Source: an uncultured Candidatus Saccharibacteria bacterium
GTDB lineage: Bacteria > Patescibacteriota > Minisyncoccia > Phycocordibacterales > Phycocordibacteraceae
Length of the DNA stretch: 64,000 nucleotides
NCBI GenBank assembly: GCA_964652615.1
Contig: CAZZAT010000001.1
Span: 87,081 to 151,080, forward strand
Direction of reading: 5' to 3'
Shown here: one piece after another, positions 1 to 64,000 of the stretch
Layout: every line of letters begins with the position of its first letter
Numbering within the stretch: the first letter of the stretch is position 1
Notes under the pieces: generated by a model
What the model saw: the letters and a program-made list of their open reading frames with translations, nothing else
Told to the model about the DNA's origin: nothing
Databases searched by the model: none
Position numbers and translations under genes: made by a program

Positions 1-21
1 TTTTGCTATATTTCCTAGGTA

Positions 22-2154
22 ATGGACGAGAAATTCAAGAAGCCCTATCAGCCCCAAGATACTGAAGCGCGCCTCTATAGGGCGTGGGAGGAAGCGGGTG
101 CCTTTACCCCAGACGCTGCCAAGGGCGAGGCGTATACCATCATGATGCCCCCGCCAAACGCAACCGGCGTTCTCCATATGGGCCATGCGCTTGGCCTTAC
201 CCTTCAAGACATCCTGATTCGCTTTAAACGCATGCAGGGCTTTGCAGCACTTTGGCTCCCAGGAACTGACCACGCGGCAATTGCTACCCAATCAACGGTC
301 GAGAAGAAGATTTCTAAAGAAGAGGGGAAGAGCCGCTATGATCTTGGACGCGAAGAACTCTTGAATCGCATCAATGCCTTTGTTGAGGAGAGTCGCGGCA
401 CAATACGTTCGCAGATACGCGCCATGGGTTCTTCCTGCGACTGGTCGCGCGAAGCATTCACGCTTGATGCGGCGAGGAACCGCGCCGTGCGAAAACTCTT
501 CAAAGATATGTATGATGCTGGACTCATCTATCGCGGACATCGCATTGTGAACTGGGATCCGAAAGGTCAGACGACTATTTCAGATGATGAGCTTGTCTAT
601 AAAGATGAGACAACGAAGTTCTACTACTTCAAATACGGTCCTTTCACTATCGGCACGGCGCGTCCTGAAACAAAGTTTGGCGATAAGTATGTCGTGATGC
701 ATCCGGATGATGCGCGATACAAGGAATATGCGCATGGACAGAAACTTACGGTCGAGTGGATAAACGGCCCAATCGAGGCAACCGTCATCAAAGATGAAAG
801 TATTGATCCTGAATTTGGTACGGGCGTAATGACCATTACGCCGTGGCATTCGGTTGTTGACTTTGATATTGCAGAACGGCATGGACTTGATAAGGAGCAG
901 ATTATCGACGAGCGTGGGAAACTCCTCCCTATTGCTGGAGAATTTGCAGGCATGAAGATAGCAGAGGCGCGCGAGAAGATAGTTGAAAAACTACAAGCAA
1001 AGGGACTCGTTGAAAAGATTGAAGACACCTACCAGCACCGCATTGCAACAGCAGAGCGCACCGGAGGCGTTATTGAGCCGCAGATAAAGCTGCAGTGGTT
1101 TGTAAGTGTGAGTAAGCCTATCGCTTCACGCGGCGGCAAAACCCTGAAAGAACTGATGCTTGAGCCGGTAAAAAACGGCGCAATCGAGATAGTTCCTGAA
1201 CACCTTGATAAGACGTACTACCACTGGATAGAGAATTTGCGCGATTGGTGTATTAGCCGCCAGATCTGGTACGGACACCGCGTTCCGGTGTGGTACCGAG
1301 GCGGCGAGCAAGTGCACGTAGGCGAAGCGCCTGAAGGCGAAGGATGGGAGCAAGACGAAGATACGCTTGATACGTGGTTCTCGTCAGGCGCATGGACCTT
1401 CTCAACCCTTGGCTGGCCAGACGAAACCGCCGACCTTGCGCGCTTCCATCCGACAAACGTCATTGAGACTGGTCACGACATCCTTTTCTTCTGGATAGCA
1501 CGCATGATACTTATGACGCAGTTTGCGCTTGGCACGGTTCCGTTTCGCACCATCTACCTCCATGGTCTTGTGCGCGATGCAAAGGGACAGAAGTTTTCGA
1601 AGTCCCTTGGAAACGGCATCGACCCCGTCGACATGGTTGCCAAGTATGGAGCAGATGCGGTGCGCATGTCGCTTGTGGTCGGCAATACGCCGGGCATGGA
1701 TATGCGGCTCTCTGAAGATAAAATAAAAGGGTATAAGCATTTTGCGAACAAACTCTGGAATATCACTCGCTTCATACTCGAGACTACAGAGAAGGAAACA
1801 GAGATCCTCTTAGAATCTGATACCGTACTTCTCAAAGAGTTTACGGTGCTTGCCAAGGAAGTTACGAACGACCTTGAGTCCTTCCGTATCTATCTTGCCG
1901 CCGAAAAGCTCTACCACTATGCATGGCACCGACTTGCTGACGTTATCCTTGAAGAGTCGAAGCCTATCCTTTCAGGAGACGACGAGACTGCAAAGAAGTC
2001 CCGCAGCGCACTGCTACGCACGATACTTCAGAACCTCATCGCGCTTCTGCACCCCTTCATGCCGTTTGTTACCGAAGAAATCTATCAGTCTCTCCCCGAA
2101 AAAGACGAAGCCTTTCTCATGACGAAGAAATGGCCTGCTAGAATAAGCGGGTAA
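22..2154 (+). CDS. valS: Valine--tRNA ligase (class I aaRS, short form)
   Basis: Motifs PPPNATGVLHMGHA (HIGH) and KFSKSLGN (KMSKS); N-terminus is ValS-like; 710 aa, no long C-terminal coiled coil. Confidence 0.88.
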   Translation: MDEKFKKPYQPQDTEARLYRAWEEAGAFTPDAAKGEAYTIMMPPPNATGVLHMGHALGLTLQDILIRFKRMQGFAALWLPGTDHAAIATQSTVEKKISKEEGKSRYDLGREELLNRINAFVEESRGTIRSQIRAMGSSCDWSREAFTLDAARNRAVRKLFKDMYDAGLIYRGHRIVNWDPKGQTTISDDELVYKDETTKFYYFKYGPFTIGTARPETKFGDKYVVMHPDDARYKEYAHGQKLTVEWINGPIEATVIKDESIDPEFGTGVMTITPWHSVVDFDIAERHGLDKEQIIDERGKLLPIAGEFAGMKIAEAREKIVEKLQAKGLVEKIEDTYQHRIATAERTGGVIEPQIKLQWFVSVSKPIASRGGKTLKELMLEPVKNGAIEIVPEHLDKTYYHWIENLRDWCISRQIWYGHRVPVWYRGGEQVHVGEAPEGEGWEQDEDTLDTWFSSGAWTFSTLGWPDETADLARFHPTNVIETGHDILFFWIARMILMTQFALGTVPFRTIYLHGLVRDAKGQKFSKSLGNGIDPVDMVAKYGADAVRMSLVVGNTPGMDMRLSEDKIKGYKHFANKLWNITRFILETTEKETEILLESDTVLLKEFTVLAKEVTNDLESFRIYLAAEKLYHYAWHRLADVILEESKPILSGDDETAKKSRSALLRTILQNLIALLHPFMPFVTEEIYQSLPEKDEAFLMTKKWPARISG

Positions 2155-2888
2155 TGCCCCCACTTGAGACCATAGGGTACGCACTCCTTGGTGGGATACT
2201 CCCCGCCCTTATATGGCTGTACTTTCTTTTGAAAGAGGAGGATAAATGCCCGCAGCCAAGCTCGGCTATTTTCCTCGCTTTTCTTGCGGGTATGTGTGCC
2301 GTCCCTATCGTCATTCCACTTGAAGATCTCGCACGCGAAGCACTGCCTGTCTGTAACACGCTTGCAGCGGCTTCCTGTATTCCGATGTTGACTGCGTGGG
2401 CGGTTATTGAAGAGACCGCGAAGTATCTTCTGGTAGCTGCATTTGTATTGTGGCAGACACGCTTTGTCCGAAACCCTATCGACATCGTCGCAACCATGCT
2501 CACTGCAGCGCTTGGCTTTGCTGCTGTTGAAAATGTACTCTTCCTTCTTGATCCCCTTTCTGAAGGACGCTTCATTGCAGGCCTTGTTACCTCAAATCTC
2601 CGCTTTATCGGCGCAACCCTTCTGCATGTGGTCGCTTCCTCTGCAATCGGCTTTGCGCTTGCGTTCTCATATAACGCAAGCAAACCTATACGCGCTGCAG
2701 CCGCATCGTTCGGCCTTATCCTCGCAATTGCGTTGCATGCCCTCTTTAATTTCTTTATAATAAATGAAGATGGATCGCACACTGTCCTTGCATTCTTCTT
2801 AGTTTGGACAGGCGCTATCGTCTTCTTCGCGGCATTTGAAATACTAAAGTACTTCAGATACCGCACCTTACCAAAAAACACCTGCTAG
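2154..2888 (+). CDS. PrsW-family intramembrane metalloprotease
   Basis: Multi-TM protein with an EETAKY (EExxK) motif and a HALFNFF (HxxxN) motif typical of PrsW/YpdC; start overlaps the valS stop (TAATG). Confidence 0.55.
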   Translation: MPPLETIGYALLGGILPALIWLYFLLKEEDKCPQPSSAIFLAFLAGMCAVPIVIPLEDLAREALPVCNTLAAASCIPMLTAWAVIEETAKYLLVAAFVLWQTRFVRNPIDIVATMLTAALGFAAVENVLFLLDPLSEGRFIAGLVTSNLRFIGATLLHVVASSAIGFALAFSYNASKPIRAAAASFGLILAIALHALFNFFIINEDGSHTVLAFFLVWTGAIVFFAAFEILKYFRYRTLPKNTC

Positions 2889-2898
2889 CTTCCCTTTC

Positions 2899-3384
2899 AT
2901 GAAAAAGCGCTCGCTCTTCGAACGACTCGTTGGTTCTCGTCCCTTGGACGATGACTACGATTTCGATGATGTTCCGGCCGACCACGGCCCTACGCGCACG
3001 ATAACTCCTTCAGGGACTGGCTCTCCTTCAGCTTCTGCACACCTTCCCGCAACAGAAGGCCATCTTCCTGTTGATATGTTCCAGACTGCCGATGAGATTA
3101 TCATCCGCACGTTTGTCGCAGGCGTGCGTCCTGAAGAGGTGAATGTCTCGATAAGCCGCGATATGGTGGTTATCGAAGGCTCGCGCGAAGAGCGCTCTGA
3201 AGCATCGGGTCCAGACTACTTCAACCAAGAGCTTTTCTGGGGCAGCTTCACTCGCACCATCATGCTTCCTCAAGAAGTAGACGTGGACGGCGCGCAAGCA
3301 TCATCTAAAGACGGCCTTCTTTCCATAACACTTCCCAAATTGGATCGCACTCGTCAGACAAAACTCAAGGTGCGTTCGAACTAA
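2899..3384 (+). CDS. Hsp20/alpha-crystallin small heat-shock protein
   Basis: Alpha-crystallin domain signature (DMFQTADE..., GLLSITLPK) with a Pro/Ser-rich N-terminal arm. Confidence 0.8.
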   Translation: MKKRSLFERLVGSRPLDDDYDFDDVPADHGPTRTITPSGTGSPSASAHLPATEGHLPVDMFQTADEIIIRTFVAGVRPEEVNVSISRDMVVIEGSREERSEASGPDYFNQELFWGSFTRTIMLPQEVDVDGAQASSKDGLLSITLPKLDRTRQTKLKVRSN

Positions 3385-4484
3385 AGCGTTGTTTCGGTAA
3401 GGTTCGGTGCTATTTCTGCCGTTTCGATATCGAAGCGTATACGCCCTATCACCTGCCCGCCAGGAGTCTCGACAGAAACGCGCCATGCGCCAGGGATAAG
3501 ATTTGATTTTGCAGAGTAGCCTCGATAACCTTCTTCGCGTCCTCCGGTAATAGGGAAGGAGACGCGGTTTTCAGTTGTCCATCCCTTTCCTTTCACATTG
3601 CGCTCCCAGCGGTGCACTACCGTTGAAGAGAAGGAGATGGGTGCTCCGACTGCACTGAAGACGTAAATAACGCCTCCAGGACTGTGGTGCACTTTTTGCG
3701 GACGCGGATCAAACCATGCTTTCGGCTCCTCTCCTTCTACGCGATACCCGCCATCAACATATGCAATGGAGTGGTAGATGCCCGAGTCGGTAAGGGCAAG
3801 TGGGATGGGCGGAACGAGTCCCGTGAAATACGAGAGACAGATGACGGCTACGATGCCGCCTGCCGACACGCCTATCGGCTTCAGGTACGTCTTGGTCTTC
3901 TTTTTATTGAACACATAGAGAAGCCACAGCAAAAGCGCGAAGATACCGCCTGCAACAAGTGTTGAAAGGAGGAATATCCAAGGACCAATGCTGCCAATGT
4001 AGAGAGGAAGAGCGAAGATGGTGTATGCGTAGAGCGCAAAGAAAAAGAGTACTGTCTGGAAAATCATATGCGCCCTATGAAGCCTGAAGTACTCATTCCC
4101 TGCATAGACGAGAACGATAAGGAGGAGGAAAGGCCATGAAGCCGCTATCACAGAATGAGCAGCATAGAAGACGACGAAGCCGGACAAGAGACCGCCGAAT
4201 GCATACTGGGCACCAAGGGGGAATATAACCGCAAATGTCTTACGCCACCACGAGAGGCGTTTCCCTTGAAGCTCTTCTACCTCAACGGCAAAGAAGTGCG
4301 TTCCAAAGGTACACACGGTTGCAAGTGCAAGATAGGTTAGGAAGAAGTAATTGACGACTGAAATTGGAAGGAGTCCAAACGTGAAAAGGTCGGTAAGAAA
4401 GCCAAGCGCAAAGAGACCCGCACCAAGTTTGCGCTCATTCTTGGCAGCCCATACGAGAAGCTTCTGGAAGGACTTCATCTGCAT
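3381..4484 (-). CDS. Hypothetical polytopic membrane protein with a C-terminal soluble beta-rich domain
   Basis: 367-aa ORF with ~8 hydrophobic helices followed by a ~110-aa hydrophilic Gly/Arg-rich domain; no recognised catalytic motif. Confidence 0.5.
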   Translation of the reverse strand: MQMKSFQKLLVWAAKNERKLGAGLFALGFLTDLFTFGLLPISVVNYFFLTYLALATVCTFGTHFFAVEVEELQGKRLSWWRKTFAVIFPLGAQYAFGGLLSGFVVFYAAHSVIAASWPFLLLIVLVYAGNEYFRLHRAHMIFQTVLFFFALYAYTIFALPLYIGSIGPWIFLLSTLVAGGIFALLLWLLYVFNKKKTKTYLKPIGVSAGGIVAVICLSYFTGLVPPIPLALTDSGIYHSIAYVDGGYRVEGEEPKAWFDPRPQKVHHSPGGVIYVFSAVGAPISFSSTVVHRWERNVKGKGWTTENRVSFPITGGREEGYRGYSAKSNLIPGAWRVSVETPGGQVIGRIRFDIETAEIAPNLTETTL

Positions 4485-4501
4485 ATCCTTATACTACACG
4501 C

Positions 4502-4578
4502 TGGTGCCCGGAGTCGGGCTTGCACCGACGACCTCTTCCTCTTCAGGGAAGCGCTACTACTAACTGAGCTATCCGGGC
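4502..4578 (-). tRNA. tRNA-Phe (anticodon GAA)
   Basis: Reverse complement is GCCCGGA...TCCGGGCACCA with acceptor stem GCCCGGA/TCCGGGC and anticodon loop CTGAAGA; CCA is encoded; the T-loop TGCAAGC and D-loop are atypical. Confidence 0.72.
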
Positions 4579-4745
4579 GGTTGCGACACTTTATCACATT
4601 AGAGCCTTTCTTTCACCCCCTCAATCATACCCACTAAACGATGAAATTCTTTGGTCTTCAAGACCTGCACGGCAATCGTTCCCCAGGAAAGACGGTTGTG
4701 TGGTCGAACCTTTTTACTCGCACTGCTTGTGAGCCACGTTGTCTT

Positions 4746-5300
4746 TCAGAACTGTGTTCGCAAAAGTCCTGTTGTTTGCATCCAATACTCTATCGCTGCT
4801 GCTTCATTTATATGCGGATAAAGGCGCATTGAGAGTGTAATGGCATCTTTTTCAATACACATTGTTTCTGTAAGGAATCGTATGAATATGCGTACCATTT
4901 CTGGGTCTGTATTTACGAATGATATTGGGTGTTCCGTACGCTCTTTTCCCTCTCGAACTCTTGGACGCTTATACCCTTCGGCCCAATAGAGAGCAGCACC
5001 AACTATTTTTAAATCGTGTGGTGTGAGTGGGGGAATTTCATTCTTCCCGTTTGCATGTGCAAGGCATGCTCTCGCTCTTGCTTTGTGGGTTTGCAGTTTG
5101 TTTCTCTTTATAAATACCTCTGCACCCTGATGAATGGCTCGTAACGCAAGTCGTTCGCGGGCGTTTTCAGAGAGAATTACATTCTTAAACCATCCGCTTA
5201 GTGTGGATTTTGGGACACTAAGCACCTTATAGATTTCACTGTAACTTTTCCCTTTGAGTCTTAGTTTGAGGGCTTCTGCGCGACGCGGGTCCATGTGCAT
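4746..5300 (-). CDS. HTH-domain protein with a LAGLIDADG-like (homing-endonuclease-fold) C-terminal region
   Basis: N-terminal sigma70-r4/resolvase-like HTH (LKGKSYSEIYKVLSVPKSTLSGW); central segment LKIVGAALYWAEGYK resembles a LAGLIDADG motif; sits beside tRNA-Phe. Confidence 0.4.
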   Translation of the reverse strand: MHMDPRRAEALKLRLKGKSYSEIYKVLSVPKSTLSGWFKNVILSENARERLALRAIHQGAEVFIKRNKLQTHKARARACLAHANGKNEIPPLTPHDLKIVGAALYWAEGYKRPRVREGKERTEHPISFVNTDPEMVRIFIRFLTETMCIEKDAITLSMRLYPHINEAAAIEYWMQTTGLLRTQF

Positions 5301-5357
5301 ACTGTAGAACCTGCCTCGGCACCATCGAGACTACTTATCCACGAACGATACACAAGT

Positions 5358-5621
5358 TTACTGCCCAAGAAGGCTCTTATACTCCTCAAAAAGAGCTCCG
5401 TAGTCAGTCCCCTCCTGCGTGCTTTGTAGCATAGAGAGATACGGCTCAAGAAGCTTTGCCGAGAGGTAGAAGGAACCGAGAATGAGCACTACCCAGATGA
5501 GGGTTTTGATGATGCCGCCAATGAGAGCGTCTCGACGCATCGCTTTTATGAGCTTGTTGTTCTCGCGCGCAAGCGTAAGGCTTTCTTCTATCTTATCGAG
5601 GAGTGCTTTTTGGTCTTCCAT
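5358..5621 (-). CDS. Small hypothetical membrane protein (87 aa)
   Basis: ORF with one central TM helix; coding-like codon usage; no known motif. Confidence 0.4.
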   Translation of the reverse strand: MEDQKALLDKIEESLTLARENNKLIKAMRRDALIGGIIKTLIWVVLILGSFYLSAKLLEPYLSMLQSTQEGTDYGALFEEYKSLLGQ

Positions 5622-5640
5622 GTGAATACTCTAGCATTTA

Positions 5641-5715
5641 TGGTGCCCTCGGCAGGAATCGAACCTACATTATCTCGTTAGGAGTGAGATGTTCTATCCA
5701 TTGAACTACGAGGGC
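5641..5715 (-). tRNA. tRNA-Arg (anticodon CCT)
   Basis: Reverse complement GCCCTCGTAGTTCAATGG...GTAGGTTCGATTCCTGCCGAGGGCACCA; anticodon loop CTCCTAA; CCA is encoded. Confidence 0.85.
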
Positions 5716-5769
5716 GGTCAAAGGCGAGGATAGCATAAAACCCGCATGTCGCGGGTTTTATGAGCTTTC

Positions 5770-6033
5770 TTACATCCCTGGCTCAACCGCCGCTTCTCCT
5801 ATGCCAAGAAGCTCTGATAGGCGCCGCTTATCAAAGCCTATGGTCATTTCATTCCCTACGAAAATGACCGGTACGCCCATCTGCCCGCTCTTATCAATCA
5901 TTTCAGTGCGTTTCTCAACATCAGCCGAGACGTCCACATCAGTGAAGGATACGTTGTTTGCGGTAAAGAATTCCTTGGCCATATGGCAGAAATGGCAGGT
6001 GGGGGTGCTGTAAATAGTGACAGTTTTATCCAT
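5770..6033 (-). CDS. Glutaredoxin-like protein (CxxC thioredoxin fold)
   Basis: TPTCHFCHMAKEFF active-site context; 87 aa; flanked by two tRNA genes. Confidence 0.8.
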   Translation of the reverse strand: MDKTVTIYSTPTCHFCHMAKEFFTANNVSFTDVDVSADVEKRTEMIDKSGQMGVPVIFVGNEMTIGFDKRRLSELLGIGEAAVEPGM

Positions 6034-6071
6034 GATTACTTTCGGTTATGTCGTGTGAGTATAGCATTTCT

Positions 6072-6142
6072 GTGCGGGATAGGAGAATCGAACTCCTGCC
6101 TCAACCTTGGGAAGGTCGCGTCCTGCCACTAAACTAATCCCG
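6072..6142 (-). tRNA. tRNA-Gly (anticodon CCC)
   Basis: Reverse complement GCGGGATTAGTTTAGTGGCAGGACGCGACCTTCCCAAGGTTGAGGCAGGAGTTCGATTCTCCTATCCCGCA; anticodon loop TTCCCAA; T-stem AGGAG/CTCCT. Confidence 0.85.
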
Positions 6143-6148
6143 CATGTA

Positions 6149-6505
6149 TTAGAGCCCGAAGAACCCAAGCGCCTTGCGCCACCACGGAAGTTCATCAAGC
6201 TGTTCGCCTTCGCCTGGGGCGACTACGATAATAACTTCCTCGCCAGGGCGTGCAACTCCATAGGTTTCGCGAAGTGATGCTTCCTGTCCCCGAGGCGTTG
6301 CAAGCTCGGCAAGACTCTTCCGGAGGTTTTCCTCACGCTCTGAAAGGGAAGCGAGCTGCCGCTTCGCCTCCCCTACAGCCTTCCTTGCCCGCTCTTCCTT
6401 GCCGATAAGGCCAATAACGCCCCAGAGAAGCGAACAGAACACAATAAGAAGCACTCCCGCTATGAGGTAGTCCTTAAGAGGGCGTCGTACTCTCTTTCGT
6501 CGCAT
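6149..6505 (-). CDS. Septum formation initiator family protein (FtsB/DivIC-like)
   Basis: Basic N-terminus, single TM helix, then a coiled coil (KEERARKAVGEAKRQLASLSEREENLRKSLAEL) typical of FtsB/DivIC. Confidence 0.6.
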   Translation of the reverse strand: MRRKRVRRPLKDYLIAGVLLIVFCSLLWGVIGLIGKEERARKAVGEAKRQLASLSEREENLRKSLAELATPRGQEASLRETYGVARPGEEVIIVVAPGEGEQLDELPWWRKALGFFGL

Positions 6506-6523
6506 CCCGCTAAGTATACCAAC

Positions 6524-8326
6524 CTAGCGCTCCGAGTCCTGCACCATCTTCATGAAGACATCCTCTGGTATATCGACTCTGTTCTTTTCAAACTGCGCGC
6601 GATGCTTCTTCCCTTTCTTCTGTTTTTGAAGAAGCTTTTGCTTTCGTGAGACGTCGCCGCCGTAGAGGTAGCCCGTAACGTCTTTGCGGAGCGCCGAAAT
6701 AGTGCGCGATGAGATGATGCGACCGAGCGCCTGCGCCTGAACCTTCGTTACCTGAAGCTGCTTTGGGAGTATGCCGTAGAGTTTCTCGACCATGCGCTCG
6801 CCCTCCTCCTGCACACGGCGGCGGCTCACAATGCGCGCAAATGCAGGCACCTCTTCCTCGCCCACCAGTATCTCAAGCTTCACGACGTCCGCAGGGCGCG
6901 TCGGCAAAAGCTCGTATGAAAGGGAAGCGTAGCCTGAAGATACGTTTTTAACGCGATCAAAAAAGCCACGCATGAGTTCTCGAAGCGGTATCTCGGCAGA
7001 CACTTCCATGCGCCCGTCTGTATAGCCGTGCGTGTCGCCCACCTGTGCTTCATGATCATGCAAGAGCTGCAAAAGGCCCGAAAGATAGTCCGCAGGCGTA
7101 ATCACGATGACTTTCGCCCACGGCTCCTCTATCGCCTCCACCTCGTTATACAAAGGAAACTTCGACGGCGTGTATATTGTCTCCCGCTTCCCCTTCTTAT
7201 CAATCACGATGTACTCAATGGTTGGAATCGTTACGACAAGCGAAAGGGAGAACTCGCGGCGCAAGCGTTCGGTAATAATTTCAAGGTGCAGCATGCCGAG
7301 GAAACCGCATCGAAAACCGCGCCCCAAAACACCAGAAGATTCCTCTTCAAAAGAAAGCGAAGAGTCAGTTAAGCGAAGACGCTCAAGCGCTTGACGCAAC
7401 TCTACAAGATCGTCTTGGCTTTCAGGATACACCGAAGCCCACACCACAGGACGCGGACGTGCAAACCCTGAAAGAGCGGGGAGACGACCTCCCTGAAGTC
7501 CAATAGTGTCTCCCACAGCAACAACGCCCGGCTCCTTGATGCCAGTGACGACATATCCGATTTCTCCTGCTGAAAGGGAATCGACAGGCACCTCGTCTGG
7601 AGAAAAGATACCTACCTCAAGCGCCGTAAAGCGCTTTCCTGCTGCGCGAAATTCAAGCAAGTCCCCTTTCTTAATACTTCCGTCAAAGACGCGTATGAAA
7701 ACGGTGACGCCACGGTGCGTAGAGTATGAGAAGTCGAAGATGGTGCTTCGCGCTTCTGGCGCCTCCTCGAGACGCGGCGGCGGTACGCGCTCAATAACCG
7801 CTTCAAGAAGCTCTTCGACGCCCGCGCCGCTTCTTCCTGAAACTGCAAGGACGCTTTCAGGTTCAACAGAAAGAAGCTCTGCAAGTTCAAGCGACACTTC
7901 ATCGACGCGAGCGTAGGGCGAGTCTATTTTCGATACGACTGGAATAACAACACAGCCTGCCGCCTTTGCCATACCAAGTGTCGTTAAGGTTTGTGCCTGC
8001 ACGCCCTGCGTCGAGTCAACAAGAAGAATCACGCCTTCAACCGCAGTGAGCGCGCGCGATACTTCATACGCGAAATCGATGTGTCCTGGAGTATCGATAA
8101 GGTTTAGCGTGTACTCATTGCCGTCTTTTGCCTTATAGCGCATCTTTGCCGGCTGCATCTTAATCGTGATGCCGCGCTCGCGCTCAAGATCCATTTTGTC
8201 GAGCACCTGATCGCGCATCTTGCGGGCTTCAATAGTTCCGGTGCGCTCAAGCAAGCGGTCGGCAAGCGTGGACTTGCCGTGATCAATATGCGCAATAATG
8301 CTGAAGTTACGGATGTGCTTGGTCAT
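6524..8326 (-). CDS. lepA: Elongation factor 4 (LepA)
   Basis: NFSIIAHIDHGKSTLADRLL G1 motif, LIDTPGH G3 motif and LepA C-terminal domain; 600 aa. Confidence 0.95.
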   Translation of the reverse strand: MTKHIRNFSIIAHIDHGKSTLADRLLERTGTIEARKMRDQVLDKMDLERERGITIKMQPAKMRYKAKDGNEYTLNLIDTPGHIDFAYEVSRALTAVEGVILLVDSTQGVQAQTLTTLGMAKAAGCVVIPVVSKIDSPYARVDEVSLELAELLSVEPESVLAVSGRSGAGVEELLEAVIERVPPPRLEEAPEARSTIFDFSYSTHRGVTVFIRVFDGSIKKGDLLEFRAAGKRFTALEVGIFSPDEVPVDSLSAGEIGYVVTGIKEPGVVAVGDTIGLQGGRLPALSGFARPRPVVWASVYPESQDDLVELRQALERLRLTDSSLSFEEESSGVLGRGFRCGFLGMLHLEIITERLRREFSLSLVVTIPTIEYIVIDKKGKRETIYTPSKFPLYNEVEAIEEPWAKVIVITPADYLSGLLQLLHDHEAQVGDTHGYTDGRMEVSAEIPLRELMRGFFDRVKNVSSGYASLSYELLPTRPADVVKLEILVGEEEVPAFARIVSRRRVQEEGERMVEKLYGILPKQLQVTKVQAQALGRIISSRTISALRKDVTGYLYGGDVSRKQKLLQKQKKGKKHRAQFEKNRVDIPEDVFMKMVQDSER

Positions 8327-9980
8327 TCAAGACGGTCCCCGACGGCGCGAGCGCCTTTGAGGAGGTGAGTTTCTTTAAGGCTCCGTAGAGGTCTTTAAAC
8401 TCCTTATTCTCCAGAAGCGCAAGCACCGACGCCGAGACGATAAGGCCCACCATACCAGCCGCAAGGCCTTGCGTGAAGACAGCAAGAAGTGATGAGAGCG
8501 GCGCAAGGTTCCCCATAAGGGCAAGGAGGCCGTAGGCGGCAGAGGCACCTACAAGACCTGCGCCTGCTGCCTCAAAGAAAGGACGTGAGAGCGAGGAAGC
8601 GACGCCAGGGGCGACAACCGGCAAGGTCGCAAGCGCAAGTGCTCCCATGACAAGCTGGCCGAGCGTTGCACCAAGCGCAATGAATACAATATCGGTCCCT
8701 GCTATCCCTTCAATGCGAAGCAATACTTCGATGAAGTTCGCAAGAAATGGGTGGGACTTTGCTGCAGAAAGAAGTGCAACAGCAGAAGCGGCAGACACTG
8801 CAAGGCCTGCGATTTGGATGATGAGTGGATTCCAGGAACGGCGTGCGGCATAGAAGGCACGGGAAGCAAGGAGTACCAGTCCTTGGGCGACAAGACCGAT
8901 GATAAGGACGCCAAGCACTGCGGCCGAGAGCCTTGTTGCATCCCAGTCAAAGGCGCCAGTACCAAATATGGCACGTACAAGATGAGCGCGAAGCACGATG
9001 GTAAGAAGTGCTGCAACGGTGGACCAGAAGATAAGATGGCGCGCAGCTGCAGATAATGTTGCACAGAATGCTTCAGAGCGTTTTGCTCCAGCTTCTTTTG
9101 CAAGCACGGGAAACGCAGCAGTTGCATACGATGCGCCGATAAGTGCAAGCGGTACCGCAGCAAGGTTTCCTGCAAGCGAGAAGACAGCAACAGAGCCAGT
9201 TGCAACCGCAGCTGCAAGAGAAGTCAGTACCAGCGTCGTTACCGCACCCATAGAAAGCGCGAGCGAACGCGGCACAGAATCTTTAATAATATCGATAAGA
9301 ATCTTCTTTGAGGGAATAACGAGCTTGGGAAGCAGTTTTGCTTCAACCACGATAGGTACGTGAATCAAGAAGTGCGCGAGCGCGCCAAAGACAACGCCTG
9401 CGCCTATGCCCACAAGACCGAGTGACGGGTAGAGAAATACCGCGCCTAGGATAATGCCAACGTTGTAGAGCACCGGAGAGAGCGCAAAGAGTACGAAGCG
9501 CCGTTCCACCTGCGTAACAGACGTAAGGATTCCTGAAAAACCAAGGAGAAGCGGCTGCAGCAGCAGAAGTTGCGCAAGAATAACAAAGTCTTTGTTCCCT
9601 GCATACGAAGGAAAAAATACTTGCAGCAAGGACGGCATCAAGACTGCGAGAAGAAGTGCAACCGCGCCGCCGACGATAAGTAGGAACGAAGCTGCATGCG
9701 AGAGCGTGCGGCGCGCCTCCTCTTTCGTTTCAGAAGTAATGCGCGGAATGATGACGTAGGCAGACACTAAGGACGCAATGAGCGCGAACATAAGGTCCGG
9801 AATGCGAAACGCCGCGAAATAGAGATCGAGCGTTGCAGATGCGCCAAACGCGTGCGCGAAGATGCGGTCGCGAAGGAGCGCGAGCACTTGGGAGACCAGT
9901 GTGAGTCCTGCCAACAAGTACGCCGCCTGATGTAGGCCGCGTACTGATGTGCTTAGTGTCCGTAAGATGCCCTGGACCAT
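8307..9980 (-). CDS. murJ: Lipid II flippase MurJ (MviN family)
   Basis: 557-aa protein with 14 predicted TM helices and a MurJ-like N-terminus (LLAGLTLVSQVLALLRDRIFAHAFGAS..DLYFAAFRIPD). Confidence 0.85.
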   Translation of the reverse strand: MVQGILRTLSTSVRGLHQAAYLLAGLTLVSQVLALLRDRIFAHAFGASATLDLYFAAFRIPDLMFALIASLVSAYVIIPRITSETKEEARRTLSHAASFLLIVGGAVALLLAVLMPSLLQVFFPSYAGNKDFVILAQLLLLQPLLLGFSGILTSVTQVERRFVLFALSPVLYNVGIILGAVFLYPSLGLVGIGAGVVFGALAHFLIHVPIVVEAKLLPKLVIPSKKILIDIIKDSVPRSLALSMGAVTTLVLTSLAAAVATGSVAVFSLAGNLAAVPLALIGASYATAAFPVLAKEAGAKRSEAFCATLSAAARHLIFWSTVAALLTIVLRAHLVRAIFGTGAFDWDATRLSAAVLGVLIIGLVAQGLVLLASRAFYAARRSWNPLIIQIAGLAVSAASAVALLSAAKSHPFLANFIEVLLRIEGIAGTDIVFIALGATLGQLVMGALALATLPVVAPGVASSLSRPFFEAAGAGLVGASAAYGLLALMGNLAPLSSLLAVFTQGLAAGMVGLIVSASVLALLENKEFKDLYGALKKLTSSKALAPSGTVLNDQAHP

Positions 9981-10008
9981 TTTCTCTTTCTCCAGGGAAG
10001 CGAAAGCG

Positions 10009-12411
10009 CTACTGTGCTTCCGGTTCAGCTGCAGGCTCTTCTACCGGAGGTGCTGGAATGCCGAGCGTGCGGAGCCGTGAAGCGGGGAATGGATTCCTGC
10101 CCGCTTCAACCGCAGCCAAGTCATCTGCAACTGCCGCAGCATTCTCTTCAGAGAGTGCGGCAACCTGGCGAAGCTGTTCTGCTGCCTGTTCGTAGTTGCC
10201 TTGTACTGCGTACATAGCACCGAGGAAGAAGCGGGCGTTTGCGTACTGCGGATTAAGTTCAACCGCGCGAGCAAATGCTTCTATTGCTCCTGCCGTGTCC
10301 CCTGTACCTGAACGAAGGAGGCCTACTTGGAAGATGACTGACGGCTCGTTTGGTGCAAAGTATGCCGCTGCTTCTGCTGCTTGAAGCGCTTCTGCTGCCT
10401 TGCCAAGCTGAATTTCAAGCTGGGAAAGAAGAAGAATTGCAGGGATGTAGTCGCGCTTTGCAGCAATCGATTCAAGAAGGTACGTCTCTGCAGCTTCGCC
10501 GTTTCCTTGCGCTATTTCAAGCTGCGCGAGGATATACGGAATCGATGGGTTTGTTGGGGTAAGTGCTCCTGCACGCATGAATGCATCCTTTGCGCTTTCG
10601 TAGGCACCCTCGATACCAAGGGGCAACACTGCCTGATATACGCCGCCAAGCGTTGTCCAGTTCTGGTAGTTATTTGGGCCGATGCGCGTCGCTTCAAGGC
10701 CCGCAGCAACACTTCCTGAAAGCGCTCCTTGGAACTGCTGCTGTGCAGACGAAGGAGGGATAGAGTCATCAGACGCGATGCGGCGCATGCGCTCCATGCC
10801 AATTGCTACCGCAAGCTGATACCCGCGTTCTGTAGGTGCAAACGAGAGTGAGCGTGTGAGTGCTGTTTCCGCTTTATCGACATCTCCTGAAGAGAGCGCA
10901 ACTGCTGCTTCGCCGTATGCGAGCGTTCCCATGTAGCGAGCGAGCACACCGTAGCTTGCAGCAACCGAACCGATAAGAAGCAAGGTAAGACCAAAGACAA
11001 TTGCAAATCCAATGCGCGGGCTCTTGGAGAAGACGATGCCGCGTTCGGCTTTCCCTGGTGCATGACGCATCGAAGAAACGAAGACGCCGATGAAGAGGAA
11101 TCCGAGCGAAAGCACCACGATGCCAGGAGTTGCGAAGAACGCGAGAACAAGCACGTAGAGTGCGCCGATGTAGGACGCTATCGATACGAAGCGTAGGTAG
11201 CGCTCTTCAGGAAGGCGCAGAAGAAGTGTACGCGCACCGGCATAGATGAAGAGGCCTATAAGGACGAGCCACGCAATGACTCCTACGATGCCTGTGGTTA
11301 CAAACGACGTTGGAATAGTGCCAATGCCCGAAGCAAAGTCGACGTTCCAGAAGACGGTGTCATTGAGGGAACGATCGCGGAACTCGAGCCACTTGGCGCC
11401 GAAGCTGCCAGGTCCAGAACCGAACAAAGGCGAAGACGCGAGTGTGTGTGTTCCAACCGAGAACGTCGACTGCCACGAAGGGCGCACATCAAGGGAGTTC
11501 ACGCCAAGGGATGAGGCAATCGAGTTTCCTATCGTCGAACCGCCAAGAAGGAAGAAGAGGGAGACCAAGAGAACAACGAGGGGACCGCCGAGCGTCTGGC
11601 GCCCCGTATCAGATGCAAGATCAGCAGCGGGAGCAACATCGTCAAAGTCAGCATCGCCTACATGTCCGCGACGATGCAAGACCGCTTCAATAAAGAGAGC
11701 GAGGGCACTAAGGCCGACCAAGACCCACACCATCGTTGAATTCACGAGCGCAAGACCAAGGAAAGCAAGCACCATGAACACCCAGAGCGCAATGACGCGA
11801 CTCCTAGAGAGTGTAAGGAAACGCAGCGCCATAAGCGAAAGCACGATGCCAAGACCTGCCATCATGCCAAAGTCCGTGAATCCACCAGCAAGATTCAAGA
11901 CTGGAGAGATGCCTGCGCCCATATTTGATGCGATGAGTATCACTATCTGCGCGACAACAGTAACGCCAAGCGCAAGCGCAACCGAAAGGAAGAAGAAGCG
12001 ATAGTCAGATGCTTTGCGGAGCACGAGCGCCGCCATCGTTGCAAGCAATGCCATTAAGACAACAAATCCGAGCGTATCTACTTCAAACTCTGTGCCAAAG
12101 AATGCGCGCGAGAGCTCCATGCCCGAAAAGAGCGCAGAGAGGCCGTAGGCGATAGGTACAAGCCAGACAGCACCAAGAAGCGGAAGCGGCGGAATAGCGA
12201 CGCTGCCGCGTACAAGCCTGCCCACCACAAAAGCGATGAAAGTGAGAAGCGCGCCTACGGCGAATATCGCAGACTTCGTTCCGTAGAAAGAAACGCTGCT
12301 AAGAGGGATAAGTGCTACTGCTCCGAGAAATGCCGTTGCCCCGAGAAGCCATACGGCTGCAGTGTCAAACGAAAAGCGTCGAAGCGTTTTAGTATCATTC
12401 ATGCTGGTCAT
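10009..12411 (-). CDS. Membrane protein with a multi-TM N-terminal domain (O-antigen-ligase/Wzy-like) and C-terminal TPR repeats
   Basis: The ORF track extends it to 12645, but that N-terminal extension reads through the RNase P RNA gene; the likely true start is ATG at 12411 (MTSMNDTKTL...). N-terminal half has ~12 TM helices; C-terminal ~300 aa are TPR-like (AYESAKDAF, IEAFARAVELNPQYANARFFLGAMY). Confidence 0.6.
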   Translation of the reverse strand: MTSMNDTKTLRRFSFDTAAVWLLGATAFLGAVALIPLSSVSFYGTKSAIFAVGALLTFIAFVVGRLVRGSVAIPPLPLLGAVWLVPIAYGLSALFSGMELSRAFFGTEFEVDTLGFVVLMALLATMAALVLRKASDYRFFFLSVALALGVTVVAQIVILIASNMGAGISPVLNLAGGFTDFGMMAGLGIVLSLMALRFLTLSRSRVIALWVFMVLAFLGLALVNSTMVWVLVGLSALALFIEAVLHRRGHVGDADFDDVAPAADLASDTGRQTLGGPLVVLLVSLFFLLGGSTIGNSIASSLGVNSLDVRPSWQSTFSVGTHTLASSPLFGSGPGSFGAKWLEFRDRSLNDTVFWNVDFASGIGTIPTSFVTTGIVGVIAWLVLIGLFIYAGARTLLLRLPEERYLRFVSIASYIGALYVLVLAFFATPGIVVLSLGFLFIGVFVSSMRHAPGKAERGIVFSKSPRIGFAIVFGLTLLLIGSVAASYGVLARYMGTLAYGEAAVALSSGDVDKAETALTRSLSFAPTERGYQLAVAIGMERMRRIASDDSIPPSSAQQQFQGALSGSVAAGLEATRIGPNNYQNWTTLGGVYQAVLPLGIEGAYESAKDAFMRAGALTPTNPSIPYILAQLEIAQGNGEAAETYLLESIAAKRDYIPAILLLSQLEIQLGKAAEALQAAEAAAYFAPNEPSVIFQVGLLRSGTGDTAGAIEAFARAVELNPQYANARFFLGAMYAVQGNYEQAAEQLRQVAALSEENAAAVADDLAAVEAGRNPFPASRLRTLGIPAPPVEEPAAEPEAQ

Positions 12412-12486
12412 ACCTAATGCCCTAGTAATATAGGCAGTATACCAAGAGTGGTTGGAGCTCGTTTGAAAGGGCAGTGGATAGGCATG

Positions 12487-12515
12487 AAAACACCCGCCGT
12501 ATAGGCGGGTGTTTT
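12487..12515 (-). terminator. Intrinsic terminator of rnpB
   Basis: On the minus-strand RNA: AAAACACCCGCC-UAUAC-GGCGGGUGUUUU followed by CAUG, directly after the RNase P RNA 3' end. Confidence 0.65.
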
Positions 12516-12521
12516 CATATA

Positions 12522-12866
12522 GGTTGGACTGGCACGATAAGCCGAGTTCTGTCGTGGACGACCATCTATCTAGGCGTTCGATTACTCGAACGCTCAAGCG
12601 GCGCTCCGGCATACTTCTTTCGAAATTACCGGTACGGCCTTGCACAGAAGTAAGGATTTTGCCGTTTCATTCCGGCATCGCTGCCGGCACGCTCTGCGTG
12701 AGAGCCTCTATTCTTTCGAAGTTGAGCGTTTCTGTTCGCACCTCGCGCCTTGCGGCGGACGGGTATTACCCGCTACCCATGCTCCGCACGTACGTGCGGC
12801 TGTGCTCGGACTTTCCTCAAAGCTTCTCTGTAGACAGGGAAGTTCGCGGTCGTCTGTGCCAGTCCG
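12522..12866 (-). ncRNA. rnpB: RNase P RNA, bacterial type A
   Basis: Minus strand carries the P4 motif GGAAAGTCCGAGCACAGCC and a 3' region CTAGATAGATGGTCGTCCACGACAGAACTCGGCTTATCGTGCCAGTCC nearly identical to E. coli M1 RNA (CCTAGATGAATGACTGTCCACGACAGAACCCGGCTTATCGGTCAGTT); P1 pairs GGACTGGCAC with GTGCCAGTCC. Confidence 0.85.
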
Positions 12867-12872
12867 AGAATT

Positions 12873-12901
12873 ATTATATCACATTTCTAGGGAACAGGAA
12901 G
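12873..12901 (-). promoter_or_regulatory. Putative sigma-70 promoter of rnpB
   Basis: Minus strand reads TTCCTG-N17-TGTGATATAAT (extended -10) about 7 nt upstream of the inferred P1 5' end; overlaps the 3' end of the DUF192 gene. Confidence 0.5.
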
Positions 12902-13342
12902 CTTGAGTCGCGTACCCACTTCCCAGCCATTTCGCGCCGCTTCCCCTGCGCGTGTTTCAAGAACGTAGCGTATGGGAACAGGTGAGGTAAAGCTTTGCGG
13001 AAATGTATCAGGAGAGACGCTCTGTTCAATTCCTTTAATGGTGCCGTCATCAGCAAGCCAGATGATATCGATTGGTACGAGCATGTCTTTCATCCAGAAT
13101 CCGTAGCGTGCTGGGTCCGGAAACACAAAAAACATGCCGTAGTCATGCGGGATATCGCTGCGAAAAGAGAGTCCGCGCGCACGATCTTCGTGTGAAGTAA
13201 CAATTTCAAATTGAAAATTGGCAGGGAAGTCAGTGGGGGAATTACGAGATACGGGAGACGGTGTGTAGAGGAAATACGCACCGATAAAGAGAAGAAGTAC
13301 GAAGACAACAAGCGCAGCGATGGTGCGTGAGGGGGTCGTCAT
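12887..13342 (-). CDS. DUF192 family protein (COG1430)
   Basis: N-terminal TM anchor then the DUF192 core (RARGLSFRSDIPHDYGMFFVFP...GFWMKDMLVPIDIIWLADDG). Confidence 0.65.
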   Translation of the reverse strand: MTTPSRTIAALVVFVLLLFIGAYFLYTPSPVSRNSPTDFPANFQFEIVTSHEDRARGLSFRSDIPHDYGMFFVFPDPARYGFWMKDMLVPIDIIWLADDGTIKGIEQSVSPDTFPQSFTSPVPIRYVLETRAGEAARNGWEVGTRLKLPVP

Positions 13343-13441
13343 GGGTTATAGAGTACACCCTAGGGGCAGAAAAGAAGCGACTCCCCTACCCTTCAATCTC
13401 GGCTTGACGAGTTATCCACAGGTACGTTTTATGAAGACGGG

Positions 13442-13528
13442 CGGAGGCGGAGAGATTCGAACTCTCGAGAGCCTTTCGACCCTGCCACCTTTCCAAGGTG
13501 GTGCACTAGACCACTATGCGACGCCTCC
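13442..13528 (-). tRNA. tRNA-Ser (anticodon GGA)
   Basis: Reverse complement GGAGGCGTCGCATAGTGGTCTAGTGCACCACCTTGGAAAGGTGGCAGGGTCGAAAGGCTCTCGAGAGTTCGAATCTCTCCGCCTCCG; anticodon loop TTGGAAA; long variable arm typical of Ser. Confidence 0.8.
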
Positions 13529-13550
13529 GTGCGTTGCTTGTTTATAGCAC

Positions 13551-14447
13551 TTACTCTGCTTTGGTACCAAGCAATCGCTCAATACGCTTCTCTACCGGCG
13601 GATGCGTTGCAAAGAGTCCGTTAATTGCCTTCCCCGCTTTTGCACCAAAAGGATCTCCGATAAAGAGGTGTGCGGTTGCGTGATTGGCACGCTGCATAGG
13701 TGCGCTATGCGCACTAATCTTTCTAAGTGCAGAAGCGAGTCCTTCAGGGTAACGCGTAAGAAGAGCGCCTGAAGCGTCAGCGAGATATTCACGCCTTCGT
13801 GAGATAGCGAGCTGGATGAGCTGGGCTGCGATTGGTGCGAGAATAATGCCAACAATGGCAAGTATCGCGAAAAGCGCTCCTGCTTTCCCGCTGTCCCTGT
13901 CCCCTCCTCCGAACATCGAAGCTCGAAGGAAGATGTCGGCAATAATCGCGAGAAAGCCTGCAAGCACGACTGCAACCGTCATAACAAGCATGTCGCGGTT
14001 CTTTATGTGTGAGAGCTCATGTGCAATCACGCCTTCAAGTTCGGTGCGGTCAAGAACAGCAAGAAGACCGGTGGTCGCAGCAACAACCGCATGCTTTTCA
14101 TCGCGTCCTGTTGCAAAAGCGTTTGGCGCAGGATCATTGATAACATAGAGCTTGGGCATGGGAAGCCCCGCGGTGATAGCAAGGTTTTCCGTAACGGTAT
14201 AGAGATCGAAGAACTCTTCGCGGGAAGCTGGTTTTGCTCCTGTCATTGAGAGCACGAGCTTATCGGAGAACCAATAGCTTCCGACATTCATAACAAGCGC
14301 GAATGCAACCGCGATATAGAGAATGGACGGGTCTCCGTAATAGAAGGAGACGCCCCATCCGACAAGAATGACCAGCAGAAAGAACCCGAGCATGAGGCCC
14401 CAGGTTCTAAGCAGATTATTACTTCGCTCTTGGTAGAGATTCGCCAT
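13551..14447 (-). CDS. htpX: M48 zinc metalloprotease HtpX
   Basis: HELSHIKNRD (HExxH) motif, N-terminal TM pair, HtpX-like overall layout; immediately downstream of LemA (conserved LemA-HtpX pair). Confidence 0.85.
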   Translation of the reverse strand: MANLYQERSNNLLRTWGLMLGFFLLVILVGWGVSFYYGDPSILYIAVAFALVMNVGSYWFSDKLVLSMTGAKPASREEFFDLYTVTENLAITAGLPMPKLYVINDPAPNAFATGRDEKHAVVAATTGLLAVLDRTELEGVIAHELSHIKNRDMLVMTVAVVLAGFLAIIADIFLRASMFGGGDRDSGKAGALFAILAIVGIILAPIAAQLIQLAISRRREYLADASGALLTRYPEGLASALRKISAHSAPMQRANHATAHLFIGDPFGAKAGKAINGLFATHPPVEKRIERLLGTKAE

Positions 14448-14453
14448 TAGCGA

Positions 14454-15014
14454 TTAGAACGCAACCTTTACCGGCTGGCGCGCAGCCTCCTCCCCTTCTG
14501 CAAGCTCAAAGAGATCCATCTTCTTGAAGTTGAATATCCCGCCCACAATGTTGCCTGGGAACTGTTCGAGACCGGTGTTCAAGGTCATCACGTTCTGGTT
14601 GTAGAAGCGGCGAGACGCCATGATCTTATTTTCCGTGTCAGAGAGTTCGCGCTGGAGCTCAAGGAAGTTTGTGTTTGCCTTGAGGTCAGGATATGCCTCG
14701 GCAATTGCGAAGATAGACTTCAAGGCTCCTGTGAGCATGTTCTCCGCCTGGGCATGATCTGCCACCGAGCCTGCGCCCATAGCTGCAGCGCGTGCATTTG
14801 AAACGTTTTCAAACGCCTGCTTTTCATGAGCAGCATATCCCTTTACGGTTTCAATAAGGTTTGGAATGAGATCGTAGCGGCGCTTCATCTGCACTTCGAT
14901 GTCGCTCCATGATTCTTTTGCGCGGTTCACGAGCGCAACGAATCCGTTGTATGCAATGACGAGCCAGAGTCCGATGAGGACCAAAATACCGAGAATGATG
15001 TAGAGAATGGTCAT
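14454..15014 (-). CDS. LemA family protein
   Basis: N-terminal TM helix then the LemA core (YNGFVALVNRAKESWSDIEVQMKRRYDLIPNLIETVKGYAAHE). Confidence 0.8.
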   Translation of the reverse strand: MTILYIILGILVLIGLWLVIAYNGFVALVNRAKESWSDIEVQMKRRYDLIPNLIETVKGYAAHEKQAFENVSNARAAAMGAGSVADHAQAENMLTGALKSIFAIAEAYPDLKANTNFLELQRELSDTENKIMASRRFYNQNVMTLNTGLEQFPGNIVGGIFNFKKMDLFELAEGEEAARQPVKVAF

Positions 15015-15080
15015 AAATATATTGGATTGCTTATGCCTTTATTTTACCATACCCACTTGTTTTGTATGCGGTATACGCTA

Positions 15081-15108
15081 TTGACACACTATGTAAAATA
15101 CGTATAAT
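15081..15108 (+). promoter_or_regulatory. Consensus sigma-70 promoter (TTGACA-N16-TATAAT)
   Basis: Perfect TTGACA (15081-15086) and TATAAT (15103-15108) hexamers; a 5'-UTR hairpin CCTGAACG-TTGC-GTTCAGGG follows at 15119-15138, then a GGAGGA Shine-Dalgarno. Confidence 0.65.
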
Positions 15109-15154
15109 GGTGTAGGAACCTGAACGTTGCGTTCAGGGACTATGGAGGAAAACC

Positions 15155-15421
15155 ATGGGCGAAGTTTCCGAACATTTCGACCGCGAAGACGCCAAAAAAG
15201 AAGCACCGAAGGCATGGGCCATCCGCGGTCCTGCGTGGCTTCTCGCCGCGTTAGCCCTCGGCGGCTTCGTGCTGAAGATTACGATCAACTTGCCGTTGTT
15301 GCGGGGCGTGCCGGAAGGGGTGTTCGTTCTCTCTTTTTGGGCATTTGCCGCGATCGCAATCACCGCACATTTTCTCGTCCGTTCGAAAGTCGACGGCGAC
15401 ACCAACGGCCCAGAAGCCTGA
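15155..15421 (+). CDS. Small hypothetical two-TM membrane protein (88 aa)
   Basis: Consensus promoter, Shine-Dalgarno GGAGGA 7 nt upstream of ATG, two hydrophobic helices, and a terminator directly downstream; the ORF-track alternatives 15127..15477(+) and 15133..15456(-) lack such signals. Confidence 0.55.
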   Translation: MGEVSEHFDREDAKKEAPKAWAIRGPAWLLAALALGGFVLKITINLPLLRGVPEGVFVLSFWAFAAIAITAHFLVRSKVDGDTNGPEA

Positions 15422-15427
15422 ACCAAA

Positions 15428-15454
15428 GACGGCCCCGCGAAAGCGAGGGCCGTC
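15428..15454. terminator. Bidirectional intrinsic terminator (small ORF / groEL)
   Basis: GACGGCCCCGCG-AAAG-CGAGGGCCGTC hairpin between convergent genes. Confidence 0.6.
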
Positions 15455-15473
15455 ATTACGTTATATCTCTCGT

Positions 15474-17416
<1,943 letters not shown>

Positions 17417-17567
17417 GAGGTATGGAAGCTAGTGTATAAGGTGAGAACCATATAATGCAAAAACGGGCGCTCCTTTTCAAGAGCTTGCCTTTGTCGAAGG
17501 AAAATCCTACTTCACTACATAATGGATACTAGGCAGTATTTAATGTATTCGAATCTCCGAGTATATA

Positions 17568-17816
17568 TTGACAATAGATGAGATATATGGTATCTTTCGA
17601 ATCGAAAGGAGGTCCGCAATGGATCATTCTGAAACGTGGAAAGAAGTCGGCAAGTTCGTCTGGGGCTCCGTAGCCATCCTTGGCGTTGTAGGGGTGCTCG
17701 TTGGCCTGACGGCGTATGCTGGCGAAAAACTCGTCAGCGAACCAGCCGTCTGGGTCATTCTTGGCATTGCCACAACTGCCGTGGGTTGGCTTGGCGCGCT
17801 CCGGTGCAGCCGCTGA
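17568..17816 (+). CDS. Small hypothetical two-TM membrane protein (82 aa)
   Basis: ORF followed by a strong terminator AACGGGCGTCC-GTAGTTT-GGACGCCCGTT-TGCTTTT at 17831-17867. Confidence 0.4.
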   Translation: MTIDEIYGIFRIERRSAMDHSETWKEVGKFVWGSVAILGVVGVLVGLTAYAGEKLVSEPAVWVILGIATTAVGWLGALRCSR

Positions 17817-17830
17817 CTTCATCCACTATG

Positions 17831-17867
17831 AACGGGCGTCCGTAGTTTGGACGCCCGTTTGCTTTTA
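17831..17867 (+). terminator. Intrinsic terminator
   Basis: 11-bp GC-rich stem followed by TGCTTTT. Confidence 0.6.
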
Positions 17868-17878
17868 CCCACCTAAGC

Positions 17879-18130
17879 GTGGTATCCTCCCTCCTACAGA
17901 TGGAGACTCTCAAGGCAGTACTGCCGTATGCGCAGATTATCCTTTCCCTCCTCCTCATCCTCGGCATCGTGCTTCAAAGCCGCGGCGCATCTCTCGGAGG
18001 AGCTTTCGGAGGCGATAACTTCGCATCGACGTTTTACAAGCGCAGAGGCGCGGAGAAATTCCTTTTCCAAGCGACTATCGTCGTCGCTATTGCGTTCGTT
18101 GTATCTGCTGCACTTGGTTTCTTGATCTGA
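17879..18130 (+). CDS. secG: Preprotein translocase subunit SecG
   Basis: Two TM helices with the characteristic Gly-rich loop (LQSRGASLGGAFGGDNFASTFYKRRGAEKFL); 83 aa. Confidence 0.7.
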   Translation: MVSSLLQMETLKAVLPYAQIILSLLLILGIVLQSRGASLGGAFGGDNFASTFYKRRGAEKFLFQATIVVAIAFVVSAALGFLI

Positions 18131-18138
18131 TAACCACT

Positions 18139-19800
18139 ATGAGGCGTCTTAGCCTCCGTCCTCTCTACGAGCATATACGTTCACTTCATTCTGGCGACAA
18201 AGCAGTCGTCGCCGTTCTTGCATGCGTACTTTGCGCACTACTGCTTGCCGGACTCTACAGTTTCGAACGTCAATTTCTTGTCGAGATACCTTCACGCGGA
18301 GGTTCGCTTCTTGAGGGAGTAGCGGGAGCTCCTCGGTTTGTGAATCCTGTGCTTGCGCTCTCGGACGCAGATCGCGACCTTACGGCACTCACCTACGCTG
18401 GCCTTATGGGCTATGACAAGGAGGGAGCTTTGGTTCCGGTGCTTGCAGAGAGCTATGCGGTAAGCGAAGACGGGCTCGTCTATACCTTCGCGCTTCGCGA
18501 GCATGCACGCTATAGCGATGGTACGCCGGTAACCGCTGAAGATGTGGTGTTTACGGTCGAAAAGACGCAGGATCCTGACATTAAAAGTCCGCGCCTTTCA
18601 GACTTTGCAAACATTCGCGTCGAAGCGATTGATGCACGCACCGTGCGCTTTACCCTGCCTGCCCCCTATGCTCCCTTTCTCGTTGACGCAACGCTTGGCA
18701 TTTTACCTGCGCACGTGTGGCGCGATGTGAAGAACACCGAGTTTCCGTTTGCGCCAGAGATGATAGAGCCGGTAGGCGCAGGCCCGTTCAAGGTATCGCG
18801 CGTGGTGCGTGATAAAAGCGGAGCTGTTGAGCGCTATGAGCTAAAGGCCTTTGACGGCTACGCACTCTCGCGTCCGTATCTTGATGGCATTACCTTCGTC
18901 TACTTCAAAGACGAGGAGACGCTCCAGAGGGCGCTTATGCGCGGAAGCGTAGAGAGCGCGCATGGCGTTCCAAGCGAGAGCTTTGTGCGTGCCCCCTATT
19001 CACGCATCTTCGGCGCCTTCTTCAATCAAGGAAAGAACGGGGCGCTTGCACGCCCTTCGGTGCGTAAGGCGCTTTCAGTTGCTATTGATAGAGAGACACT
19101 CGTGCGCGATGCGCTTGCAGGCTTTGCCTTCCCTGCGTATGGGCCCGTACCGCCAGGCATTACCCATTCGCACTATGAAGAGCCAGCTGACCGGATAGCA
19201 GAAGCCAAAAGCATTCTTGAGCGCGACGGGTGGGAGTACAACGAGGAAGCAGGCGTATGGGAGCGCGAGGGCGCATCGCTTTCCTTCTCGCTCACTACCT
19301 CGAACGTTCCTGAATTGAAGGCAGTTGCAGAGCGCTTGCGGCTCGACTGGCAGACGCTTGGCGTGCCCGTTGCGCTCGATGTGTATGATCCAAACGCTCT
19401 TGTGCGAGACGCCATACGTCCGCGAAACTATGAGGCACTTCTCTTTGGCATGGTGGTTGGACGCGATAAGGACTTCTATGCGTTCTGGGACTCATCGCAG
19501 CGAAATGATCCAGGGTTAAACGTCTCCTTGTATACTAACCTCGCCGTTGATGAGCTCTTGGATGAACTTCGCCTTGAAACGGATGAAGCGCAACTTGAAG
19601 CCTCCTTGCACGAACTCAACGACCTCATCGCAAGCGATTACCCTGCAGTCTTCACGCATGCACCTGAATTCGTTTATTCCATTCCCGAAGACCTAAAAGG
19701 CATCGCCCTTGAAAGCATTACTGCCCCTTCAGATCGCTTTCTAAGCGCCGCCTTCTGGTACCGCCACACCGAGCATGTCTGGCCCGTGTTTGCACGATAG
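18139..19800 (+). CDS. ABC transporter substrate-binding protein, family 5 (peptide/nickel type)
   Basis: N-terminal TM/signal anchor and SBP_bac_5-like core (YTFALREHARYSDGTPVTAEDVVFTVEK...); 553 aa; no permease or ATPase genes adjacent. Confidence 0.65.
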   Translation: MRRLSLRPLYEHIRSLHSGDKAVVAVLACVLCALLLAGLYSFERQFLVEIPSRGGSLLEGVAGAPRFVNPVLALSDADRDLTALTYAGLMGYDKEGALVPVLAESYAVSEDGLVYTFALREHARYSDGTPVTAEDVVFTVEKTQDPDIKSPRLSDFANIRVEAIDARTVRFTLPAPYAPFLVDATLGILPAHVWRDVKNTEFPFAPEMIEPVGAGPFKVSRVVRDKSGAVERYELKAFDGYALSRPYLDGITFVYFKDEETLQRALMRGSVESAHGVPSESFVRAPYSRIFGAFFNQGKNGALARPSVRKALSVAIDRETLVRDALAGFAFPAYGPVPPGITHSHYEEPADRIAEAKSILERDGWEYNEEAGVWEREGASLSFSLTTSNVPELKAVAERLRLDWQTLGVPVALDVYDPNALVRDAIRPRNYEALLFGMVVGRDKDFYAFWDSSQRNDPGLNVSLYTNLAVDELLDELRLETDEAQLEASLHELNDLIASDYPAVFTHAPEFVYSIPEDLKGIALESITAPSDRFLSAAFWYRHTEHVWPVFAR

Positions 19801-19893
19801 AAGATAGTTAAGAGAACGGTATCCACACGAAGCTTTCTCTATCTGTCTTGTATAGTCTTACTAACTACTTACTCACTCTTATTTCAAACTATT

Positions 19894-21792
19894 ATGTCCC
19901 CAGCACCAGCTCCCGCACCCGCGCCAGGCGAACGTCCTAGCACTACCCCAAGAAGCGACCGTCCTTTCCCTCCTCGCGGCCAAGGGAATCGAGGAGATCG
20001 CCGTAGAGGCGGCAGAAACTCGCGCGATATGCGCCGCCCGATGCGCCGTGGAGGCGCTCCTCAAGGAAACGGTGCACCTGCACCAAAACGCACTGCCGAA
20101 TATATTCCTGCTCCTGTCGACGAGAAAACAGTCCGTGTCATCCCGCTTGGAGGCGTGGAGGAAGTCGGACGCAACATGTTTCTCGTTGAGACCGGCAATG
20201 ACATTTTTGTCTGCGATGCAGGCTTTCAGTTCGTATCCGAAGACTCAAACCCTGGCGTCGACTACATCCTTCCCAATACCAAATATCTTGAAGTGAACCA
20301 GCATCGCGTACGCGCGGTCATCATTACGCACGGACACTTGGACCACATCGGCGGCATCCCCTTTCTTATGGGCCGCTTCGGCAATCCCCCTATCTACACC
20401 CAGAATCTCACCGCCGTGATGATCCAAAAGCGCCAAGAAGAGTATCCGGATATGCCAAAGCTCGATGTGCGCGTGGTAGAGCCAGGATCAACGCATACCA
20501 TCGGCGATACCAAAGTGAAGTTCTTCCCCGTCACCCACTCTATTCCAGACTCTATGGGCGTTTCTATCATGACGCCGTGGGGCAATATCGTTGCAACCGG
20601 AGACTTGAAACTCGATCATGATGGTACCGTCCCAGCTGAACACGAGCAGAAGAAGTGGGGTGAAATAGGAAAAGACAATAACCTCCTCTTTATTGCCGAC
20701 TCAACAAACGCAGAGCGCGACGGCTTCTCGGTTCCTGAAAAGAAAGTGCATCAGACTTTGGAAGACATTATTAAAACTGTATCGGGCCGCCTCATCATCG
20801 GCACCTTTGCTTCCCAGTTCGAGCGCATGGTGCGCATCATCGAAGCATCTGAAAAGCTCGGCAAGAAAGTCGTGCTTGAGGGTCGTTCGATAAAGACAAA
20901 TCTTGAAATCGCACAGAAGACGGGTCTTTTGAACATCCAGAAAGACACCATCATTCCTGCACAGGAGGTTGGCGACTACCCGCCGGATAAAGTGGTTATT
21001 CTCGCTACCGGCGCACAGGGAGAGGAGTTTGCAGCCCTTATGCGTATCGCAACCAAGCAGCATAAGAGCATCACGATGAGCCCGCGCGATACCGTTGTCC
21101 TCTCTTCTTCAGTGATTCCTGGAAACGAAATAAGCGTGCAGCGTCTCAAAGACAATCTCTACCGCAACGGCGTTACCTTAATTCACTATCGCTCATCGGA
21201 TGTGCACTCGACCGGCCACGGCAACGCAGGAGAATTGGTGTGGATTAATCAGCAGGTAGGCGCGAAGTTCTTCATGCCTGCCTACGGCTACTATTCCATG
21301 ACCTCCTGCCACGCCAAAGCAGTTGAGCAAGCAGGGCGTCCGCGCGATCAGATAGTTATCGCGGACAACGGCACGGTCATCGATTTCATTGAAGGAAAGA
21401 CGATGCAGGTGCATAAAGACAAGGTGCCGTCTTCCCCGCTTATGGTGGATGGCTTTGCTATCGGCGATATGCAAGAAGTCGTGATACGCGACCGCCAAGC
21501 GCTCGCAAAGGACGGTATGTTCGTCATCATCGCAACCGTGCATTTGAAGACTGGAAAGTTGCGCAAGTCCCCTGACATCATCTCTCGTGGCTTTATTTAC
21601 CTTCGCGAGAGCCAAGATCTTCTAAACCAAGCGCGCGTTCTTATCAAAAAGACGGTTGAAGATTCGACGCAAGGCATGAACCCGGTCGACCTCGACTATG
21701 TGAAGAATCAGCTTACCGACACCATGGCGGGATACCTCTTCAGCAGGACAAATAAAGCGCCGATGGTGATACCGGTGCTAATTGGAGTCTAG
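19894..21792 (+). CDS. rnj: Ribonuclease J (metallo-beta-lactamase / beta-CASP RNase) with an N-terminal Pro/Arg/Gly-rich extension
   Basis: VRVIPLGGVEEVGRNMFLVE, the HGHLDHIGG metallo-beta-lactamase motif, beta-CASP and C-terminal domains; first ~75 aa are low complexity (MSPAPAPAPAPGERP...RGGRNSRDMRRPMRRGG). Confidence 0.9.
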   Translation: MSPAPAPAPAPGERPSTTPRSDRPFPPRGQGNRGDRRRGGRNSRDMRRPMRRGGAPQGNGAPAPKRTAEYIPAPVDEKTVRVIPLGGVEEVGRNMFLVETGNDIFVCDAGFQFVSEDSNPGVDYILPNTKYLEVNQHRVRAVIITHGHLDHIGGIPFLMGRFGNPPIYTQNLTAVMIQKRQEEYPDMPKLDVRVVEPGSTHTIGDTKVKFFPVTHSIPDSMGVSIMTPWGNIVATGDLKLDHDGTVPAEHEQKKWGEIGKDNNLLFIADSTNAERDGFSVPEKKVHQTLEDIIKTVSGRLIIGTFASQFERMVRIIEASEKLGKKVVLEGRSIKTNLEIAQKTGLLNIQKDTIIPAQEVGDYPPDKVVILATGAQGEEFAALMRIATKQHKSITMSPRDTVVLSSSVIPGNEISVQRLKDNLYRNGVTLIHYRSSDVHSTGHGNAGELVWINQQVGAKFFMPAYGYYSMTSCHAKAVEQAGRPRDQIVIADNGTVIDFIEGKTMQVHKDKVPSSPLMVDGFAIGDMQEVVIRDRQALAKDGMFVIIATVHLKTGKLRKSPDIISRGFIYLRESQDLLNQARVLIKKTVEDSTQGMNPVDLDYVKNQLTDTMAGYLFSRTNKAPMVIPVLIGV

Positions 21793-21796
21793 AGCG

Positions 21797-21824
21797 AAGA
21801 GACCGTCCGAAAGGACGGTCTCTT
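21797..21824 (+). terminator. Putative terminator hairpin after rnj
   Basis: AAGAGACCGTCC-GAAA-GGACGGTCTCTT; the U-tract is weak. Confidence 0.45.
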
Positions 21825-21850
21825 GCTATATCAGAATAAGTGTGATATAG
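21823..21850 (+). promoter_or_regulatory. Putative sigma-70 promoter (TTGCTA-N16-TATAGT)
   Basis: Hexamers at 21823-21828 and 21845-21850; Shine-Dalgarno AGGGAGG precedes the ATG at 21878. Confidence 0.5.
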
Positions 21851-21877
21851 TCATTGTGTTAGCAAGGGAGGCCGTGA

Positions 21878-22075
21878 ATGGCTACAAGCAACGCAGAGCA
21901 AGTCTTCGAGGCAATCAAGGCTATGTCGTTGGCGGAGTTTACATCTCTGCTCGACCTCCAAGAAGACCTCGAGGACTCTGCAGATGCGGGCGAACCGGTG
22001 CATGTCATCGACTCGTTCGACGGGACCCAGTTCAGCATTGCTGATATCAAGGTTGAGCTGGTTCCTCATCCCTAA
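21878..22075 (+). CDS. Small acidic hypothetical protein (65 aa)
   Basis: Own promoter, strong Shine-Dalgarno and terminator; N-terminus (EQVFEAIKAMSLAEFTSLLDL) weakly resembles the L7/L12 N-terminal dimerisation helix, but the C-terminus is unrelated. Confidence 0.5.
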   Translation: MATSNAEQVFEAIKAMSLAEFTSLLDLQEDLEDSADAGEPVHVIDSFDGTQFSIADIKVELVPHP

Positions 22076-22080
22076 AGGCG

Positions 22081-22115
22081 CGCGGCGGGTCTCGCTTTGA
22101 CCCGCCGCGTTTTCT
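22081..22115. terminator. Bidirectional intrinsic terminator
   Basis: GCGGCGGGTC-TCGCTTT-GACCCGCCGC followed by GTTTTCTT; lies between convergent genes. Confidence 0.65.
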
Positions 22116-22939
22116 TATGCAGGCAGTTGAAACATTCCTTTCTTCTTTTCAATGAGCTTCTCGTTAAGAAGCTTCTCTATTTGGATGCGCATCTGCCCTT
22201 TCCTGTCGTCTCCCAGTATTCCAAGGAGATATGCTTCTGTTTGCGAATTCTTCGCAAGTGCTTTGAGTATCGCTCCGCGCGCTTCCCGAGAAGAGCCTCT
22301 AAAGGTGCTTTGTTTTGTATACCCTTTTGCTTTGCTGTTTATTCGTATACCGCTTCGCTTTAAGTGGGCGCCATAGTCCATAAGAGCGCTATACCACTCT
22401 CGTGCCTTTCCTTTTGGAAGAACTTTTAGAAGGAGTTCGAGCACATCTTTGTCATCTACCTTCTTCCTGTTCTTGAAAAAATGGTGCATCACCACAGTTC
22501 GTACGTTTGTTTCAACAAATGCAACATCTTCATTGTAGGCAAACGCAAGGACCGCGCGCGCCGTATACGGCCCCACCCCCGGCAGCGCTTCAAGTTCCTC
22601 AAGAGTCTTAGGGAAGCGTTTCTTTCTCACAATCTCTTTTGCAGCTTCGTGAAGCGCCTTCCCTCGTCGGTTATAGCCAAGCCCTTGCCATGCGCGAAGC
22701 ACTTCAGAAAGAGGAGCACGCGCAAGAGTATGTACAGTTGGAAACTGCTTCATCCATGCATGAAAGTACGAAAGCACGCGATCGACTTGCGTTTGCTGGA
22801 GCATAACTTCAGACACGAGAATACGATACGGATCTCGTGTCTTTCGCCACGGTAAATGGTGGCGTCCTTCTTTGGCGTAGTGGCTGAAAACTATCCTTCG
22901 AAAGCGAGCAAGCGCTGCCGCTTCACTCTTAGATTTCAT
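22115..22939 (-). CDS. HhH-GPD superfamily DNA glycosylase (MutY/Nth-like, no Fe-S cluster cysteines)
   Basis: Helix-hairpin-helix LPGVGPYTARAVLAFAY and a catalytic Asp region; no C-x6-C-x2-C-x5-C cluster. Confidence 0.7.
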   Translation of the reverse strand: MKSKSEAAALARFRRIVFSHYAKEGRHHLPWRKTRDPYRILVSEVMLQQTQVDRVLSYFHAWMKQFPTVHTLARAPLSEVLRAWQGLGYNRRGKALHEAAKEIVRKKRFPKTLEELEALPGVGPYTARAVLAFAYNEDVAFVETNVRTVVMHHFFKNRKKVDDKDVLELLLKVLPKGKAREWYSALMDYGAHLKRSGIRINSKAKGYTKQSTFRGSSREARGAILKALAKNSQTEAYLLGILGDDRKGQMRIQIEKLLNEKLIEKKKGMFQLPA

Positions 22940-23618
22940 AAATCACATCCTTGCGTTCAACGACGACTTTCCATTTGTGTTGAAGAGCATGGCGATACAA
23001 GAGGCGGTTTGGGTTAAAGGCAATGGGCGTCTCGGTCACCTGAAGCATTGAGATATCACTCTCGGTGTCTCCCACACCAATTGATCCGTGGAGTGTAAGG
23101 TTTTCCTTTTCAAGCACGCGTTTTAGCACTGCGCTTTTGTTCATGATGAGATGCTCTTCCGCTATGGTTCCCGTGAAGCGGTCTGATGCACCGCTTTCGT
23201 AGAACGTCCCATACGACTTATGAAACCCGAGCTCGTAGGCAAAACCATCTACGATGAACTTAGGCGAATGAGAAATGGCGAGAAGGTAGTAGCCTTTCTC
23301 TTTGTACTCATGCGCAAGATCGCGGGTATACCGATATACCCGATCTTTCTGTGCTTCGATGATTTCTCCTGCGATGTTTGCAACTTCCTCATACGAAACG
23401 CCTTTAGCGTGCGTACCAAACGCACGCACAACGCCATGAATAAAAGGACCGTACTCCCCTTTTCTGTTTTCCCAGTCGCGGCGCTCTCCTTCATAGGAGT
23501 CGCGAGCACTTACGGGGAATATGCCTCGGCGCACCAGCTCATCAACGAGCTCTATTAAAAGCGATGAGCGAAAGAGCGTTCCATCGATATCAAATACAGC
23601 AACGGGGCGGGGGTCCAT
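22929..23618 (-). CDS. HAD-superfamily hydrolase (subfamily IB-like)
   Basis: Motif I VFDIDGTLF, motif III lysine and a C-terminal GDTESD motif. Confidence 0.75.
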   Translation of the reverse strand: MDPRPVAVFDIDGTLFRSSLLIELVDELVRRGIFPVSARDSYEGERRDWENRKGEYGPFIHGVVRAFGTHAKGVSYEEVANIAGEIIEAQKDRVYRYTRDLAHEYKEKGYYLLAISHSPKFIVDGFAYELGFHKSYGTFYESGASDRFTGTIAEEHLIMNKSAVLKRVLEKENLTLHGSIGVGDTESDISMLQVTETPIAFNPNRLLYRHALQHKWKVVVERKDVIYEI

Positions 23619-23639
23619 ACATAAATCGTATCAAATAAT

Positions 23640-23664
23640 GAGCGCCCACCGAAGTGGGCGCTCG
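23640..23664 (-). terminator. Intrinsic terminator hairpin at the end of a long nth 3' region
   Basis: GAGCGCCCAC-CGAAG-GTGGGCGCTC; on the minus strand it is followed by AUUAUUUGAU. Confidence 0.5.
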
Positions 23665-23944
23665 CTGCTGGGAAAGTTACTCGGGACGATTGTACAGTGG
23701 TCCTGAAGTGTCTTCATGCCGGAATTCCTACAACTTCTCGCGAAGAAGTCTTCGGCTTGAACGCCTTTCGGCTTCCGCGACGATGTCCTGGTGGGCAATC
23801 CTCTAGAAAGACAGCTGACCCTCATACCCCTTACGAGGCATGGGACTCCGTTTTGGCATTTCCGGTTTCGGAACGATCTTCTGGCACTCGCCCGGGGCGC
23901 ACCCCAGCAGCAAAGCTAACTATACGCCCGCACCGCATCATGCG

Positions 23945-24604
23945 TCAACCAACGCTAGCCTTAGGCCAGATGGTAAGCGCCTTTGGGTAGAGTTTTGTAA
24001 GCGGATGGTCTTTGCAGTCGTGCGGGCGCGCCTTGCAGATATAGCGACCGTAGAGCACAAGGCCGTTGTTTACGTACTTCCAGTCTTTTTTAGGAATAAG
24101 GGCTTCAAGATCCTTTGATATCTTTTTTAAGTCTGTGTGCGTAGTCAGTTCAAAACGTAGCGCAAAGCGCTTTACATGCGTGTCGGTAGGGATGCCTTCC
24201 CAGAGGTCATAGAGTTCTCCAAGAATTACATGTGCGGTCTTATACCCAATACCAGGAAGAGCGGCGAGTTCTGTTTCTGTGCTTGGTATCTTCCCCTTAT
24301 GTTTTTCGACGACGAGGCGAGCCATCTCCCGCATCGCTTTCGCTTTCACGCGAAAGAACGGGATGGAAGAGATATCTTTCGTGAGTTCGGCAAGGGGTAC
24401 GCGAGCAAAGTCTTTTGGTGTCTTATATTTCTTCCAGAGCACCTTCGTCACATTGTTCACATGCTTATCCGTGCATTGCGCTGAAAGCATTACGCTCGCT
24501 ACGAGCTGGATAGGGGTGGTATAGAAAAGCTCGGTCTTGGGTACGGGATACGCTTTTTTAAGATACGCCACCATCTTCTTTGCCCGCTCTTTTTTTGCTT
24601 CCAT
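23945..24604 (-). CDS. nth: Endonuclease III (Nth)
   Basis: HhH-GPD motif LPGIGYKTAHVILGELY and a C-terminal Cys-containing region (ICKARPHDC); the likely start is MEAKKER rather than the ORF-track start. Confidence 0.82.
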   Translation of the reverse strand: MEAKKERAKKMVAYLKKAYPVPKTELFYTTPIQLVASVMLSAQCTDKHVNNVTKVLWKKYKTPKDFARVPLAELTKDISSIPFFRVKAKAMREMARLVVEKHKGKIPSTETELAALPGIGYKTAHVILGELYDLWEGIPTDTHVKRFALRFELTTHTDLKKISKDLEALIPKKDWKYVNNGLVLYGRYICKARPHDCKDHPLTKLYPKALTIWPKASVG

Positions 24605-24632
24605 GTGAGAGCACAGTAGCATGAACCCCGCC

Positions 24633-25022
24633 CTAACGGCGGGGTTCTCTTAGTATTCGACGTTGACGTTTTGGCGCCTCATGCAGAAGCGATGAGGCCA
24701 TGCCTGCCATATGCGCGGAAACTAAAATGAAGAGAAGTTGATATGCTTTTGCGCGCGATGTTCTGTCGAGTTTTGCTTTCTCAACACGCATAGCCCACGC
24801 ATCAAGCGCCTTATTAATGCGGCGCACGAAGCGAAGTGCTTCTTTTGAGGCGCCCAGTCCCTGACTTGCATACACGCCGTCACGCAGCCCACGTGCAATC
24901 AAAAGGACAACGTCTGCAGCAAAGCGGCAGTCGTCCTTCTGCCTGTGTCGGAAATACGCATCGCGCACGCAATATGGCAATTCGAAGAACTTTGTCGTTT
25001 CAGAAAAGCGAATGTCGGCCAT
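24633..25022 (-). CDS. Hypothetical basic protein (129 aa)
   Basis: ORF with coding-like composition; no recognised motif. Confidence 0.4.
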   Translation of the reverse strand: MADIRFSETTKFFELPYCVRDAYFRHRQKDDCRFAADVVLLIARGLRDGVYASQGLGASKEALRFVRRINKALDAWAMRVEKAKLDRTSRAKAYQLLFILVSAHMAGMASSLLHEAPKRQRRILREPRR

Positions 25023-25078
25023 TGCGTCTTCTCCCTCGTTCTGCTGCTAGGTATAGCGCAGAGTACTTTGAGGTGCAA

Positions 25079-26221
25079 CTACCGTTCTCCCCTACCAAAA
25101 GCAGAGCGGTAGAAAACAAACGAGAGAGCGCCAAGCGCAGCAAGAGAAAGAACAAACGACACAAGAGAGCCGACAAACGGGACAAGCGTAAGAAGATACA
25201 GCGCTACAGCACCAAGGAGCGCTGCTTTCCATGAGACAGACCAGCGCTTTGCAAGAAGACGCATAAGCAAGGCGCCTGCAAATATAGCGGCAAGCAGGTA
25301 GCTAAGGACTAGCGCGAGCAAATATGCTGCCCCGACAAGCGCCGCAATACCAATACCAACAAAGGTTGCAACAAGAAGAATGAGGAGAACTGGCGTCACG
25401 ATAAGCACGGCAAAGCCAAGGAGTACGAGAAGCGCAAAACGCTTCCATGAACGCATGAGTGCTTCTTTGGTAAGTAGGTGCGAAAAGGAAGGAAAGAGTC
25501 CTGCGAGTAGGCCTGCAGCAATGGCGCCTGCAAGAAGACGCACAAGGAGAAAGACACCAAGACCTGCAAGCGCAAATGTTTCTGCCTCTTTAGCTGTTGG
25601 AAGAAAGGCTGATGAGCCGGTATAGCGAACGCCTCCGTCAATGACCGCCGAAGAAGGAATGCCTGCTTCTTGTGGAGCATTGTACTCAAGTGCTCCTTTG
25701 ATCACGGTATTGTCGCCAAGCGTAACGTGATCTGATGCAACAATGTGTACATCAGAAAGAAACTCCCCCGAGAGGTATACGTTTGCGCCATACACGGTTA
25801 CCGGTCCAGTTGCTCCTCCACGAAGCTCGACCGTTCCTCCTGCAACTCGGATTTCCTTCCCCGTACCAGTCATAGTGACTGCAGCACCCAAAATAGCCAC
25901 ATCGCCGCCCACATCCCCTTCTATAAGAACGCGCCCTCCCGCAACGCGCACATCACCTCCTGTTCCTTCAGTTACTTCAACAGTCCCGCCAATTAAAAGC
26001 GCGTCGCCTGCAACAAAAGAATGGACCAGAAGCGAACCGGCAGCGGCAAGCAAATCTGCTGGGAGCGGGGCCGTAACGCGCACCTCTGCCCCCGCAAGGT
26101 ATGCGTTATCAGTCGGAGACACCGAAAGCTCCACGGTCTCATCTGCTGCAGTAGTTGCTCCAAATACGCCTAAGGGAGCGAGAAAGACGAGGGCGAGAAG
26201 GATAGTCCTTCCGTAAGTCAT
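25079..26221 (-). CDS. Secreted beta-helical repeat (bactofilin-like) domain fused to a C-terminal polytopic membrane domain
   Basis: Signal peptide MTYGRTILLALVFLAPLGVFGA (start moved to 26221); Gly-rich repeats GDVRVAGGRVLIEGDVGGDVAILGAAVTMTG... typical of polymer-forming bactofilin-type beta-helices; five or six TM helices at the C-terminus. Confidence 0.45.
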   Translation of the reverse strand: MTYGRTILLALVFLAPLGVFGATTAADETVELSVSPTDNAYLAGAEVRVTAPLPADLLAAAGSLLVHSFVAGDALLIGGTVEVTEGTGGDVRVAGGRVLIEGDVGGDVAILGAAVTMTGTGKEIRVAGGTVELRGGATGPVTVYGANVYLSGEFLSDVHIVASDHVTLGDNTVIKGALEYNAPQEAGIPSSAVIDGGVRYTGSSAFLPTAKEAETFALAGLGVFLLVRLLAGAIAAGLLAGLFPSFSHLLTKEALMRSWKRFALLVLLGFAVLIVTPVLLILLVATFVGIGIAALVGAAYLLALVLSYLLAAIFAGALLMRLLAKRWSVSWKAALLGAVALYLLTLVPFVGSLVSFVLSLAALGALSFVFYRSAFGRGER

Positions 26222-26225
26222 GCCC

Positions 26226-26672
26226 TTAGGGTACCACAGCTGGTTGATGCTTTGTATCGAGATACCAGGCAGCGCCAAGCGAGAGAAAAGCAATAACAGC
26301 TGACGCAATGCAGTAGATACACAACGCCTTGATGAGGACGAATTGTATAAAGAGGAACACAACGGAAAAGAGAGCGCCAAGCAAAGCAACAGTAAGGAGT
26401 GCGCGGTGACGTAGAAGCGTGTGTTTATGCCACGCTACAAGTACGGCAAGAAGAAGAAGTACGTAGAAAAGAACGCCTATATACGCAAGCGGTATCACAC
26501 CAAAAAGCTGCGAGTAGGGACTTTGAGCAACGATATTGCATCCATCAAGCCCTGCCCCTATATCACAAAACAATGCGCTATTAGTCATGGCTTTCTCGGC
26601 AAGATACAAGGAGTCGAGGAGTCCGAGAGCAGAGAGTACGGTAAGGAGCCCGAGGAGAGTTTTTCGTGCCAT
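26226..26672 (-). CDS. Vitamin K epoxide reductase (VKOR) family protein
   Basis: Loop cysteines CDIGAGLDGC and the active-site CIYC (CxxC) in the last TM helix, with 4-5 TM helices; start set at MARKTLLGLL (26672). Confidence 0.7.
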   Translation of the reverse strand: MARKTLLGLLTVLSALGLLDSLYLAEKAMTNSALFCDIGAGLDGCNIVAQSPYSQLFGVIPLAYIGVLFYVLLLLAVLVAWHKHTLLRHRALLTVALLGALFSVVFLFIQFVLIKALCIYCIASAVIAFLSLGAAWYLDTKHQPAVVP

Positions 26673-26698
26673 GATAGAGGGCATAGTATCATACGAAG

Positions 26699-27085
26699 AT
26701 GGAAAAGACGGAAGAAGAATGGAAAAAGGAACTTTCGCCTGAAGCATACGAGGTGCTACGCGAGCATGGCACTGAAGCTCCCTTCTCGGGAGAATATCTA
26801 GACAACAAAGAAGACGGTATGTATCGATGCCGTGCATGCGGGGCTGCTCTTTTCAGTTCGGAAGCTAAGTTCGACTCTGGCACAGGCTGGCCGTCATTTA
26901 CCGACCCTGCAGTAGCAGAGAATGTTGGCACACGCGAGGATGATAGGTATGGCATGCGTCGTACTGAAGTGTTCTGCAAAAACTGTGGCGGACATTTGGG
27001 ACATGTATTTAACGATGGTCCACAAGAAGCAGGCGGCAAGCGATACTGCATCAATTCAGTGTGTCTTGCGTTTGAAAAATCATAG
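26699..27085 (+). CDS. msrB: Peptide methionine sulfoxide reductase MsrB
   Basis: CRACGAALFSS...GWPSF...CKNCGGHLGHVF, with two CxxC zinc motifs and the catalytic Cys. Confidence 0.9.
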   Translation: MEKTEEEWKKELSPEAYEVLREHGTEAPFSGEYLDNKEDGMYRCRACGAALFSSEAKFDSGTGWPSFTDPAVAENVGTREDDRYGMRRTEVFCKNCGGHLGHVFNDGPQEAGGKRYCINSVCLAFEKS

Positions 27086-27088
27086 TGT

Positions 27089-28132
27089 ATGCGTGAAGGT
27101 CATATATCTGAAGGCATAAAGTTTGAAAGTGAGCGTCAAGCACACTCTCGTCTATGGCACGGAGCACGAGTAGCACTTGCGGCGCTTGTACTGCTTGCTC
27201 CTGCTCGTTCGCTTGCACAAGAGATTGAGGGACACGAGCGACCGCGGCTTGAAAGAGTGTATGAAGATAGGGACACTTTTCTCGAACGACTCTCAACTCA
27301 CGCACAGCAAGAAGAAAACGAAACAGCATGGGATCATGCAACGCGTGGAAACGAAGCTTTCTCTTTACATGTAGAAGAATATTCAACACCAACTAGCGTA
27401 TTTTCTGCTTTTGAGGAATCCGACGCACTACTGCTTGAAGGATATGCTGTGGAGCATTGCCACACCCATCCACCCTCTACAGAACAGCATGCTAGAGAAG
27501 CCGGACCAACCCCATCAAGCATCCCTTCTCCGCAGGATGTAGAATCCTATCTCTATGGAATGAATTCTGTTTTATTCCAACAGGCAGATGTCCGCGGCTC
27601 AACAGAAGAAGATTTGTTTGATGTAGCCGGACGATTCACGCATTGTGTCGTTACCCCCGATAGAGGGTACTGGACGATGCGTGCAGAAGACATTACACGC
27701 ATGGCGATAGCTGCTGATGACATCTCTGCTGAACGAGAAGCGTATATACGAACCTTCACTGATTTCCTTGACCGCACCTTGCGCTCACAGAGGATGCGGG
27801 TATTCTTTTCCGAAGCAATTCTTGAGAAAGAGCACGGATACTACACGTGGACGTCGATAGCTTCAGTAGTAGGTACTGTTGCACAACGCACCACAGCGAA
27901 TACTCTCCCTCCTGAATTAAAATCGTTTGCTGACGAACTCTTTTCTCTTGCGCGACCAGCGCTTCGCGAAGAGGCGTCCCAGATTTCAGTACTACGAAAT
28001 CTCGCACAAGACACCTTCAGGGAAGGTGATGCTGGTGTTGCTGCTATGGAGGCATACATTGCGCACGTACGCGAACATTTCGGCATACACATAGAGTGGT
28101 CTGACTTGCCGCAAGAGGAACATGCAAACTGA
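27089..28132 (+). CDS. Hypothetical secreted protein inserted between msrB and msrA
   Basis: 347 aa with a signal-like N-terminus (ALAALVLLAPARSLAQE) and no recognisable domain; overlaps the msrA start by 11 nt. Confidence 0.5.
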   Translation: MREGHISEGIKFESERQAHSRLWHGARVALAALVLLAPARSLAQEIEGHERPRLERVYEDRDTFLERLSTHAQQEENETAWDHATRGNEAFSLHVEEYSTPTSVFSAFEESDALLLEGYAVEHCHTHPPSTEQHAREAGPTPSSIPSPQDVESYLYGMNSVLFQQADVRGSTEEDLFDVAGRFTHCVVTPDRGYWTMRAEDITRMAIAADDISAEREAYIRTFTDFLDRTLRSQRMRVFFSEAILEKEHGYYTWTSIASVVGTVAQRTTANTLPPELKSFADELFSLARPALREEASQISVLRNLAQDTFREGDAGVAAMEAYIAHVREHFGIHIEWSDLPQEEHAN

Positions 28133-28658
28133 AACTGCAGTATTTGGAGCAGGGTGCTTCTGGTGCACAGAAGCTGTGTTCAAGATGCTTCGAGGCGTTA
28201 TTTCAGTTACCCCAGGATATGCAGGGGGAACGAAAGAGACCGCCAGCTACGAGCAGGTGTCGCAGGGTACCACTAAACAGGTAGAAGTTGCGCAGGTTGT
28301 GTATGATTCAACGCTTGTTCCCTATCGCACCCTCCTTACCATCTTCTTTGCCTCTCATGATGGAACGCAAATAAATAGACAAGGAAACGATATTGGACCG
28401 CAGTATCGCTCTGTCGTTTTTTATACGACACCAGACCAAAAGACAGAGGCTGAAGCGTTCATACAGGAACTAAATGCATCGACCAGCGAAGGAGCGCCTC
28501 TAGCAACTACGGTCGAGCCTTTGGAAGCATTCTTTCCTGCCGAGGACTACCATAAGGGCTATTACGAGAAGAATGCTTCTCGCGGGTACTGCCAAGTCAT
28601 TATTGCGCCGAAGCTTCAAAAGGTGCAGAAGGAGTTTGCCAAGCTTTTGAAACACTAA
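28122..28658 (+). CDS. msrA: Peptide methionine sulfoxide reductase MsrA
   Basis: AVFGAGCFWCTEAVF active-site motif. Confidence 0.9.
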   Translation: MQTETAVFGAGCFWCTEAVFKMLRGVISVTPGYAGGTKETASYEQVSQGTTKQVEVAQVVYDSTLVPYRTLLTIFFASHDGTQINRQGNDIGPQYRSVVFYTTPDQKTEAEAFIQELNASTSEGAPLATTVEPLEAFFPAEDYHKGYYEKNASRGYCQVIIAPKLQKVQKEFAKLLKH

Positions 28659-28659
28659 T

Positions 28660-29133
28660 ATGGATACTTCTCTTTTCTTCTTTACCGTTATCGCAAGCAC
28701 CGAAGGGTATATCGTTGGGTGCGCTCTCCTGACGCTCTTTTTGCTCTACCGAAAGGAGTTTCGTCATGCGCGTGCCTTCGTACTTACTGCAGCAGGACTT
28801 GCCATTTCAACAGTCCTTCTTAAGGGATTCATAGCGGCTGAACGACCTGCAACAGCACTCATTGAGGTGTCGGGGTATGGCTTCCCAAGCGGGCACGCTG
28901 CGGGAGCGCTCTTTCTTGCGCTTACGTTCTCGATCATTTCCTTGCGTCACGCATCTTTTCTTGTTGGTGGTGCACTCTCGCTTCTAAGTGTTGTATGTGC
29001 CCTTCTTATTGGAGCAAGTCGTGTCTACTACCACGTCCATACACCGCTGCAGGTTATTGCAGGGTTTGTGCTCGCAATCGCATGGGTTTTGCTTTTCCTT
29101 TATCTCTACCGAAAGAAGCGGGCGTGGCAATAA
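28660..29133 (+). CDS. PAP2-family phosphatase (undecaprenyl-diphosphatase-like)
   Basis: PAP2 motifs KGFIAAERP, PSGHA and SRVYYHVHTPLQ. Confidence 0.75.
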   Translation: MDTSLFFFTVIASTEGYIVGCALLTLFLLYRKEFRHARAFVLTAAGLAISTVLLKGFIAAERPATALIEVSGYGFPSGHAAGALFLALTFSIISLRHASFLVGGALSLLSVVCALLIGASRVYYHVHTPLQVIAGFVLAIAWVLLFLYLYRKKRAWQ

Positions 29134-29253
29134 AGCTTGACAGATGTGTTATAATATGATACGTTTTTTTCAGACGGATATGAACGGAGACCGCACTTAT
29201 CGGTCTCGCTAAGCGCTTCACCGCTCTTAGCTTAGAAATCACCCACCTTACGT

Positions 29254-29418
29254 ATGCCAATACTCGGCGCACTCGGACTGGGACTTACGATTCTCGTTCT
29301 ACAATCCACTGTTCCAGCGATATTTAGTGAACTGGAGACCACTATTGTCATTGCGCTTAAAGGCGCACAAGCAATACTCTCCACCGCTTCCCTTATCGCA
29401 GGCGCACTAGCGCACTAA
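29254..29418 (+). CDS. Possible small hydrophobic protein (54 aa, below the ORF-track threshold)
   Basis: MPILGALGLGLTILVLQSTVPAIFSELETTIVIALKGAQAILSTASLIAGALAH; an AT-rich promoter-like stretch (TTGACA at 29138-29143) and two 5' hairpins precede it; a terminator follows. Confidence 0.3.
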   Translation: MPILGALGLGLTILVLQSTVPAIFSELETTIVIALKGAQAILSTASLIAGALAH

Positions 29419-29423
29419 CGACG

Positions 29424-29454
29424 ATGGCCGGACATTTGTCCGGCCATGTCTTTT
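29424..29454. terminator. Bidirectional intrinsic terminator
   Basis: ATGGCCGGACA-TTT-GTCCGGCCAT followed by GTCTTTT. Confidence 0.6.
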
Positions 29455-29899
29455 AACTAAACCTATTCGTTCCCTCCGCTTCCCGTTCGTTAATCGGATG
29501 CTCATCAAGACCCATGTAGTGCCCCACCTCATGCCAGATGGTCTCTCGAACCACCTTTGCAACATTCTTTCTAAAATCATTCGTATGATCATCCGTAAGC
29601 TGAAGCGCTTCATCAAGTATCGGAAGACGGTAGAGCGTGATGGTATCAGGAAGCACGCCCCCTACCCCATACTCACTGCCGCGCTCGGTCAAAGGAATGC
29701 CGCGGTAGAGGCCAAGGAGTGTTTCTTCTCCTTCTAAACCTTCAAGGCGCCGTGTTTCCTCATCTGGCTCATCCTCTATGAGAAGCGCGAGGTTCTCTAT
29801 TTTTGAAGAGAACTTCTCTGGCATTGCTACCCACTGTGCCTCGGCAAGCGCATTAAATTCACGTTCATCCATATGTCCTGTTAGTATAGCTGAATGCAC
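29453..29899 (-). CDS. Zincin-like metallopeptidase (Zincin_1 / DUF1025 type)
   Basis: LLGLYRGIPLTERG...PDTITLYRLPI...WHEVGHYMGLDE (HExxH). Confidence 0.6.
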   Translation of the reverse strand: MHSAILTGHMDEREFNALAEAQWVAMPEKFSSKIENLALLIEDEPDEETRRLEGLEGEETLLGLYRGIPLTERGSEYGVGGVLPDTITLYRLPILDEALQLTDDHTNDFRKNVAKVVRETIWHEVGHYMGLDEHPINEREAEGTNRFS

Positions 29900-30505
29900 T
29901 TCTTCGACAGCATGATGACCCTGCCCGAGATGATAGCCGCCGTGGGGTACGTAGGCATCTTTATCATTGTCTTCCTTGAGTCAGGGGTCCCTATTGGCGT
30001 CATCCTCCCGTTGCCTGGCGACACACTTCTTTTCTCTGCAGGCATCCTTTCAGCTGCGGGTGTCTTTGATCTGTTCCCGCTTCTCGTAACTGTTATCATC
30101 GCTGCAATTTTAGGAGACAGCGCTGGATACTGGTTCGGAAAGAAGTACGGCCCAAAGATTTTCACGAAAGAGTCAGGAATGTTTTTGAATAGGAAGCATA
30201 TGGAGCGTGCAGAATTCTTCTACGAGAAATACGGACGTGTGGCCATTATTCTTGCCCGCTTCCTTCCCCTCATCCGTACTATCGCCCCTATCTTTGCAGG
30301 CGTGGGCAACATGCGCTATCGCACGTTCATTACCTTTAACATTCTTGGTGCTTTTATTTGGGGTATTTCTCTAACGGTGCTCGGATACTTTCTGGGAAGC
30401 GTCATACCTGACATAGACAAGTACCTTCTTCCCGTACTTCTCGTTATCATCCTTATCACCGCTTTCCCTGCTGCGCGCGAAATGTGGCGCATGAGAAAGG
30501 GATAG
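29894..30505 (+). CDS. DedA family membrane protein (VTT/SNARE-associated domain)
   Basis: FLESGVPIGVILPLPGDTLLFSAG and the KYGRVAIILARFLPLIRT motif. Confidence 0.85.
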   Translation: MHFFDSMMTLPEMIAAVGYVGIFIIVFLESGVPIGVILPLPGDTLLFSAGILSAAGVFDLFPLLVTVIIAAILGDSAGYWFGKKYGPKIFTKESGMFLNRKHMERAEFFYEKYGRVAIILARFLPLIRTIAPIFAGVGNMRYRTFITFNILGAFIWGISLTVLGYFLGSVIPDIDKYLLPVLLVIILITAFPAAREMWRMRKG

Positions 30506-30537
30506 AAAAACCGCCTCCATTGCGGAGGCGGTTTTTC
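30506..30537. terminator. Bidirectional intrinsic terminator
   Basis: AAAAACCGCCTCC-ATTGC-GGAGGCGGTTTTT between convergent genes. Confidence 0.7.
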
Positions 30538-30545
30538 TATAAACC

Positions 30546-31232
30546 TTAGTTTGCGAGCTCTGCGTCGATAAGTCCCTTCACCGTTGCGTAGGGCTGTGCG
30601 CCGCCTACCATCGTCGTGCCGATGATAGTACCCGGGGTACCTGTGATGCCAAATGCCTGACCTTCGTTTCGGTCAGCATCAATGGCTGCTTGGTATGCGG
30701 CACGGTTGCTTTCAATCAAAGAAGCAACGCGAGCAGTGTCGATACCAAGACCAGAAGAGATGGCATCAAGGCCTGCTTTTGAAAGCGTTGCCTCACCCGT
30801 TCCTGCCATTACCTGCGCGAACCATTCGCCCCAAACTGCAGGTGCTGCTTCCCACACAGCGCGTGAGTAAAGTGCGGTGTCAAAGGAAGCCTGTCCTAGG
30901 AACTGGAAGTCTTTATAGACAATGCGAACCTGTCCATTCTCGACATAGTCGCGTCCCACTTCCATAAGAGTGGTTCCCTCAAACTGCTTGCAGAAGCTGC
31001 ACTGGAAATCAAACCACACAGCAATAGTGACCGGAGCGTTTTCAGATCCTACTGAAGGCGAGGTTTCGGTACGCACATCTGCAATGTTAACGGCGACTGG
31101 TTCACCGCTTGAAGGGGTTGCAGGACGCTCTCCTCCGCCAAAGGCAAAGGCGAGAGCGATGATAATTGCGCCAAGAAGTACCGCTACTGGCGTAAGGTAC
31201 TTTTCAAGCGAAGGCTGCTTTTCAGTGGTCAT
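30546..31232 (-). CDS. DsbA-family thiol:disulfide oxidoreductase (membrane anchored)
   Basis: N-terminal TM helix and a thioredoxin fold with FQCSFCKQF (CxxC). Confidence 0.72.
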   Translation of the reverse strand: MTTEKQPSLEKYLTPVAVLLGAIIIALAFAFGGGERPATPSSGEPVAVNIADVRTETSPSVGSENAPVTIAVWFDFQCSFCKQFEGTTLMEVGRDYVENGQVRIVYKDFQFLGQASFDTALYSRAVWEAAPAVWGEWFAQVMAGTGEATLSKAGLDAISSGLGIDTARVASLIESNRAAYQAAIDADRNEGQAFGITGTPGTIIGTTMVGGAQPYATVKGLIDAELAN

Positions 31233-31321
31233 GCGAATAGGTTATTACGAATCAATACGGAGCAGTATACCCCCTAGAAAAAGGGTCGAAAAGGGCCATG
31301 GCGCTCTGCTAGAATGAGGGT

Positions 31322-31657
31322 ATGGACAACCCTGGACGGCATCATTTACATGTACGTAAGCGCGTGTATAAGAACCTTGAACCTTTTCCCCATCAGAAGA
31401 CATTTGTACATGTTCTTGATCGCGCAATGCCTATACTGGCACTCTTTGGTCCTATCGCGCTTATACCCCAAGTACTACAGGTTCTTGTGCTCCAAGATGC
31501 AAGCGACCTCTCGCCTTTCACCTGGATCTTATGGGAACTCTTGAGTGTTGTCTGGCTTATCTACGGCATCGTCCATAAAGAGCTTCCTATTATCATAGGA
31601 AACGGTGCATATCTCGTACTGCATGCAATCCTTATCGGAGCGATACTTGTCTACTAA
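31322..31657 (+). CDS. SemiSWEET / PQ-loop family transporter (3-TM)
   Basis: PQ motif in TM1 (FGPIALIPQVLQVL) and three TM helices; the functional start may be the internal Met at 31427, giving ~76 aa. Confidence 0.55.
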   Translation: MDNPGRHHLHVRKRVYKNLEPFPHQKTFVHVLDRAMPILALFGPIALIPQVLQVLVLQDASDLSPFTWILWELLSVVWLIYGIVHKELPIIIGNGAYLVLHAILIGAILVY

Positions 31658-31662
31658 TAACA

Positions 31663-31694
31663 AAACCGGCCCTAGGGCCGGTTTTGTTTTTTAA
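31663..31694. terminator. Bidirectional intrinsic terminator
   Basis: AAAACCGGCCC-TAG-GGGCCGGTTTTGTTTTTT. Confidence 0.7.
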
Positions 31695-33019
31695 TGATAC
31701 CCGTCAACAAGGAAAGTCAGTGCTTGTCCGGACTTTCCGGCGCGCCCTGTTCTTCCGATGCGATGCGTATAGTCTTCATACGTTGCCGGCAAATCGAAGT
31801 TGATGACGTGCGAGACGCCTGAAATATCAAGGCCGCGAGCAGCAACATCAGTTGCAACCAATACGTTCGCATGATTTTGCTTGAAGAGACCGAGAGCTTT
31901 CTGGCGCTTGCCGTGCGTTTTATCGCCATGGATGGACTCTGCAAGAATGCCCATGCGGCGCAAGTCGCGCGTGAGACGCTCAACACCATGCTTGGTGCGT
32001 CCAAAGACCAAGGTTTTCTCAAAGTCAGGGCGCTTCAAGAGCTCAACCAGTTTGTCGAACTTCCCTTCAGGGGAGACACGCACAACGTCTTGATCGACAG
32101 TTGCTGCCGTATCGCGCGTCTTTACGTTCACCCTCACTGGATCTTTAAGGAAGTCATGTACGAGACGCTCGATATCGCGACCCATCGTTGCCGAGAAGAA
32201 GAGTGTGTGACGATCGGTACGCATCTTCGAAAGAATGAAGCGCATATCGTCGATGAAGCCCATATCAAGCATACGGTCTGCCTCGTCAAGAACAACCGTT
32301 GAGAACGATGAAAGATCGAGCTCGCGGCGCTCCATAAGGTCCTTGAGGCGCCCTGGGGTGCCGATAACAAATGCAGGAGCGCGGCGAAGGACGCGTATCT
32401 GACCTTCAATGCCAGCGCCTCCTACACACACAACCGCATTCATACCAAGGCGTTTTGCAAAGCCCCAGAACTCCTGCTCTATCTGTATCGCAAGCTCGCG
32501 AGTTGGCACCATGACAAGCACGCGCTCGGTTTCATTAAGAGCGCGAAGCTTTAGTACCTTGTCGATAAGCGGAATGAGAAACGATGCTGTCTTTCCCGTA
32601 CCTGTTGCTGCAAGTCCGACCACATCAAGTCCCTTCAAGACATGCGGAATCGACTTGTCCTGAATGGGCGTTGGGAGAACATACCCCTTTGACGCAATGT
32701 TTTCTTTGAGTAGTGCATCAATTGGAAAGTCTGCGAACTTATGTTCAGGTACAAACAGTGCCTCCGCTTCAAGCGGCTTTGCTTTGTTAATAAGTTTTGA
32801 GAGATCGACTGCCATTTCTTGGCGTCCGTTCCCTCGTCCGCCGCGGCGCTGGGGACGTCCGCCTTGATGGCGGCGCGGCCCATGCGCAGCAGGATCGCCT
32901 GCACGGCGCTTTCTGCCTCCTGAAGAAGGTTTTCCTCCCTTTCGCGCAAAGCGCGCGTATTCAGGACGGTCCGCAAGATCATTGCGGAAATTCTTTCGCA
33001 CTATATACGTTGTTGCCAT
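31691..33019 (-). CDS. DEAD-box ATP-dependent RNA helicase with an N-terminal Arg/Gly-rich extension
   Basis: Q motif (FADFPI...GYVLPTPIQ), motif I AATGTGKT, VLDEADRMLDMGF, SAT and HRIGRTGRAG; the first ~68 aa are RGG-like (GGRKRRAGDP...RRGGRGNGRQE); an internal Met (MAVDLSK, 32815) is an alternative start. Confidence 0.88.
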   Translation of the reverse strand: MATTYIVRKNFRNDLADRPEYARFARKGGKPSSGGRKRRAGDPAAHGPRRHQGGRPQRRGGRGNGRQEMAVDLSKLINKAKPLEAEALFVPEHKFADFPIDALLKENIASKGYVLPTPIQDKSIPHVLKGLDVVGLAATGTGKTASFLIPLIDKVLKLRALNETERVLVMVPTRELAIQIEQEFWGFAKRLGMNAVVCVGGAGIEGQIRVLRRAPAFVIGTPGRLKDLMERRELDLSSFSTVVLDEADRMLDMGFIDDMRFILSKMRTDRHTLFFSATMGRDIERLVHDFLKDPVRVNVKTRDTAATVDQDVVRVSPEGKFDKLVELLKRPDFEKTLVFGRTKHGVERLTRDLRRMGILAESIHGDKTHGKRQKALGLFKQNHANVLVATDVAARGLDISGVSHVINFDLPATYEDYTHRIGRTGRAGKSGQALTFLVDGYH

Positions 33020-33190
33020 TACTGAGTGTATTGCGGGGTCGGCAGAAAGGAGTAAGAGGCCGATTCCCTGTCGTTAATCAAGCAACGTCTTGAGGAGTTT
33101 CGCCTGTCCTTCCTTGTCTTTTCTAGGCGGTCTTGAGAGTCTCCCAAGACAATCTGCTGTCTGACGTTGATATCCGTAGTATACCACATG

Positions 33191-33216
33191 AAAACTGGGC
33201 GGCCAAGGGGCCGCCC
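33191..33216 (-). terminator. Intrinsic terminator after ORF 33223..33564
   Basis: GGGCGGCC-AAGG-GGCCGCCC; minus-sense followed by AGUUUUCAUG. Confidence 0.55.
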
Positions 33217-33222
33217 AGTGTG

Positions 33223-33564
33223 TCATTTCCTATGCTTCACGCTTTTCTCAAGGACGTTTGCGCAGTCAATTGGGAAAAGGAAGTCAGTGAATGGGATGGG
33301 GTGTCCTCGCTCTCCCCACCAATCGGCAGCTTCAGGACTCTTAAGGCGCAGCGCTTCAAGCGCTTTTGCTGCGGGGACACAAAATGCATCCCCTTCGAAG
33401 ACAACGTCCTTGCTTAACGAGCCGTAGCCAACTTCCTTCCCAAACTGCGGGTACGCAGGGAGCGTGAGCCCTACCCACGCACGGCGCACTTCTTCTGGAG
33501 CGTCTCCTGGCGGAGCTTTTACCACCAGTATTTTGCCGGTTGCTTCCATTGAAGCCTCCTCCAC
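33223..33564 (-). CDS. Hypothetical protein (113 aa)
   Basis: ORF with a downstream terminator; no known motif. Confidence 0.4.
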   Translation of the reverse strand: MEEASMEATGKILVVKAPPGDAPEEVRRAWVGLTLPAYPQFGKEVGYGSLSKDVVFEGDAFCVPAAKALEALRLKSPEAADWWGERGHPIPFTDFLFPIDCANVLEKSVKHRK

Positions 33565-33666
33565 TTCTGCGAGCTTCTTCTCGCAGGTTGGCGAGAATCC
33601 TACGCTCTTTCGTTTCCTTGGTCAATACAAAACGAGCGGAAACCAAAAATGATTTCCGCTCGTATA

Positions 33667-33819
33667 TTATCTTTTGCTGAACTCGAGAAGGGCAACAAAA
33701 ATGATTGTGACGCCGCCGAATAAGGCAAGGGGAAAGAGCGCGTATGGGGCGTGTTCGGTTGCAGCAAAAAAACTAGCTCCAAACGCAAGAGCCGTAACGG
33801 CAGTGGCAATTCCTTTCAT
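33667..33819 (-). CDS. Small hypothetical membrane protein (50 aa, start moved to the internal Met)
   Basis: Strong Shine-Dalgarno (GCAGGAGGTATCC ATG) before MKGIATAVTALAFG...; two hydrophobic helices. Confidence 0.4.
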   Translation of the reverse strand: MKGIATAVTALAFGASFFAATEHAPYALFPLALFGGVTIIFVALLEFSKR

Positions 33820-33886
33820 GGATACCTCCTGCTCGGCAGAGGGCCGAGTCCTGCCGCATACTACGCACATTCCCTCTTTTTGTACA

Positions 33887-35674
33887 CTAGGCGCGCTTCG
33901 CTTTTGAGCGTTCGGTCTCTGTCAAAAATTGCTTGCGCAAGCGCACGCTCTCCGGAGTAATTTCAAGGTATTCATCAGAAACCATCACTTCAAGGCCTCG
34001 TTCAATGGAGAGCGTATAGGGTGGTACCAAATTGATTGCTTCGTCGGTTCCAGAAGCACGCACGTTTGTAAGGTTCTTTCCTTTCGTTGGATTCACGATC
34101 ATCTCCTCGCCTTTAGAGGTGTTGCCGATAACCATACCTTCGTACACTTCGGTAGCAGGGCCGATATAGAGCATGCCGCGCTCTTGAAGCATCCACAAAG
34201 AATAGCCAAGCGCCTTGCCCGTTGCCATAGAAATCATGGAGCCTACTTGGCGCTTCTTAATCTCGCCTGCATGAGGCTTAAAGCCGATGACGCGCGAGGA
34301 AAGAATACCTTCGCCTTTGGTATCGATAACAAACTGGGAACGGTAGCCAAGAAGCCCGCGCGTAGGTCCTTCAAGCGTAAGACGCACGAGGTTGTCGTCT
34401 TGGGTGAGGTTCTGAAGAACGAATGCGCGTGTACCAAGCTTCTCGATGATGGCGCCCTGGAATTCAGACGGTGTATCGATAATGACTTCCTCAAACGGTT
34501 CGTATTTCTGTCCTTCTTCTTCGCGGATAATGACCTGCGGCTGGGATACCTGCATTTCGTATCCGGCGCGGCGCATGTTTTCAAGCAAGATAGCGATATG
34601 CAGCTCGCCACGGCCAGACACTTTGAAGTTATCCGGTGATACGAAATCAACTTTAAGGCCGACGTTCACCTCAAGTTCTTTCTCAAGGTATTCGCGAAGC
34701 TGGCGGCTCGTCACATACTTTCCTTCCTTGCCGGCAAAGGGAGAATTGTTCACAAGGAAATTGAGCGTAATGGTGGGCTCATCAATTGCAATTGCAGGAA
34801 GCGGTTCGGCAGACGCGTCAGTTGTAATAGTTTCCCCAATAAAGATGTCAGGAAGACCCGCGACAATAACAATATCTCCTGCAGAAGCTTCTGCGGCTTC
34901 GACACGTTCAAGACCAGTGAAGGTAAAAAGTTTTGTAATCTTGCCGGTGCGTGCTGTTCCATCAGGCTTTTTGACTGTTACCTGCTCACCACTTTTTACG
35001 ACGCCTTCATACACGCGACCAACTGCCATGCGGCCAAGGAAGTTATCGTAGGCGAGATTGAACGGCTGGAGACGGAGCGGTTTTGCGGTAAGCGCGTCAG
35101 AGGAGGCTGCGGGTACTTGCTCGAGTACCAGATCAAGAAGCGGCGTGAGATCTTTGCGCTCGTCAGAGAGTGCGCGCATAGCAACACCTTCGCGTCCGAT
35201 AGCGTACATAGTTGTAAAGTTTGCCTGTTCATCGGACGCGCCAAGCTCGAGGAAAAGTTCAAGCACCTGCTCTTCGGCTCTCGCGGCGTCTGCTGCAGGC
35301 TTGTCTATCTTGTTCAATACCAAAATGGGCTTCAAGCCAAGCTCAAGCGATTTCTTCAAAACAAAACGCGTCTGGGGCATGGGGCCTTCCTGTGCGTCAA
35401 CAACAAGAAGCACCGAGTCGATGGAACGAAGCACGCGCTCGACTTCAGAACCGAAGTCAGCGTGCCCTGGCGTATCCACGATATTTATCTTCGTTCCTTT
35501 GTAATTGACCGAAGCGTTCTTCGAGTAGATGGTGATACCGCGCTCCTTTTCAAGCGTATTTGAGTCCATAGATACGCCTTCAGCCACTGCGCCGCACTGC
35601 TTCAAGAGTGCGTCGGTCAAGGTAGTCTTGCCGTGGTCCACGTGGGCTATGATGGCGATATTGCGAATTTCCAT
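33887..35674 (-). CDS. typA: Translational GTPase TypA/BipA
   Basis: [32 protein letters not shown], and EF-G-like domains with the BipA C-terminal domain; start set at MEIRN (35674). Confidence 0.9.
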
Positions 35675-35729
35675 GAAAGTAAAAAGGCCGTTCGGGGCCA
35701 TATAGACACACTCTATACTATGTGTCGCT

Positions 35730-35770
35730 AAAAAGAAACCGCCGCCTCGCTCTAGGGCGAAGCGGCGTTC
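35730..35770 (-). terminator. Intrinsic terminator after ORF 35773..36027
   Basis: Minus sense: GAACGCCGCTTCGCCC-UAGA-GCGAGGCGGCGGUUUCUUUUUAG. Confidence 0.6.
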
Positions 35771-35772
35771 TT

Positions 35773-36027
35773 CTAAATTGGCATGAGCTCGGGTTTATCG
35801 AGCTCCTCGATGAGGACGAAATGGTTGTCGCCGCAAAGGCCCGGAGCATTCACTGGCATCACCCATTGGTTGCGATTCTCGTAGACAAGGCGACGCGCCT
35901 GTCCAAGACATACGACCGTTCCTTTAGAAAGCGGTCTGCGCTGCGTGTCATACATCTCATCCGTTTCGGAGAATTTCCGGAATACTCGTACCTCTTTAAG
36001 TAGTACGATTTCCTGCGTCTTTGCCAT
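35773..36027 (-). CDS. Hypothetical protein (84 aa), co-transcribed with mltG
   Basis: Shine-Dalgarno GGGAGAG about 7 nt upstream; followed by a terminator; no known motif. Confidence 0.45.
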   Translation of the reverse strand: MAKTQEIVLLKEVRVFRKFSETDEMYDTQRRPLSKGTVVCLGQARRLVYENRNQWVMPVNAPGLCGDNHFVLIEELDKPELMPI

Positions 36028-36094
36028 ACTCTACTCTCCCAATGCAAAGAGTCCGTTCTTGAGCCTAAAAGCAAGAACTGTTCTCGTCAAGCAC

Positions 36095-37129
36095 CTATTT
36101 CAAATATCGGTTCACATTTGCTACGTGTGCTTGATAGTTTGTGGTGCAGTGTATGCGTCCGTATGCATCATGCAGATAGTACAGGCATCGTGTTGTTTGC
36201 GGATTGAGCGCAGCTTCAATTGAAGCAAGCGAAGGTGTTGCGATGGGTTCTGGAGGGAGTCCGGTATATATATAGGTATTGAAGGGAGAGTCTGTTCTTT
36301 TATCCTCAACGTCAGGTGCAGGCCACCACCTTCCTGGAGCGCCGGCTATGTATTGCAGCGTTGCGTCCACCTGAAGGAGCATGCCGCGGTCAAGGCGGTT
36401 TTGCAAAATGCCCGCAACAAGCCTCTTATCATTCTTTGCTGCTTCGCGTTCAATTAAAGAAGCGAGCGTAAGGATGTCGTTAAATTCTCTTCCTTGCTCT
36501 TTAGCCGCTGCCACATATTCTGCAGTCGCACTCTCAAAGCGCCCGCGAAGCCGCGCCGCAACTGCAGCCGGAGGCTGGTCAGAAGGTATGAGATAGGTGT
36601 CGGCAAAATATATACCCCCAGAGAGCGTGCCGGTTGATGAGGCGGTTGCTTCCTCCCACTCCCGTCTTTCTTTTGCACTCCATGAAAGAATATGTGAAAG
36701 AAACTCGCCTACTTCTTCTTTGCGCATTGCTTCTGGAAGCGATACCCACGTGAGATACGGCGCTCTGCCAAGCGTCTTTGCAACAGCAATAGCATCCATT
36801 GATGGTGTAAAGACATACCCTCCAGGACGCACTGTTCTGTCATTTCGCATGAGACCGTAGAGAAAGCGCAATGCGCCCCCATGCTTTACCACCCCCTCCT
36901 CTTCAAGGCGCTCTGAAACGGAAAGGAGTGTGTCTTCTGGCGTGACAATGAATTCAGCAGAGGGAGATGCGTTTGGCGGACCAAACAAGGACGCATACAA
37001 AAGTGAAACCAACACAAGAGCTAGCGCAGTAGCCGCACCTATATATATAAGGCGCTTGCCGATACGCCGAAACGACGCCTCTTTTTGTGAGAGAAGTGAG
37101 CGCACGTGTTCATGAAGGCGCGGACTCAT
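36095..37129 (-). CDS. mltG: Endolytic murein transglycosylase MltG (YceG family)
   Basis: N-terminal TM anchor and a YceG-like domain (region similarity, from memory). Confidence 0.8.
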   Translation of the reverse strand: MSPRLHEHVRSLLSQKEASFRRIGKRLIYIGAATALALVLVSLLYASLFGPPNASPSAEFIVTPEDTLLSVSERLEEEGVVKHGGALRFLYGLMRNDRTVRPGGYVFTPSMDAIAVAKTLGRAPYLTWVSLPEAMRKEEVGEFLSHILSWSAKERREWEEATASSTGTLSGGIYFADTYLIPSDQPPAAVAARLRGRFESATAEYVAAAKEQGREFNDILTLASLIEREAAKNDKRLVAGILQNRLDRGMLLQVDATLQYIAGAPGRWWPAPDVEDKRTDSPFNTYIYTGLPPEPIATPSLASIEAALNPQTTRCLYYLHDAYGRIHCTTNYQAHVANVNRYLK

Positions 37130-37193
37130 AGGACTTCGGACAGTATACTAGGCTTCACGAGCAAAAAGAGCTTTTGTGTTATAGTTCCCGAGC

Positions 37194-38720
37194 ATGCAAC
37201 ATATCCTTTCTCAAATTCGCCGCTTTGCGGCGCGTGCATTGTCAGTCGCCGCATCTCTCTGGGAGCGCTTTCGCAAACTCCCGCGCTGGGGACAGGCGCT
37301 TGTCGTAGCGCTACTCATTATTGTGCTTTTTGGTATTTCTTCTCTGTTTAGCAGCGCACCACAGACTGCAGTAAACACTAAGCGCGCCGTGACACTCCGT
37401 TCTGTTGCTGAACTGTCAGGAAACGTGTCCGGTGCAAGCGTTGTTGGCGTTGTGCGCTCGCGCTCTGAAGCCGAACTCCGTGCAGAGGCATCCGGTATTG
37501 TGCGCCGCGTTGCAACAGCGCTTGGTGCGCAGGTGCCTGCAGGGTTTGTGCTTGCCGAGCTTGAGAATGATTCCGAGCGCGCGCAAGTAACACAAGCAGA
37601 AGGCGCGTATGACGCGGCGGTTGCGGCCCGTGCATCTGTATCTCCTATTGATGTTGAGACGGCTGCAGAGAACAGCTATCGCTCAGCCTTTACCGCGCTT
37701 GATACAGCACTTGAGACGCAGGTAGATACCCTTTTTGGTGGCATGACACCATATGGTCCAAGTCTTCTCATAGACTCGCTTGGAACAGATCCAACCGCAC
37801 TGTCTCGAGAGAGAAAGCGTATCGACGGCCTTATGGATACAGAACGCGCACGCCTTCTTGTTTCTGGAGATAGTGCTGCAGAGCGTCTCTCGCGTGTTGA
37901 AACACTTGCACTGCAGATAGCGGCACTCGTTGAAGACCTTTCGCAGGCGGCAAACGCAACGAACTCGCGAGCAACCGAAACACAGGTAGCGGCAATAACG
38001 AGTGCGCGTGCTTCAGTAAACGGCACGCTCTCTGCTATTACCGGCGCACAAGCAACGCTTCGCAGCGGCGCAACAGGCTCAACCGCATCTGTTGATGCGA
38101 GCGTAAAGGCTGCGCTTGGTACTCTTCGTGCTGCTGAAGCTTCACTTGAAAAGACGCGCATTAGAGCACCTATTGGCGGCACGGTGAACTACTTCCCTAT
38201 TCGGGTTGGCGACTATGTAGGTGCGCTTGATCACGTTGCGACTGTTGCGCAAAACGGTGCGCTTGAAGTCATTGTCTTTGCTTCTGAAGATGCGCTTGCG
38301 GGAGTGTCTACGGGCGAAGCGGTGATGCTAGAAGGTACGCACATAGGAACCATTACCTCAATTGCGCCAGCACTTGATCCAATAACCAAGCAGATAGAGG
38401 TGCGCGTTGCCGTTGGTATTGAAAGTGGCCTTGTGAACGGCCAGTCTGTGCGTCTCACGCTGCCTGGCATACAGGTTGCAGAAGAAACCACAGAAGCACC
38501 CTCTGTCGTACTTCTCCCGCTTGCCGCAGTGAAACTCTCTGCCGGTTCGCGCGTCGTCTTTACGCTTGGCGAAGACGGGAAGCTTGCTGCCATTGCGGTT
38601 GATATTGGTGAAGTGATTGGCGAGCGTATCGAAGTCGTCTCCCCTCTTCCTTCTGATCTTCGTATCGTTATAGACGCGCGCGGCCTCTCTGACGGCCAGC
38701 ACGTCACTCTTGCGCAATGA
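37194..38720 (+). CDS. Efflux membrane fusion protein (HlyD/RND adaptor family)
   Basis: N-terminal TM helix, a biotin-lipoyl-like hairpin (VVGVVRSRSEAELRAEASGIV...AELENDSERAQV), a long Ala/Thr-rich coiled coil and a C-terminal beta-barrel domain; immediately precedes the RND pump with a 4-nt overlap. Confidence 0.75.
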   Translation: MQHILSQIRRFAARALSVAASLWERFRKLPRWGQALVVALLIIVLFGISSLFSSAPQTAVNTKRAVTLRSVAELSGNVSGASVVGVVRSRSEAELRAEASGIVRRVATALGAQVPAGFVLAELENDSERAQVTQAEGAYDAAVAARASVSPIDVETAAENSYRSAFTALDTALETQVDTLFGGMTPYGPSLLIDSLGTDPTALSRERKRIDGLMDTERARLLVSGDSAAERLSRVETLALQIAALVEDLSQAANATNSRATETQVAAITSARASVNGTLSAITGAQATLRSGATGSTASVDASVKAALGTLRAAEASLEKTRIRAPIGGTVNYFPIRVGDYVGALDHVATVAQNGALEVIVFASEDALAGVSTGEAVMLEGTHIGTITSIAPALDPITKQIEVRVAVGIESGLVNGQSVRLTLPGIQVAEETTEAPSVVLLPLAAVKLSAGSRVVFTLGEDGKLAAIAVDIGEVIGERIEVVSPLPSDLRIVIDARGLSDGQHVTLAQ

Positions 38721-41700
38721 CGAAATTCTGGAGCTTCTTCGTCCATAGGCGTCAGTTCACCGTCTTTTTGATGCTCGTCCTTATCGCGACGGGCTTCTAT
38801 GCCGTATCGACGATACCAAAGGAGTCCACCCCGGATATCACCATTCCGCTTGGCATCGTTACCACAGTCCTTCCAGGAGCTTCTGCAACCGATGTTGAGG
38901 AGTTGGTGACGAATAAGATTGAAGATGCGGTGCTTTCGGTTGAAGGGGTTTCAAAAGTAACTTCAAGTTCTGGAGCAGGCGTCTCATCAGTGTCTGTTGA
39001 GTTCATCGCTTCGGCAGATATTGAAAAGTCGATACAGCTCTTAAAGGATGCGGTGGATACGGCAAAGCCCGAGCTTCCTGACGAAGCAACTGATCCGTTT
39101 GTGTCGGATGTGAATTTTGCAGATCAGCCTGTCCTTATCGTCGCAGTGTCGGGAAATCTCGCTCCTGCAGAACTGACGGCGCTTGGCGAAGCAGCTAAGG
39201 ATGAGGTTGAGCGCGTGCCAGGCGTTGCCTCTGTTGCTCTTTCTGGAGTGCGTGCACGCGAAGTACAGGTCATCCTTTCTGAAGCAAAGCTGCAGCAATA
39301 CGGACTCTCGGTTTCTGATGTGACGGGCGCTATTGCTGGCGCTGGCTTTGGTGCTCCTGCAGGCTCTATTACCGTGGACGGCGTTGAGTACGGCGTTCGC
39401 TTTGATGCGGGGCTTCAAGATACGAGCTCTGTTGCTGAAGTTTCAATACCAACCCTTGGCGGACGCTCGGTGCGTGTTGGAGATGTGGCACGCGTTGTTG
39501 ATGGTCTTCAAGATCCCTCAAGCTATTCTCGCGTATCGGTTGAAGGGGCTCCTGCAAATCCCTCGCTTACGCTTTCTGTCTCAAAGAGTCGTGGCGGCAA
39601 CATCGTTCAAATCGCTGAGGCAGTGAAAGACAAGCTCGAAGAATTGCAGGGCGGACTTCTCTCGGGAACCGATATTGTTGTTTCCTACGACGGCGCAGAC
39701 GAGGTGGGCAAGTCTCTCGCCGAGCTTTCCCGCGTAGGTCTTGAGACCATCCTTCTCATTTCGCTCGTACTCTTTGCAACGCTCGGTTGGCGCGAAGCAT
39801 TCGTTGCCGCGGCTTCCATTCCGCTTTCCTTCCTCATTGCTTTCATTTTGATGCTTGCAACGGGCAATACGCTTAATAACGTATCGTTGTTCGCGCTTAT
39901 TCTTGCGATAGGTATTTTGGTTGACTCGGGCATTGTTATCGTCGAGGCGTACCACACGAAGCTCAAGAAGCTTGGTACAGACGGTGCAGCTATCGCTTCA
40001 GTGCGCGAATACGCATGGCCCCTTATCGCCGGCACCTTCACGACTATCGCCGTCTTCGTACCTCTGTTCTTCCTTTCCGGTATCGTCGGCAAGTTCCTTG
40101 CCTCCATCCCCTATACCGTCATCTTCGTCCTTCTTGCTTCTATTTTCGTTGCGCTCGGTTTCGTACCCCTTCTCTCTATCTTCTTCGTCAAAGATGACAC
40201 CGCAGCTGAAGAGCGCCGGCAAGAGCGGTATAACCAGATTGCGCAGGAATGGTACCGGAAATTCCTCCATAAGCTCCTGCACGACAAGAAGCGCCAGAAC
40301 CGCTTCCTCACCCTCATGCTTGCGCTCTTTTTTGTTGCGCTTGCGCTCCCCGCTACAGGCCTTCTAAAATCCATTTTCTTCCCGTCAGACGAATACGACT
40401 TCGCCTATATCAATATTGAAAAGCCGCAGGGCACCGCCCTCTCCTCAACAGACTTGTCGGTGCGTGAAGTCGAAGAACTTCTGTATGACGAGCCGGTTGT
40501 TGAATCTTTTGTAACGGTGGTTGGTTCTGGCAGCTTGTTTACCGGAGGCTTTGAAGGCGTAGGATCTGGAAATCAGATAGCGAATATCACCGTGAACCTG
40601 CACGAAAAGCGTGATGAGACGGGGGCGGAGTTCGTTTCAAGGATGCGCGAGAAATTCTCGTCGGTAACATCAGCGCTCGTTACTGTTGGAGAGCCTGCCG
40701 GCGGCCCTCCTGCCGCAGCCCCTATTACCCTCACCTTCTCGGGAGATGATATGGGCGCTTTGACCGAAGCTGCAGAAAAAGCGGCGAATACGTTGTCCGG
40801 CATTCCAGACGTAGTGAATGTTTCCGCGTCCACCAAAGATGCGAACGCGGAATTCATCGTACGGCTCGATGGAGCAAAGGCAGCAGAACAGGGAGTGAGC
40901 CCTGCTGCCGTTGCTGCAACACTGCGCACTGCCCTCTTTAGCACTGAAGCAGCCTCCATTCGAAGCGGCGGTACGGACATTGATGTACGGGTAAAGCTTG
41001 GGTTGAATCCAGTATCGGACGCACCTGAAGATACGCGCCTTGTTTCCATTGATGCGGTACGCTCGCTCGTTATCGAAGGAAGAAACGGTCCTGTCGCACT
41101 CTCTTCTATTGCAGATATTGCGTATGAGCCTGCCGTGCATACCATTCGCCATGAAGCAGGAACACGCATCATGTCCGTTACCGCAGAAGTAACGCCGCAA
41201 GGAAATGCACTTACCGCAACCGCACTCTTCCTTGAGGCGTTTGACACGGAGAGCCTCCCTGAAGGCATTACCCTGAAGCAAGGTGGAGAGAGTGAGGATA
41301 TTACAAAATCTTTCATCGAACTGATGCTTGCACTTGTAGCAGGCGCTGCACTCATGCTCGCCATTCTCATTCTTGAATTCAACTCCTTCCGCCACTCCTT
41401 CTACCTCCTCCTTATCATTCCTCTCTCCCTTATCGGAGTACATGCAGGCCTCTTCCTGATGGGCCAGCCGCTCTCGATGACCTCAATGCTCGGCGTCATC
41501 GCGCTTGCAGGCGTCATTATTAACCACGCCATAATTCTTATGGACTCAATTGCGCGTATACATAAGGAGCAGGAGCATCTCTCGCTTGAAGAAGTGGTTA
41601 TTGAATCTGCCGCCTCGAGACTTCGCCCCATCGTCCTTACGACCGTCACAACGGTTGTTGGTATGATTCCGCTTGCCGCTGCTTCCCCATTCTGGGCGCC

Positions 41701-41821
41701 GCTTGCTATTGCGATTATGTTCGGCCTCGCCTTCTCGCTCCTCCTTACGCTCGTCCTCATTCCTATCCTCTACTACCGCTGGCCAGGTAGCGCGGTGCGC
41801 AAGAAATACGCAAGTCTTTAG
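38717..41821 (+). CDS. RND efflux transporter permease (AcrB/HAE1-like)
   Basis: 1034 aa, 12 TM helices with two large periplasmic loops, and conserved RND segments. Confidence 0.9.
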   Translation: MTKFWSFFVHRRQFTVFLMLVLIATGFYAVSTIPKESTPDITIPLGIVTTVLPGASATDVEELVTNKIEDAVLSVEGVSKVTSSSGAGVSSVSVEFIASADIEKSIQLLKDAVDTAKPELPDEATDPFVSDVNFADQPVLIVAVSGNLAPAELTALGEAAKDEVERVPGVASVALSGVRAREVQVILSEAKLQQYGLSVSDVTGAIAGAGFGAPAGSITVDGVEYGVRFDAGLQDTSSVAEVSIPTLGGRSVRVGDVARVVDGLQDPSSYSRVSVEGAPANPSLTLSVSKSRGGNIVQIAEAVKDKLEELQGGLLSGTDIVVSYDGADEVGKSLAELSRVGLETILLISLVLFATLGWREAFVAAASIPLSFLIAFILMLATGNTLNNVSLFALILAIGILVDSGIVIVEAYHTKLKKLGTDGAAIASVREYAWPLIAGTFTTIAVFVPLFFLSGIVGKFLASIPYTVIFVLLASIFVALGFVPLLSIFFVKDDTAAEERRQERYNQIAQEWYRKFLHKLLHDKKRQNRFLTLMLALFFVALALPATGLLKSIFFPSDEYDFAYINIEKPQGTALSSTDLSVREVEELLYDEPVVESFVTVVGSGSLFTGGFEGVGSGNQIANITVNLHEKRDETGAEFVSRMREKFSSVTSALVTVGEPAGGPPAAAPITLTFSGDDMGALTEAAEKAANTLSGIPDVVNVSASTKDANAEFIVRLDGAKAAEQGVSPAAVAATLRTALFSTEAASIRSGGTDIDVRVKLGLNPVSDAPEDTRLVSIDAVRSLVIEGRNGPVALSSIADIAYEPAVHTIRHEAGTRIMSVTAEVTPQGNALTATALFLEAFDTESLPEGITLKQGGESEDITKSFIELMLALVAGAALMLAILILEFNSFRHSFYLLLIIPLSLIGVHAGLFLMGQPLSMTSMLGVIALAGVIINHAIILMDSIARIHKEQEHLSLEEVVIESAASRLRPIVLTTVTTVVGMIPLAAASPFWAPLAIAIMFGLAFSLLLTLVLIPILYYRWPGSAVRKKYASL

Positions 41822-41986
41822 ACGCTCGCTAGTGTTGAGCCGAGCTCGTGGGGCGATGTATGGAACGACGGCGCATGGCGCATCTCTCCCCAGCAAGACA
41901 GACAAAAGCATAGATCGCTTGGCAGGTGTGCGTGGTGTACGTTCATACAGCCACTTTTGCAAAACACTACTGAAGAATGTGTGAAG

Positions 41987-43105
41987 CTAGCGGGAGCGCT
42001 CTCGAATGAGGAAGCGTAGCGTAGGGCCATCGTGCGCCATTTCGCTTTCTGTGTCGTCTGCTTCAAGTGCAGCTTCGGTAGAGAGCATCATCATTGCGGT
42101 TTCGGGAGCTGCCTGCTTTGCTGCCGGAGGACGGTTAAAGCCTACGACAACCTCCTTTTCTGTTTCGTTTGCAATGCGTTTTGCAGACGAGAGCAGCGCG
42201 CTTGCGCGGTATGCACGTTTTGCAAGCGTTTCGTATGCTTCAGAAGCCTCCTTAAAGTCGCCCTGTGCTTCCTGTTCTGCTGCAGAGGCAAACGAAGCCT
42301 CAATGTCTGCGTGCTCGGCTGCAAGCTCCGCAATGCTCTCTTTAGAAATGCCGTTTCCTGAAAGAGCCTTTTCAAGGGAAGCAAGGCTGCGCGCCGCTTC
42401 TTCTGCGCGAGCTTTTGCAATACGCTCATAGTATTCGGTAGTGCGCGCTTCGGTATAGTCGCGCTTTGGCGTATACGCTTCGTTTGAAACAGAGAGTGCA
42501 ACCGAAAGAGCACGGAGCTTTCTGCGACTCTCACTCGTCTCGTTTTCTGCCTGTGCTTCAAGTATTTCAGCGTGCGCAGAGAGCGCTGCATTCATACGGC
42601 CCACCACCTGTACTGCGCCGCCCACATCCCCTTCTTCGGTAAGTGTCTTGGCACTTTCGTTTGCTCGTTCAAGATACACCGCAACTGACTGCGTAATGCT
42701 GTCTACGGGACGCAAATCGCGCGTGCCTTTTGCAGCTAAAAGCTCTACCTCCTGAATGCGCTCTTCCGCATGGCGAATATCTACCTCTGCTTTTGCAACG
42801 GTACCAATAGCTGCAATGCGTTCAAAGCGTTCGTTTACGCCGAGCTTTACGCCATAGAGGACATCTCCAGGAAGAGCGCCTCCTGCAGTAGCGGTTGCGC
42901 CTCCTGCGACAATGGCAAGAAACAGCGTGAAAGCGAACAAGCTTCTCTGCCAAGGAAATGCGTGCATGTAGGGAGAAGCGTGGCGTACAGGAGGAGCAGG
43001 TTCAAAAGAAGGCGCCATGAACGCTTCGCGCATGCGCGAACGCTCCTCATCAGAAAGGACGAGGTCGTGGCGGAGCACTTTGAAGCTGTCTTTGAAATCA
43101 GTCAT
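41987..43105 (-). CDS. Putative membrane-anchored anti-sigma factor (DUF5667-like coiled-coil protein)
   Basis: Immediately downstream of and overlapping the ECF sigma gene by 8 nt; a cytoplasmic N-terminal segment, one TM helix and a long helical extracytoplasmic region. Confidence 0.5.
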   Translation of the reverse strand: MTDFKDSFKVLRHDLVLSDEERSRMREAFMAPSFEPAPPVRHASPYMHAFPWQRSLFAFTLFLAIVAGGATATAGGALPGDVLYGVKLGVNERFERIAAIGTVAKAEVDIRHAEERIQEVELLAAKGTRDLRPVDSITQSVAVYLERANESAKTLTEEGDVGGAVQVVGRMNAALSAHAEILEAQAENETSESRRKLRALSVALSVSNEAYTPKRDYTEARTTEYYERIAKARAEEAARSLASLEKALSGNGISKESIAELAAEHADIEASFASAAEQEAQGDFKEASEAYETLAKRAYRASALLSSAKRIANETEKEVVVGFNRPPAAKQAAPETAMMMLSTEAALEADDTESEMAHDGPTLRFLIRERSR

Positions 43106-43610
43106 GGTTTTCTATGTTGAGCGCAATGCGTGCCTTCTCAAGGCCGCGCTTCACGCGTACGGAAATGGTGTTGGGACGCTCGCCCAGAAGCCCTGCAATC
43201 TCCCCTATCGAAATACCTTCCACAAGATGGAGCATGAGCGCTTCGCGATACGGATCCGAGAGGCCTTGCACAGCATTTAGGAGAATTCTTCCTTCAGCGG
43301 AGAGCGTCTCATCAGAAGTGCCTGGAATATTCTCCATCACGCCTTCGGGAAGATCGCGCGCAAGGACTGGTTTCTTCTTTTTGTAATAGTCCTTGATCAA
43401 GTTGCGTGCAACGGTAAAGAGAAAGGCGCGCAGGTTTTCTATTTCTGCCTGCTCCTTTCCAAGACGTTCCCAGACGCGCGCAAACGCTTCTTGGGTTAGG
43501 TCTTTCGCTTCATCGCGAGAGCCGGTCTTTGCGTAGCATAGGCGGAAGACCGAATCGGCGTGCGAGTCGTAGACTTCGAGGAACTCGTGCTGTGAAGTGG
43601 CACTCTGCAT
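43098..43610 (-). CDS. ECF-type RNA polymerase sigma factor (sigma-70 regions 2 and 4)
   Basis: Region 2 FLEVYDSHADSVFRLCYAKTGSRDEAKDLTQEAFARVWE and region 4 HTH (EGISIGEIAGLLGERPNTISVRVKRGLEKAR). Confidence 0.85.
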   Translation of the reverse strand: MQSATSQHEFLEVYDSHADSVFRLCYAKTGSRDEAKDLTQEAFARVWERLGKEQAEIENLRAFLFTVARNLIKDYYKKKKPVLARDLPEGVMENIPGTSDETLSAEGRILLNAVQGLSDPYREALMLHLVEGISIGEIAGLLGERPNTISVRVKRGLEKARIALNIENHD

Positions 43611-43741
43611 ATGCTAACGATTCAGTATGCCGTATATGACTAGAGGTGGTAAAGGGTGGACGACGGGCACGGGGTGTAGACGAGTGAAGTATGTAGGCAT
43701 GACAGTATCATCTCCTGTCCTAGATGAAGCGGTAATGAAGG

Positions 43742-44242
43742 TCACGCGGCGAGATAGTGCCCTGCAAGCACCCCTACCGCTATCGCAACTCCGCCCACAA
43801 GCGCCATACGAAGAGCGCTTTTGATGTAGCCCGTGCGCGAGAAGCGTGCGCTGATAAGTCCGAGCACCCCGAGCGCCACAAGAGATGCGGCAATAGATGC
43901 TGGAAACGCAACTGAAACAGGAAGAAGAAGGTACGGAAGGAGTGGAATGAAGCCTGAGAGTGCATAGGAGACGAGCATAATGAACGCTGCGCGGACCGTT
44001 CGGTCCGATCCTCCATTGGTGTGCGTCTCGTACTCTTCGGCAGACGACTCCGAAAGAAAACTGCCTGCCGCCATAGAGACCGCTTCGACAAGAATGAGTA
44101 TCAAGCCTGCGGTAAATATTTCTTCGCGCCCAAGGCCCGCAATAGCAACGCCTGATACGAGACCAACCGTTGAAACAAGACTGTCTTCAACGCCAAAGAT
44201 GAAATTTCTGAAGTATGCGACCTTCGCTTTCTCGAGCGCCAT
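43742..44242 (-). CDS. VIT1/CCC1 family iron/manganese transporter
   Basis: VIT signature FGVEDSLVSTVGLVSGVAIAG... with 4-5 TM helices. Confidence 0.72.
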   Translation of the reverse strand: MALEKAKVAYFRNFIFGVEDSLVSTVGLVSGVAIAGLGREEIFTAGLILILVEAVSMAAGSFLSESSAEEYETHTNGGSDRTVRAAFIMLVSYALSGFIPLLPYLLLPVSVAFPASIAASLVALGVLGLISARFSRTGYIKSALRMALVGGVAIAVGVLAGHYLAA

Positions 44243-44275
44243 GTGCGTACTAGTATACCGCGAGAAAGGATGTCT

Positions 44276-44307
44276 TCTTGGTTGTCTGGGACGTAGTTGG
44301 AACCTTT
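44276..44307 (+). repeat. Island motif copy 1 (degenerate)
   Basis: CTTGGTTGTCTGGGACGTAGTTGGAACCTTTC versus consensus GCTGGCTGTCTGGGACGCTGTTGGAACCTTTC. Confidence 0.8.
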
Positions 44308-44336
44308 CATAAGAGCTTTCCTCACCTCAGAAGACC

Positions 44337-44365
44337 TTGACAGGAGTATGCGAGTGTGATAGTAT
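44337..44365 (+). promoter_or_regulatory. Sigma-70 promoter (TTGACA-N17-TAGTAT), 29 nt downstream of motif copy 1
   Basis: Consensus -35 at 44337-44342 and TAGTAT at 44360-44365. Confidence 0.6.
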
Positions 44366-44371
44366 GCTCGA

Positions 44372-44625
44372 GCCCTAGCGATGTCGGCACTCGGGTTGAA
44401 ATAAGTGCTGACTCTGCGGGAGTGCGTTTCGCTGCACCCCGTGGATTCGAAAGCGATGCATCTGTCCGGACGCGAGCACGAGCGTAACCGGCAGAGAAGA
44501 GCTCTTTAACCCCGGGAGCATTGCGTCTCCCTCAGACAGAATATTCAACCGTGCGGTTTGTTTTGAGCTGTAAACCGGCCTTAGGGCCAGAGCCCCGGAT
44601 CTCTCAGGAGACTCCGGGGCTCAAA
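44372..44625 (+). ncRNA. Candidate ~250-nt non-coding transcript (promoter to hairpin, no ORF)
   Basis: Lies between the promoter above and the 10-bp hairpin GAGCCCCGGA-N13-TCCGGGGCTC (44590-44622); GC-rich with multiple internal helices; the only ORF is a 62-aa read-through artefact. Confidence 0.4.
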
Positions 44626-44660
44626 CTTTACATCTTCGATAACGCCTCTTTTTCAGAAAT

Positions 44661-44692
44661 GCTGGCTGTCTGGGACGCTGTTGGAACCTTTC
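44661..44692 (+). repeat. Island motif copy 2 (consensus)
   Basis: GCTGGCTGTCTGGGACGCTGTTGGAACCTTTC. Confidence 0.85.
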
Positions 44693-44697
44693 TGAAT

Positions 44698-44725
44698 TTG
44701 ACAAAATAGTATTTATATGTAATAT
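44698..44725 (+). promoter_or_regulatory. Sigma-70 promoter (TTGACA-N16-TAATAT), 5 nt downstream of motif copy 2
   Basis: The -10 context ATTTATATGTAATAT nearly duplicates the copy-4 promoter. Confidence 0.6.
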
Positions 44726-44799
44726 GGGTACGGGTACCGAAACCATCCGAGCGATCACAGTCTTTGGTGCCCCTGTGTACGTTCGGTTTGGAGAGTGAA

Positions 44800-45219
44800 A
44801 TGACTATTGAAAATACGGTTGTTGAGACTGACCTCAATACGCTGTTTAGCGAACTCGCGCTGAATCCGAAAGAGTGGATTTTTCCTTTCGAAAAAGCCTT
44901 TGCGGGCGAATCGGAAGAGAGAATGGGAGGGAGACACCACGTCTCCGGTTTCGGGTTCATCACGGCAGATGGACATCATATTGGCCTCGGCGACGTAACA
45001 GTCGTCAATACAGCCCTGCTCGTCCGTCTCACCGGACTTCGTCATCAGCGCCAGCATCGCTTCATTGCGCTAGCCTGCAAGGCTATGCACACAGCGAAAG
45101 CGCGAGTGCTTGAGGTGAAGGTACGTTGGGGTACAGAAACAGTTCGCCGCATTCGCTTTGAACTTGGTGAAGAAGGCGGCGGGTACTGGCTCGACAACCT
45201 GACGATTTCACTCGTCTAG
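44800..45219 (+). CDS. Island orphan protein P1 (139 aa)
   Basis: Shine-Dalgarno GGAGAG before ATG at 44800; no recognisable domain; terminator hairpin GGGCGTGGC-TGTAAT-GGCCACGCCC with U-tract follows at 45228-45270. Confidence 0.55.
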   Translation: MTIENTVVETDLNTLFSELALNPKEWIFPFEKAFAGESEERMGGRHHVSGFGFITADGHHIGLGDVTVVNTALLVRLTGLRHQRQHRFIALACKAMHTAKARVLEVKVRWGTETVRRIRFELGEEGGGYWLDNLTISLV

Positions 45220-45284
45220 TTTGTGTGGGGCGTGGCTGTAATGGCCACGCCCTATTCATTTTTCATGAATACTATAGTTAGCGT

Positions 45285-45312
45285 GCTGACTGTCTGGGAC
45301 GCTGTTGGAACC
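45285..45312 (+). repeat. Island motif copy 3
   Basis: GCTGACTGTCTGGGACGCTGTTGGAACC, sandwiched between two terminator hairpins (45228-45270 and 45318-45345). Confidence 0.8.
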
Positions 45313-45317
45313 GAAAC

Positions 45318-45345
45318 GAGACACGCCACCCTAGCGGGTGGCGTG
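45318..45345. terminator. Bidirectional intrinsic terminator
   Basis: ACACGCCACCC-TAGC-GGGTGGCGTGT followed by AAATCAAGTTTTTATTTT on the plus strand. Confidence 0.6.
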
Positions 45346-45349
45346 TAAA

Positions 45350-45586
45350 TCAAGTTTTTATTTTCCTCACAGAAGCGTCTTGTGCAATCTTATGAGGCTC
45401 CATATAAGGAGTATTCCAGCGTAGCGGGCAGAGTCCGTAGTCTTCCACCTCCTCTGGCTCGGCACCGGTGAAGCGGTCAAAGCAGAAGGCGGCTGTTTCA
45501 GAGCATTTCTGATACAAGACGCCTTCTTCTGCATCGTCCGAAAGCATGAACACGTCGTTCTTCCGCAGCTGTTTGAATGTCAGCAT
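45350..45586 (-). CDS. Island orphan protein P2 (78 aa, acidic, four Cys)
   Basis: Shine-Dalgarno GGAG 9 nt upstream; no recognisable domain. Confidence 0.5.
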   Translation of the reverse strand: MLTFKQLRKNDVFMLSDDAEEGVLYQKCSETAAFCFDRFTGAEPEEVEDYGLCPLRWNTPYMEPHKIAQDASVRKIKT

Positions 45587-45630
45587 GGCGTTTACTCCGT
45601 TTCTCTAGGAGCAAGATATCATGAATTGTC

Positions 45631-45660
45631 GCTGGCCGTCTGGGACGCTATTGGAACTTT
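45631..45660 (+). repeat. Island motif copy 4
   Basis: GCTGGCCGTCTGGGACGCTATTGGAACTTT. Confidence 0.8.
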
Positions 45661-45687
45661 TTGTAGGAATCTTATATTTACTGGATA

Positions 45688-45715
45688 TTGACAATATATA
45701 ATATTTATGTAATAT
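45688..45715 (+). promoter_or_regulatory. Sigma-70 promoter (TTGACA-N16-TAATAT), 27 nt downstream of motif copy 4
   Basis: Consensus -35; the -10 context ATTTATGTAATAT nearly duplicates the copy-2 promoter. Confidence 0.6.
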
Positions 45716-45762
45716 AGTAGTGGGTTACTTTGCACCCATCAGTCAACCAGGGAGAAATCACC

Positions 45763-46332
45763 ATGACTGACGGCATCAAAGCGCACGTCAAAATCGAACA
45801 GCATCCCAACCCGAAAATCCGCGACTTTCACGTAACGTGCGAAGTCTCGGCAATTCGTGGCATCTATGGGTTCGGCGAAAATGAAATGATGAACTTCGGG
45901 GAAAAGAGCCCCGGCGACCTCGCCGAGACGCTTGCGAAGAAGCTCATGACCATCCCCGGCGTTACCGGAGGCAACTTCAAACGCTACGAGGTCCGTGTCG
46001 ACATTAGCGACGCGTTCAGCTGGCAAGACGTTGGGCCGTTGGTGCTCGGGGAGATTGTGAAAAATCTCTTTCCGGAAACCAACGGCGCCACGATTGACAT
46101 CAGCACTCGTATCGGATGGAGCTACTTCGTCCGACCCAGTCCTGCCTACGATTTCATGGGCGAGGACGACGACGGCCACCGGACACGCTACGTGGACATG
46201 GTGAATCGTCAGGCGGTTGAGGTGAAGTTCGGCTCCGGCCGACCCATCCTCGACGTCGAACATCTGTTCGGTTCTGAAGCCCTGACCCAAGCCAAAGCGA
46301 AAGCTGCGGCCGAGGTTGTGATCGAAGACTGA
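45763..46332 (+). CDS. Island orphan protein P3 (190 aa)
   Basis: Shine-Dalgarno GGGAGA before ATG at 45763; no recognisable domain; terminator AAGCCCCGTAG-GAAAC-CTACGGGGCTT with U-tract follows at 46351-46385. Confidence 0.55.
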   Translation: MTDGIKAHVKIEQHPNPKIRDFHVTCEVSAIRGIYGFGENEMMNFGEKSPGDLAETLAKKLMTIPGVTGGNFKRYEVRVDISDAFSWQDVGPLVLGEIVKNLFPETNGATIDISTRIGWSYFVRPSPAYDFMGEDDDGHRTRYVDMVNRQAVEVKFGSGRPILDVEHLFGSEALTQAKAKAAAEVVIED

Positions 46333-46386
46333 CGTGCGTATATGCACCTTAAGCCCCGTAGGAAACTACGGGGCTTTTGTATTTAT

Positions 46387-46418
46387 GCTGGCTGTCTGGG
46401 ACGCTGTTGGAACCTTTT
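46387..46418 (+). repeat. Island motif copy 5 (consensus)
   Basis: GCTGGCTGTCTGGGACGCTGTTGGAACCTTTT, beginning directly after the P3 terminator U-tract. Confidence 0.85.
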
Positions 46419-46457
46419 GGACACATGTGGTAGGGTCTGTCCAGAACTAAGGAGGCG

Positions 46458-46739
46458 ATGATGCCAATCAAACATGTGTTCGAGAAGATCAAAGAGCTTA
46501 CACCTGCAGGCATACAGGGAGGTGAGGTCGTTCTGGAAGACGGGACTAAGTTCCGCCTTCCGGTCGAAGCCAGCCTAGAATACGGCCTCTTGCGAGTAGG
46601 CTACAGCGTCCTGCTCGATTTCGATCACTACGAAGACACCAACATCATCTATATGCATGTCTTCCGTCTCGGCAGGCATGTCACTAATCTGGGTTTCGAT
46701 CGTGAAAATGTTCCAATCGAATCACCGGTTCTTGCTTAA
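46458..46739 (+). CDS. Island orphan protein P4 (93 aa)
   Basis: Strong Shine-Dalgarno TAAGGAGG before the ATG; no recognisable domain; terminator GGCGGTCA-GAAA-TGACCGCC with U-tract follows at 46748-46774. Confidence 0.55.
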   Translation: MMPIKHVFEKIKELTPAGIQGGEVVLEDGTKFRLPVEASLEYGLLRVGYSVLLDFDHYEDTNIIYMHVFRLGRHVTNLGFDRENVPIESPVLA

Positions 46740-46846
46740 ACCAAACAGGCGGTCAGAAATGACCGCCTTTCTTTATGCTGGCATTTTAGGATTCGAACCT
46801 ACACTTGTGTACCTCTTGGGGACAGCTGTTTTGCTAGCCTTGAGGC

Positions 46847-47440
46847 ATGCGCGCAAGCACCCAACGGCTGTTATTTGATACCGGAACCTCACTTCCAAAC
46901 GGATTGGTGTATCGTCCCGATTTCATTACGGAAGAAGAGGAAGCGGAGCTTTTAGGATACTTTACCGATTTGCCCTTCTCGCACTCACGGCTCGGGGAAT
47001 ACATAGCGAAGCGGCGGGTCATAGGGTTCGGGTGGGGATACGACTTCCGCGAAAGAAAGCTTATTCCTGGACCACCTCTTCCGCCCTTCCTACAGCCGCT
47101 TCAAAGAAAGATAGCGAAGTGGCTTGATATACCCGTGTCACGTGTCGCTGAAGCGCTGATTACGGAATACCCTGCAGGAACAGGCATCGGCTGGCATAAG
47201 GATAATGAAAAGTTCGAACATATCGTCGGCGTATCTCTTGGAAGCTTTGCAACGTTCAGACTGCGCCCGCTCTCGCCTCGCACGAGAAGAGCGAAGCGCA
47301 ATCCAAGAGAGGTCGTGAGTATTTCGGTTGAGCCTCGAAGCGCGTATCTTATGCAAAAAGCTGCACGTCATGACTACCAGCACTCTGTGCGCAAAGTAGG
47401 GGCGCTTCGCTACTCTATTACCTTTCGCACACTTCCCTAG
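46847..47440 (+). CDS. alkB: Alpha-ketoglutarate-dependent dioxygenase AlkB (oxidative DNA/RNA demethylase)
   Basis: N-terminal LFD...LPNGLVYRPDFITEEEE, Fe(II)/2OG ligands IGWHKDNE...H...RYSITFR. Confidence 0.75.
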   Translation: MRASTQRLLFDTGTSLPNGLVYRPDFITEEEEAELLGYFTDLPFSHSRLGEYIAKRRVIGFGWGYDFRERKLIPGPPLPPFLQPLQRKIAKWLDIPVSRVAEALITEYPAGTGIGWHKDNEKFEHIVGVSLGSFATFRLRPLSPRTRRAKRNPREVVSISVEPRSAYLMQKAARHDYQHSVRKVGALRYSITFRTLP

Positions 47441-48879
47441 CCAAGCGCGAGCGTGTCATCGATACGTATCTTTGCGACAAATTCAGGAACGTGCGACACC
47501 ACAACCATTGCGCCCTCGTATGTATTGAGTGCTTCTGCAATGACCGGCAAGTGTCTGAAGTTTATATGGTTCGTCGGCTCATCAAGAAGCAGGAGGCCCG
47601 GACGAAGCAGGACGAGTTGCGCGAACGCAACGAGTCCTTTCTGACCTTCAGAGAGCGTGCCTACTTTGTTTTTCATGAGGTCGGCGTTCAAAAGAAAGCC
47701 CGCTGCAACGCTTCGCAGTCGCTCTTCGTCGGGTTTTTTCATAACAGAAGCAAGCGCTTCGTAGACAGTGTGCGAGAAATCAAGAGTCGAAAAGTCTTGG
47801 CGGTAGTAGCCGACGACAACGCCGTTTGCGATAGCGGTGCCTTCATTTCTTGCAATAGACTCAAGCAGCGTGCTCTTGCCGATGCCGTTTGGTCCTGAAA
47901 GAAGAAGGTGGGTGTTTTTCTTCAAACGCACCTCGACCTTCTTCTTCGAGGGCTTATGGTTTCGTACGACCTGCACCTCATCAAGCGAAAGAAGCACGCC
48001 GGTTAAATCAGGCTGCGCCGGAATGATAAAGGGGCGGATGGTCTTGTCTTCTTTGCGCACATCTACCTTCTCCTCTTCCATTTCCTCTACCTTGGCGCGC
48101 ATCTTTTTTGCAACGACACGCATCTTACCCCCCTTCTGGGCGAAAAAGTTCGCCTTGTCCTTATTCTCCTGTATTTCTTTGGCAAGCTGCGCATTCTTGC
48201 GGTTCTCGCGCTCGATACGCGCCGCAATATCCTTCACCACATCATGATACGTGCCGTTGTACTGCTCTATCTTCTTCGTGTACGCGTCGAGGTAGAGGAC
48301 GCCGTCTGAAAACGAGTTCAGAAATTCCGCATCGTGGGAAATCACGAGGCAGGTTTTCTTATATCCCTTCAGAAAATCAGTAAGATGCTCTATGCCCTCC
48401 GCATCAAGGTTGTTAGTGGGTTCGTCGAGAAGCAAAAGATCGGGGTTCTGGATGAGCGCGCTTGCAAGCAAAAGGCGCGCTTGCTGGCCGCCTGAAAACG
48501 AACGTACTGTTCTTTCAAGCGGAGCTTTGAGATGCACGACCTCGAGCACCTCTGCTATGCGCTTCTCGATGTCGTATATCTTTTCCTTGAAGCAGGCCTC
48601 GAAAAATTGGAGGATGGTGTTATCAAGCCGCTCGCGCGGAACTACTTGGGACGCAAGCGCGATGCTTGTTCCTTGGGCAATGAGCACTCTGCCGCCTTCT
48701 GGAGTGTAGGCGCCCGTGATGAGATTCAGTATCGTGCTCTTGCCTGCACCATTCTGCCCCATGATGGTGACTTTTGCGCCGCGACGCACCGAAAAATCCA
48801 CTTCGTCGAGAAGCGGCTTTGAGGGATGGTATTCGAAGCTAACGCCTTCGAAGCGCACGAGGGTGCTTTCTCTCGACAT
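47437..48879 (-). CDS. ABC-F family ATPase (two tandem ABC domains, no TM domain)
   Basis: Two Walker A sites (GQNGAGKST and GPNGIGKST), two LSGGQ signatures and an inter-domain linker. Confidence 0.85.
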   Translation of the reverse strand: MSRESTLVRFEGVSFEYHPSKPLLDEVDFSVRRGAKVTIMGQNGAGKSTILNLITGAYTPEGGRVLIAQGTSIALASQVVPRERLDNTILQFFEACFKEKIYDIEKRIAEVLEVVHLKAPLERTVRSFSGGQQARLLLASALIQNPDLLLLDEPTNNLDAEGIEHLTDFLKGYKKTCLVISHDAEFLNSFSDGVLYLDAYTKKIEQYNGTYHDVVKDIAARIERENRKNAQLAKEIQENKDKANFFAQKGGKMRVVAKKMRAKVEEMEEEKVDVRKEDKTIRPFIIPAQPDLTGVLLSLDEVQVVRNHKPSKKKVEVRLKKNTHLLLSGPNGIGKSTLLESIARNEGTAIANGVVVGYYRQDFSTLDFSHTVYEALASVMKKPDEERLRSVAAGFLLNADLMKNKVGTLSEGQKGLVAFAQLVLLRPGLLLLDEPTNHINFRHLPVIAEALNTYEGAMVVVSHVPEFVAKIRIDDTLALG

Positions 48880-48913
48880 GAGTACCCACCGTAGCGCACT
48901 TTCGCGTTTGTTC

Positions 48914-49606
48914 CTAGCGCATCTCGCGTATGCGTTCTTGGAGCACTTTCACTATCGCCGTAAGGGAACGTATGAGCTCTTCGTTCGTGAACGAACCGCT
49001 GATGCGCGGATAGGGGTCCTGCGCCGTGCGCCCATCGCGTATCTCAAAATGAAGGTGCGGCGTCCCGCCAGAGGCGTTGCCGGTATTTCCGACATAGCCG
49101 ATAAGGTCTCCTGCTTTTAAGACCGTACCGCTCTTTACCCCGTCAGCAATTGCATCGAGATGCATGTAGCGGAAGCTTTCGCCGCCTGGGTTCGCTGTAT
49201 ATACGTAGACTCCTGCCGATCCTCCCTTTCCTGTTCTCGTGACAACTGCATCGGTGGGAGAAACAACGAAGGCGCCGCGCGCAGCAATAATGTCCTGCCC
49301 TTCGTGGCTTCGTGCGCCTCCGTCTCGCGGATCGCCAAAGTCTGAGTAGATCTTTGCATACGGCACGAAAAGGACTGGCACCGGCATGCGCTCCACCACA
49401 TCGTCATCAAGGTTGTTTATGGCTCTTTGGGTTGTGCGACTGTAGCGCTCGCGCGAGAAGCGCGTCTCGCGTTCTTTCACCTCTTCTTCATCGTCTTCAA
49501 GATGGTTTACGTAATACCCGACGGGAGGGGTCTGCGCTTGTACAGGAAGCGGAGCGGAACCCGCAAGCACAAGGAGGGCGAGCGCTCCGGCGAAGTATGT
49601 GTTCAT
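48914..49606 (-). CDS. M23/LytM-family peptidoglycan endopeptidase (secreted)
   Basis: Signal peptide MNTYFAGALALLVLAGSAPLPVQA (start moved to 49606); HEGQDI and GYVGNTGNASGGTPHLHFEIR motifs. Confidence 0.8.
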   Translation of the reverse strand: MNTYFAGALALLVLAGSAPLPVQAQTPPVGYYVNHLEDDEEEVKERETRFSRERYSRTTQRAINNLDDDVVERMPVPVLFVPYAKIYSDFGDPRDGGARSHEGQDIIAARGAFVVSPTDAVVTRTGKGGSAGVYVYTANPGGESFRYMHLDAIADGVKSGTVLKAGDLIGYVGNTGNASGGTPHLHFEIRDGRTAQDPYPRISGSFTNEELIRSLTAIVKVLQERIREMR

Positions 49607-49640
49607 GGCTTTGAAGATAGACGAGGCATGCGCCCCAGTG

Positions 49641-50186
49641 TTACCGCACGCGAAGTGTCTCAAGTATCTGTTCGTATGCAGAACGGATAGGGTCTGCGGG
49701 AGAGAAATACGTTACGGATACTGCAACAACCCAGTCTTCATGAAGAAACGCTGTGGTCTCACCCTCATAGAGGCCTGACCAACCGTAATGGACAGCTTCT
49801 TTTCCTGCAGCCGTCGTTGAAGCGTAGGTGCCGTCGGACAGATGGAAGTTCGAACGAGGCGAAGCAAGCCAATCGGAAAGCGTGAAGTCTTCTGACGCAG
49901 GCACGAACTCGAGCGTAACAGCGGTAGGACCTTCGCCTGCGCCTATTACCGGAACAGCGTCTTCTTCGCGTATAAGCGTCACCGCGTAGCTTCCTTCTCC
50001 TGTTTCTCCTTCAGAGAGAAGGTAGCCTGCAGGATACGCAAAAGACACGCCGTAGGTGCCGTTTGCATACAGACTCGTACCAACCGCGGAAGGCGTTTCC
50101 GGAAGGGGCGCCGGAGCACTTAAAAATAGGTACGCTGCTGCGGACAGAGCGAGCGCTATAACAATGCCAAGGACGACGGGTTTCAT
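49641..50186 (-). CDS. Hypothetical exported protein (181 aa)
   Basis: N-terminal signal anchor MKPVVLGIVIALALSAAAYLF (start moved to 50186); no recognised domain. Confidence 0.5.
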   Translation of the reverse strand: MKPVVLGIVIALALSAAAYLFLSAPAPLPETPSAVGTSLYANGTYGVSFAYPAGYLLSEGETGEGSYAVTLIREEDAVPVIGAGEGPTAVTLEFVPASEDFTLSDWLASPRSNFHLSDGTYASTTAAGKEAVHYGWSGLYEGETTAFLHEDWVVAVSVTYFSPADPIRSAYEQILETLRVR

Positions 50187-50200
50187 ATCCTTTAAGTGTA

Positions 50201-50719
50201 TCAGAGCTTTCGAGAGTCGTACGCCCAGTGCAGTAGCGCCTGACGTTGTACCTTCCGACAAGAAAGATCCCCTCTCCTGCAGCCAAGACGCACCTGGTGC
50301 GCGTGGCGCAAGAAAGCTTTCCATCGCCGTATCTGGCGCATATCTTCTTCAGGCAAGCGTCGGTCTCGGTAGTAGCGGCAGTACCACTGAAACCAGCCGC
50401 GCGGGTCATCCTTATAAATCCAACCCTTCGCGCGCCAGACCGAGAGCGGCTGCGAAGCCTTCACTCCGAAATAATTCAAAGAGCACTCTCCTTTCTTTCC
50501 TTGCGCGAGCTTTGCGCGCGCATACCACGATGCAGGAAATTCTTCCGTGCAGTCTCTAAGGTACTTTCCGCAAAAGATGCCGAGAGAAAGCATCTCTTTG
50601 GGCGAAAGCATCGGCTTGAAGTCGGGATGGAAGTTTCTTCCTTCAGGTTCGGTAAGGTGATAGGTATATCCCTTCTGCATCGTGTCGTGCACCGTAACTT
50701 GTACGGGAGTTCGTCTCAT
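50201..50719 (-). CDS. Hypothetical basic Cys/Trp/Tyr-rich protein (172 aa)
   Basis: ORF with eight Cys and many Trp/Tyr/Arg residues; no recognised domain; its 5' end overlaps the divergent TspO ORF-track start. Confidence 0.45.
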   Translation of the reverse strand: MRRTPVQVTVHDTMQKGYTYHLTEPEGRNFHPDFKPMLSPKEMLSLGIFCGKYLRDCTEEFPASWYARAKLAQGKKGECSLNYFGVKASQPLSVWRAKGWIYKDDPRGWFQWYCRYYRDRRLPEEDMRQIRRWKAFLRHAHQVRLGCRRGDLSCRKVQRQALLHWAYDSRKL

Positions 50720-50741
50720 GCGCGGATGCTATCATGCCCTT

Positions 50742-51185
50742 ATGGATTTCTTCTACTGGCTCACGCACCAGTTTTCCCAGGAAGGAGCGGTCGCCTACGG
50801 CGTCTGGTATGCCCTTCTTGAAAAACCCTTCTTCGCTCCCCCTCCTGCAGTTTTCGGCATTGCCTGGGGCATTGTATATCCGCTCATATTCCTTGCGTTC
50901 CTTTGGACGCTCTATCTTTATTATAAAAAGCATGCGGTATCGCGGGGATTCGTGTGGCTTTTCATTCTGAATCTCGCGCTCAATCTCTCGTTCACAGCAA
51001 CGGCGCTTGCAACCAAAAATAACGTGCTCGCCTCGCTCCATATCCTTCTTGTGCTCGGCACATTGTCTTGGCTCATGCTGCGCGCATGGAAAAGCTCGCG
51101 CACGGTCTTTGTGCTTCTTGTACCGTATCTGCTCTGGGGCGCTTTCGCCTCTTTGCTTCAGCTTTCTATTACGGCGATGAATTAG
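50742..51185 (+). CDS. TspO/MBR family (tryptophan-rich sensory) membrane protein
   Basis: KPFFAPPPAVFGIAWGIVYPLIFLAF signature with five TM helices; start moved to MDFFYWL to avoid overlap with the divergent gene. Confidence 0.68.
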   Translation: MDFFYWLTHQFSQEGAVAYGVWYALLEKPFFAPPPAVFGIAWGIVYPLIFLAFLWTLYLYYKKHAVSRGFVWLFILNLALNLSFTATALATKNNVLASLHILLVLGTLSWLMLRAWKSSRTVFVLLVPYLLWGAFASLLQLSITAMN

Positions 51186-51363
51186 CGGGAGCTACGCGCA
51201 TAACCTGTCCCTCCTCCACCTTAAGACTCTTCCCTGCTTCAAGAGTGCCTTTCCCATACGGAGCAGGTTCTGCTTGCGAAGACATAAAGAGCACATACGC
51301 GCCCACACAAAGCGCTACAAGTATGGCGAGTACCATAGCGGCAAGAGAGGCGTTCATAAGCAT
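51169..51363 (-). CDS. Possible small membrane protein (64 aa)
   Basis: One TM helix; weak support. Confidence 0.3.
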   Translation of the reverse strand: MLMNASLAAMVLAILVALCVGAYVLFMSSQAEPAPYGKGTLEAGKSLKVEEGQVMRVAPANSSP

Positions 51364-51435
51364 CTAGTATAGTTCCGGCTCCGCCACTCTCGCAATGGTA
51401 GTATGGAAAGGTATTGCTAATTAATTTCATACGGC

Positions 51436-52056
51436 ATGAAAAAACTTATTGGAGCAGTAGTAATCCTCGCGCTTGTAGCTCTAGGCGCATGGTATGTGCT
51501 AGGACAGCGCGATGAGAGTCTGGTGAGCGAAAAGGATGCAGTGCTCGTTGAAGACCAGCAGCCTGGCGACACGACTATTGTCACGTATGCAAAGCTCTCG
51601 CAAACTGGATACGTTGCAGTGTATGCAACTGATGCGTCTGGAAACACAACGCTTCTTGGCACAAGCGATCTGCTCGCCGCAGGAGAACATCGGAACGTAC
51701 CCGTGCGCCACAGCACGGGGGCTGCACACAGCGGCACCATTACCGGACGCGTTATCGCTGACGACGGCGACGGAACCTTCAATGAAGGAGCAGACACCGC
51801 CGTACTCGCAGAAGATTCAGGCGAAGCATCAGCAGATGCAGAGCTCGATCTTGGCGTTTCAGACGAAGACCTTGCCGAGCTTCTTGAGGGCGCAGGCTAC
51901 GACGCTTCTGTAGAGACGTCGCAAGAAGATGCAGGATCCGCAGCAGGCATCGTAGAAGAAGGTACGCCAACCGAAGGATCGGGTGCAGCCGACGAGGGCG
52001 TCGACATGGAAGCAGACAGTTCTGTCGATACGGAAGTTGAAGCGGTAGTAAACTAA
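51436..52056 (+). CDS. Hypothetical membrane-anchored protein with an acidic low-complexity tail
   Basis: N-terminal TM helix, a ~100-aa ordered domain, then a D/E/G/A-rich C-terminus; terminator GAGAAACCGCCCCG-ATGCTTC-GGGGCGGTTTCTTCTGTT follows at 52067-52104. Confidence 0.5.
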   Translation: MKKLIGAVVILALVALGAWYVLGQRDESLVSEKDAVLVEDQQPGDTTIVTYAKLSQTGYVAVYATDASGNTTLLGTSDLLAAGEHRNVPVRHSTGAAHSGTITGRVIADDGDGTFNEGADTAVLAEDSGEASADAELDLGVSDEDLAELLEGAGYDASVETSQEDAGSAAGIVEEGTPTEGSGAADEGVDMEADSSVDTEVEAVVN

Positions 52057-52131
52057 TTGGTATAGAGAGAAACCGCCCCGATGCTTCGGGGCGGTTTCTT
52101 CTGTTATAGTCGCCTCATGGACGGCTACCCT

Positions 52132-52830
52132 ATGCGCATCAATAAATACCTCGCTCTGAAAGGCTACGCTACGAGGCGGGGCGCCGACGAATACATCGAA
52201 AAGAAGAAGGTCTTCATCAATGGCAGAGTAGCGAAGCTTGGCGACAAGGTCGCGGAGCATGATGTGGTTGAAGTGAGGGGCGGAGCTAAAGAAGCAGCGA
52301 AGCGCGTATACATCGCATACCACAAGCCCCGCGGCGTCGTCACGCATTCCCCAAGCGAGGGCGAAGACGATATTGGCGCGCTTCTTGCAGGGGCGCCAGA
52401 GCTTGCAGGACTCTTCCCTGTCGGACGCCTTGATAAAGATTCGAGCGGCCTCATTATTTTGACGAACGACGGTCGCATAATTGAGCGGCTACTGCATCCG
52501 CGTTTTGAGCACGAGAAAGAGTACGTCGTCACTACTGCGCGCCCACTGCGTGCGAGCTTCAAAGAATATATGGAGCCCGGCGTTGATATTGAAGGATATC
52601 GAACAAAGCCTGTGAAGGTGGAAGTGCGAGGCGCAAGCCGCTTCGCTATTATCCTTACCGAGGGCAAAAAGCATCAGGTGCGCCGCATGGTGGTCGCCAT
52701 GCACAATGAAGTGAAGACGCTCACCCGCACTCGCATTATGAATATCCGCCTCGGGAGCCTTCCTGAAGGATCCTACCGCCCTATCGAAGGAGCAGAGCTT
52801 GCAGCCTTCTTAAAGGCTCTCGGCCTTTAA
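52132..52830 (+). CDS. Pseudouridine synthase, RsuA/RluB family (S4 domain + catalytic domain)
   Basis: S4 domain (MRINKYLALKGYATRRGADEYIEKKKVFINGRV) and the catalytic GRLDKDSSGLIILTNDG motif; start moved to MRINKYL. Confidence 0.8.
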   Translation: MRINKYLALKGYATRRGADEYIEKKKVFINGRVAKLGDKVAEHDVVEVRGGAKEAAKRVYIAYHKPRGVVTHSPSEGEDDIGALLAGAPELAGLFPVGRLDKDSSGLIILTNDGRIIERLLHPRFEHEKEYVVTTARPLRASFKEYMEPGVDIEGYRTKPVKVEVRGASRFAIILTEGKKHQVRRMVVAMHNEVKTLTRTRIMNIRLGSLPEGSYRPIEGAELAAFLKALGL

Positions 52831-52918
52831 ATAAAGGACATTTGATCGAATTTGTGTATCTGTTGGGGATTTCCGGTTTCCTAATTAAAGCTATACTTAA
52901 ATAATAGTCTTAGGCGCT

Positions 52919-54013
52919 ATGGGAAATCAAAAACTACAGAAAATCGTCTCTTCTACTCTTTTTGATAGAAGAAAATCAAATAAAAGCGGTTCTTTCACTA
53001 TGATTGATCTGTTCGCAGGAATAGGAGGGATTCGTCTTGGTTTTGAAAGTATTGGGGGTGAATGTGTCTTCACTTCTGAATGGGACGAATCTGCAAAAAA
53101 AACATACCAAGCAAACTTCTCGGAGATACCCTACGGAGATATCACTCAGATAGCTCCAGAAGATATTCCATCTTTCGATATACTTCTTGCAGGCTTTCCA
53201 TGTCAGCCCTTCTCTCAAGCGGGAAGAAAACTCGGACTTGCAGATACACGTGGAACGCTATTCTTTGATATTGCCAAAATTGTTGAACACCATAAGCCAA
53301 AAGTAGTATTTCTTGAAAATGTAAAAAGGTTCAAGAGTCATGATGGAGGTAGGACTTTCAAAACTATTACTTCCATTCTTGAGGATTTTGGATACGAGAT
53401 ACATGCCAAAGTGCTCAATGCGAAAGATTTTGGAGTTCCTCAAAATAGAGAAAGAATCTATATCATAGGATTCCTTGGTAAAACGAATTTCTCTTTCCCA
53501 AAACCGTCCGGTAAGCAAACGTTATTGGGAGATATCTTGGAACAGAAACCCGATGATAAGTATACGATTTCTGATACTCTCTGGGCCGGACACCAAAGAA
53601 GGAAAAAGGAACATTTGGAGAAAGGAAACGGATTCGGATACTCCCTCTTCGATAAGAAATCCCCCTATACAAGTACGATTTCTGCACGATACTACAAAGA
53701 CGGCTCTGAAATCCTTATAAAGCAAAAAAAGGGAAACCCCAGAAAACTTACTCCTCGTGAAGCTGCCCGCCTCCAAGGTTTCCCAGATTCCTTTATTGTC
53801 TCAACAAGCGATACACAAGCATACAAACAATTCGGGAATAGTGTTGCCGTACCTGTTATAAAAGCACTCGCTAAAGAAATCAAAAAAGCTTTACTGGACA
53901 TGGAGGTCGCTTCTGGTAAGGCACAATCTATCAACTTAGACAAACTACGAGAAACGAGCGTACAGGAAGCGAGAAAGAGTATCCCTTCTCGATTAGTAGG
54001 AGTCAGTCACTAA
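52919..54013 (+). CDS. DNA (cytosine-5)-methyltransferase (type II modification enzyme)
   Basis: Motif I DLFAGIGG, motif IV GFPCQPFS, motif VI ENV and motif VIII QFGNSVAVP; low-GC coding region. Confidence 0.9.
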   Translation: MGNQKLQKIVSSTLFDRRKSNKSGSFTMIDLFAGIGGIRLGFESIGGECVFTSEWDESAKKTYQANFSEIPYGDITQIAPEDIPSFDILLAGFPCQPFSQAGRKLGLADTRGTLFFDIAKIVEHHKPKVVFLENVKRFKSHDGGRTFKTITSILEDFGYEIHAKVLNAKDFGVPQNRERIYIIGFLGKTNFSFPKPSGKQTLLGDILEQKPDDKYTISDTLWAGHQRRKKEHLEKGNGFGYSLFDKKSPYTSTISARYYKDGSEILIKQKKGNPRKLTPREAARLQGFPDSFIVSTSDTQAYKQFGNSVAVPVIKALAKEIKKALLDMEVASGKAQSINLDKLRETSVQEARKSIPSRLVGVSH

Positions 54014-54781
54014 AGAATCCCAATACTTATTATCTGCACGCCAATTAGCATACGGACGTGCGTTCCCATCATACATACCACTATCGAAAAAGATGATGCC
54101 TTTTCGAACGCCGTCAATCCATGTATTGAACGTAATGGGATTACCAAAAACTATCTTTGTGTAAACTCCATTCGCATCTTTTTGACATTTAAACCAACCT
54201 AGTTTGTTAAATTTGTCCTCAACGCGCTTTTTCATCATCTCTGCCTCCCAGACAGCAAGTATGAGGTTATCCTTCTGGAGTGGTCGTGGTACGATTTTTT
54301 GTTTATTTGGACGTTGATCTTTAGAATATGAATAGACAGCATAGATAGTTCCTTGTGCATCAACTTTCAGTTTTTGACCAAAAGAATTCCACTTATTAAT
54401 TTTTGGCGCCGGTTTCCCTGACCAAGAGTATCTATTTTCTTTTGATGAATTCGGAGCTCCGAAAATCATCAAGAATTTCTTTCGGTCGAGATTGTATTCA
54501 TTTCCTTTTCTATAGATCCGCAATTTTGCACTCGGAGACCAATCACCGAAAGTGGTTTTGCTTGTGGTGTTGTTTTTCATCTCAAATCCATCAAGATCTG
54601 GCGCGTTCCTGCCGTTATGTTTTATTCCCATTTGTTTTTCAAGCCAATGACCACCCTTGCCATCATGAGATACATGGGCCTCTGATGTATCAGGGACTTT
54701 GCCTTTCACTTTCTGAATGAAAAGCTTAACTATTCTCCGCTTAATCTGCGCAGAGGTCTCTTTCTTGATGGACTTTGCCAT
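53993..54781 (-). CDS. Putative type II restriction endonuclease partnering the m5C methyltransferase
   Basis: Convergent and 3'-overlapping (21 nt) with the methyltransferase gene; Lys/Asp/Glu-rich 262-aa protein with no other assignable function; low GC. The ORF-track start at 54799 is a TTG; ATG at 54781 (MAKSIKK) is preferred. Any resemblance to ScrFI/LlaMI-type enzymes is from memory only. Confidence 0.5.
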   Translation of the reverse strand: MAKSIKKETSAQIKRRIVKLFIQKVKGKVPDTSEAHVSHDGKGGHWLEKQMGIKHNGRNAPDLDGFEMKNNTTSKTTFGDWSPSAKLRIYRKGNEYNLDRKKFLMIFGAPNSSKENRYSWSGKPAPKINKWNSFGQKLKVDAQGTIYAVYSYSKDQRPNKQKIVPRPLQKDNLILAVWEAEMMKKRVEDKFNKLGWFKCQKDANGVYTKIVFGNPITFNTWIDGVRKGIIFFDSGMYDGNARPYANWRADNKYWDSLVTDSY

Positions 54782-54838
54782 ATACGGCGATGGTAGCAAA
54801 TATCTAAGAAATCGCCCATGGGAGCGATTTCTTAGATA

Positions 54839-55066
54839 CTATTTCTTCCAGTCGCGTATCGTAATCGTTTTAGTCTTCTCGTTTACGTCGAGCTTGAGCT
54901 TCTGGCGTTCCTTCCACTTGAAAGACTTTATAACTGCGCGCGGGAGCGTAATCGCATAGCTTGCGCCCCCGGATACTTTGGTGAGGGAGCGTATGTCGCT
55001 ATTTACTTCAGCACGGCGTCCGGATGCGGGCCGCTTTGCTTTTTTCTTGGTGGTTTTCTTTTTCAT
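54839..55066 (-). CDS. AbrB/MazE/SpoVT-fold (looped-hinge helix) DNA-binding protein, possible controller of the restriction-modification operon
   Basis: C-terminal SGGASYAITLPRAVIKSFKWKERQKLKLDVNEKTKTITI matches the swapped-hairpin AbrB/MazE domain; basic KKK-rich N-terminus; directly upstream of and co-oriented with the restriction endonuclease gene; start moved to the internal Met. Confidence 0.45.
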   Translation of the reverse strand: MKKKTTKKKAKRPASGRRAEVNSDIRSLTKVSGGASYAITLPRAVIKSFKWKERQKLKLDVNEKTKTITIRDWKK

Positions 55067-55177
55067 GCGTATAGCATAGCACTTGAAAATATGTATATTC
55101 GATGAAATAGCGCGCAGCAATTGCGCAAGATGCAAAACGGGCCCGGCTTTCGCCGGACCCGAATAGAAAAGAACGTT

Positions 55178-56083
55178 TTAGAAGCCGCGAGCACCGCCGC
55201 CGCCGTTAAAGCCACCGCCGCCGCCCCAGCCTCGAAAACCGCCGGATGAACCGAACGGACCCGAGGAAGAGGAGCTGCTAGAGCCCGGAAGCGTGCTGTA
55301 GTAGCCGCCCGAAACTCCCGCCCCCCAGTCGCCGTTTTTGAAGACGAAGACCAAAGAGCTGATGAAAAGCCCTACCAGCAGGCAAATGCCGACTGATACC
55401 GCTATCGCCATAGCAGAGAACGGAACGAACGAAACTCCGAGCAAAAGCCCCCACGCTCCACCAGCCATCGCCCCACTCTTAATTCCAATTATGGAAAAGC
55501 CGAGCGTTGCAATGAAGCCTCCAATGAGGAGGAAGGACACGAGCGGGGGTGTTTTCGTTTCTTCAAGCGCTTCGTGGGATGCAGGTTCGAGTAATACTTT
55601 CTCGTACACCCCTTCGACCGCGCCCGAAAGCGCAGCCGCCCAGTTTTCGCTCCCGCGCGTAAGATGCGGAAGCACGTGCTCGTCAATGATGCGCGTAGCT
55701 ACCGAATCCGGCATGACACCTTGGAGGCCTCCTGCCGGCACGATTGCTATTTGCCGTTCGTTCGGAGCAAGCACGATGACGACGCCGTTGTCGACATTGC
55801 CTGCACTTTGCCCGACGCCCCATTCATTGCCGATTCTGTTTCCGTACTGCTTCACCGTCAGGCCGCCAAGCGATTGAGGAATCACCACGGCAATCTGGGG
55901 CTTTGCAGGAAGCGAAGCTTCGATTTCCCCTATCCGCGTCTCGAGCTGAAGCTCTTCGGCGTCGGAGAGAATGCCCGCTTCATCCGTAACGTAGCCGTCG
56001 TGAGAAGGCATACGCTCCTGCGCGCTAGCGCTCGTAGCAAGAGCTACGAGCGCCGCCGCAACAAGTGTGCGGAAGAAGGTCAA
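55178..56083 (-). CDS. TPM-domain protein (YgcG-like) with a C-terminal TM segment and Gly-rich tail
   Basis: Signal peptide, TPM domain (YVTDEAGILSDAEELQLETRIGEIE...VVIVLAPNERQIAIV), TM helices, then GGFRGWGGGGGFNGGGGARGF. Confidence 0.72.
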   Translation of the reverse strand: MTFFRTLVAAALVALATSASAQERMPSHDGYVTDEAGILSDAEELQLETRIGEIEASLPAKPQIAVVIPQSLGGLTVKQYGNRIGNEWGVGQSAGNVDNGVVIVLAPNERQIAIVPAGGLQGVMPDSVATRIIDEHVLPHLTRGSENWAAALSGAVEGVYEKVLLEPASHEALEETKTPPLVSFLLIGGFIATLGFSIIGIKSGAMAGGAWGLLLGVSFVPFSAMAIAVSVGICLLVGLFISSLVFVFKNGDWGAGVSGGYYSTLPGSSSSSSSGPFGSSGGFRGWGGGGGFNGGGGARGF

Positions 56084-56086
56084 TGG

Positions 56087-56704
56087 TTATTCCTCCTTCG
56101 GAAGGCCGAGGTCAGGCATTTCAACCTGCGCTTCCTCGGTCGTTTTGTAGAAGTCGCGCGGCGGGAATCTCGAGCCGGCGACAAATTGGCCGAAGAAGCT
56201 CGAGACCGCAGCGTTGTATTCCGCAGTCGTGCGGTTCCAGACCTCGCGCGAGTGCGCGATACGATCTTGGCTTCCAGCCGTTTCCGTTGCGAGCGTTTGA
56301 TAGAGCTCGATCGATTTGAGCTCCGGATAGCGCTCGAATACGGCGCGGATGTTGAGCATCGCGCCGGCAACGTCCGACTGCGATTCCAGCAGTTGTCGCT
56401 GGAGTTCTGGGTCTTGGGCGATGTCGCTTGGCGAGACGCCGGCGATAGCAGAGCGAGCTTCGATGATCTCGATGAGGCCGCCGATTTCGACTGCTGCGCC
56501 GCGTTCGGCAATATTGGCAAGCTCCGGCAGCAGGTTTTTCTGCCGCTGGAGGTACACCTGGACATCGGCGATAGACCGCTCAACGCCCTGATTCTTCCGA
56601 ACGATGTCGTCGTACGTTGAGACGTAGCCGACACCAATCGCCGCCGCGAGGACGACGAGGATGATAAGAGCCCATTTCATGCGTTTCTTACTCCAAAAGG
56701 ACAA
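56087..56704 (-). CDS. LemA family protein (second paralog, paired with the TPM protein)
   Basis: N-terminal TM helix and LemA core; the LemA-TPM gene pair is a conserved module. Confidence 0.8.
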   Translation of the reverse strand: MSFWSKKRMKWALIILVVLAAAIGVGYVSTYDDIVRKNQGVERSIADVQVYLQRQKNLLPELANIAERGAAVEIGGLIEIIEARSAIAGVSPSDIAQDPELQRQLLESQSDVAGAMLNIRAVFERYPELKSIELYQTLATETAGSQDRIAHSREVWNRTTAEYNAAVSSFFGQFVAGSRFPPRDFYKTTEEAQVEMPDLGLPKEE

Positions 56705-56777
56705 CGGGGGAACACCCCCGAGCCTGTCGAATATAATGCTACTTATATGTCATAAAGTCAAGTATGCGGAAGAACGC

Positions 56778-56810
56778 AAAAACCGCGCCAGCTTCTGCTG
56801 GCGCGGTTTT
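56778..56810. terminator. Bidirectional intrinsic terminator
   Basis: AAAACCGCGCCAGC-TTCTGC-TGGCGCGGTTTT. Confidence 0.65.
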
Positions 56811-56937
56811 CGTTCGGCTACTGCATGAACGCAAATGGCGTCATGGAAAGCACGAGTGCAAGGCCTGCTAGGACGACGAACAGCACCTTCGTCGCATGCC
56901 AGAGCGCTTTTTTAATATCTCCCTTTTTCATGCTGCC

Positions 56938-57519
56938 TTAGAGCGTAAAGAGTGTCTCGTAATTACCGCGCATGCCGCTCTCTCCTTCCGCGCCTTCTTC
57001 TAGAACGCCCTGCTTCACTACATACTGGCCGTTCTCATAAAAGACGCCCACCTCATCGCCTCCTCCGGCAAACCAGCAGATGACGCCGGTGAGTTCGTTT
57101 GGCGCAAGCTCCCATGACGAACCGTTAATGACAAGACACGAACCGTCAAAAGTGCCTATGTCACGCGCTTCGCCGTTTACGGAAAGCGTTACGGCCGTGC
57201 GAGGCGCCCCGGTCTCGCCGTCTCCTCCTGCGGGAGCGAACTCCCAGAGAAACGAAGGCTTCTCACCTACCTGCTCTTCAGCGGCGTTCTCTCCCTCAAG
57301 TGCTTCTTCGCTTGCAGAAGGCGCCTTTGCGCTCTGGTTTAGCAGGAGGTAGCCGATGCCGCCGAGTACTAGCACAACAATAAGAGGCACGAGCCACTTA
57401 TTGGCTTTCTTTTCGCCTTTAGGCTCCGGCATCTTTACCGGGGGCTTAGGCGGTACCGGCATAGCCGATGGGCCTTTATTCTGACTGCTTCCTAATGGGA
57501 TTGGTTGATTGGTGTCCAT
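56938..57519 (-). CDS. Hypothetical membrane-anchored protein (193 aa)
   Basis: Pro/Lys-rich N-terminus, a TM helix and a C-terminal ordered domain with two Cys; no known motif. Confidence 0.5.
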   Translation of the reverse strand: MDTNQPIPLGSSQNKGPSAMPVPPKPPVKMPEPKGEKKANKWLVPLIVVLVLGGIGYLLLNQSAKAPSASEEALEGENAAEEQVGEKPSFLWEFAPAGGDGETGAPRTAVTLSVNGEARDIGTFDGSCLVINGSSWELAPNELTGVICWFAGGGDEVGVFYENGQYVVKQGVLEEGAEGESGMRGNYETLFTL

Positions 57520-57633
57520 ATGCGCCTAGGATACCACCCTGTCAACGTTGTTGACTTGTACCTGTGGATGTCCCTTTATGCGAACACCGCCCGCAAAGTG
57601 CGGGCGGTGTTCCAAGCATTGTTTCCTTCGGAA

Positions 57634-58047
57634 CTAGTGCTTCTTCATCTTATGGTCAAGCGACCACTTCCCTGCACCGGTAATCATAAGCGAAACCGAA
57701 GCGGCAAGGATAAGTAGGATGAATTCGGAACCGCCCCATCCTTGCTTCAAGTGAACAGCAAGGAATGCAACGAGCGCAACGAAAGCGAGAATCTTCGCTA
57801 CCCAGTGCGTCCACGCGCCAAGGATAAGAAGGATACCGCCGCCAAGTTCTGCTGCGATAAGAAGCACCGCAAACACTTCAGGAGCTGGGAAACCAAGGCT
57901 ACCAAGAAAGCCTGCAACACCTGGCACGCCGCCTACAAACTTCTGCCATCCGTGTGCAACGAAGATGGCACCGAGAATAACGCGGAGAAACAGCGGTGCA
58001 AACGCCTGCCATTTCTCGCCACACTTACAGGTAAGGAATTTCATCAT
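57634..58047 (-). CDS. DoxX family membrane protein
   Basis: FLRVILGAIFVAHGWQKF... with four TM helices. Confidence 0.78.
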   Translation of the reverse strand: MMKFLTCKCGEKWQAFAPLFLRVILGAIFVAHGWQKFVGGVPGVAGFLGSLGFPAPEVFAVLLIAAELGGGILLILGAWTHWVAKILAFVALVAFLAVHLKQGWGGSEFILLILAASVSLMITGAGKWSLDHKMKKH

Positions 58048-58085
58048 GATGAAAGTAATTAATTAATCTGTCCCTCTATTGTACC

Positions 58086-58520
58086 CTACGCGCCGGGCTT
58101 CCTGATACTTGGAATGCGCGGGATAAGCGCTCCCATAACTCCTGCAATTGCAGCGATAGCGTAGAAGCCAAAGCCGATAGTCATGCCTACCGCAGCGGCA
58201 TACCAGAGTGAAGCAGCGGTCGTAAGGTTGTGTACGTTATGTCCGTCTTTGAGGATAAGACCGGCGCCAAGAAAACCAATGCCCGTTACTACTTGTGCGG
58301 CAATGCGTGAAGTTGATTCAGGATCAACACTAGCCGAAAGGAAGGTGAAGAGCATTGAGCCTGCGATAACAAGAATATGTGTCGAGATACCAGCATCTTT
58401 ACCTCGGTTCTCGCGCTCGGCACCCATAAGAAAGCCGATAATAACCGCAAGTACAAACCCTATAAGAAACTGACTTTCAATTGGTCCGATGAGTGCATCC
58501 ATATGTGTAGATGGTAGCAC
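58086..58520 (-). CDS. MgtC/SapB family membrane protein
   Basis: GFLMGAERENRGKDAGISTHILVIAGSMLF... MgtC signature. Confidence 0.72.
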   Translation of the reverse strand: MLPSTHMDALIGPIESQFLIGFVLAVIIGFLMGAERENRGKDAGISTHILVIAGSMLFTFLSASVDPESTSRIAAQVVTGIGFLGAGLILKDGHNVHNLTTAASLWYAAAVGMTIGFGFYAIAAIAGVMGALIPRIPSIRKPGA

Positions 58521-58724
58521 GCGAACTATAGTCCAAGCTCAATAGTCGTTTCTGAAGGCGCTTCTTCCGCTGCTTGTTGTTTCTCGTAATACACGTAGTA
58601 GTTCAACGCAAAGAAACCAAGAATGAGACACAGCCCGATAAGTACGAGAATGATGATGTTTTTGGTCATAGCGTGAGTATAACAAGAACGCACCGATTCC
58701 TCGGTGCGTTCTGTGTCTAGCGCA

Positions 58725-58982
58725 CTATGGCGTTACAGGTGGCGTTGGATCAATTGGCACATCCATCGTTGCAGGAAGCGCATCATCAGCCTCGTCTATA
58801 AGAAGCACGCCTGACGTGGCCGCAATTGAGGGCGCTGTCATGATAGCGGTCTGCGCGTCTGGAGCAATAGTTGTCATGATGTCTCCAGTATAGGAAACAT
58901 ACTGATAGGTTGCTGCAAATGCCATACTTGGAAGTACGGCTGCAGCACTAAAAGCAGTAATAACAGTCAAAAGAATCTTCAT
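58725..58982 (-). CDS. Small secreted hypothetical protein (85 aa after signal-peptide start)
   Basis: Signal peptide MKILLTVITAFSAAAVLPSMAFA followed by a Pro/Thr/Ala-rich tail. Confidence 0.4.
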   Translation of the reverse strand: MKILLTVITAFSAAAVLPSMAFAATYQYVSYTGDIMTTIAPDAQTAIMTAPSIAATSGVLLIDEADDALPATMDVPIDPTPPVTP

Positions 58983-59139
58983 AGGTGTGTTACAAGCATT
59001 ACGGCTGGTAATACTTCTAGTACACACGAAAAGTGATGAGATTTTGATTAACATGTGTCTGCTACCAGAGTTGGATACGTTTAGAACAGTTGACTGGAGA
59101 GGACTTGCTCTAGAAGCAATTTCTTGCCCTAACGCACCC

Positions 59140-59709
59140 CTAACTCCTTACTACATCGAGGAGTTCAGGGAACTCACTCGTTCCCATATCCCCCTGGGTA
59201 TAGTGTCCGTGGTTTGGCAGATCTATTACTTCCCCACCTAGCGCCTCATGAAATACACGAAGACTCTCTTTCCCGTCCTCTTCTTCGTCGTTCGATGTAA
59301 ACATTACAATCTCTCCCACACGCTCTGAAATTCCTTTGTCTATTTCATATCCGTAGTATCCCTCACGCAACTGGTCTCCAATGCCAGGAATCTTCCAAGG
59401 AGCGACAAGAACGAGCTTGGCAACCTTTTGTTTTGTATCGCCCAACCAACGAACAAGAAAAGCTGCTCCGCAACTATGTCCTATGAGGATGTCATTTTCT
59501 CCGATAGGATTCTTCTCAAATTCTACTTTAAACGCTTGGTAGTCTGGATACCAAGGATTTGGCATGAGAGGCGTATTTACCTCTATTCCTTCCTTTTGGA
59601 ATTCTCCTTTGAGCCACGGAATCCAGTGTTTATCGTAAGTGCGAGTTTCTGAATTCATCGCTTTCTCAACATCAGAAGGACAACCGTGAAGAACGTGTAT
59701 CGTTCTCAT
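59140..59709 (-). CDS. Alpha/beta-fold serine hydrolase, RBBP9/YdeN family
   Basis: ILIGHSCGAAF (GxSxG nucleophile elbow) and LPNHGHY catalytic His region; ~190 aa as for this family. Confidence 0.68.
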   Translation of the reverse strand: MRTIHVLHGCPSDVEKAMNSETRTYDKHWIPWLKGEFQKEGIEVNTPLMPNPWYPDYQAFKVEFEKNPIGENDILIGHSCGAAFLVRWLGDTKQKVAKLVLVAPWKIPGIGDQLREGYYGYEIDKGISERVGEIVMFTSNDEEEDGKESLRVFHEALGGEVIDLPNHGHYTQGDMGTSEFPELLDVVRS

Positions 59710-60023
59710 ATGACTTCAATCGGGTATACGTCCGTTGCTGGTTCCTCGTATGGATGTGCTTCTCTTATTGCCTTAAGCACATCTTGCAGTTTGTTTTCCT
59801 CACAGACTGTCTCAATGCGATCTTCTGAAACCTCTTCGAGTTTCCCTACAGAACCAATGGTTGGATTTGCTCCTTTTTCAGGCTTGAAACGACCAGTTCC
59901 TTTCAGGGTAAAAGTGCAGTGGGAATAGTTTCCGATCTTTCCTGCGCCAGCATTACCTATGACTTCACGGATTTTGTCCGCATCGTTTTCCGGAACATAG
60001 ACTACGACTTTGTACCTTTTCAT
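59706..60023 (-). CDS. Small NIF3-like (C-terminal domain) / YqfO-like protein
   Basis: KVVVYVPENDADKIREVIGNAGAGKIGNYSHCTF...GSVGKLEEVSEDRIETVCEE...AHPYEEPATDVYPIE pattern. Confidence 0.45.
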   Translation of the reverse strand: MKRYKVVVYVPENDADKIREVIGNAGAGKIGNYSHCTFTLKGTGRFKPEKGANPTIGSVGKLEEVSEDRIETVCEENKLQDVLKAIREAHPYEEPATDVYPIEVI

Positions 60024-60025
60024 AC

Positions 60026-60457
60026 TTATGACTGGGGTGGAATGCCGCGACGCTCTAGATCCTCTTTAGTTTCAAATTCAAGGTAGTTTTGTGTTAGTTC
60101 TTCTCCTTTTTTTATATCTCGGCTAGCAACTAAATAGGCGTCAGTATGTTCTGGGTCCTGAGTAACGGAACCTTCATACGCGTGATTAATGAAGTGGGTC
60201 ACGTCAAAATCTACGTGCCATTTCTGACTAGGCTCATCAAAGAACCCCCACCAAAGAATTTCTTGCTTCTCCTTTTCGTCCAATGAATCAAATTCTTCTT
60301 GGGTGATATTCACATCAAGAAGTGGGCTAGGAGTATAGATTAGTTGACCCTTCTCGATATCTTGATCAGCGAAAAGACCAACACCATGATACGGCGAGGT
60401 ATTTAGTTTGTACTTGATGTGAATCATGGTGAAAGTATACCAATGTTCTGAATTCAA
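60026..60457 (-). CDS. SET-domain protein (putative lysine methyltransferase)
   Basis: GVGLFADQDIEKGQLIY and HFINHAYEGSV...AYLVASRDIKKGEELTQNY match the SET N- and C-terminal signature regions (NHxC-like and ELxxxY). Confidence 0.58.
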   Translation of the reverse strand: MNSEHWYTFTMIHIKYKLNTSPYHGVGLFADQDIEKGQLIYTPSPLLDVNITQEEFDSLDEKEKQEILWWGFFDEPSQKWHVDFDVTHFINHAYEGSVTQDPEHTDAYLVASRDIKKGEELTQNYLEFETKEDLERRGIPPQS

Positions 60458-60600
60458 ATGGCCTTCGGTTTTTTAAGCCAAGAAATACGCGGTCAAAAAC
60501 GTGCTGGACAGTCCGAGCCAGAACTAATTCAAGTCTTGTAAAACATAGTCCGTTTGGTGGCTAGATTCTGATACGCTCGACGCTCTTAGGACAAGCAGAA

Positions 60601-61353
60601 TTAGACCTGCGGACGCTTCCGACATTCCCCTTCTACATAGTCGATTAAAGACTCGGTTCCTTTGAGTAGTTTCATAAAATCAACTTCGAACAAGCGAGCA
60701 TATACGGAATTCTCTCCACGACTTGCTCCGTATGAGCGGTCGCGAGTAATGTGAACTAACTCGTCACGCAACTTCTTTAGCTCGACATAGTCCTGCCAGA
60801 ATGACTGCGAAGCTGGAGAGGTGAAAGCATAGTGGCCAGGAAGGACGCTCTTTAGTTTTTCGTCTAATGACAGGAAGAGGACTTGCTCTATCGAAAGCAC
60901 CACATCCCTTTTAACTTGGAGTCGCATTCCCCACAACTTCAATACAGTTACATCTTTTCGCACTACATAGTGTAGGTCTTTGGCGAGCTCGATATGCAGA
61001 TTAGCGATAAACTCGATGGTCGCGTGGAGCAGGATAATTGCGATGCTTCCCGTCTCAAAAAAATCTAGTGCACTGTCCTTATCTCCAAAAGCATCACCGA
61101 CAGTAGGGTCTTTCGAGTTCATTGGACGGCGACTCGCCTGTGCGGCGGCTTTCTTCTTTAGACATTCGTCAATGAGTGCTTCAGCGCGATTAAGGTACAT
61201 CCCGTCGACCTTTGGCGCATAGAACCATGTGGCGATGCCAGTATCTTTTTCGGTAAATTTATCTATGAAAGCAATCGGTGCACCGACAGCGTGCTCAAAG
61301 CGTCCAATTTTCGCTGGCTTTGCTAACGTTGTCTCAACAGTTCTCGGTCTCAT
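60601..61353 (-). CDS. Hypothetical protein with a HEPN-like Rx4H motif
   Basis: 250 aa; C-terminal KKLRDELVHITRDRS fits the HEPN Rx4-6H RNase motif; otherwise unassigned. Confidence 0.45.
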   Translation of the reverse strand: MRPRTVETTLAKPAKIGRFEHAVGAPIAFIDKFTEKDTGIATWFYAPKVDGMYLNRAEALIDECLKKKAAAQASRRPMNSKDPTVGDAFGDKDSALDFFETGSIAIILLHATIEFIANLHIELAKDLHYVVRKDVTVLKLWGMRLQVKRDVVLSIEQVLFLSLDEKLKSVLPGHYAFTSPASQSFWQDYVELKKLRDELVHITRDRSYGASRGENSVYARLFEVDFMKLLKGTESLIDYVEGECRKRPQV

Positions 61354-61358
61354 TCAAA

Positions 61359-61721
61359 TCAGCCTTTTATTTTCTTAACAATCCACTTCCATACCGGACG
61401 CCAGTTACCGCGAATATCATCGGCGATCTTCCTGCTTTCGTTTATCGCCCAGGCAGCAGCTATACCGAATGTGGAGAGGGCCAGAGCGGCAGCGTACGGA
61501 TTGCCGATCATTTCCACGAACTTCTCTGTACCCATAATCCCCTGTACCGATACGAGAAGGATAAGGCCAAAAAAGACGCTCTGGCCAAAGTATTCGAAAT
61601 CCCCTGGGCGTCCGAGCTTCGCGAAGTGACGATAGGACCACGCAAAGACAAACCCTGGCAGAACAAACAGGAAGAGATGGAATAGGTCTATCGGGGCCTC
61701 AGGCATGTCGTAATGGTACAC
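61359..61721 (-). CDS. Hypothetical three-TM membrane protein (120 aa)
   Basis: Three hydrophobic helices and a basic C-terminus; immediately downstream of the 250-aa protein (6-nt gap). Confidence 0.45.
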   Translation of the reverse strand: MYHYDMPEAPIDLFHLFLFVLPGFVFAWSYRHFAKLGRPGDFEYFGQSVFFGLILLVSVQGIMGTEKFVEMIGNPYAAALALSTFGIAAAWAINESRKIADDIRGNWRPVWKWIVKKIKG

Positions 61722-61797
61722 CTACCGTCAAATCCTGCCATTTACCATAAAACGAGAAGGCCCCGCTGCCGGGACCTTCTACACTTTCTACACCCAA

Positions 61798-62184
61798 TCA
61801 ATATTTGGGTACCTCCTTGCCTGCGTTCTTCAGCTCAAGCTGCTCCTCGATATTGATGAGCCGGAGCTGTAAATCGTGCAGGTACTGCATGTGATGCTTC
61901 GGGTGCCACTTCCGACTCGCGCGCTCGAGCGTGAACCGTATGGCCCATTTCTTACGTTCCAGCACATCCGCTCGAAGCATCTCTTCGGCAAGCGGGACTT
62001 CAATCCGCTCATATACCTCGTCCACCTTCCGCGCGAATGCTGGATCATTGAGACGCTTGTTGTAGTAGCTCTTCCGATCTAGGTCTAGTGCCTTGCATGT
62101 GTGTGCAATGGAACCGAAGTACTCATGCAATACCTGAGGAAACACTTCCCACACCGAGTCTGATATTTTCTTTCCCTGTGACAT
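61798..62184 (-). CDS. Hypothetical HTH-like protein (128 aa)
   Basis: Putative HTH AHTCKALDLDRKSYYNKRL; preceded by a perfect palindrome. Confidence 0.42.
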   Translation of the reverse strand: MSQGKKISDSVWEVFPQVLHEYFGSIAHTCKALDLDRKSYYNKRLNDPAFARKVDEVYERIEVPLAEEMLRADVLERKKWAIRFTLERASRKWHPKHHMQYLHDLQLRLINIEEQLELKNAGKEVPKY

Positions 62185-62188
62185 AAGC

Positions 62189-62211
62189 CAATACTGTTAG
62201 ATCTGCTAACA
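62189..62211. promoter_or_regulatory. Perfect 9-bp inverted repeat TACTGTTAG-ATCTG-CTAACAGTA (candidate operator)
   Basis: Lies 5 nt upstream of the start codon of the HTH-like gene. Confidence 0.4.
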
Positions 62212-62370
62212 GTAGGGCTCTCGATGAACCTTTTGGGCAAGGACGAGAGTTCTCCCACAAATTCTCCTTAACCTTTAGGGGCGTTCGGTCGCGCGACTTA
62301 CGCGATTATCGTTCGCTTGCGGGCCTGGGGTCTACAGGTTATCCGGCTTTGTATCCCCATTATACCTTGG

Positions 62371-62604
62371 TCATTCTTCCGGCTTCAGTCCCTTCTGGCG
62401 GAAGCAGGAATCGTAGAGGAGTTTGTAGGTGGCCTCAGCTCCAGAAAGGCTGCGCTGCTCTGAGGCCGCCTCCCGAGCCTTGGCATCGCATTCCTTACGC
62501 ACCTCCCCTGGGTAAATGACGAGGCGACCGAATGCCATAAGCGCGATAACAACCACCACTACGGCGGCAAGAATCCAGAAGACTATTTTCATCCATTTCT
62601 TCAT
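62371..62604 (-). CDS. Small membrane-anchored protein (77 aa)
   Basis: N-terminal TM helix; overlaps the upstream gene's stop region by a small gap. Confidence 0.4.
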   Translation of the reverse strand: MKKWMKIVFWILAAVVVVVIALMAFGRLVIYPGEVRKECDAKAREAASEQRSLSGAEATYKLLYDSCFRQKGLKPEE

Positions 62605-62606
62605 AC

Positions 62607-63230
62607 CTATGCGCAGAGGTTCTCATTTAGCTCATTCATCAGGTTCTGCATTTCTGGCGTACTTCGCAGTGCCTCGATGGCCTTATCCATATCCTCACTA
62701 ACAGCGTCGATTTCGTCCTTTTTGGCTTCTAGTTTCTCGCGTGCTGCCTCAAACTCGTCTGGCCTATCTGCCGCCTTGAGCAGGTTGTATTGCTCGATGA
62801 GTTCCTTGCGTTCCTCTTGGAGCGGTTTCATCTTGGCGTCGAATGGCGCTCGTACCATCTCTTCCTTTGCGCTGATCTGTGAACTCAACTCCGAGCACAT
62901 TTCGCGGCGCGCTTCGTTCGCGCGCGTCCCTTCGGTCTCTGAAAGCACGGTATCCGTCTTGAGGCGGAGATTCTCATTCTCAAGCTTGAGCCGTTCTATT
63001 TCGAGTTCAGTCTCACTCTTGTTCTCGGAAACTTCTTCGCTCAGCTGAGCGTGCTCATCTTCGAGAACAGAGACCCTACCGATCAATGAGTCGACTTGGT
63101 TCGCGATGATAGCGATTGCCTCGTCAGGAGATTTTCCTTGTATGAGGGAGTATGTAAACGAACTTCCTGCCGCGATTGCGGGTACGCCGAAGAGTATTCC
63201 TAAAACAATTCCCAGTATTTGTAATTTCAT
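62607..63230 (-). CDS. Secreted coiled-coil protein (207 aa)
   Basis: Signal peptide then extended heptad-rich Glu/Lys/Leu sequence. Confidence 0.5.
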   Translation of the reverse strand: MKLQILGIVLGILFGVPAIAAGSSFTYSLIQGKSPDEAIAIIANQVDSLIGRVSVLEDEHAQLSEEVSENKSETELEIERLKLENENLRLKTDTVLSETEGTRANEARREMCSELSSQISAKEEMVRAPFDAKMKPLQEERKELIEQYNLLKAADRPDEFEAAREKLEAKKDEIDAVSEDMDKAIEALRSTPEMQNLMNELNENLCA

Positions 63231-63511
63231 AGCTCACTGTATGGCTTAGCCAATAACAGTGGCGGGTAACACAAAACCCGCCACCAGAGAGGAGCCTTAC
63301 GGACATCCCCTACCAGGGTTTCCCCTGATAACACAACGAAGGCCCTGATGACGGGTTTTCTATCTTCGTTGTGTTTTTAGACCATGCCCGAGGAATCCCT
63401 CGAGTTTAGGTCCTGCCCATTACAGGCCTTTATTCAGTTGTAGTCCTGTGATGCCCAGAAAGGCACCACTTCTAAAGTGTAGCCCAAGATGGTTCCTGCG
63501 CGAAGAGGGGT

Positions 63512-64000
63512 TTAAAAAGTGACCCGCGTCAGGCTAACTGCCTCTCCCTTTACAAGACTCGTGAAGGTTAGTAAATCCGCCTCAGTGATTACTAAGTTAT
63601 ATCCTTGTGTGTAACTCTTTCCTTGAGTGAGGCTTATGAGCCTCACTCCACCCTGGCTGAATTTCTTTACGGGATCTTGCGAGTATTTTGCCATATCCCC
63701 TTCGTGATGTACCAAGCAATTCCTTATTAGTTTGAGCTCTTCAAGGTTGCCACTAAAAGCACCTAGAGCCTCCCAATACGTCCAAAGCATTATGCAGTAA
63801 GCATGGCACATTCGAACGTAATCATTTATGACGATTGGAGTAAACGCCGTACTGGAACCAGAGACAACGAGTGATGCGTTTTGGGTAGATGGTTGAAGTT
63901 GAATTGGAGACCTTAATTCAAGAACAGATTTATTTGGCTGAATATAGTCTGAATAGAATCTCTCCAGACTTTCGATACAGGCTTTGAATCGAATCTCGAC
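63512..64000 (-). CDS. Partial CDS (N-terminus beyond the window) with a C-terminal HEPN-like RNxxxH motif
   Basis: The reading frame stays open from 63811 to the window edge (the ORF track starts it at an internal Met); LKLIRNCLVHHEGD fits the HEPN Rx4H motif. Confidence 0.42.
   Translation of the reverse strand, partial: VEIRFKACIESLERFYSDYIQPNKSVLELRSPIQLQPSTQNASLVVSGSSTAFTPIVINDYVRMCHAYCIMLWTYWEALGAFSGNLEELKLIRNCLVHHEGDMAKYSQDPVKKFSQGGVRLISLTQGKSYTQGYNLVITEADLLTFTSLVKGEAVSLTRVTF

What the first reader, a model, noticed from the sequence alone, without database searches (positions are those of the whole stretch)
52919..55066. Low-GC type II restriction-modification module with an AbrB/MazE-fold putative controller
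A Dcm-type C5-cytosine methyltransferase (motifs I, IV, VI and VIII clear) and a 262-aa Lys-rich protein converge and overlap by 21 nt. This is the classic layout of a methyltransferase with its restriction endonuclease. The whole 2 kb is markedly more AT-rich than its flanks, implying horizontal acquisition.

Directly upstream of and co-oriented with the endonuclease is a 75-aa protein with a swapped-hairpin AbrB/MazE/SpoVT DNA-binding domain and a poly-Lys N-terminus. This is not the usual HTH C-protein, so it may be a non-canonical controller of endonuclease expression, or an orphan antitoxin.
Basis: partly seen in the sequence, partly recalled or inferred. Interest (0 to 1): 0.55.

Follow-up and report, generated by a model that had tools for sequence, protein, structure and literature searches.

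The report
CCNGG restriction-modification cassette beside resident AbrB gene
This is an ordinary, self-contained restriction-modification gene pair (probably cutting CCNGG) that landed in a recurrent insertion hotspot of a tiny CPR bacterium's genome; the small AbrB-like gene next to it belongs to the host, not to the cassette.

Summary
A C5-cytosine methyltransferase (52919-54013, +) and a LlaMI-family endonuclease (53993-54781, -) converge and overlap by 21 nt. They lie in a segment of about 40% GC between flanks of about 55% GC. A 75-aa AbrB/MazE-fold protein (S, 54839-55066, -) lies just upstream of the endonuclease gene.

The methyltransferase carries the published CCNGG target-recognition signature. 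The endonuclease keeps an invariant PD-x4-ExK motif.

The controller idea is not supported. S is absent from all 10 homologous restriction-modification loci, which keep the same endonuclease promoter without it. Three of them carry a large serine recombinase next to the methyltransferase gene. S has host-like GC3 (0.62, against 0.34-0.39 for the cassette). It sits at the same syntenic position in relatives that have no restriction-modification genes or a different system. It has its own promoter, and a 38-bp hairpin separates it from the endonuclease gene.

One new point emerged. Across about 70 loci, DNA methyltransferase genes are strongly enriched just downstream of S homologues (21/211 against 1/184 upstream). 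S therefore marks a hotspot for foreign and defence genes in these bacteria.

The parts
52831..52918 (+). Right edge of the low-GC island and the M promoter region. Candidate -10 elements are TATACT (52892-52897) and AATAAT (52900-52905). The second aligns with TATAAT-AGTCCTA upstream of M in L001 and L002.
   Evidence: GC 0.34. Sequence. Comparison of M upstream regions. The rluB-like gene stop codon is at 52830.
52919..54013 (+). C5-cytosine DNA methyltransferase, 364 aa. The CCNGG-type target-recognition signature GNGF-x13-TI-x3-YYK is at aa 236-260. There is no N-terminal HTH domain.
   Evidence: PF00145 E=1.5e-112 and TIGR00675 E=3.9e-107. PADLOC MTase_II E=1.7e-132. Motifs and TRD signature. 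The signature is taken from PMC3346939.
53993..54781 (-). LlaMI-family type II restriction endonuclease, 262 aa. The catalytic motif is P61-D62-x4-E67-M68-K69.
   Evidence: PF09562 E=4.1e-57, PF15515 E=2.4e-14. PADLOC REase_II E=7.3e-75. Weak direct alignment to BcnI 2odh over the motif. P61, D62, E67, M68 and K69 are invariant in 30 homologues. There are 658 relatives with E<=1e-10, and NCBI names them 'LlaMI family restriction endonuclease'.
53993..54013 (.). 21-nt tail-to-tail overlap of the M and R coding regions.
   Evidence: ORF coordinates. A similar overlap of 4-21 nt is seen in close homologues L002, L096, L097 and L098.
54782..54800 (-). R promoter. Extended -10 TG (54798-54797) and TACCAT (54795-54790), 8 nt before the ATG, which implies a leaderless or very short-leader mRNA.
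   Evidence: The motif TTTTGnTAnCAT lies 7-10 nt before the ATG in the cassettes without S: L001, L002, L003 and L096-L099.
54801..54838 (-). 38-bp perfect palindrome (15-bp arms TATCTAAGAAATCGC, 8-bp spacer). It starts right after the S stop codon and ends 1 nt before the R extended -10. It is probably the terminator or insulator of the S transcript. A role as an operator is not excluded.
   Evidence: (z=-7.5). It is unique in the window. It is absent from cassettes without S.
54839..55066 (-). S: a resident 75-aa AbrB/MazE-fold DNA-binding protein with a Lys-rich N-terminal tail. It is not part of the cassette.
   Evidence: PF04014. Model and fold matches. GC3 0.618, equal to the backbone. 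Orthologues of 75-88% identity lie in the same synteny without this R-M.
55067..55081 (-). S promoter. Extended -10 TG (55081-55080) and TATGCT (55078-55073), 6 nt before the ATG (leaderless). It is conserved as TGGTATGCT in orthologues.
55138..55161 (-). Intrinsic terminator of the upstream TPM-domain gene. It marks S as a separate transcription unit.
   Evidence: A similar terminator lies upstream of S in L012.

Best explanation
The segment 52831-54838 is a self-contained type IIP restriction-modification cassette of the ScrFI/LlaMI kind. Three parts of the explanation follow.

**How the enzymes work.**
- The methyltransferase most likely makes 5-methylcytosine in CCNGG.
- The endonuclease belongs to the LlaMI family, which is distantly related to the monomeric BcnI and MvaI enzymes and has a single PD-ExK active site. 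It most likely cuts unmethylated CCNGG.

**How the cassette is expressed.**
- Each gene has its own promoter, and both promoters travel with the cassette.
- There is no C protein, and the methyltransferase has no N-terminal HTH repressor domain.
- Any balance between the two genes must therefore come from promoter strength, the (near-)leaderless endonuclease mRNA, and convergent transcription across the 21-nt overlap. This last step is inferred.

**Where the cassette sits.**
- It was acquired horizontally. The same pair circulates among CPR/Patescibacteria genomes, sometimes next to a large serine recombinase.
- It lies in the gap between two convergent host genes: the small AbrB-fold gene S and an rluB-like pseudouridine synthase gene.
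- S is a resident, highly conserved host gene with its own leaderless promoter. The 38-bp hairpin after its stop codon most likely ends its transcript and shields the endonuclease gene from read-through.
- The DNA just downstream of S orthologues is a recurrent landing site for foreign genes, many of them restriction-modification systems. This explains the adjacency without a regulatory link.
For: **Shown: identity of the enzymes.**
- Family matches.
- The CCNGG target-recognition signature G(K/N)GFx13T(I/L)x3YYK at aa 236-260 (signature from PMC3346939).
- An invariant PD-x4-ExK motif in 30 homologues, aligned to BcnI.
- CCNGG is at 0.61 of expectation in the window, and there are no sites in the island.

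**Shown: the cassette is autonomous and mobile.**
- The convergent R/M pair occurs in 10 other loci from Nomurabacteria, Saccharibacteria, Peribacteria and Paceibacterota, in unrelated surroundings.
- The R promoter motif is conserved in them.
- A large serine recombinase lies next to M in L096, L097 and L099.

**Shown: S is resident.**
- S is absent from all 10 loci.
- GC3 is 0.618 for S, against 0.337 for M and 0.388 for R; the backbone is 0.60-0.71.
- S orthologues sit in the same MgtC-DoxX/LemA-TPM ... rluB-TspO synteny. The slot between S and rluB/TspO holds DUF1993 (L008, L012), an Eco47II-type R-M (L014), or an HTH gene, a REase-like gene and a GIY-YIG gene (L010).
- S is 75-88% identical between these genomes, while the flanking proteins are 48-80% identical.

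**Shown: the hotspot is general.**
- In 24 loci where upstream and downstream GC3 differ by at least 0.08, S matches the upstream side in 21.
- DNA methyltransferase homologues occur at positions +1 to +4 in 21 of 211 genes (19 of about 66 loci), against 1 of 184 at positions -4 to -1; Fisher p=2e-5.
- Types I, II, IIG and III, and GmrSD, are all represented.

**Shown: S is insulated.**
- A TPM terminator lies upstream, S has its own extended -10, and a strong hairpin lies downstream.
- Orthologues L009, L012 and L014 also have strong hairpins after S, with different sequences.
Against: - No activity, methylation or transcript data exist, so specificity and promoters are predictions.
- The hairpin is followed by only three T's, so termination efficiency is uncertain. 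A 15-8-15 palindrome touching the R promoter could equally be a protein-binding site.
- R follows S directly and in the same orientation here, and an unrelated endonuclease does the same in L014. In about a quarter of S loci the next gene lies within 30 nt with no hairpin, so in those loci S and the cargo are probably co-transcribed.
- CCNGG avoidance is weak evidence, because GATC is equally depleted (0.55).
- No recombinase or target-site duplication was found in the window, so the insertion mechanism here is unknown.
Confidence: 0.7

Rival explanations
1. S is a non-canonical, AbrB-fold controller of this restriction-modification system. S would bind the 38-bp palindrome that abuts the R promoter and set the level or timing of endonuclease expression.
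For: - S is a DNA-binding fold. It lies directly upstream of R in the same orientation.
- A perfect palindrome lies exactly between the two genes and touches the R extended -10.
- Cassettes lacking S have no such large palindrome.
- An unrelated endonuclease also follows S directly in L014.
Against: - S is absent from 10 of 10 homologous cassettes, which keep the same R promoter.
- S has host composition and host synteny.
- The palindrome does not recur upstream of S or M, and the three control regions share no motif of 8 nt or more.
- A resident protein cannot provide the delay after transfer that defines C proteins.
- S matches no PADLOC control-protein model.
Confidence: 0.08
2. S is a host-encoded, autoregulated promoter-and-repressor platform. 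Whatever foreign cargo lands downstream is expressed from, or gated by, the S promoter. The S family would then be a general resident regulator of a variable defence slot.
For: - Most distant S homologues have large perfect palindromes (arms of 10-23 bp) over their own promoters and nowhere else in the locus.
- 57 of 73 first-downstream genes are co-oriented with S, and 19 lie within 30 nt, sometimes overlapping the S stop codon, mostly without a hairpin.
- The cargo is low in GC3, while S resembles the backbone.
- There is a strong downstream-only enrichment of restriction-modification genes.
Against: - In the window and its closest orthologues, S is followed by a strong hairpin and lacks an obvious palindromic operator.
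- The cargo also includes housekeeping-type genes: APS kinase, adenylate kinase, VTC, phosphoglycerate kinase and a trypsin-like peptidase.
- Co-orientation may only reflect the general strand bias of these genomes.
- Some of the palindromes look like intrinsic terminators of the upstream gene, for example in L034.
Confidence: 0.15
3. S is an orphan or degenerate MazE/AbrB-type antitoxin, left over from a toxin-antitoxin pair that often sits in defence islands.
For: - The best Pfam family is MazE_antitoxin, and the best structural matches are MazE and VapB.
- Some sources annotate homologues as MazEF or PrlF antitoxins.
- Toxin-antitoxin genes (Gp49/HigB-like, Zeta-like, DarT-NADAR) occur near some S homologues.
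Against: - The protein ends right after the beta-barrel domain, with no toxin-binding C-terminal tail.
- No conserved partner gene exists. First-downstream genes are almost all singletons across 73 loci.
- S is more conserved than its housekeeping neighbours and keeps its syntenic position, which is unlike mobile toxin-antitoxin modules.
Confidence: 0.07

Closest known systems
ScrFI / LlaMI restriction-modification systems of Lactococcus lactis (CCNGG), and the pP62BP1 systems of Psychrobacter
   Same: The endonuclease is in the LlaMI Pfam family. The C5 methyltransferase has the CCNGG target-recognition signature G(K/N)GFx13T(I/L)x3YYK.
   Different: - M.ScrFI and the pP62BP1 methyltransferases carry an N-terminal HTH_XRE domain used for autoregulation (PMC3346939). 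This methyltransferase has only about 25 residues before motif I and no HTH.
- The genes here are convergent with overlapping 3' ends.
- The hosts are CPR bacteria.
BcnI / MvaI monomeric restriction endonucleases (CCSGG / CCWGG)
   Same: There is a secondary Pfam match to MvaI_BcnI, and the PD-x4-ExK motif aligns to BcnI residues 55-62. Those enzymes are monomers with one active site that nick the two strands in turn (PMC3089477, PMC1874612).
   Different: The direct sequence match is very weak (E=0.44). The oligomeric state and central-base preference of the LlaMI family were not tested here. The partner methyltransferase is m5C-type with a CCNGG signature, whereas M.MvaI makes N4-methylcytosine (PMC3001055 abstract).
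C (controller) protein-dependent type II systems (PvuII, BamHI, AhdI, Esp1396I, Csp231I)
   Same: A small DNA-binding protein gene lies directly upstream of the endonuclease gene in the same orientation. The layout is convergent C-R / M, as in Esp1396I (PMC2691842 abstract).
   Different: C proteins are HTH proteins that travel with their cassette and act on C-boxes at their own promoter (PMC12707154). S has an AbrB fold, is resident in the host, is missing from homologous cassettes, and has no recognisable operator shared with R or M.
E. coli immigration control region (hotspot 36), which also holds the AbrB-fold gene symE
   Same: It is a chromosomal slot between conserved flanks whose content is replaced by different restriction systems (PMC12707154). 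An AbrB-fold gene is co-located with restriction-modification genes in genomic hotspots (Kawano et al. 2007, PMC1891008).
   Different: S does not match the SymE Pfam family; only PF04014 was reported at E<=0.1. S is about 60-75 aa and conserved as a flank. SymE is described as a mobile, multi-copy toxin-like gene under SOS and antisense control.
Sso7c4 and related archaeal AbrB-fold 'histone-like' proteins
   Same: These are small (about 50-60 aa), stand-alone, basic proteins with a single AbrB domain. They are among the top structural matches (5itm, 5itj, 2l66).
   Different: They share no detectable sequence relationship with S, since a PDB sequence search found nothing. Whether S binds DNA non-specifically is untested. 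Many S homologues have promoter palindromes, which suggests sequence-specific autoregulation.

Membership tests
Type IIP restriction-modification system, ScrFI/LlaMI (CCNGG) kind | Adjacent genes for a DNA methyltransferase and a restriction endonuclease | tested here: met
   M at 52919-54013 (+) and R at 53993-54781 (-). Both score far above the Pfam cut-offs. The pair is conserved in 10 other loci.
Type IIP restriction-modification system, ScrFI/LlaMI (CCNGG) kind | C5-methyltransferase catalytic motifs I, IV, VI, VIII and X | tested here: met
   FAGIGG, PCQPFS, ENV, QNRER and GNSV were found in the expected order.
Type IIP restriction-modification system, ScrFI/LlaMI (CCNGG) kind | Target-recognition signature of CCNGG methyltransferases, G(K/N)GFx13T(I/L)x3YYK | tested here: met
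   GNGFGYSLFDKKSPYTSTISARYYK at aa 236-260. The signature is as published in PMC3346939. It is also present in homologues L002, L097 and L098, but was not matched exactly in L096 and L099.
Type IIP restriction-modification system, ScrFI/LlaMI (CCNGG) kind | Endonuclease belongs to the LlaMI family and has an intact PD-(D/E)XK active site | tested here: met
   PF09562 at 194 bits against a cut-off of 25. P61, D62, E67 and K69 are invariant in 30 homologues.
Type IIP restriction-modification system, ScrFI/LlaMI (CCNGG) kind | Demonstrated cleavage of CCNGG and protection by m5C methylation | not testable with these tools
   The only indirect hints are CCNGG at 0.61 of expectation in the window and no sites in the 2-kb island.
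C-protein-controlled restriction-modification system | The regulator is a helix-turn-helix (Xre-like) C protein | tested here: not met
   S matches only PF04014 and has an AbrB-like fold. It does not match the PADLOC Control_protein models, whereas the HTH protein of L010 does.
C-protein-controlled restriction-modification system | The regulator gene is part of the mobile cassette and is conserved with homologous R/M pairs | tested here: not met
   No S homologue was found in 10 homologous loci (tblastn E<=1). S has backbone GC3 and sits at the same site without this R-M in L008, L009, L010, L012 and L014.
C-protein-controlled restriction-modification system | Operator (C-box) at the regulator's own promoter, with regulator and endonuclease co-transcribed | tested here: inconclusive
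   No inverted repeat of 7 bp or more lies upstream of S in the window. A strong hairpin separates S from R, and R has its own conserved promoter. There are no transcript data.
Type II toxin-antitoxin system (MazE/AbrB-type antitoxin) | N-terminal AbrB/MazE swapped-hairpin DNA-binding domain | tested here: met
   PF04014 just above its cut-off. The model and PDB fold matches agree.
Type II toxin-antitoxin system (MazE/AbrB-type antitoxin) | Adjacent cognate toxin gene and a C-terminal toxin-binding extension | tested here: not met
   S ends 3 residues after the last strand. Its neighbours are a TPM-domain gene and R. Downstream genes across 73 loci are unrelated to each other.
Chromosomal hotspot / defence island between conserved flanking genes | Conserved flanks with different cargo in related genomes | tested here: met
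   S and rluB/TspO flank DUF1993, a LlaMI-type R-M, an Eco47II-type R-M, or an HTH/REase-like/GIY-YIG set.
Chromosomal hotspot / defence island between conserved flanking genes | Cargo is compositionally foreign and enriched in defence genes | tested here: met
   GC3 test: 21 against 3. DNA methyltransferases: 21/211 downstream against 1/184 upstream, p=2e-5. Type I, II, IIG and III systems, GmrSD and toxin genes were found.
Chromosomal hotspot / defence island between conserved flanking genes | Identified insertion mechanism (integrase, att site or target duplication) | tested here: not met
   There is no recombinase homologue in the window. No repeat is shared by the two island edges. The sequence after the S stop codon differs between orthologues.
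SymE family (AbrB-fold toxin-like protein) | Match to the SymE_toxin Pfam family | tested here: not met
   The Pfam scan at E<=0.1 returned only PF04014 for S.

The most novel reading that the evidence does not exclude
The S family would be a resident AbrB-fold regulator that anchors and gates a dedicated landing pad for foreign defence genes in Paceibacteria/CPR genomes.
- Its autoregulated, leaderless promoter would drive or limit expression of whichever restriction-modification or other cargo inserts after its stop codon.
- The lineage-specific palindromes would be its operators.
- In the window, the 38-bp palindrome abutting the endonuclease promoter would be a site where S, or its transcript's terminator, tunes endonuclease expression.
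- This would be a host-side functional analogue of C proteins built on a different fold.
Probability: 0.15. Interest if true: 0.65.

Novelty: new member of a known kind. Interest (0 to 1): 0.3.

Why it matters
The restriction-modification pair is a routine addition to the ScrFI/LlaMI CCNGG group. It does show that such cassettes circulate widely in CPR bacteria without a C protein or a methyltransferase HTH domain. The more useful result is comparative. A small, highly conserved AbrB-fold gene marks the upstream edge of a slot that holds low-GC foreign DNA in many related genomes, and about 30% of loci carry a DNA methyltransferase there. This gives a simple anchor for finding defence islands in these genomes, which are uncultured and have few CRISPR systems. 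It also raises a testable question: does the anchor protein regulate what lands beside it?

Tried and rejected
- **Shared operator.** I looked for a sequence shared between the S, R and M upstream regions. Nothing of 8 nt or more was found. The GCGCAATTGC palindrome upstream of S occurs at chance frequency in the window.
- **Repeat or attachment site.** I tested whether the hairpin arm is a repeated element or att site. The only other matches in the window have 3 mismatches, at chance level. The other island edge has no copy.
- **Origin of the hairpin.** I tried to assign the hairpin to the cassette or to S by aligning R upstream regions. Clear homology starts at the extended -10. Alignment of the hairpin's R-proximal arm to the cassette's TCGCTTTAT element is ambiguous.
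- **PDB sequence search for S.** No hits.
- **PADLOC for S.** No hits.
- **Naming the source organism.** The cluster look-up gave no names or accessions. The CPR/Paceibacteria assignment rests on the names of homologues.
- **BcnI catalytic residue numbers.** These could not be confirmed in the paper consulted. The motif assignment therefore rests on the alignment and on invariance.
- **Site-specific recombination at the 15-8-15 palindrome.** I considered this and set it aside. There is no recombinase in the window, no second site, and no conserved sequence after S in orthologues.
- **Literature.** Searches found no report of an AbrB-type C protein.
Full report
**1. What is in the sequence**

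ORF listing and family scans confirm three genes.
- **M**, 52919-54013 (+), 364 aa, is a C5-cytosine DNA methyltransferase (PF00145 E=1.5e-112; TIGR00675 E=3.9e-107). Motifs I, IV, VI, VIII and X are in order.
- **R**, 53993-54781 (-), 262 aa, is a LlaMI-family restriction endonuclease (PF09562 E=4.1e-57). It has a secondary match to the MvaI/BcnI family (E=2.4e-14). PADLOC calls the two genes REase_II (7e-75) and MTase_II (2e-132).
- **S**, 54839-55066 (-), 75 aa, matches PF04014 (MazE/AbrB/SpoVT) just above its threshold.

The M and R coding regions overlap tail to tail by 21 nt.

An AlphaFold model of S built on 44 homologues has pLDDT 80.5. Residues 27-72 fold as beta-beta-alpha-beta-beta, behind a disordered Lys-rich tail. 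The best PDB fold matches are MazE, an archaeal AbrB-like 'histone-like' protein, Sso7c4, SpoVT, AbrB-N and VapB.

GC drops to 0.38-0.43 across 52800-54800, against 0.53-0.60 in the flanks.

**2. What the restriction-modification pair is**

- **Specificity of M.** M carries the string G(K/N)GF-x13-T(I/L)-x3-YYK at residues 236-260. Lasek et al. proposed this string as characteristic of CCNGG-specific C5 methyltransferases (PMC3346939). The same paper places LlaMI-family endonucleases with ScrFI as CCNGG enzymes.
- **Active site of R.** P61-D62-x4-E67-M68-K69 in R is invariant in 30 homologues of 55-74% identity. It aligns with the corresponding stretch of BcnI.
- **Likely mechanism.** BcnI and MvaI are monomers with one active site that nick the two strands in turn (PMC3089477, PMC1874612). 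That this enzyme works the same way is inferred, not shown.
- **Site avoidance.** CCNGG is at 0.61 of Markov expectation in the window and is absent from the island. GATC is just as depleted, so this is weak support.

Unlike M.ScrFI and its relatives, this M has no N-terminal HTH domain.

**3. The cassette is autonomous and mobile**

A genome scan and four context look-ups found the same convergent R/M pair in ten other loci. They come from Nomurabacteria, Saccharibacteria, Peribacteria, Paceibacterota and unnamed Patescibacteria, in unrelated neighbourhoods.
- **R promoter.** In these loci the sequence upstream of R keeps a common element, TCGCTTTAT...TTTTTGnTAnCAT, 7-10 nt before the ATG. 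This is an extended -10 promoter giving a leaderless or very short-leader mRNA. The window has TTTGCTACCAT at 54800-54790.
- **M promoter.** Upstream of M, a TATAAT-like element followed by AGTC(C/T)TA is shared with L001.
- **Recombinase.** In L096, L097 and L099 a large serine recombinase gene lies directly beside M. The window has none.
- **No controller.** None of the ten loci encodes a C protein or any S homologue (tblastn E<=1).

**4. S belongs to the host, not the cassette**

- **Composition.** GC3 of S is 0.618. This is like rluB (0.604), TPM (0.626) and LemA (0.709), and unlike M (0.337) and R (0.388).
- **Synteny.** S orthologues of 75-88% identity lie at the same place in related genomes, after MgtC-DoxX or LemA-TPM and before the rluB-like and TspO genes. 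The slot after S holds different things in different genomes:
  - DUF1993 in L008 and L012;
  - an Eco47II-type endonuclease with a MerR-fused C5 methyltransferase in L014;
  - an HTH gene, a REase-like gene and a GIY-YIG gene in L010/L011;
  - unknown genes in L009.
- **Conservation.** S is more conserved than the flanking housekeeping proteins, which are 48-80% identical.
- **Separate transcription unit.**
  - The TPM gene ends in a canonical terminator at 55161-55138.
  - S has a conserved TG-n-TATGCT element 6-7 nt before its ATG.
  - A hairpin follows the S stop codon here and in L009, L012 and L014, with a different sequence each time.
- **Edges of the slot.** The variable DNA begins at the S stop codon and ends at, or within about 90 nt of, the rluB stop codon. 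The slot is thus the gap between two convergent genes.

**5. The 38-bp palindrome**

- **Structure.** It lies at 54801-54838, has perfect 15-bp arms and an 8-bp spacer, and occurs once in the window. As RNA it is far more stable than shuffled controls (z=-7.5).
- **Position.** It fills the space from the S stop codon to 1 nt before the R extended -10.
- **Reading.** I take it to be the terminator or insulator of the S transcript. Only three T's follow it, and a palindrome at that position could also bind a protein. This point stays open.
- **Unexplained detail.** The 14-mer TAGTATCTAAGAAA, made of the S stop codon plus most of the left arm, recurs at the same position in L093. The S protein there is only 57% identical.

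**6. A family-level pattern**

A metagenome scan with the S alignment returned 80 further loci.
- **Methyltransferases.** After removing duplicates, DNA methyltransferase homologues occur in 21 of 211 genes at positions +1 to +4 downstream of S. That is 19 of about 66 loci. Upstream, at -4 to -1, the figure is 1 of 184 (Fisher p=2e-5).
- **Systems present.** Pfam scans show HsdM/HsdS, a Type III-like methyltransferase with a ResIII helicase, 800-1070-aa Type IIG enzymes, C5 and Dam-like methyltransferases, NgoPII- and Eco47II-family endonucleases, GmrSD/HNH, Gp49-, Zeta- and DarT-related genes, and Xre HTH proteins.
- **Composition.** In 24 loci where upstream and downstream GC3 differ by at least 0.08, S resembles the upstream side in 21. 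The downstream side is usually much lower in GC3.
- **Other cargo.** The slot also holds ordinary genes such as APS kinase, adenylate kinase, VTC, phosphoglycerate kinase and a peptidase.

S is therefore not a dedicated restriction-modification component. It is the conserved upstream flank of a variable region that often holds defence genes.

The closest described parallels are two.
- **E. coli immigration control region.** This is a hotspot with replaceable restriction systems that also contains the AbrB-fold gene symE (PMC12707154).
- **SymE co-location.** Kawano et al. noted that SymE genes co-locate with restriction-modification systems in hotspots (PMC1891008).

S does not match the SymE family.

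**7. What remains possible**

- **Palindromes at S promoters.** Most distant S homologues have long perfect palindromes over their own promoters and nowhere else in the locus. Examples are ATTACGTAATATATTACGTAAT, CTACTGAGATATCTCAGTAG and TCACCTGAGATATCTCAGGTGA. This suggests sequence-specific autoregulation with lineage-specific sites. Some of these palindromes may instead be terminators of the upstream gene.
- **Likely co-transcription.** In about a quarter of loci the next gene starts within 30 nt of the S stop codon, or overlaps it, mostly without a hairpin. Cargo there is probably co-transcribed with S.
- **Resulting hypothesis.** A host-side regulatory platform for incoming genes is conceivable. 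I rate it at about 0.15. The window's own subgroup lacks the palindromes and has the hairpin, which argues against such coupling at this locus.

**8. Verdict**

The finding is a real, well-described type II restriction-modification cassette, most likely CCNGG-specific, and a new member of a known kind. The proposed AbrB-fold controller is a resident neighbour rather than a component of the system. The S family is small: 417 representative clusters at E<=1e-3 among 1.84 billion. It consists of stand-alone proteins of 55-95 aa. Its recurring position at the edge of foreign DNA is the part worth following up.

Noticed in passing
L017-L095, within about 15-100 nt upstream of the S homologues: Long perfect palindromes or direct repeats sit over the presumed promoters of most distant S homologues. 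Half-sites vary by lineage (TTACGTAA, CTACTGAG, CACCTGAG, 3-5 tandem copies in L043 and L050). They occur only there within each locus. They look like autoregulatory operators, although some (L034 type, flanked by A and T runs) may be terminators.
   Followed up: partly
window 55073-55081 and 54790-54798; L001-L003, L008-L014, L096-L099: Both S and R have extended -10 elements (TGnTAnnnT) only 6-10 nt before the ATG, with no Shine-Dalgarno sequence. Their mRNAs are therefore probably leaderless. The pattern is conserved in orthologues.
   Followed up: partly
window 54828-54841 and L093:5157-5170: An identical 14-mer, TAGTATCTAAGAAA (S stop codon plus the start of the hairpin arm), occurs after S in a locus whose S protein is only 57% identical. 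This is unexplained. In L093 the conserved Trp codon of S reads TGA, which may mean a recoded genetic code or a truncated protein.
   Followed up: partly
L096:5426-6895, L097:5098-6447, L099:5411-6685: A large serine recombinase (Resolvase + Recombinase + Zn_ribbon) lies directly beside the methyltransferase gene of the closest R/M homologues. The pair probably rides on an integrative element there. No homologue is present in the window.
   Followed up: partly
L014:4322-6348: The same slot after S holds a different system in a related genome: an Eco47II-family endonuclease and a C5 methyltransferase fused to an N-terminal MerR-type HTH. Both are co-oriented with S, after a canonical terminator.
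   Followed up: partly
L010/L011/L016:4334-5572: The same slot holds an Xre-type HTH protein that matches PADLOC control-protein models, a 236-aa protein with a weak REase_II match, and a small GIY-YIG protein. No methyltransferase is present, so this may be a decayed or atypical system.
   Followed up: no
L005, about 100 nt upstream of M (around 1840-1900): A tRNA- or tmRNA-like 3' end (GGTTCAACTCCCGGCATCTCCACCA) lies next to the R/M pair. It is a classical integration target. L043 likewise has a tRNA-like 3' end just upstream of S.
   Followed up: no
window, whole 64 kb: GATC is at 0.55 of Markov expectation, as depleted as CCNGG. This hints at another restriction system, past or present, that targets GATC.
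   Followed up: no
window 58000-61400: A second stretch of lower GC (0.42-0.47) lies a few kb away from the island. Its genes were not examined.
   Followed up: no
window 54779-54841: The R start codon is in frame with S, since the intergenic distance is 57 nt (19 codons) after the TAG stop. This is probably chance.
   Followed up: no
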